From Eledone cirrhosa (Eukaryota): a DNA stretch of 64,000 nucleotides. The stretch covers positions 31,744,001 through 31,808,000 of the forward strand of contig OZ024750.1 of assembly GCA_964016885.1 (NCBI GenBank), written 5' to 3'. Under the pieces are notes generated by a model. That model was not told the origin of the DNA, ran no database searches, and worked only from the letters and a program-made list of their open reading frames with translations. Made by a program: the position numbers and the translations under genes. Positions 1 through 64,000 of the stretch are shown here, piece by piece; within the stretch, counting starts at the first letter, position 1, and every line of letters begins with the position of its first letter.

Positions 1-13634: not shown

Positions 13635-14441
13635 TGTGTGTGTGTGTGAGAAGAAAGTGGAGGTGTTACAATTGTTTCACACACACTCAGCTCATGACCC
13701 GGGTCATGAGCTAACTGTGTGTGAAACAATTGTAAAACTACAGGTATAATTAGTATCCCGTTTGCCCTATCCCTTTCGGACATAGCGCCAATCATTCCAC
13801 CTATTTATACTCCATTTAACTCACCCATTTTCATAATTATTTATAATACACTTCCTATAGTATCCCCCTATATTATAACTTTTTTAGTGCTAACTATTAC
13901 TATTTTGGTCTTTCTCCTGCTTTTATACACTCTTTGACTATATGCTTTATAGACCCCTTCTTTTAAATCATTAATTTTGATTTTATCTAAAAAAAAATAT
14001 TATTATGAACGTCCCTTTTCCCTTTTTTCAAATATAAACATAATCTTTAACTATCTATTATATATTTTTTACTCATTTATTTCCCTTTCTTCGTAGTTAT
14101 GCCCCTTGTTATACTTACTTCCGGTTTCATATATTCTCTATTTGTTTTAAACGGTTAAATTCTTAGAATTTATAATATATTATTGTCTTTTATTCAAGTT
14201 TTACATGTATTGTAGTCCCTATTTTCAGTGACATGTATTGTATTTGGTATTGTTTTCTCTAAGATTAAATCTATGTATTAAAGCTCTGTTTATACAATTG
14301 TTTGCTTGACATTTCTCTGGCTCACTCACTTTGTTCGCTATTCTTGCATCAATACGCATTGAGCACACTGCCCCATTTACTACTGGCATATCATTTTCAT
14401 AACTAATCTCTTATCTCTCCTCCTCGATTAGTTTATATGCA

Positions 14442-14481
<40 letters not shown>

Positions 14482-14486
<5 letters not shown>

Positions 14487-14990
14487 TAAAATAACAGATT
14501 AAAGTTTAAGCAAAGAATCGCTGCTTTAACCCTTAACGGGATCTTCTGAAATTAACAAAGTCAATCTGTAAACGCAGAAGTGGATATTTAAAAAAACGTT
14601 GCAACCGGAGGAAGACAGGAAGACGATACTTTGGTTCGTGGAAACGTTCCCTGGCAAAGAACGCGAAAAAACGAATATAATACGTCATAAATAGGAGGGG
14701 TGAAAAACAATTACACGCAAAGACAGAACCACGTTTATGGTATAAAAGAAGTCGTAGACTAATGTTCTCTTAGGTGGTTCATAGAGACGTTCTCTGACAA
14801 TGAACGGAAACAACGAAGATAATACGTCATATGTGGAGCGTGGAGAACAATTGCACGCAAAGACAAAACCACGTAAATGGTATAGCTGAAGTCTAACTAG
14901 GAAACCGAATGATTCTCCGGTTCAGAGTTAAGAATAAAGTAAATAAAATACAATATCGAGCCCTCTTTGGATTTTAGTCTTCAAAATTAT
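14482..14990 (-). mobile_element. (TA)n-flanked interspersed repeat, likely PLE pseudo-LTR (other copies about 17330-17490 and 62087-62222)
   Basis: Shared GGTTGCAACGTTT..AAATAT..ACTTCTGCGTT.ACAGATT motif in three places; internal direct repeat about 14675-14760 and 14820-14895. Confidence 0.55.
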
Positions 14991-14996
14991 TATTAT

Positions 14997-15042
<46 letters not shown>

Positions 15043-15044
15043 GT

Positions 15045-15366
15045 TATTAATAAATGGAAACTATATTTATAAAACCATATTTGTTTCATTATACATATTT
15101 CAGAGATACCAAAAATAATGGTCGCATTTTAAAAGGGTACGTCAAAGCTTATTTGTAAAACTGTTATATATTGTATTTTGTCTGATGAAGGCATACCATA
15201 ATTTAATTTGGTATCCCTGAAATATGTATAATGAAATAAATATGGTTTTATAAATATAGTTTCCATTTGTTAATATCGTATATCTACTCCAAATATTTGT
15301 CGAGTGCTTTATATCAGTTATAAAAATATTTACTTGTTGTATCCCAACAATTTTAAATAGAACTTT

Positions 15367-15370
<4 letters not shown>
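15045..15370 (+). mobile_element. PLE-like fold-back module, family D
   Basis: Inverted arms about 15046-15112 and 15207-15274, flanked by (TA)n; homolog at 42094-42255. Confidence 0.7.
15174..15238 (+). ncRNA. type I hammerhead ribozyme fold (family D)
   Basis: TATTTTGT-CTGATGA-AGGCATACCA(loop)TGGTATCCCT-GAAA-TATGTA-TA-ATGAAATA. Confidence 0.7.
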
Positions 15371-15432
<62 letters not shown>

Positions 15433-15959
15433 GCCAACGTTTACTTTTCACTTAGCTCGTAAGCAGATACAGCAATGTCCTAATGTCGAGATATCACTGT
15501 CTAAAATATTTGATGTTCCTGTTCTGGTATAGTAAATGTTAATTTATTGAAACTAGTAAGACAACATATAACGCACTGTGTAGGCGGCAACAAACTGCAC
15601 GTAATGTCATTGTATCTATCTAACCTTACCCTTGTCTAAACAGCTCTTACTACAACTATATATATTGTAATTAATAGCGCATAAATGTATTTATCTGATC
15701 GCTGAGATACTTTGATCCTGTTAACAAATGTGAAGCCATAACAATATTCTACTCAGAATATGTCTGTAATAGGATTTCTTCAGCATCGTCTACTAATGAA
15801 AAATTATATTAAATATAATTTTATAATTCTATGAATTAATCTTACTAAAAAGGCTGCATTAATGTAATTTTCTGAAAGGCGCTGTTTACAAATAATGAAA
15901 AATTAAGTGTATACTAACGCATATATATAGCTATACATGCATACATAGTGCATGTGTAC

Positions 15960-15994
<35 letters not shown>

Positions 15995-16074
15995 CAGAGA
16001 GAGATAGAGAGAGAAGGAGGGGCGAGAGAAACATGTATACGTACATACACACACACACACACCTATACATATAA

Positions 16075-16183
<109 letters not shown>

Positions 16184-16370
16184 TTGAATTAGTAGCTTTA
16201 CTTTCTAGTGAATTATACGCTGCTATTATTAGACTAATGTCTGTGGTATACTAAAAAATAGGCTGAAGTTACTAATTCTATTCAATTTTAATCATGTGAT
16301 ATTTGTACACACTCATACACACTACACACATGCGCACACAGACACGCACATACATACATACACACACACT

Positions 16371-16438
<68 letters not shown>

Positions 16439-16496
16439 TATATACACATACATATATACATATATATATACACATACATATATATATATATAAATG

Positions 16497-16593
16497 CAGG
16501 GTGTCCCGAAAAATATATACACATTTTGATTACCTGAACAGGCAATATTTATTAGAATGCAGTTGAAGTGTGTGTATATTTTGGGGGGACACC

Positions 16594-16596
<3 letters not shown>
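16497..16596. mobile_element. 100-bp Tc1/mariner-type MITE
   Basis: TIRs CAGGGTGTCCCGAAAATATACACAC / GTGTGTATATTTTGGGGGGACACCATG in TA context. Confidence 0.65.
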
Positions 16597-16636
<40 letters not shown>

Positions 16637-16637
<1 letters not shown>

Positions 16638-17160
16638 TAGCAGAGGTACCCAGCGTTGCTCGGGTACTAAATAGCAGTTGTATACCATTTATATCAATAC
16701 TTCAGTGCTGCTTCGAAAACTATACTTTTACAAAATCATCGGCTTTTTCCAAAAGGGGGTTCCTGCCCCCAGGACTCCCCTACTCAATGTGTGCCAATTC
16801 TGAGAGTTCACATTCATCTGTAGGACAAACGTAGCCCACGTGTTAAGATTTGTGAAAATCGGTTGCGAACTCCAGAAGTTATGACGTTTGGTTGCATTGT
16901 ACTGCAGTGCTTCAGTCGACTCCAAAGAAGCGGTTAAAGGGGGTTATCTGCCGCGAGGCCCTATAATCAATATCTGGAAAAATGAAAGTGCCCATGACCA
17001 TCCGGAGTACATAAGTAATTTATGTCTAAAGTTTGGTGAAAATACTGTAGATAAGGTTTATACATAGGCGCGTGCGTGTGTGTGTGTATTTGTGGGTGTG
17101 TATGTATTTGTGTTTGCGTATGTATGTGTATGTCCGTCGGGACATACGTATGTACTGGCC
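16637..17160 (-). mobile_element. second non-autonomous Helitron (5' boundary uncertain)
   Basis: Minus-strand 3' end GTACCCGAGCAACGCTGGGTACCTCTGCTAG, same architecture as the 2564 end; internal AAGATTTGTGAAAATCGG-type motifs. Confidence 0.6.
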
Positions 17161-17684
17161 TAAATCTTCACTATTTACTTTTACTATTTTAATAACCTCT
17201 GTCATTTTCGTTTTTAATTTTATTTACATCATTCTTAAACTCCGGGGCTGGAAATCATTCTGTTATTTTAAATAGAATATTAGTCTAACGACTCCATTTA
17301 TACCATAAACTTGGTCTTGTCTTTGCATGAAATTGTTCTTCTCGATCCACATAACGACGTATTATTCTCGCTTTTTTTTCGTTCATTGCCAGGGAACCTC
17401 TTCACGAAACAAAATATCGTCTTCCTGATTTACTTCGGTTGCAACGTTTCTCAAAATATTTACTTCTGCGTTCACAGATTACTCTCTGGTCAATTTGAAT
17501 GGGAAATTCCTGTTACATCGATTTTCTCCGTAACCATGGAGGTTTGCAGCTTGAAAGTCGACACAACGCCTCCTCGGGTCATTCTGCATAACTGTTTAAA
17601 TTTTCGCTGCATTCCACTAAGCCATTTCGCCGTTTATCCAACTACACCTACATATACAACGTCCGACCACTTCAAATTTATATA

Positions 17685-17752
<68 letters not shown>

Positions 17753-18308
17753 AGAGAGAGAGAGAGAGGGGGGGAGCTTACAAAAAGGGGGAAGAAAGAG
17801 AGAGAGAGAGAGATTGTGTGGGTTTGCGAGAGAGATATAAGATGGCGAGAATGAAACGAATGTAGAGTGGGGAATTGGACAAAAATAAATAAAATACGAA
17901 ATAATATGTCTCTAAAGATAAACCCGAACAATTTGTCTTTCGCCTTTACGACAGACAATCAATTTGAAAGACAATGGGCCGTAAATATGCGACATTTTGA
18001 AAGGAATGTTAACAGATATAAGTCCTTATCTGGTGGATATTTCTAAGGGGCCTAGCGACAGGGGTTACTTATCCTCTTTGAGAGAATTGTCAATCATCTC
18101 TATAATTATGATTAATAGCCTTGGCAACCTAATGTTGATTTGTTTATAATTTGATTTTGAATGGATAGTTGAATTTATTAATCGTCCTAGGATAATTGGT
18201 GTTTTTTTCTAAAAGTATTTTTAATCATATTTATTATTTTGGTAGCAAGATGCTACGCTATATTCGTAAAAGAGTTTTGTTTTTATTAATTAATTAATAA
18301 CTAAATCT

Positions 18309-18510
18309 ACTTTTGGCACAATAACAGCAATTTGAAGGGAAAGGGAAAGTAAATTAAATCAACCCCCATATGCTATTAGTGCTTTATTTTATCGGCCCCG
18401 TAACGATGAAAGGCAAAGCTAGCCTTGGTGGGATTTGAAATCAAAGTGCCGTACCGCGATGTTCCAAAATATTTTGTGCGACTCTCTGCCGATACTGTTA
18501 AATCACCGCC
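18309..18510 (-). mobile_element. degenerate tRNA-derived SINE copy
   Basis: Diverged reverse complement of consensus. Confidence 0.7.
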
Positions 18511-19175
18511 ATTAATTCACTAAAAATATTAGCTGTCAACATATGTTTAATTCTTTCTTTAAATTCTTTATTTAAAACAATCAGTTAATTAAAATCTGTA
18601 GCCTACCAATACCTACCAATACCTCGCAAGCTATAACTATACTACCGCATTCTCTCACGATTAAGACCAACGATAATTAAATGTAGCTATACTACACGCA
18701 CACTCTCCGGCCCCCCGTACTTACTATAATGCACAGGTAAGCATTCTAAAACTCACTATTCACTATTTCGTAAACTCACACAACACAAGGGCTACATTTC
18801 CGGTTCATTCAACAACTTATAGCCCCACCCTCATACATATTACGTCACATTAAAACTATCCTTTACTGCATTATATATGTGCAAGTAATTATCCAAGTAT
18901 TCCCCGCGTATTTTTCATTATTTTCACATTCATATAAAACCCTTCCCCCACGCACAATTTAGTTTTTTTTTCAAATGATTTCCTCATGTGTGTTCCATAT
19001 AATTTCCGTATACATTTCGAAATCCTTATACCCATGCATAACATTTTGTAGACCAACGACTACGCATTTTTAACAGAAATAAAGTGACAAAAATGTTATG
19101 TTTCTCTCATTGTGAAAAGCACAATATAACCTCCTGGTCAAAACTAAATATATTTCGAGATATACACAATGTAAA

Positions 19176-19226
<51 letters not shown>

Positions 19227-19515
19227 ATACAAACGAGTTGGCAGCCACCATATATATATGTATATATGTATATATGTATATATGTATATATATATATATG
19301 TATATATATATTATGTATATATATGTGTATATATATATTATGTATATATATATGTATATATATATGTATATATATATGTATATATATATATGTATATATA
19401 TATGTATATATATGTATATATATATATATGTATATATATGTATATATATGTATATATATGTATATATATATATGTATGTATATGTATGTATGTATATATA
19501 TATGTATATATATAT

Positions 19516-20562
19516 GGAGAGATGAGCCCTTAGCCTTTGTCAATACAGAATTCTAGGAGAATGAAAACTCTGATATAACACCTGCAACCCTGATGATATC
19601 CAATGATGTTGACTTGTTCTTCTTTTTGGTAAATATCATCTTGGTTAAGAGAGTGGGACTGGCTTTGTGCAGTGCCTTTGCTCACTATAAAAGCTTCACG
19701 GCAGAAGCATTGCTTTATATCTGGAGATCTCTCTGCACTCGTTGTCACATGGTACCATGAGCCCAGCACTATGTGTCAATAATTGTCACAAGTGTAGTGT
19801 TTGTTCCAGAGTTTTCAAGTCGCTGGCTGGACTAAAAAGTCACACTCGTTCAGTGCATTGGTAGGGGTTCTCCTACATGGATATAAAGTAGTGGCCGTAC
19901 TCGAAAACGATTTAGCAGCCACCATATATGTATGTATGTATATATATATATATGTATGTATATATGTATATATGTATATATGTAACATGTATCCCAGTAC
20001 AACTTGTCCTATGATCGGGTCGTTGGCGACTAAACTGGCAACCCTACCAAGGTTTCTTAGTGAGGAGGGTGACTTTGGACATCCTGCAGGACTAAAAACA
20101 AAACCTGTCAAAGGGCAATGAGCTCTTAAGAGTCAATGGCCATCCAAAATCACCGGGCGATATGACCCCTTAGCCTTTGTCAAGGCAGAATTCTCGGAGA
20201 AGGAAAATTCTGATATAACACCTGCAACCCTGATGGTATCCAATGAGGTTGACTTGTTCTTCTTTTTGGTAACTATCATCTTGGTTAATAGAGTGGAGAT
20301 CTCTCTGCACTTGTCGTCACATGGTATCATGGGCCCAGCACTATATGTCAATAATTGTCACAAGTGTAGTGTTTGTACCAGAGTTTTCAAGTCGCTGGCT
20401 GCACTAAAAAGTCACACTCGTTCAGCGCATCGGTAGGGCTTCTCCTACATGGATATAAGCATGGATATAAAGTAGTGGCCGTACTCGAAAACAATTTGGC
20501 AGCCACCATATATGTATGTATATATATATATATATGTATGTATGTATGTATATATATATATG

Positions 20563-20621
<59 letters not shown>

Positions 20622-20724
20622 TTATATATATATATGTATGTTTATATATATATGTATGTTTATATATATATATATGTATGTATATATATATATATATGTA
20701 TGTATCTATATATATGTATGTATG

Positions 20725-20755
<31 letters not shown>

Positions 20756-21457
20756 ATGTATGTATATATGTGTGTATGTATGTATGTATGTATGTATGTA
20801 TGTATGTATGTATGTATGTATGTATGTATGTATGTATGTATGTATGTATATATGTATGTATGTTGGTGCTACTGGTAACATGTATCCCAGTACAACCTGT
20901 CTCATAGTCGGGTCGTTGGCGACTAAACTGGCAACCCCACTAAGGTTTCTTGGTGAGGAGGGTGACTTTGGACATCCTGCAGGACTAAAAACAAAACCTG
21001 TCAAAGGGCAAAGGAGCTCTTAAGAGTCAATGGCCATCCAAAATCACTGGGAGAGATGACCCCTTAGCCTTTGTCAAGGCAGAATTCTAGGAGAAGGAAA
21101 ACTCTGATATAACACCTGCAACCCTGATGGTATCCAATGATGTTGACTTGTTCTTCTTTTTGGTAAATATCATCTTGGTTAAGAGAGTGGGACTGGCTTT
21201 GTGCAGTGCCTTTGCTCACTATAAAATCTTCACGGCACAGGCATTGCTTTATATCTGGAGATCTCTCTGCACTTGCCGTCACATGGTACCATGGGCCCAG
21301 CACTATGTGTCAATAATTGTCACAAGTGTAGTGTTTGTACCAGAGTTTTCAAGTCGCTGACTGGACTAAAAAGTCACACTCGTTCAGCGCATCGGTAGGG
21401 GTTCTCCTACATGGATATAAAGTAGTGGCCGTACTCGAAAACGAGTTGGCAGCCACC

Positions 21458-21458
<1 letters not shown>
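19516..21458 (+). mobile_element. three tandem copies of an internally deleted (bipartite) RTE-type element separated by microsatellites (19516-19924, 19982-20508, 20862-21458)
   Basis: RTE-like 5' motif CTAGGAGAAGGAAAACTCTGAT joined to a C-terminal C2H2 remnant ([22 protein letters not shown]) and 3' end GTAGTGGCCGTACTCGAAAACGAGTTGGCAGCCACCA(TA)n; no RT. Confidence 0.65.
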
Positions 21459-21488
<30 letters not shown>

Positions 21489-21644
21489 CGTGAGAGAGAG
21501 TGTGTGTATATATATTTGTGTGTGTGTGTGTGTGTGTGTATGTGTGTATGCGTGTATATATATGTATATATGTGTGTATATATGCGTATATATGTTTGTA
21601 TATATATGTGTATATTTATGTATATGTCTGTGTTTGTATGTGTA

Positions 21645-21689
<45 letters not shown>

Positions 21690-21788
21690 GCATGTGTATG
21701 TGTGTGTGTGTGTGTATATATGTGTATATGTGAGTGTGTGTATATATGTGTGTGTATATGTATGTATATGTATATGTGTGTATGTATA

Positions 21789-21833
<45 letters not shown>

Positions 21834-21973
21834 GTATATATGTATATATATTTGTATATGTATGTATGTGTGTATGTGTGTATGTATGTGTGTGTGTGTG
21901 TGTGTGTGTATATGTATATATGTGTATATATATATTGTGTGTGTGTGTATATATATATGTGTATATGTATATT

Positions 21974-22031
<58 letters not shown>

Positions 22032-22038
<7 letters not shown>

Positions 22039-22374
22039 TTAATATAGATGAAATTCTACAGGACTAGAACTGTTTCATTCTTTAGAAATCATCAGGAATC
22101 TAATTCTACAAAGCTATAGTTTATTTTTATTATTATTATTAATTTATGTTTTTAGAGTAACAAAGGCAGACAGAATTCTATAAACAGGTTCCGGATGGCA
22201 TACCATTCCTTGTCATTAAGTTTCTCTTAAGCTAACAGATGTCTATAAGATGATTTCTAAAGAATGAAACAGTTCTAGTCCTGTAGAATCTCATCTATAT
22301 TAAAACTTTTATACTCTGCTATGTTTTGAGTACCTTACTTACTGTGGTTACCTCCGATTCAACCCGGAATAACG

Positions 22375-22375
<1 letters not shown>
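22032..22375. mobile_element. PLE fold-back module, family A, with minus-strand hammerhead at about 22051-22101
   Basis: Inverted arms about 22035-22092 and 22250-22306; minus strand AGATTC-CTGATGA-TTTCTAAAGAAT-GAAA-CAGTTCTAGTCCTG-TA-GAATTT. Confidence 0.75.
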
Positions 22376-22407
<32 letters not shown>

Positions 22408-22447
22408 ATGTGTGTATATATGTGTATGTATTTGTGTATATATGTAT

Positions 22448-22494
<47 letters not shown>

Positions 22495-22512
22495 TATATG
22501 TATGCATGGTGT

Positions 22513-22592
<80 letters not shown>

Positions 22593-22859
22593 GTCTATAT
22601 ATATGTGTATATATATATATATATGAATATATTTATATATGTGTGTGTGTTTTTATGTGTGTATATGTGTATGTGTATGTGTGTTTATGGTTGCGCGCGT
22701 GTGTGTGAGTGAGTGTGTTTTTTTGTGAATGTGTCTGTTAATACATGGCATATAGTTGATTAGTTTAAGAGAAGTTCGAAGATAATTGTAAGATATGCAC
22801 TCAATATTCTGAATTTGTCTACAGAATTCTCTAAACCTTTGTCACTTAGTAGAACCTTA

Positions 22860-23322
22860 ATGAATTTAGCTTTTAAAGAATCTCCCTTTCCTTCAATTCT
22901 ATCTACCATGACTGACCCCCACTGATCTTATAGACATCTGTTAGCTTAAGAGAAACTTAATGACAAGGAATGGTATGCCATCCGGAACCTGTTTATAGAA
23001 TTCTGTCTACCTTTGTTACTCTAAAAACATAAATTAATAATAATAATAAAAATAAACTATAGCTTCGTAGAATTAGCTTTTAATGAATTCCCTTTTCTAT
23101 CAACCAATGACCTACACCCATCCCACTCCCCACCCTCTCCTACCACTTGTAGAGACCTATAAATACCATATTTATTTTTTGATACCCAGATTCCTGATGA
23201 TTTCTAAAGAATGAAACAGTTCTAGTCCTGTAGAATCTCATCTATATTAAAACTTTTATACTCTGCATTTTATTGAGTACCTTACTTACTGTGGTTTCCT
23301 CCGATTCAACCCGGAATAACGT
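22860..23322 (+). mobile_element. PLE 3' module, family A
   Basis: 22927-23075 is the reverse complement of 22100-22250; ends CAACCCGGAATAACG(TA)n like 22375. Confidence 0.75.
23188..23238 (+). ncRNA. type I hammerhead ribozyme (family A), predicted cleavage after GUA at 23232
   Basis: Stem I AGATTC/GAATCT, core CTGATGA, stem II TTC-TAAA-GAA, GAAA, stem III ACAG/CTGT, GUA triplet. Confidence 0.85.
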
Positions 23323-23342
23323 ATATATATATATATATATAT

Positions 23343-23536
23343 ATAGGAACCAGTAAGACCCCGACAGCTGAGCTCAAGCCGTTTCGACGGCTAATTCTGA
23401 GTCCAGAATTAGCCGTCGAAACGGCTTGAGCTCAGCTGTCGGGGTCTTACTGGTTCCTATTACCCACTCTACTACCACAAGTATTGAGTACTTTGGTGCG
23501 TTATGGTCCACCTGGTTCCTTACCACATTTCCTTCG

Positions 23537-23539
<3 letters not shown>
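23343..23539 (+). mobile_element. fold-back short element, family B, with a perfect 57-bp-arm palindrome (23343-23460)
   Basis: Arms 23343-23399 and 23404-23460 are exact reverse complements with a 4-nt loop; flanked by (TA)n. Confidence 0.8.
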
Positions 23540-23596
<57 letters not shown>

Positions 23597-24180
23597 TAGT
23601 GTTGTTAGTTTATTCTAAGAAATGCAAGCATCACCGGCTCTGTCACAATCAGTCTAAGATTGGAATAACTTTACACAAAAAGTTAATATCGTGCACAGTG
23701 ACAGTAATAAAATAATTTCAAATCACATTAGTTGATAGGTATGGTGACATTAATACTGAACTAAAACTACAAGGAAACAAGAAGTATTTCATACGAAATG
23801 CATTGTAAATTGATTTACTGTCAATGTTCAGATATTTTTCTGTAAAATCTATGTTCGTTTAATGTGCTAAATAGATTTAAGTATTAAATAAGTTTAGTTT
23901 TCTAAATTCAGTTAAGTATGACAAAATTGACATAATTAATATCTCGTTAATCAAATCTAGACAAAAATGTTGTCAATATCTTTTGTTTTCTTCATTGCTT
24001 TAGTTTTATAATTCCACCACAAATGGAATATTTCGTATTTTGAAAAGCTTTATTTCAACGTTAATATTTATATACATTGATATATACATGCACATAACAT
24101 GTATATAAATACGTACACATACACACGCGCAAACTCTCAAACACAAATCTCTCTTTCCTTCTCTCTCTATCTTTCTATTT

Positions 24181-24218
<38 letters not shown>

Positions 24219-24221
<3 letters not shown>

Positions 24222-24355
24222 GTTAAGCAACGTTGGGCCTAGTTAGTACTTAAAGGGGTGACCGCTTGGGAGATCTACGCGTTTTAAATATGCCGGGTCG
24301 TGGTACAAAGTTAGACATGGCTAGGGCCAATCCTGGGCGAAACTTATCAAAGTGA
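24219..24355 (+). pseudogene. 5S rRNA-derived fragment (SINE3-like head) with a non-5S tail
   Basis: GAGGTTAAGCAACGTTGGGCCTAGTTAGTACTTAAAGGGGTGACCGCTTGGGA resembles the internal control region and 3' half of animal 5S rRNA. Confidence 0.7.
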
Positions 24356-24359
24356 TATA

Positions 24360-24428
<69 letters not shown>

Positions 24429-24454
24429 ATATATATATATATAAAATATATAAA

Positions 24455-24520
<66 letters not shown>

Positions 24521-24536
24521 CATATATATATATAAA

Positions 24537-24583
<47 letters not shown>

Positions 24584-24908
24584 ATATATATATATAAACA
24601 TATATATATATATATAAACATATATATATATATAAACATATATATATATATATAAACATATATATATATATATATAAACATATATATATATATATATAAA
24701 CATATATATATATATAAACATATATATATATAAGCATAATATATAAGATCAAAAGCTGGTTAAATGAGTTCCATGTATTTTATTATGCGCATTTCAAAAA
24801 CAAATATCATCATGCAATAACATTTGTGTTTTCATCAGATAAAATAGGACATGATATGAAGGTTAAAAAATACTTGTGGATAATGCAGTTTTAAATCAAC
24901 ATATATAT

Positions 24909-25106
24909 AGTGAATGTAATAGATAAAATCCATGGGGCTGAAAATCAAAGACCCTATGGCGACCGCCATCCACCATCTTCTACCTTTGTCGGTCGCCCAC
25001 GAGTGACGTCACTTGAGGGCGACCTGCAAAGGTAGAAGATGCTGGATGGCGGTCGCCATCGGGTCTTTGATTTTCAGCCCCATGGATTTTATCTATTACA
25101 TTCACT
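24909..25106. mobile_element. 198-bp fold-back palindrome (MITE-like)
   Basis: Near-perfect inverted repeat over its whole length, centred on AGTGACGTCACT, TA context. Confidence 0.8.
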
Positions 25107-25145
25107 TATTATATTTCGAATACCTGATGATATCACCGGATTCAT

Positions 25146-25329
25146 ACTCTACCAATATGCTAAAATAGAACATAAGGGTAAATTAGAGAACATAGAAATA
25201 AAAATAGAATCTACACACAGAAAAGACGCAATGTTTAGAGAAATCACAGAGGCAATAAACATAAAAGAATTACAACCAAAATTAAATAGAAAATATGAGT
25301 GGAACAGCAACATCACAACTTACAATTAA
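25146..25329 (+). pseudogene. PLE GIY-YIG endonuclease C-terminal fragment
   Basis: ..HRKDAMFREITEAINIKELQPKLNRKYEW: R-x3-EA-x-x-I...P-x-LN signature, followed by a hammerhead-bearing 3' region. Confidence 0.7.
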
Positions 25330-25532
25330 GGGCAAAATGAAAACACACACGCACACAAAACAAACAACCAACCTGTAATATTTAAATAAACAAATAAATA
25401 AACGAATATAAACACACACAGACACCCGGATGTTGCGCATTCGCAGACTGAGCACACAACACACACACACAGAAACAAGATGGCGTAGGACAGAACAAAG
25501 GAGAGGCACAAAAACAAAGAAAAGAATCTCCA

Positions 25533-25575
25533 GTCACTGAAGAGGTCACAGAATGTGTGACGAAAGAACTTTGAC
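25533..25575 (+). ncRNA. type I hammerhead ribozyme fold (family E) in the PLE 3' region
   Basis: GTCA-CTGAAGA-G-GTCACA(GAATG)TGTGAC-GAAA-GAAC-TT-TGAC. Confidence 0.75.
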
Positions 25576-26494
25576 AATATATAAACAACCATCTGGTTGT
25601 GGAACCAACCAACCGGAAATTTATAAATTCCTAAATTTATAAATTTATTATAATAAATTGAAGTGAAAGCAACTGGTGCGTGTGTTTCTTATTGGCAACA
25701 TGACCCTCCCAAAGTATAACCACATATTTATATACATTCACACATATTTACTCACACACACACAGGGGTTGATTGTTCATTGACTTATGTGAGTCAGGAA
25801 ATATGAATGATGCTTTAGATCTAGTATAGGGGTTTAGTTTTATAGTTGGCTTTGTTCAAGTGGATTGCTTAAGAGTTAAGCATTCGGAGGTGTCATCCCC
25901 TGTGTATTTTGATTAAAGCCGTCTCTGTTTTACTGAGTGTATTATTTACGAGTTGAGAGATTCAGAGATTACTTTGCGTTTGGTTGAGATGTATTTACAT
26001 TCAGATTATATATTTAACGGTCTTATTTGCTTATTTACATAAATATATGCAACTATGTCTTTGTGTATGTCTGTATGTGTGTACACCTGTATGTTTGTCA
26101 ATGTCTGTCTCTGTTGCAACTACATGTCTGTCTCTGTGTGCAACTACATGTCTGTGTATATCTATATGTGTGTGCACCAACATGTCTGTGTATAATTGTA
26201 TGTGTGTGTATATCTCTGTGTTTATGTATGTTAGTGTGTGTGTACCTGAAAATTTCGACATGTTTGGATGCGTTTTCTTCATGCGCCCAAAACACAATAA
26301 TAATATTTACATTGCAAAATATATAGAATTAAATATAGAATTAAATATTTCGTTAACTCTTTCATATAACATATTGAAACATACCTTTCACTTATATTTT
26401 GTTTACACGATGTTTATTTAGTTAATAGCCTTACAGTATTATATTGACTTACGAGTGTCAAGATCTATGTTGACGTAGAAATATGTGGGAATAT

Positions 26495-41615: not shown

Positions 41616-41620
41616 ATCTC

Positions 41621-41651
<31 letters not shown>

Positions 41652-41962
41652 ATTATATATATATATATCTTATATATATATATATCTCATATATATATAT
41701 ATATATTATATATATATATATTATATATATATATTATATATATATATATCTTATATATATATATCTCATATATATATATATTATATATATATATATTATA
41801 TATATATATTATATATATATATATCTTATATATATATATCTCATATATATATATATATATATATAAGATATATATATAATATATATATATATAATATATA
41901 TATATAATATATATATATAAGATATATATATATATATTATAAGTATATATATATATATATTA

Positions 41963-42035
<73 letters not shown>

Positions 42036-42092
42036 TTCTATACCTTTCAGTTATATATATTATATATATATATATTAATATATATATATATA
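40074..42092. repeat. about 2-kb almost pure A/T degenerate (TA)n tract
   Basis: Direct reading. Confidence 0.95.
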
Positions 42093-42093
42093 C

Positions 42094-42255
42094 AATATAT
42101 TAACAAATGGAAACTATATTTATAAAACCATATTTATTTCATTATACATATTTCAAGGACACCAAGACAAATTATGGTGCGCTTTCATCAGATAAAATAT
42201 AATATAGATCAGTTTTATAAATAAATATTGACATACCCTTAAAGAATGCGACCAC
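42094..42255 (-). mobile_element. PLE module, family D, with hammerhead at about 42135-42199
   Basis: Minus strand TATTTTAT-CTGATGA-AAGCGCACCA(loop)TGGTGTCCTT-GAAA-TATGTA-TA-ATGAAATA. Confidence 0.75.
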
Positions 42256-44002
42256 ACACGTGCATATCCTCACACCCACTCCGCCTCCGTATTACGCAGG
42301 CTCTCCTCCACCCCATCAGACCCCTTTTCATCTACACACACACACACTTACACTCCACCGCAACGTACACAATTGTTTTCCAAAACCCAAAAGCACGCAG
42401 CGCCGCTCTCCCCCAGACGCTCGCATTTACACCCACGCATACACACACACACTTACACCTACACACACACCTCACCTTCCGACCTCCCCCGCTCGGACCC
42501 TTTTTTCCTTCCTCTTCTCTCTCCCCTTCATCCTATATTTCCCCCTCCCACCCTCCTCCATCCACCCCTCACACCACCACACCTACACGCCTCTCTCTCT
42601 ATATATATACTTATGTTTTTATCGTGGCTAAACGAAATGCAAATACCATGTTATCACTATACGAAATAATTGTTTCTACTTTTGGCACAAGGCCAGCAAT
42701 AATCCAGTACATTACTGGTACTTTATTTTATCGAACCCGTAAGGATGAAAGGCAATGTAAACAATATATTTGAAAACTATTCGTGCAGAATTGCTATATT
42801 TATCGTAAAATAATTTCGACATTAACTTTGGGTTTTATTTGGTGGGAAGTTGTGGGTATCCTATTATTGCTAATCGTTATGATGATATTTCTTTTGAGTG
42901 TAGATAACGATAGATTTTCAGCTGTTTCGCTAGACTACGTGTGGCTCTCCGATGTGAAATCTTGCTCAATATATCTATCTAGATTGTAAGGAAAGAAAGA
43001 AGGAAGCCTTAGATTTTTGCTCCTTAGAGAAACATTTAGTACTGAAATATCGTGCAGGTGGGTATAGATTGATATGTAATGTCGCAATTGAAATTCCCCG
43101 GAAATTTGATGAGTTGATACTTGAAGTTACATCGCAAAGATATTCCTACGAGTGAAATTGGGTACGAGTGAAAATGTATACACACGAGGAATGGCGATAG
43201 ATAAAATACAAAAATTCAAGATTGTGCCCTCACATATTATCTGTGGATAATGGGTAAAACTGTATGCGTAATATTCAATAACGTATAAATAAAATGAAGT
43301 TATATTAGGAGGGCCGAGAGGTAAGTTCGTAGGCCGACCAAGATACTCTCATGGAACGACCAAATGAGGTTTACTTTTCAACACAATCCCTAGAAAGCAA
43401 TGCTACATTTAGTATTGAATGATTTCTAGTATAGGCACAAGACCAATATTTTGGGGTTAGGGGAATGTTGATTAAATCGACCCCAGTGCATTACTGGTGC
43501 TTTATTTTATGACTTAGATATAATAACATTAAGATATATTTCTTTATTAGCCACAAGGGCGCAAAAGAAAAGGGGACAAAACAAAGACACATGCCGGGGA
43601 TTTTACATACAATCGTGTAAAAATATGAAACAAACAAATATAACAATCGAAATCGGGGGGAGGCACCACAAATGGGTTGTTTAATAACATGTAGATAGAA
43701 CAACACTCAACTTCAGGGGCGTGTTGTGCACGTGCTTCTTTATTCCTTTTGCACTCTTCGTCAACCTACAGGTTTATATACAGAGAAGGCCCAATCACTC
43801 GGGCCCTTTTTGCCACATTCACCCACCTTTCAGTAAATATACTGGGGCGCAGTACCTCTCTCTCCACTCTGATTCTCCTTCTAAAGTGGTACCTAAAGAA
43901 GGGAATGAGTTGAGATAGCAGTTTTATCAGATTATATTTTGAGTCTTTATGACCATATGAAATGAAGAATAAGATACCAGGATTTCTATTACGTATATAA
44001 CA

Positions 44003-44173
44003 TTTGGCAGTATCAGTAGAGCGTCAGACACCGTGTTTTGCAGATTAGAGTTATGGCCCTTTATGTTCTGAGTTCAAATCCCGCCGAGGTTACTTTGTAC
44101 GGGTTGATGACATAAAGCACAAGTAATGCACCAAGGTAATTGCTGGTCTTGTGCGAAAAGAAGAAACAATTAT
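44003..44173 (+). mobile_element. tRNA-derived SINE copy (core partly deleted)
   Basis: A/B boxes and tail. Confidence 0.75.
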
Positions 44174-44213
44174 TAAAAATACAAATCGGCGTCTCAAATA
44201 AAAATTCGGACGG

Positions 44214-44250
<37 letters not shown>

Positions 44251-44801
44251 AAATCCTTATATTTTAAGTTTAGTTACTACTAAGTTGTTTTATTATCCCG
44301 TTCCTTAATTTATTATGGTAGGCTATTGTCAGAGGACCTTTAGTTCAAAGACTGGAACACTGAGTATCTGAGAGATATTATATATATATATTACATATAT
44401 ATTATATATATATTATATATATATATTATATATATATATATATTATATATATATATTTTATTCCTTCTACCACTTTATCATTTTTGTTGAGCTGACTCCA
44501 ACAATAACACCACCACCAACACAAGAATAGAGGTCAGATGTACCTAACAATAACAAGAACAACAACTACAGATTGGCTTGCCTCAGAACGAATTTCTATA
44601 GACTTTTGACTGAGGAATGTTCTAACAACTGACCAATGAGAGGAGAAGAGGCCCTTTGACGCTGAAATTCGTTTGTTTGAATGCATATGATTCCAGTTCC
44701 TCAGTGAAATAATAACCCAACCAGGAACTGGGCATATCAGAGTATTGACAAAGTTATACACCTCAACAACATGTGTACACGTCTCTACCACACTAATTCG
44801 G

Positions 44802-44856
44802 ACTGCCTGAAGAGGTTACAGCCAAATATGGCTGTCACCGAAATATATATAGCAGT
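44802..44856 (+). ncRNA. type I hammerhead ribozyme (family G) in a PLE-like module at about 44495-45000
   Basis: Stem I ACTGC/GCAGT, CTGAAGA, stem II GGTTACAGCCA(AATA)TGGCTGTCACC, GAAA, palindromic TATATA, AUA triplet. Confidence 0.8.
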
Positions 44857-44999
44857 AATAAATGAAGCCAAATTTTAAACATTTGACTTATTTATTTTAT
44901 TTTATTTTACATTACTCCGGAGTAACCAAACCAACCTGCGCACTTCGTCGAGTACTCCAATCTGCATACTGAGGTGTTGGTATACAACCAACATATACT

Positions 45000-45158
<159 letters not shown>

Positions 45159-45331
45159 ATATATATTATATTATATATATATATATATTATATTATATAT
45201 ATATATATATATTATATTATATATATATATTATATATATTATATTATATATATATATTATATTATATATATGTATATATATATATATTATATTATATATA
45301 TATATTATATTATATATTATATATATATATA

Positions 45332-45523
45332 AGGGCGGTGAATTGGCAGTATCGGTAGAGGGTTGGACGCCATGCTTTGGCGCATAGAGTTACGGCCCTT
45401 GCCATTCTGAGTTCAAATCCCGCCGAGGTTAACTTTGCCTTTCATCCTTATGGGGTCGATAAAATAAAGTACCAGTAATGTACTGGATAATTGCTGGCCT
45501 TGTGCCAAAAGTAGAAACAATTA
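45332..45523 (+). mobile_element. full-length tRNA-derived SINE copy
   Basis: GGGCGGTGAATTGGCAGTATCGGTAG..GAGTTCAAATCC..tail. Confidence 0.9.
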
Positions 45524-46930
45524 TATATTATATATATGTATATATATATATATTATATTATATATATATTATATAATATATATATATATAAATATATATA
45601 TATTGTGTGTGTGCATGTGTCTGTCTGTGTGAGTGTGTGTATACACATATATGTATCGTAATAGATAGTACTGATCAAGTGTATTTGTTGATAGTAATTA
45701 TATATATGTCTTTTCTAGGGATATCTCATAAGCCATATGCCCCGTGTTTTATTACATAATTGAACAATAATGAAATATTAATTATATCGTATTATATTAT
45801 ATTCAATAATTTTTGAGATGGAGGAACCAGATTTAATTAATTCTGTGTTCATATACGATATTTATAAAAGGGAAATATATTGATCTAGCGCCATTCTTTT
45901 AGCTTATTATACTAGAGGATTTCTGAAATCTACGTTGATACTGTACGATTTTTGAAGTAATGTTGACAATAAAATTCTTCTATTAAGTTAATTGCTTTCA
46001 AAATCTTAATAACCATATTGGAATACTAGTTTAGATTAAAGTATATATATTGCTTATGTTTGCCTGAATGATTTCACATCCTTTTAAATATATTCCTTCG
46101 TGATTTAATGATATTTTGTAATAGGTGTCCTTTAAGAATCAATTGCGGTAATTATTTCAAATTATGTTCTAGATTAAGCAGGAAAATACGAATGTGGTAG
46201 ATTCAGATTTAGATTCACATTGATTAGTATTTGGTACTAAATCATATGCATGGAAGCAGAGCCAAGTAGATAACATTTGAGGAAAATATTTATCGAATTA
46301 TGTGGAATAAAATCTAGGATTAAAGAGATGGGTATAGAAGAAATAAACCATTATTTTGGATATCAGGAGGATCATTTCTAAGATTGTGCATTGCATCACA
46401 TGTGTTACTGTTATAATTAATTTAGTAGTTTACAGCGTAATATATTCTGTTCAAGAAATATTAAGTTTATTGCGTACATATCCAAATACATACATACATA
46501 CATACATACATACATACATTCATGCCTACATAAATGTACGCATACATACACACACAGACATACATTCTACATACATACATAAATGCATACATAAATACAT
46601 ACACGTACATACACATGTATGTGTACGTGTGAGTGTGTCATTGCGTCTGAGTATATGTACAAATATAGGCCTGGAGAGGTATAGGCTCCGCCAGGCTTAA
46701 ACTGCCCAGGAAACGTCGTATATCAATACTTCGCCCCTACTACTCTATCAGGAGTTACGAGACAATACATACTTGTGTTCAAATATGGACCATATTTCCT
46801 AATCCACAGTGACATTGAACCGACCTTTATAGTCTCAGTAACAAACCTTGAATCCCGTACCATACGGTCTGGAGTTCTCGACTGCTACAGAGATATATGT
46901 GACGTTCACGGAGAAAAAGAGAGAACAAAA

Positions 46931-46938
46931 TATCTATC

Positions 46939-47004
<66 letters not shown>

Positions 47005-47019
47005 CTATCTATCTATCTA
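46931..47019. repeat. (TCTA)n microsatellite, 5' flank of the LINE array
   Basis: Direct reading. Confidence 0.95.
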
Positions 47020-49728
47020 GGCTGCGTTGTCCGAAGTAAAATACGTGCTCTAGGGAACGAGGGGACCAAATCTGTTAGCTGGGCCCGCGTGACAGAGGCC
47101 AACAGTGGAACTAAATCCACCATCCGGTCTTTGCGAGACCTGGATGGACGGGCGATTCTTGAGCCTAAGCAGATGTGTGAGGCCTTTCAAAGGCACTTTG
47201 CCCGACTGTTCGGGAGGGGCGGGGAGCCGGTTGGGAACGTGGACTTCGGTCCATACCTCGACGGCCTGCCGCGCCTCTCGGACAGGGAGGCGAAGTCCTG
47301 CGAGGAGCCGATTTCAGCCGCTGAGATAGAGGACGTGCTGAGCCAATGCGGCAAACGCAAATCCCCGGGTCTCGATGGTCTTCCTTACGAATTATATCTA
47401 GCTATGCCGGACTTGTTCCCCGATCTCCTCGAGGCGGTCTACTGCAACTGGCAACAGAACGGGAGAATTCCCTGTACTGTGACCAAGGGCGTAGTCACGC
47501 TAGTGAGGAAGGACGAGAACAAGGGGGACGAAATAAGTAACTTCAGGCCCATAACTCTGCTAAATACAGAGTTACAGATTTTGGCCAAGGTGCTAGCAAA
47601 GAGGTTGGCGCTTGTCGTGGGCAACCTGGTGGGAGATGCAGACATGCGCTATCCCGTCCAGGTCCATCCATGACAACCTCCACCTCATGCGATACATCAT
47701 AGAGAGGGTTGGGAACGAACCCGGCTTTGGTGGGGCTCTGATCAACTTGGATCAATCTAAGGCGTTCGATAGGGTCGACCATGGTTACCTGGATGCGGTG
47801 CTAGCGGCGGCAGGATTCGGACCCGTTTTCAGGGGCTGGATCACTGCTATGCACAGAAGCCGCATCTGCTCTAGGGTCAAGGTGAACGGCTACCTCTCGG
47901 AGCCGTTCAAAATCGCGCGGTCCATCCGACAAGGGTGCCCTCTCTCCTCCCTTCTGTATGTGTTGACTCTCGAGCCACTACTGCGGAAGTTGGAGTTGTT
48001 GCAGGGCATCCCTTTGGAACCGGGATTGCGGAAAGCGGTGTCGGCCTACGCCGATGACGTGACAGTAATGGTGTCGACGGCCTCCGAAATCGAGGCGGTC
48101 GGCACCTTACTGGAGGAGTACGAAAAGTTCACAGGGGCTAAGCTGAACCGGGACAAGTCGATCGGTTTGCAACTCGGCACGTGGAGGGGCAGACCGATGC
48201 CCTCCGATGGCGTCGTCGGCTGCTGGACGGAGGGCCCGGTGAAGTTGCTCGGGGTCTGGTGGAGAAAAACTGGGCGGAAGTTACGAACAGGGTGTTTGCA
48301 CTGACCCAGAAGTGGGCCAGTTGCAAACTATCCCTGAAAGGTCGGGCGGAGGTGGCGAACACCTACATAGCGTCCGTCATCTACTACCGCCTGACCGTAG
48401 TGCCCTGCCCAAGGGAAACCCTCACCATGATGGAGCGCGCGCTCTTCCAATTCCTTTGGAAGAGGCGGGCTCCTATGGTGAGGAGATCCATCTGCTGTCA
48501 ACACCCTTCGAAAGGAGGGCTGGGGATGCCGTGGCTAATGATGCGTAAACACGCATTAAGGCTACGGCACCTCTACGTATTCCTCACCGGACAACCGGTG
48601 TGGGCCTCGTTTGTGAGACGAACCTTTCCCAGACTCGTCTCACTCACCGAGCTGCAATCCTGGGTCAAGCAAAGACCGAGAAAACTGGGCGCCTGGCACA
48701 CTGAGTGTGCCCAGGCGCTCACCGCCCTCTGGCAGGCGGATCCGGTTATCAGTGGAGACTCCACCGCAACATTCTATAGAGGGCTGGTACGCAGCAGGTG
48801 CGACGACGCCCTCGGAGAAGCCCTAGACATGGAGGAGGACGAACTGGCCAGCCTGTTCGGTAGGACATTCAGCCCGGGACCTATGGACAACTTCCAGAAG
48901 TCCCTGGCCTGGCAGTGCTACCGAGGAGCTTTACCCGTTCGAGAAAGGCTCTACAGACACGGGCGCCCGGGTAGGGACCCAGCTAAAAAGATCTGTCCCA
49001 GATGCGTGTGCGACGAGGAAACCGTTGCACACGCATTGGTACACTGCTCTGGCGTAGCCGATCTGTGGGGCTATGTCGAACAACTGCTGTCAAGGGTGGG
49101 ACCGATCCGGTTGACCACCGAGTCTATTGTAATTATCAAGCCGCCTCCCCCCTTCAAAGATGAAGCAGAGGCGGTGTTTCTGTGCGTAATAGCCATGGCG
49201 AAAGAGGTTGTATGGTGGACGCATCTGAAAGGACTGAGGTCAGGCACCTTTCTCTCTGGCCAACAACTGGTCCGTTTCTTCCGATATCATTTCGGAAGAA
49301 GGATCAGGATGGAGAGAGAGGTGCTGCACCCCAGTCGTTTTTATGAAAGGTGGGTGAAAGTGGCGAGAATGGCCCGTGTGAATGGGCCTTCTCTTTACAT
49401 GAGCCTGTAGGTGGAAAAGAGGAAGGAACGAGGGAGCACCCCCTCTCTGTGCTCCTGAGGAAAAGGGTTGCACACTTTTTTCGGGGGTGTGTGCGACCCC
49501 CCAAGGCGCCTCCTCTCTATTGAGGATTTTGTTATAAATTTTATTTTTTGTTATATTTTATAACAAAATCCTCTATTGAGGATTTTGTTATAATTCTATT
49601 TTTTGTTATATTTTATTTTATTTTTATATATTGTTATTGCCTCCTCCCCATTGAGGACGCCTTGTTTTGTAAACTCCCCCCATTGTACTTGTCCCACTTT
49701 TGATGCCCTTGTGGCAAATAAAAGAAAC
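47020..49728 (+). mobile_element. 5'-truncated Tx1-clade non-LTR retrotransposon, copy 1 (frameshifts at about 47640 and 48260)
   Basis: KSPGLDG, FRPITLLN, LDQSKAFDRV, QGCPLS, YADD, C-terminal CPRC..H..C; 3' UTR ends AATAAAAGAAAC then (TCTA)n. Confidence 0.92.
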
Positions 49729-49729
49729 A

Positions 49730-49763
<34 letters not shown>

Positions 49764-51212
49764 GTTGTTCGGGGTCTGGTTCGGACCGGACCTCCAGGTG
49801 GAGAAAAACTGGGCGGAGGTTACGAACAGGGTGTTTGCCCTGACCCAGAAGTGGGCCAGTTGCAAACTATCCCTGAAAGGTCGGGCGGAGGTGGCGAACA
49901 CCTACATAGCGTCCGTCATCTACTACCGCCTGACCGTAGTGCCCTGCCCAAGGGAAACCCTCACCAAGATGGAGCGCGCGCTCTTCCAATTCCTTTGGAA
50001 GAGGCGGGCTCCTATGGCGAGGAGATCCATCTGCTGTCAACACCCTTCGAAAGGAGGGCTGGGGATGCCGTGGCTAATGATGCGTAAACACGCATTAAGG
50101 CTACGGCACCTCTACGTATTCCTCACCGGACAACCGGTGTGGGCCTCGTTTGTGAGACGAACCTTTCCCAGACTCGTCTCACTCACCGAGCTGCAATCCT
50201 GGGTCAAGCAAAGACCGAGAAAACTGGGCGCCTGGCACACTGTGTGTGCCCAGGCGCTCACCGCCCTCTGGCAGGCGGATCCGGTTATCAGTGGAGACTC
50301 CACCGCAACATTCTATAGAGGGCTGGTACGCAGCAGGTGCGACGACGCCCTCGGAGAAGCCCTAGACATGGAGGAGGACGAACTGGCCAGCCTGTTCGGT
50401 AGGACATTCAGCCCGGGACCTATGGACAACTTCCAGAAGTCCCTGGCCTGGCAGTGCTACCGAGGGGCTTTACCCGTTCGAGAAAGGCTCTACAGACACG
50501 GGCGCCCGCGTAGGGACCCCGCCAAAAAGATCTGTCCCAGATCCGTGTGCGACGAGGAAACCGTTGCACACGCATTGGTACACTGCTCGGGCGTAGCCGA
50601 TCTGTGGGGCTATGTCGAACAACTGCTGTCAAGGGTGGGACCGATCCGGTTGACCACCGAGTCTATTGTAATGATCAAGCCGCCTCCCCCCTTCAAAGAT
50701 GAAGCAGAGGCGGTGTTTCTGTGCGTAATAGCCATGGCGAAAGAGGTTGTATGGTGGACGCGTCTGAAAGGACTGAGGTCAGGCACCTTTCTCTCTGGCC
50801 AACAACTGGTCCGTTTCTTCCGATATCATTTCGGAAGAAGGATCAGGATGGAGAGAGAGGTGCTGCACCCCAGCCGTTTCTATGAAAGATGGGTGAAAGT
50901 GGCGAGAATGGCCCGTGTGAATGGGCCTTCACTCTACATCAGACTATAGGTGAGGAAGATGAAAGACCAAGGGAGCACCCCTTCTCTGTGCTCCTGAGGA
51001 GAAGGGTTGCACACTTTTTTCGGGGGTGTGTGCGACCCCCCAAGGCGCCTCCTCTCTATTGAGGATTTTGTTATAAATTTTATTTTTTGTTATATCTTAT
51101 TTTATTTTTATATTTTGTTATTGCCTCCTCCTTATTGAGGACGCCTTTTTGTGTAAACTCCCCCCTTTGTACTTGTCCCACTTTTGATGCCCTAGTGGCA
51201 AATAAAAGAAAC
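49764..51212 (+). mobile_element. 5'-truncated Tx1-clade retrotransposon, copy 2 (near-identical to copy 1)
   Basis: ORF 49765-50949 matches the copy 1 C-terminal half; flanked by (TCTA)n at 49731-49763 and 51215-51303. Confidence 0.92.
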
Positions 51213-51213
51213 A

Positions 51214-51296
<83 letters not shown>

Positions 51297-51529
51297 TAAT
51301 CTAGCTGTCGTCTGTTCTACAGTGTGGATGTAATTCACTTCGCGCAGAAGTTTTGTTCAAATTTATTGCGGAAATTTTGTGAGTTCAAATTTAATTTTGA
51401 TACAATTGTGTAGCTTGACCCCCCGTCTGAACTGTCAGGCGGTGGGTCAACTCATCTTTACCCCTCCTAGAGGTGAAAAACCTGTTTTAAAAAATTTTGT
51501 GGCAAAAAAATTTCAATCGTCTAACAGAA

Positions 51530-53415
51530 ATGTTAAACGCAGCGAACGAAAATAGTGGTGGGGGGACAGCGGTAAGAGTTGTAAGCTCGCACGCTTTAGT
51601 CCCCCCTTCCTTCCCAACTAACGTCATAGAGAAGGAAGGAAAAATTAAAATAAAAACAGACGAATCTGCGGAGAAAAAAAATGACAAAAACACAAATCTG
51701 GACATGGATTCCAACAACGAAAAAAAAAAAAAATTTGAAAAATTGCATGACAATACTAATAACACAAACAAAGACACAACAAACACAAAAATAACATTTG
51801 AAAATAACACCATAACAGAAAGCAAAGCAGACGATAAGATTTCATTTGCACAGACAACAAAGAAATCTTTGACTTATATACCGGAAAATATTTCAGATGT
51901 GGCACGAAGAATCACAGACGCCAAACAATACATAAGTGAAGGAGAGAATGGTATTTTATCGGTAAAAATGCCTCAAGAATTCACCAAAGACATTGAAAGC
52001 CGAACGGTCAAGTTCCGCACCATCAACAACAGTACAAAAAAACCTGAACAGCCTTCTCAAGCAGATATCAAAACAGTACTCACAGAAGTACTTAATGAAA
52101 CCACTTTCATAAGAAAAGACAGACTGTATGGAAGCCTAGCAATTATCATGAAGAACGAATCGGCGGCAAAAAAATGTGCTTTGTCACCGATTCGTTCGAA
52201 AAATTTTACCTTTTATCCATCTTATATGGTAAAAGAACTCAACGCATATGGCTGGATGCAATGATGCCAGATGTGGACTACTGCTGGCTCATAGCTGGCT
52301 TCATCGATCCAGTGAATGACAACGTGATTTCGATTGGGAAAACCACAGGCAATGCGTTCAGTGGAACAGGTATAGAGCTGGTAGTGCAAATGAAGCCTGA
52401 ACGCATCACCCAAATACCCGACAGAATCCTATTAGAGGGCCACGGGTATATAAACATTAGCGTGGAGGGGAGAAGGCCGTCCTGCCATATCTGTGCAGGC
52501 AGAGGGCACCTGAAGGCCGCTTGTCCCCAACTCAACAAAAAGAAAACCCTGCTACTAACACCAGCTCCACCACCACCACCACAACAGATAAACAAACAAC
52601 AAAACTCAGTCCCACCCAACCCGTCCCTCAGTAAAACCACACCACCACCACAACACATTACCCCAAAACAAAATACAGGACCACCCAACCTCTCACTCAA
52701 TAAAACAACACAACCACCGCAGACACAACACACAACACAGTCTAACATAGTGACATCCATCTCCCCCACAAAGAAAACCAACACGGAAACATTACCAGCA
52801 AACATACCTCTTCCCTCCAACACTGAAGATAACCCAACGAATTCGGAGGAAGAAACGGAGTCCTTCAGACAGATTAAAAGGAAAAAAAGAAAACATGTGC
52901 AAAACGCACAAGGACAAACAACCCCCACTCAAATCTCAACACAATCCAACAAAACAGAAAACACCCCTCCAGCAACAAACAAAACCAAACCTGCCCCTCC
53001 CCTCTTCGAAACACTCACACCATCCGAAAAAAAGACATTACACTATACTTACATCAACAGAAACAATAATAAATTAAATGAACTCATAATCAATAATCCT
53101 TCGGTACAAACCGAAGGTGTAAACTTTGTTTCTTCAGAAAACTACCCACATTTAAAATTAATAAAGATCCCAATGAACCTCTACCAAAAACTAAAAAAGG
53201 ATTTTAAGGAGGACGTAGGACCACCCTCTGTCAAACCCATAAACCGCGTCCTACTAAAAAGCTTTCCCCCTCCCCTTCCCCTCCCCAACACAACTCCAAA
53301 CACCCCAACCCCACCACACACTGACGACCCCACACCACCACAATACACCCCTTCACCCAACACCCCCGACCCCATGGAAGTCGTGCAACCCGAATCCCAG
53401 GAAGCGGAAAGGTAG
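51530..53415 (+). pseudogene. ORF1 gag-like protein with CCHC zinc knuckle (one frameshift at about 52222)
   Basis: ORFs 51497-52264 and 52174-53415 overlap; CHICAGRGHLKAAC knuckle, Pro/Thr-rich C-terminus, KRKKRK basic patch. Confidence 0.8.
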
Positions 53416-53448
53416 GTCTCTACACCCTCCTTTGGCTCTGCCGCCCAC

Positions 53449-56400
53449 ATGGATGTGTTAAGAGTAGGATGTTTGAATGCACGTGGCCTGGGCTCAACTT
53501 GGAAGCAAGCAAAGCTTCTAAATGACCTCAGGTCATGTAGTATAAATGTAATGGTTATCTGTGAGACTTGAATCAGCGTCGTGCGGCAGCTGGCCCCCAC
53601 CTTCGATGACTTTGAGGTGCATGCATCTCTCTGTCAACCTGGAGGTGGGGGTGGGGTTGTCGTACTGCTGCAAAAACACCTGGGTCTTGCCGTACAGGTT
53701 GTGCACTCGGACCCGGAGGGTCGTTTGTTGGTGCTAGACGTTGGCAGTAGTGAAAGTGCGGCCTTGAGACTGGTCGCCGTCTACTCCCCTTTCGGAGCTG
53801 AACGGCCCGACTTCTTCCAGCGTTTGGAGACTTTTCTGGGAACGTCGCGTTCCCTGCTTCTAGCGGGGGATTGGAATGACATCCTGGATGCACGTTGGGA
53901 CTATGCAGGAGTATGTCCTAATAGAGGGGGGTGTAACAGCCTCAAGGGGGTTACTCGACCGTTTTAACTTGGTCGATAGATATCGACTAGATTTTCCAAC
54001 TGTGCCTACCTGGACTTGGAGAAACCACAGTGGTCAATCTAGATCGTACTTAGATAGATTCTTAGTTAGAAGTAAGGATAGGGACATATTAAGCTGTCCA
54101 GAAATGCGCACGGTTGGCTACACGGATCACAAATTAGTGACCTGCGTGGTCAATCTCGAGAAAACACATAGACAGGGTCCCGGTTACTGGAAACTTAATT
54201 TGTCTTTACCGGCAAAAGAGACTTACAGAAACCGGATTAGCAGATTAGTTAAGGAGAGGTTGATGGGTGCAATCGTCAACAACCGATGGTGGGCATCTCT
54301 CAAAAGAGAGATTAGAACAGAATCAATAAGTTATAGCAAGATGTTAGCTGCCGATAGGAATAGAAACGAGAAAGAATTAACAGGTAAATTAGAAGAGGCA
54401 ATCAAGAGCGAAGATGTGGCCAGAGTGCTGGCATCGAGGACGGCCTTGAACCAGTTTTTCGAAGCAAAGCACGAAGGCTGCGTCATTCGAAGTAAAATAC
54501 GTGCTCTAGGTAATGAGGGGGCCAAAGCCGTTGGATGGGCCCGCGTGACAGAAGCTAAGAGTGGAAATCGATCCACCATCCGGTCGTTGCAAGACGAAGA
54601 TGGACGGGTGATCCGGGAGCCTAAGCAGATGTGCGAGGCCTTTCAAAGGCACTTTGCCCGATTGTTCGGGGGAGGCGAGGGTCCGGGCAGGGGCGTGGAT
54701 TTCGGTCCATACCTCGACGGCCTGCCGCGTCTCTCGAGCGAAGAGGCAGAGTCCTGCGAGGGACCAATCTCGGCTGATGAGATCGGAGATGCGCTGAGCC
54801 AATGCAGCAGACGCAAATCTCCAGGTCTCGATGGTATACCTTACGAACTTTATTTAGCAATGCCGGTCTTCTTCTCCGAACTCCTCGAAGCGGTCTACTG
54901 CAATTGGCAGCAGAACGGGAGAATTCCTTGTTCTGTAGCCAAGGGCGTAGTCACGCTGGTGAGGAAGGACGAGAACAAGGGGGATAGTATAAATAATTTT
55001 CGGCCCATAACCCTGCTAAACACAGAGTTAAAGATTTTGGCCAAGGTGTTAGCAAAGAGGTTGGCGCTTGTCGTGGGTGGCCTGGTGGGAGATGCGCAGA
55101 CATGTGCTATCCCATCCAGGTCCATTCACGATAACCTCCACCTCATGCGATACATCATAGAGAGGGTTGGCAACAAACCCGGCTTCGGTGGGGCCCTGAT
55201 CAACTTGGATCAGTCTAAGGCGTTCGATAGGGTCGACCATGGTTACCTGGATGCGGTGCTAGCGGCGGCTGGGTTCGGTCCTGTTTTCAGAGGCTGGATA
55301 ACTGCCTTACATAGCAACCACATCTGTTCTAGGATCAAGGTGAACGGCTACATTTCGAAGCCGTTCGAAATCACACGATCCATTCGACAGGGGTGCCCTC
55401 TCTCCTCCCTTCTGTACGTATTGACTCTCGAGCCTTTACTGAGGAAGTTGGAGTTGTTGCAGGGTATCCCCCTGGAACCAGGATTGAGCAAAGCGGTGTC
55501 GGCCTACGCCGATGACGTAACAGTAATGGTATCTACCGACTCGGAGATCGAGGCGATCGGTACCTTACTGGAGGAGTACGAAAGGTTGTCAGGAGCGAAA
55601 CTGAACCGGGAAAAATCCATCGGGCTGCAACTCGGAACGTGGAGAGGCAGACCGATGCCTCCTGACGGTGTAGTCGGACACTGGACGGAGGGCCCGGTAA
55701 AGTTGCTTGGGGTCTGGTTTGGACCGGACCTCCAGGTGGAAAAGAACTGGAACGAGGTTACGAACAATGTGTTTGCACTAACCCGGAAATGGGCCAAGTG
55801 TAAGCTGTCCCTAAAAGGCCGGGCGGAGGTGGCGAACATCTACATAGCGTCCGTCACTTACTACCGCCTGACTGTCGTGCCTTGCCCTAAGGAAACACTC
55901 ACCACCATGGAACGCATGCTCTTCCAATTTCTTTGGAAGAAGCGCCCTCCTATGGTGAGAAGATCCATCTGCTGCCAACAACCTTCGAAAGGAGGGCTGG
56001 GGATGCCGTGGTTGATGATGCGTAGGCACGCATTAAGGCTACGGCACCTACAGGTATTCCTCACTAGTCAACCGATGTGGGCTCCGTTCGTGAAACGAGC
56101 CTTTCCGAGACTCTTCTCGCTCACCGAGCTACAGTCCTGGGTCAAGCAAAGATCCGGAAAACTGGGAGACTGGCACACTGAGTGTGCTCAGACGCTCAGG
56201 GCTCTCTGGCAAGCGGGCCAGGCCATCGGTGGAGAATCCACCTCATCATTATATAGAGGGCTGGTGGCTAGCAGGGGCGATGACACCCTTGGAGAGTCGC
56301 TGGACATGGAAGAAGACGAACTGGCCAGCCTGTTCGGTAGGACTTTCGGCCCAGGACCAATGGAAAACTTCCAGAAGTCACTGGCCTGGCAGTGCTACCG

Positions 56401-56887
56401 GGGGGCTCTACCCGTTCGAGAGAGGCTCTACAGACACGGGCGCCCGGGCAGGGATCCCTCAAAAAAGATTTGCCCTAGATGCGTGCGTCACGAAGAAACC
56501 GTTGCGCACGCATTGGTGCAATGTCCGGGCGTGGCTGATCTGTGGGGCTACGCCGAACGACTGCTGTCGCGGGTGGCGCCGATTCAATTGACCGCCGAGT
56601 CCGTGATGACAATCAAACCGCCTCCCCTCTTCACAAAGGAAGCAAAGGCGGTTTTTCTGTGCGTAATAGCCATGTTGAAAGAGGTTGTTTGGTGGACACG
56701 ATTGAAAGGTCTGAGGTCAGGCAACTTCCTCTCTGGCCATAGTCTGGTCTACTTCTTCCGATATCACTTCGGAAGAAGGATAAGAATGGAGAGAGAGGTG
56801 CTTGGCCACAGGCAGTTTTATGAAAGGTGGGTGATAGTGGCGAGAATGGCTCGTGTAAATGGGCCTTCTCTGTATACCATCCTGTAG
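53449..56887 (+). pseudogene. ORF2: APE endonuclease, reverse transcriptase and C-terminal zinc motif (TGA at 53569, frameshift at about 53945)
   Basis: MDVLRVGCLNARGL, ICET, VAVYSP, LAGDWN, SYLDRF, TDH (APE); YADD RT; CPRCVRHEETVAHALVQC. Confidence 0.9.
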
Positions 56888-57125
56888 GTAAAGAAGTAAA
56901 GGAGAAGGGAGCACCTTCTCTATGTGCTCCCCGGGCAAAGGATTGCACACTTTTTCGGGGGTGTGTGCAACCCCCATCACGTCCCCTCCCTTTTGAGGTT
57001 ATTTTCGATTATTTTCATGTTACACCCTTTTTACTCGATTATGTAAACTCCCCCTTTGTATTTGTCCCTTCTTTTTATGCCTTTATGGTAAATAAAGAAA
57101 TCTATCTATCTATCTATCATAACGT

Positions 57126-57545
57126 TTTAATATAGAAGAGATTCTACAGGACTAGAACTGTTTCGTTCGTGAGAAATCATCAGGGAGCTGACTGTCCAAG
57201 TAAATATGGTGGTATTTATATCATTTCTGGTGGTAGGAGAGGGTGGGAATTGGGATGGGTGTAGGTCATTGATTGAAAGAAAAGGGAATTCTTTAAAAGC
57301 TAATTCTTTAAAGCTATAATTTATATTTAGAGTGACAAAGGCAGAAAGAATTCTATAAACAAGTTCAAATTGGAGTGCCACTCCTTATTTCTAAGTTTCT
57401 CTTAAGCTAACAATCCCTATATTTAAGGTGTCTACAAGATGGGTGGAGGTCATTGGTTGATGGGTTTAAAGAAAGGGGGTTTCTTTAAACCCATCAACCA
57501 ATGAGCTCCACCCATCCCAATCCCCACCCTCTCCTACAACCAGCT
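57126..57545 (-). mobile_element. PLE module, family A, with hammerhead at about 57138-57189
   Basis: Minus strand CTGATGA-TTTCTCACGAAC-GAAA-CAGTTCTAGTCCTG-TA-GAATCTC; local inversion at about 57438-57515. Confidence 0.7.
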
Positions 57546-57729
57546 TTTAAATAATTCCCCTTACACAAAATACCACAAATACGTATCATATTGGAAATAC
57601 CCGAGGCAAACTGGTTGCTATAGCGATTTCAAGCATATCTAACTTAATAGCAACACCTGTATATATGCATATATACACATATAAAAGCATGCATACAAAC
57701 AAATATACACACACATGCATTTATATATG

Positions 57730-57834
<105 letters not shown>

Positions 57835-58411
57835 GTTAAGTAATTATATAAATATATTGTTTAGACAATTTGGTGAGGCATTGGGAACCCGTAGTTGGAA
57901 ATATTCAAGATACAATTAGATCTAGACGATTGTTTAACGTCTAAAGATGTTGTGCCTCCAGCCGTGAAGAAGATATTAGAGCTAATTTCGACTGATGGAA
58001 TTCTGTTTACAGAGCAGTCTAGATTAAGTAGTTCCCGGGCAAGTGTCTCAACAACAGTCTAGTGCGCATTGTTGCACATTCAGAATGGACATTGTAAAAA
58101 CTAATACATTACTGGTGCATTAACTGTGTTCTCTTTACATGCTATTATGTACTGCAAATATATCTTGATATTTTAGATAACACTGTATGTAATACCAAGA
58201 CATCTTTATAACTAGTATGTAACATAACCATTTTGTCTTAATATACAATATCACCATGGACAGAAAATGGAGCATAAGTCGGACTATTTTCCGTCTTGTT
58301 TTAAGGTTTCATCAAGAACTGTATGTCCTCTTACGTTAGACATAGAAGCATAGCGTACAGACCTCGATTATGAATGACTATCATGCAAATCAGTATCTCT
58401 GACTTAATGGT

Positions 58412-58610
58412 TTCTGATTTAGACACAAGGCCAGCAATTTTTGCGGTGAGGGGAAAGGCGATTACATTGACCCTAGTGCATAATTGGTACTTTATTTTAA
58501 CGACCCCGCAAAGCTAACCTCGGTGGTATCTGAACTCAGAACGTAAAGGGACGTAACTCTGTAATGCAAAGCATGTTGCCCGGCGCTCCACCGATTCTGC
58601 CATTCCACCG
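58412..58610 (-). mobile_element. tRNA-derived SINE copy
   Basis: Reverse complement of consensus, diverged. Confidence 0.75.
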
Positions 58611-59068
58611 GCCTAGTATCTCTGATTTAATTGTAGAGAGTTTATAAACAATGTCTTGTGAACAGTTAAAGTGCGTATTTCTGTGAATGTTGATTCATAA
58701 ATGCAATCAGTCATGGGTAATAGCCTAAAGCAGGATGGGAACTCGTTCGTTTAAAAGACCTTTAATTTTCACAAATAAAAGACAACTTTTTGCGGAATCT
58801 GGCTACAAATCGAAGGTTGAATCAAATTATTGCTAACACTACACTTATTACCTAAGCAATGATATCGATTATATAACCTGTTATACTGGTGTAATAAAAC
58901 TGCTACTCTTTCTGTCTAGACGACTTACAATCAGGATTGATTACAAATTCATTCTAAAGCAATTTCCCCAAGGAATTTCTATATCAATCTAGGGCGAATC
59001 TGTGTTTAAATTCTTACTTTCTCGTTATAAAATAAGATCATAAAAATATCTTATACTAGGGTCTACTG

Positions 59069-59250
59069 AAAGGCTGAAAAGGTTTTAGGCTGACCAAGAT
59101 GGTATGACGAAATAACGTTTGTTTTTCAACATAGTTCCTAGAAAGAAACAATGTAGTTATTAATAAGAAGAGTTGAAATTAATGCATGGAAGATTTCACA
59201 GTCCTAGCATCACTCCTACATTGTTAACCTATGAATTTTTCAGTCGAACA
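59069..59250. mobile_element. degenerate mariner-type MITE (related end at about 43309-43395)
   Basis: GGCTGAAAAGGTTTTAGG / CCTATGAATTTTTCAGTC inverted ends; shared TAGGC.GACCAAGAT..TTTTCAACA. Confidence 0.4.
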
Positions 59251-60594
59251 ACTTAAGTTAATACGATATGCTAAATGATTTCATTCCATTAAAATATGTA
59301 TTTTTGTTATAAATTTTCGGTCAATATTTTTATTTTGTATTGTTCCCGATATTCGCCAGGCTATTGTTTTATCATAAACATCTGATCTGCATATCACTTT
59401 AATACTATTCATATTTCAAGTCATTGGAAGAATGCGACATGTATACAAATAACTTTTGGTGTAATATTTCAGAAGCTACACATAACTGTTTATATAAAAA
59501 TAGTAATACAATAACTAACAAAGTTCTATTCACCGGGAAAATCTCATGAAACTGAACTGTCGAAGGTTTATCATTTTTCATCGCCAAATCAACTATTTGA
59601 ATTCAATATGCTATAATTATTTGCTCAACCCATTGAGGATGGAAATCTAATTGCTTCAGATCCTGTAGAGAATAAAATAAGATCTAGAAATGTGTTTTAT
59701 TAAATTTATGTTTACTACTCAGTTTTAGGGCCCGTATATTAATGATAAATAATATCTTTGGTTTTAATGTTTATTTATAACTAAGATAGTATTTGAATTG
59801 TGTACGGAACATGCTTCAGAATAACTTATATTTACAACTCAAATTTTAGTAAATATTTAATATTTTGTAAGGGGAGAAACATAAAGCATATATATGGATG
59901 GCGATTTCTGGCGAGAATTACTGCCAGGAAATATTCTCATATCAAAGTAATGATAAAAATGAATATCGTTGTTTTCATCTAATTCATATATTGGTTTCTT
60001 GTTTAGACCCAAGGTCAGTTTTTATTTCATAGATTAATTCTGGGAGCTAACAGGTCTCGTTACCATAAATCAAACTGAATAATTTAACACATGCAATGGG
60101 CCCTCTTTGTGGCGGTTTCTGATTTAGGCACAAGGGAGGGGAAACTCGATCGACCCCGTAGGGATGAAAGGCAAAGCTAACCTCGGTGGGAAACAAGTTA
60201 TCCGACTCTCTATCGATACTTGAATTTGCGATTAATAATGATTCCTGTTCTATTAAATTATTCAAACAAAACAATGCATTTTAAAAAACCAAATCTAAGA
60301 ACTCGTATAATATAATGCAAATACCTTAAGACTTCTTCCTTTTCAGAGCCTATCCGATTTCTTGCATGTACATCGTATATCTTTAGTTTATGTCTGAGGA
60401 AAACACTTCATTTCACATTACTCCAGTATACTCAACTGGAAAGGAGTACCAGCAATAGCTGGGGGATTAACCCATAAACTCACAAACACATTCACACACA
60501 CACACTTAGACACATACCCACACACTCACAAACGCACAGACACGCACACCCACAAACACACACCAACACACAGCCACACGCATACAAAAACTCA

Positions 60595-60645
<51 letters not shown>

Positions 60646-60650
60646 AAATA

Positions 60651-60790
60651 TTGGCGGAGCCAGATAGAATTATTTGAGGTATTCGATCCGGTTCTCTGAT
60701 TTCTCAGTTCAAATCCTGCCAAAGGTCAACTTCGCATTTCGTCCATTCAAAGTCGATTAAAAAGTACTAGTCTCGTACTGGAGTCGAATA
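60651..60790 (+). mobile_element. degenerate tRNA-derived SINE
   Basis: AGTTCAAATCCTGCC..GTCAACTTCGCATTTCGTCC..GTCGAT. Confidence 0.6.
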
Positions 60791-61050
60791 TTCTTTGATG
60801 TCTCTTTCTCATTTCCTATATCACTGCCTCTCTGGAAGAAATCTGCTGTATTCCTCGTCAATTTTCCATCGCTCTATATCATTCTTTCTATGGAAAAATC
60901 GGTAATCCGCAGTGTAGAGAAATGGGTTACATCCGGTTTAAAATGGTAATAATACGACGTGTTTCAGAAATGCGCCGCTAATATACTGTGCCAGAGTTAA
61001 TAGCCTTTACCATTATATATATATCTATCTATATATATATATATATATAT

Positions 61051-61210
61051 ATAGGAACCAGTAAGACCCCGACAGCTGAGCTCAAGCCGTCTCGACGGCT
61101 TGAGCTCAGCTGTCGGGGTCTTACTGGTTCCTATTACCCACTCTACTACCTCAAGTATTGAGTACTTTGGTGCGTTAAGGTCCACCTGGTTCCTTACCAC
61201 ATTTCCTTCG

Positions 61211-61212
<2 letters not shown>
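61051..61212 (+). mobile_element. fold-back short element, family B (palindrome 61051-61134)
   Basis: 41-bp arms with a 2-nt spacer; same 3' end as the 23343 copy. Confidence 0.8.
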
Positions 61213-61261
<49 letters not shown>

Positions 61262-61422
61262 TTGGCGCTCTGAAATAGCTATATATATATATGGATGTAT
61301 ATATAGTGTATTTTGCAATACACTGTATGCTTAATTAAAAGCATTTCGAAGACCTTATGCTATTGTTTTAGAGTAGTGACAGTCTCACTTACTTTAAATT
61401 TTCAGCAAACAGGGGTAGATAA

Positions 61423-61467
61423 AGCTGACAGAGCAATGTTTCGTACTGATTGGTACTTATCAAAGCC
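61423..61467 (-). ncRNA. type I hammerhead ribozyme fold, U3-A8 variant (family C module 61276-61550)
   Basis: GGCT-TTGATAA-GTAC(CAATCA)GTAC-GAAA-CATTGCTCTG-TC-AGCT. Confidence 0.72.
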
Positions 61468-61547
61468 AAGTACGCCACCTGTTTGATGAAAACCATGAAT
61501 GTACTTGGGGTACTTGGCTTTTATAAGTACCAATCAGTACGAAACAT

Positions 61548-62824
<1,277 letters not shown>

Positions 62825-63103
62825 GAGAGAGACCAATATTCACCACCACGTAGTGAAATATAATAGTAGTTGAATAAATCGAGTAAAGTAGTCCTGATGA
62901 CGGCAAAGGATGGATGAAGAAGCAATCGCACAATGAAAGCAAGTATCTCTCGTATCCCTGTTGTGCACTATATATACAGATAATTTTCAGTTAATTTATA
63001 TCTATCCATAACCAATATTTTCCTGATTTGCTCTGTGGCTTGAGTTACAAATGATCTCCAGATATTCGAATTTCATGTTGTATTGAATTATAATCATAAT
63101 AAA

Positions 63104-63815
63104 ATTGTTTCGACTTTTGGCACAAGGCCAGCAATTACCCCAGTGCATTACTGGTACTTTATTTCATCGACCCCGTAAGGATGAAAGGTAAAGTTAACCT
63201 TGGCGGGATTTGAACTCAGAATGGCTAGGGCCGTAACTCTATGCGTCAAAGCATGGCGTCCGACCCTCTACCGATACTGCCAATCCACCGCCTTTTATAA
63301 TCATTATTATGTTCAAATCCCGCCGAGGTTGACTTTGCCTTTCATCCTTACGGGGTCGATAAAATATAGTACCAGTAATGCACTGGGTATTTGCTGGCCT
63401 TGTGCCTAAATTAGAAACAATTATTATTGTGAATTGGCAGTATCGGTAGAGGGTTGGACGTCATGCTTTCTAGCATAGTTACGTCCCTTTATGGTCTGAG
63501 TTCAAATCCCGTCGAGGTTAACTTTGCCTTTTATCCTTATGAGGTCGATAAAATAAAGTACCAGTAATACACTGGGTAATTGCTGGCCTTGTTCCAAAAG
63601 TAGAAACAATTATTATTATAATCATAGGGCGATGGATTGGCAGTATCGGTAGAGGGTCGGACACCATGCTTTCCAGCATAGTTACGTCCCTTTTCGATGT
63701 GAGTTCAAATCCCGCCGAGGTTGACTTTGCCTTTCATCCTTACGGGGTCGATAAAATAAAGTACCAGTAATGTACTGAGTATTTGCTGGCCTTGTGCCTA
63801 AAGTAGAAACAATTA
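63104..63815. mobile_element. cluster of four SINE copies: one minus (63104-63293) then three plus (63310-63425, 63428-63612, 63626-63815)
   Basis: Consensus matches in both orientations. Confidence 0.88.
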
Positions 63816-64000
63816 TTATTATAATCATAATATAATAAAGGGAGGAGTGCGGGACTGTGTCCTGAATATATTTTTTTATCCCGTTAGTAAAATAATTTGA
63901 ATTACTTTGTATAAATAATGAATGAATATTACATAATTTATCTACTAAATTTCGTAGCTGTTGATTAAACATAAATATTCGTACATATAATTGTTTCTAC

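Follow-up and report, generated by a model that had tools for sequence, protein, structure and literature searches.

Several families of the Tx1 clade are known to insert preferentially into microsatellites, and the targets described for them are (TC)n, (TTC)n, (TTCC)n and (TTTC)n (PMC4494074, PMC3812793). Kibi and Koshi, of the Tx1 clade in teleosts, and the crocodilian families Tx1-1_Crp, Tx1-5_Crp, Tx1-6_Crp, Tx1-1_Gav and Tx1-2/3/5/8_AMi are microsatellite-preferring APE-type LINEs with a TC-containing, pyrimidine-rich repeat on the sense strand, as the family analysed here appears to be, and targets of four nucleotides already occur among them (PMC4494074, PMC3812793). In contrast to the pure-pyrimidine targets of all these families, the TCTA repeat contains a purine and its host is likely an octopod, a comparison that we have drawn from descriptions of the elements. 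Tandem insertion of the target-preferring SINEU-3 has in turn been explained as sequential (PMC4494074). The Xenopus element Tx1L is, like ours, an APE-RT element, and its sequence-selective endonuclease nicks 5' of AGTT, while a loop chimera nicks 5' of AGCT (PMC1950540). It differs from ours in targeting the DNA transposon Tx1D and in the hairpin loop of its endonuclease, which has 11 residues as against the 9 of the longest copy described below; the same loop has 9 residues in the promiscuous L1 and two fewer in the site-specific R1Bm (PMC1950540).

Non-LTR elements that interrupt microsatellites are also described outside this clade, namely Waldo (ACAY), Mino (AC), Dong (TAA) and Togen (TG), which are of other lineages and use other repeats, Waldo and Mino belonging to the R1 clade, Togen being NeSL-related and Dong R4-type (PMC3812793, PMC4640811). 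LINEs of the RTE, CR1 and L2 groups resemble our family in lacking poly(A) and in carrying a short 3' repeat that possibly pairs with the target; a repeat on the 5' side, however, lies outside their described signature (PMC6007223). In octopus, RTE-2_OV is a LINE with a microsatellite-like 3' tail, though of another clade (PMC9115989). L1-Tx1 elements are listed among the expanded families of coleoids (PMC8967140), and the repeat library of Octopus vulgaris contains 80 L1-Tx1 families amounting to 56.3 Mb, 13 of which have been recently active (PMC13282606). These probably include the present family or close kin. The word 'target' has no occurrence in the text and supplement of the Octopus vulgaris annotation, and no target preference is described there (PMC13282606). 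A Tx1 element targeting TCTA, TAGA or GATA, or a target for any cephalopod Tx1 element, was not found in the literature searched, although Repbase and full lists of Tx1 targets may contain one.

The window analysed here, by which we mean the whole 64-kb stretch of DNA, carries on its forward strand a stack of three co-oriented LINE copies (47020–49729, 49764–51213 and 51304–57100), and every one of them is bordered left and right by repeat in TCTA phase. The (TCTA)n array to the left of copy 1 (46931–47019, forward strand) comprises 22.5 units with two interruptions, and no recognisable family 3' end lies upstream of it. Copies 1 and 2 are separated by 8.5 units (49730–49763), copies 2 and 3 by about 21 (20.8) units followed by one TTAA unit and one TCTA (51214–51303), and copy 3 is followed by about 4.5 units (57101–57118), all in the same orientation. 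None of the stacked copies has a poly(A). Copies 1 and 2, which we assign to subfamily A, are both 5'-truncated, copy 1 upstream of the RT and copy 2 after the RT core, and both end in AATAAAAGAAACA. Copy 3, of subfamily B, is apparently full length and ends in AATAAAGAAA; its 5' end was placed where the repeat stops, and the first bin of the copy was covered in all four of the sequencing runs that were mapped.

These coordinates and arrays agree with a first-pass annotation of the window, which had described three co-oriented LINE copies in a TCTA microsatellite without poly(A), two of them truncated at different 5' points, and the two points correspond to positions 54476 and 55702 of copy 3. 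Its account of the junctions needs some amendment. A left flank of TCTATCTA followed directly by G had been given for each copy, and copy 3 departs from it in one variant unit, reading (TCTA)20-TTAA-TCTA before the G. Similarly, the repeat had been said to start straight after GAAA, which holds for copy 3 only, as in both copy 1 and copy 2 a CA intervenes before the repeat begins (GAAA-CA-TATCT).

The distribution of simple repeats in the window was then compared with that of the family. All six runs of (TCTA/TAGA)3+ lie at the junctions of the stack and make up 208 bases in total. The claim that no copy occupies (TA)n or (CA)n tracts was borne out, in that (TA)6+ runs cover 6084 bases of the window (29 times the (TCTA)3+ bases) and (CA/TG)6+ runs a further 658 bases, and neither holds a family copy. 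None of the seven (GA/TC)6+ runs in the window holds a copy either, so that a (TC)n target of the Kibi type was not found here, and the junction sequences are not (TTC)n, (TTCC)n or (TTTC)n, the targets of Koshi and of the crocodilian families.

Copies 1 and 2 are identical at 1394 of 1433 positions (97.3%), whereas copy 3 matches copy 1 at 2182 of 2604 positions and copy 2 at 1146 of 1399 (82–84%). The third copy, which had been taken for a clearly diverged subfamily, thus indeed differs by 16–18% from the other two. In comparison with copy 2, copy 1 has a 2-nt deletion near 47637 and a 19-nt deletion near 48257, the 19 nt lost from it being retained in copy 2, and its 3' UTR is 55 nt longer. 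Over the 376 C-terminal codons, copies 1 and 2 show 11 silent differences in 269 sites and 9 replacement differences in 856 sites, giving a dN/dS of 0.25 (Fisher p 0.0025), or 0.27 (p 0.012) when the last 8 codons are left out, and over the same 376 codons dN/dS is 0.21 for copy 1 as well as for copy 2 when compared with copy 3. Selection has therefore acted between the source elements. As neutral decay following a local duplication would lead to a dN/dS of about 1, the value of 0.25 makes it likely that copies 1 and 2 descended from different active source elements. Taken together, the sequence comparisons indicate that copies 1–3 are likely to be independent insertions. That copy 1 or copy 2 arose by simple tandem duplication, which the first-pass annotation had thought unlikely, is rejected in view of the silent-site bias and of the 19 nt that copy 1 lost and copy 2 keeps.

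The coding capacity of the family could be read from copy 3. ORF1 (51530–53415, forward strand) is frameshifted near 52227 and has a CCHC zinc knuckle at 52483, and a Pfam search with it gave no match. In ORF2 (53449–56887, forward strand), an APE endonuclease is followed by an RT and, at 56471, by a C-terminal CCHC finger, the APE being interrupted by a stop at 53569 and by a frameshift near 53946. At all three interruptions (about 52227, 53569 and about 53946), mapped reads or contigs from other copies of the family disagree with copy 3. Pfam searches with ORF2 returned PF00078 (E 9e-27) and, below the cut-off, PF03372 (E 5e-4) and PF13966 (E 6e-6; 27.2 bits against a cut-off of 27.5). The best named relatives among 129 matches came from Argonauta hians (62%), Acanthosepion pharaonis (37%) and Stylophora, the last being a protein with the name 'Transposon TX1' (30%), and an octopod is thus the likely host. 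A profile built from 14 relatives (profile A2) aligned with human L1 ORF2p from position 3 to 914 (E 1e-112, 381 bits over 912 positions) and with the Stylophora 'Transposon TX1' protein at 442 bits over a shorter span of 730 positions, while R2 proteins reached only about 1e-36. With its separate ORF1 and an ORF2 made up of an N-terminal APE, an RT and a C-terminal CCHC, the element belongs to the L1 group of APE-type non-LTR retrotransposons.

Its position within this group was analysed with FastTree using 65 RT regions, a reduced set of the 110 in which the RT was covered. In this tree, which was midpoint-rooted and built without a Repbase Tx1 or L1 reference, the element was placed with the Argonauta and Acanthosepion proteins in a separate, long-branched clade (support 0.99). 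On these sequence comparisons, membership of the Tx1 clade is favoured. By motif alignment, the hairpin loop of the copy 3 APE has 9 residues, and a loop of this size would leave site specificity undecided, since the loop of the site-specific R1Bm is itself two residues shorter than that of L1 and the length is thus not diagnostic. Searches for further features gave little: Rfam returned 26 matches in 43000–58000, none of them at the gathering score, the 3' UTR of copy 3 was predicted to fold no better than its shuffles (z -1.26), single-sequence searches of the PDB with pieces of the APE yielded no useful match, and matches in the ESM Atlas were to generic RT clusters only.

A fourth relative, absent from the first-pass annotation, lies on the reverse strand at 43539–43912. 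This copy 4, of subfamily C, consists of the last 47 codons of ORF2 and the whole 3' UTR, ends in AATAAAGAAA and is 77–79% identical over about 140 nt. There is no TCTA array on either side of it. At its 5' junction stands a CTATCT (43913–43918, reverse strand) and past its 3' end a TATCT (43532–43536, reverse strand), which are the candidate left and right halves of a short target-site duplication, so that the flanks read as a 4–5 nt duplication of one repeat unit. When aligned without gaps, copies 4 and 1 agree at 10 of 15 positions inside the CTATCT and at 2 of 15 outside it, and the 5' boundary may shift by about 10 nt upstream under gapped alignment; as background, in-phase 6-mer ends were found within 5 nt of 141 out of 15326 points. 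The TATCT of the 3' end lies 2 nt past GAAA, the same offset as in copies 1–3, and is thus common to all four 3' ends. Copy 4 therefore weakens the case for strict array specificity, but supports a short target word in TCTA phase.

Thus TCTA-phase sequence stands directly at the 5' junction of each of the four family copies in the window, in the form of three arrays and one CTATCT, and three of the four copies lie inside arrays. The specificity for (TCTA/TAGA)n that had been proposed earlier is supported within the window as a preference, on the strength of the four 5' junctions, and is not supported as strict specificity for arrays, given that copy 4 is inserted at a single unit. The working criterion of Kojima for target specificity asks for a single sequence type at over 20% of the flanks across the genome, and the flank evidence presented here comprises four copies in one 64-kb window chosen for the pattern. 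Since the arrays that precede copies 2 and 3 may equally be the tails of the copy before, only the junctions of copies 1 and 4 are tail-independent. Using blastn and shuffled sequences, no similarity to the three family 3' UTRs was detected in the flank to the left of the copy 1 array (the observed scores are reached by 228, 235 and 295 of 300 shuffles). The left array of copy 1 is consequently without a recognisable family 3' end before it, and a model of tails only fails at that junction.

The exact junctions were also considered. A cut of the top strand after TATCT fits copies 1, 2 and 4, in copies 1 and 2 by way of a 1-nt A microhomology. This common phase would arise by chance about once in ten cases by our own estimate, and is a weak indication. 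The stack itself was set against a model of random insertion with an element-made tail, which predicts 3e-7 to 0.04 co-oriented triple stacks per genome, falling to 1e-9 to 1e-4 when a further array on the left is included, figures that refer to a 2.8-Gb genome and to 1,000–50,000 copies, a number assumed and not counted. A repeat tail and a repeat target would be compatible with each other, and the RNA of the family probably carries TATCT, because this word follows GAAA at an equal distance in each of the four copies.

Weighing this evidence, we think it probable that a LINE lineage, likely from an octopod and likely of the Tx1 clade, inserted serially at this locus through a preference for TCTA-phase DNA. 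The domain anatomy, the junctions and the selection between source elements are observed; the nicking, the pairing and the order of events are inferred and would run as follows. Insertion would take place by target-primed reverse transcription, the APE nicking the (TAGA)n strand and a poly(A)-less RNA, probably ending in a few read-through TCTA bases, annealing to the 3' end that the nick exposes. Reverse transcription primed there would fix the orientation of the copy, with TCTA on the sense strand, and the top strand would be cut at a constant phase of the repeat, after TATCT, before being joined through 0–1 nt of microhomology. The repeat would remain on both sides of each insertion, so that the target would survive and later copies could stack, and a single TATCT unit, as at copy 4, would be a weaker but usable site. 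The (TAGA)n strand offers AGAT, whose resemblance to AGTT, the nick site of Tx1L, may serve as a lead only.

The main rival to a target preference is pairing through the RNA tail, which we consider unlikely. An unselective endonuclease would nick DNA at large and only those nicks whose 3' end can pair with an element-encoded TCTA RNA tail would prime efficiently, so that most copies would be expected at short TATCT matches genome-wide, with arrays as occasional hot spots or expanded tails. The microsatellite-like 3' ends of RTE, CR1 and L2 elements have indeed been suggested to guide or to prime integration (PMC6007223). Such guidance would be in keeping with the equal offset of TATCT in the four 3' ends, the CA common to copies 1 and 2, the single unit at copy 4 and an APE hairpin loop of L1 size. 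Against it stand the 22 repeat units that precede copy 1, which are not a family tail, and the fact that one array holds three of the four copies, and the common phase of the 5' junctions argues weakly in the same direction.

Two further accounts of the stack are less likely. Since non-LTR reverse transcriptases are capable of template jumping, a single event could be envisaged in which a subfamily-B RNA was copied up to its 5' end and the enzyme then switched to the TCTA-ended 3' end of first one and then a second subfamily-A RNA, with the concatemer entering one array. While co-orientation and short spacers would result from such an event, and the copies all look young, with few private replacement changes in 376 codons and with contigs from runs X5 and X8 that match copy 3 at 98–99.7% identity, it requires two jumps, one of them mid-template, across two subfamilies; it would still need to land in a TCTA array, and it leaves copy 4 unexplained. 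We hold a single event of this kind to be quite improbable. An origin of the stack without target preference, by local duplication, by recombination between TCTA tails or by misassembly, seems more doubtful still. The 97.3% identity of copies 1 and 2, with one cluster of differences near the ORF2 stop that may be mosaic, might suggest duplication, yet the differences between the two copies are silent-biased, copy 2 retains the 19 nt, and copy 3 is 16–18% divergent, while recombination between arrays would itself require TCTA on the 5' flank.

With serial insertion into TCTA-phase DNA as the preferred reading, the mechanism is one already known, as in Kibi, Koshi and the crocodilian families, while the target is possibly new. 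Should the preference extend across the genome, the few microsatellite targets of Tx1 elements would gain a further repeat and a further phylum, and the young-looking subfamilies common to species would form a natural series in which to separate the contributions of endonuclease and RNA–DNA pairing to site choice, which were described as 'not well understood' in a 2013 review (PMC3812793). Octopus (GATA)n markers may in that case be element-linked and multicopy. A wider reading, which we put forward tentatively as a possibility, is of an octopod-wide Tx1-like lineage that has kept the word TATCT/AGATA in at least three subfamilies (77–84% identical), can insert at a single unit, carries the repeat at the 3' end of its RNA, and so both seeds and re-colonises (GATA/TCTA)n in octopus genomes. 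Were this true, it would have no precedent in the literature searched, either as a microsatellite target of a Tx1 element that contains a purine or as one found in molluscs.

Other data sets were examined for the family. A metagenome scan gave 54 loci, all of them distant (22–53% in the best segment), with (TCTA)3+ at none of the 54 and a 10-nt ATCT run at two, and these relatives are too distant to bear on the target. Among viral contigs there was no match to the 3' junction pattern, and no relative was found among 94 candidate stretches. Some family words were present in 16 of the 20 sequencing runs examined, and four runs (X1, X5, X8 and X18) were mapped onto 51288–57135, a stretch that contains copy 3 as its only family copy, preceded by two repeat units and a variant one, the 3' junction (57087–57135) being left out as repeat. 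Among the loose ends of mapped sequences, of which there were 3099, TCTA was found at none of the 24 listed. The ends of the mapped stretch are crossed by 19 contigs and 252 reads, whose flanks there are not interpretable. Coverage of the bins was 30/30, 30/30 and 27/30 in three organism labels and 30/30 in a RAD run, 18,487 contig pieces from run X1 match the copy 3 stretch, and runs X5 and X8, from which the contigs 98–99.7% identical to copy 3 derive, represent two other organism labels. The family is therefore multicopy and common to several organism labels.

Sixteen of the 39 substitutions that separate copies 1 and 2, the two 5'-truncated LINE copies of subfamily A, were packed into approximately 70 nt around the stop codon of ORF2 (49392-49462 in copy 1 versus 50931-51001 in copy 2), and this clustering suggests that the region is a mosaic or a fast-evolving patch. 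The 3' UTR of copy 1 was also longer than that of copy 2 by 55 nt, which include a short inverted repeat (49515-49590). Protein relatives of the LINE (P0004-P0081) displayed about 37-46% identity and hardly any of them bears a name; they fall into clusters of up to 732 members, carried on ENA contigs of up to 1.1 Mb, and several of them possess an 11-residue APE loop.

The (TCTA)n array directly 3' of copy 3 is adjoined by a multicopy repeat (57121-57640), a candidate Penelope-like element, with kin near 4588-4737, 22035-22250 and 22872-23345. As copies of this repeat are bordered by (TA)n or (TCTA)n tracts, it may likewise favour microsatellites. On its minus strand, a CTGATGA-N12-GAAA motif (57183-57161) resembles a hammerhead core and was retained in all three further copies examined; hammerhead geometry was absent from the minimum-energy fold. 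The repeat also contains an internal inversion, with a hairpin at 57438-57516.

Elsewhere in the window, a dispersed repeat of approximately 200 nt, probably a SINE, is abundant and at times arranged in tandem pairs (651-1041, 2166-2513, 31411-31601, 45326-45532, 63081-63829 and others). Local duplications of several hundred bases, with 82-99% identity, and a 37-nt minisatellite were found at 2568-3841 and 19516-21813.
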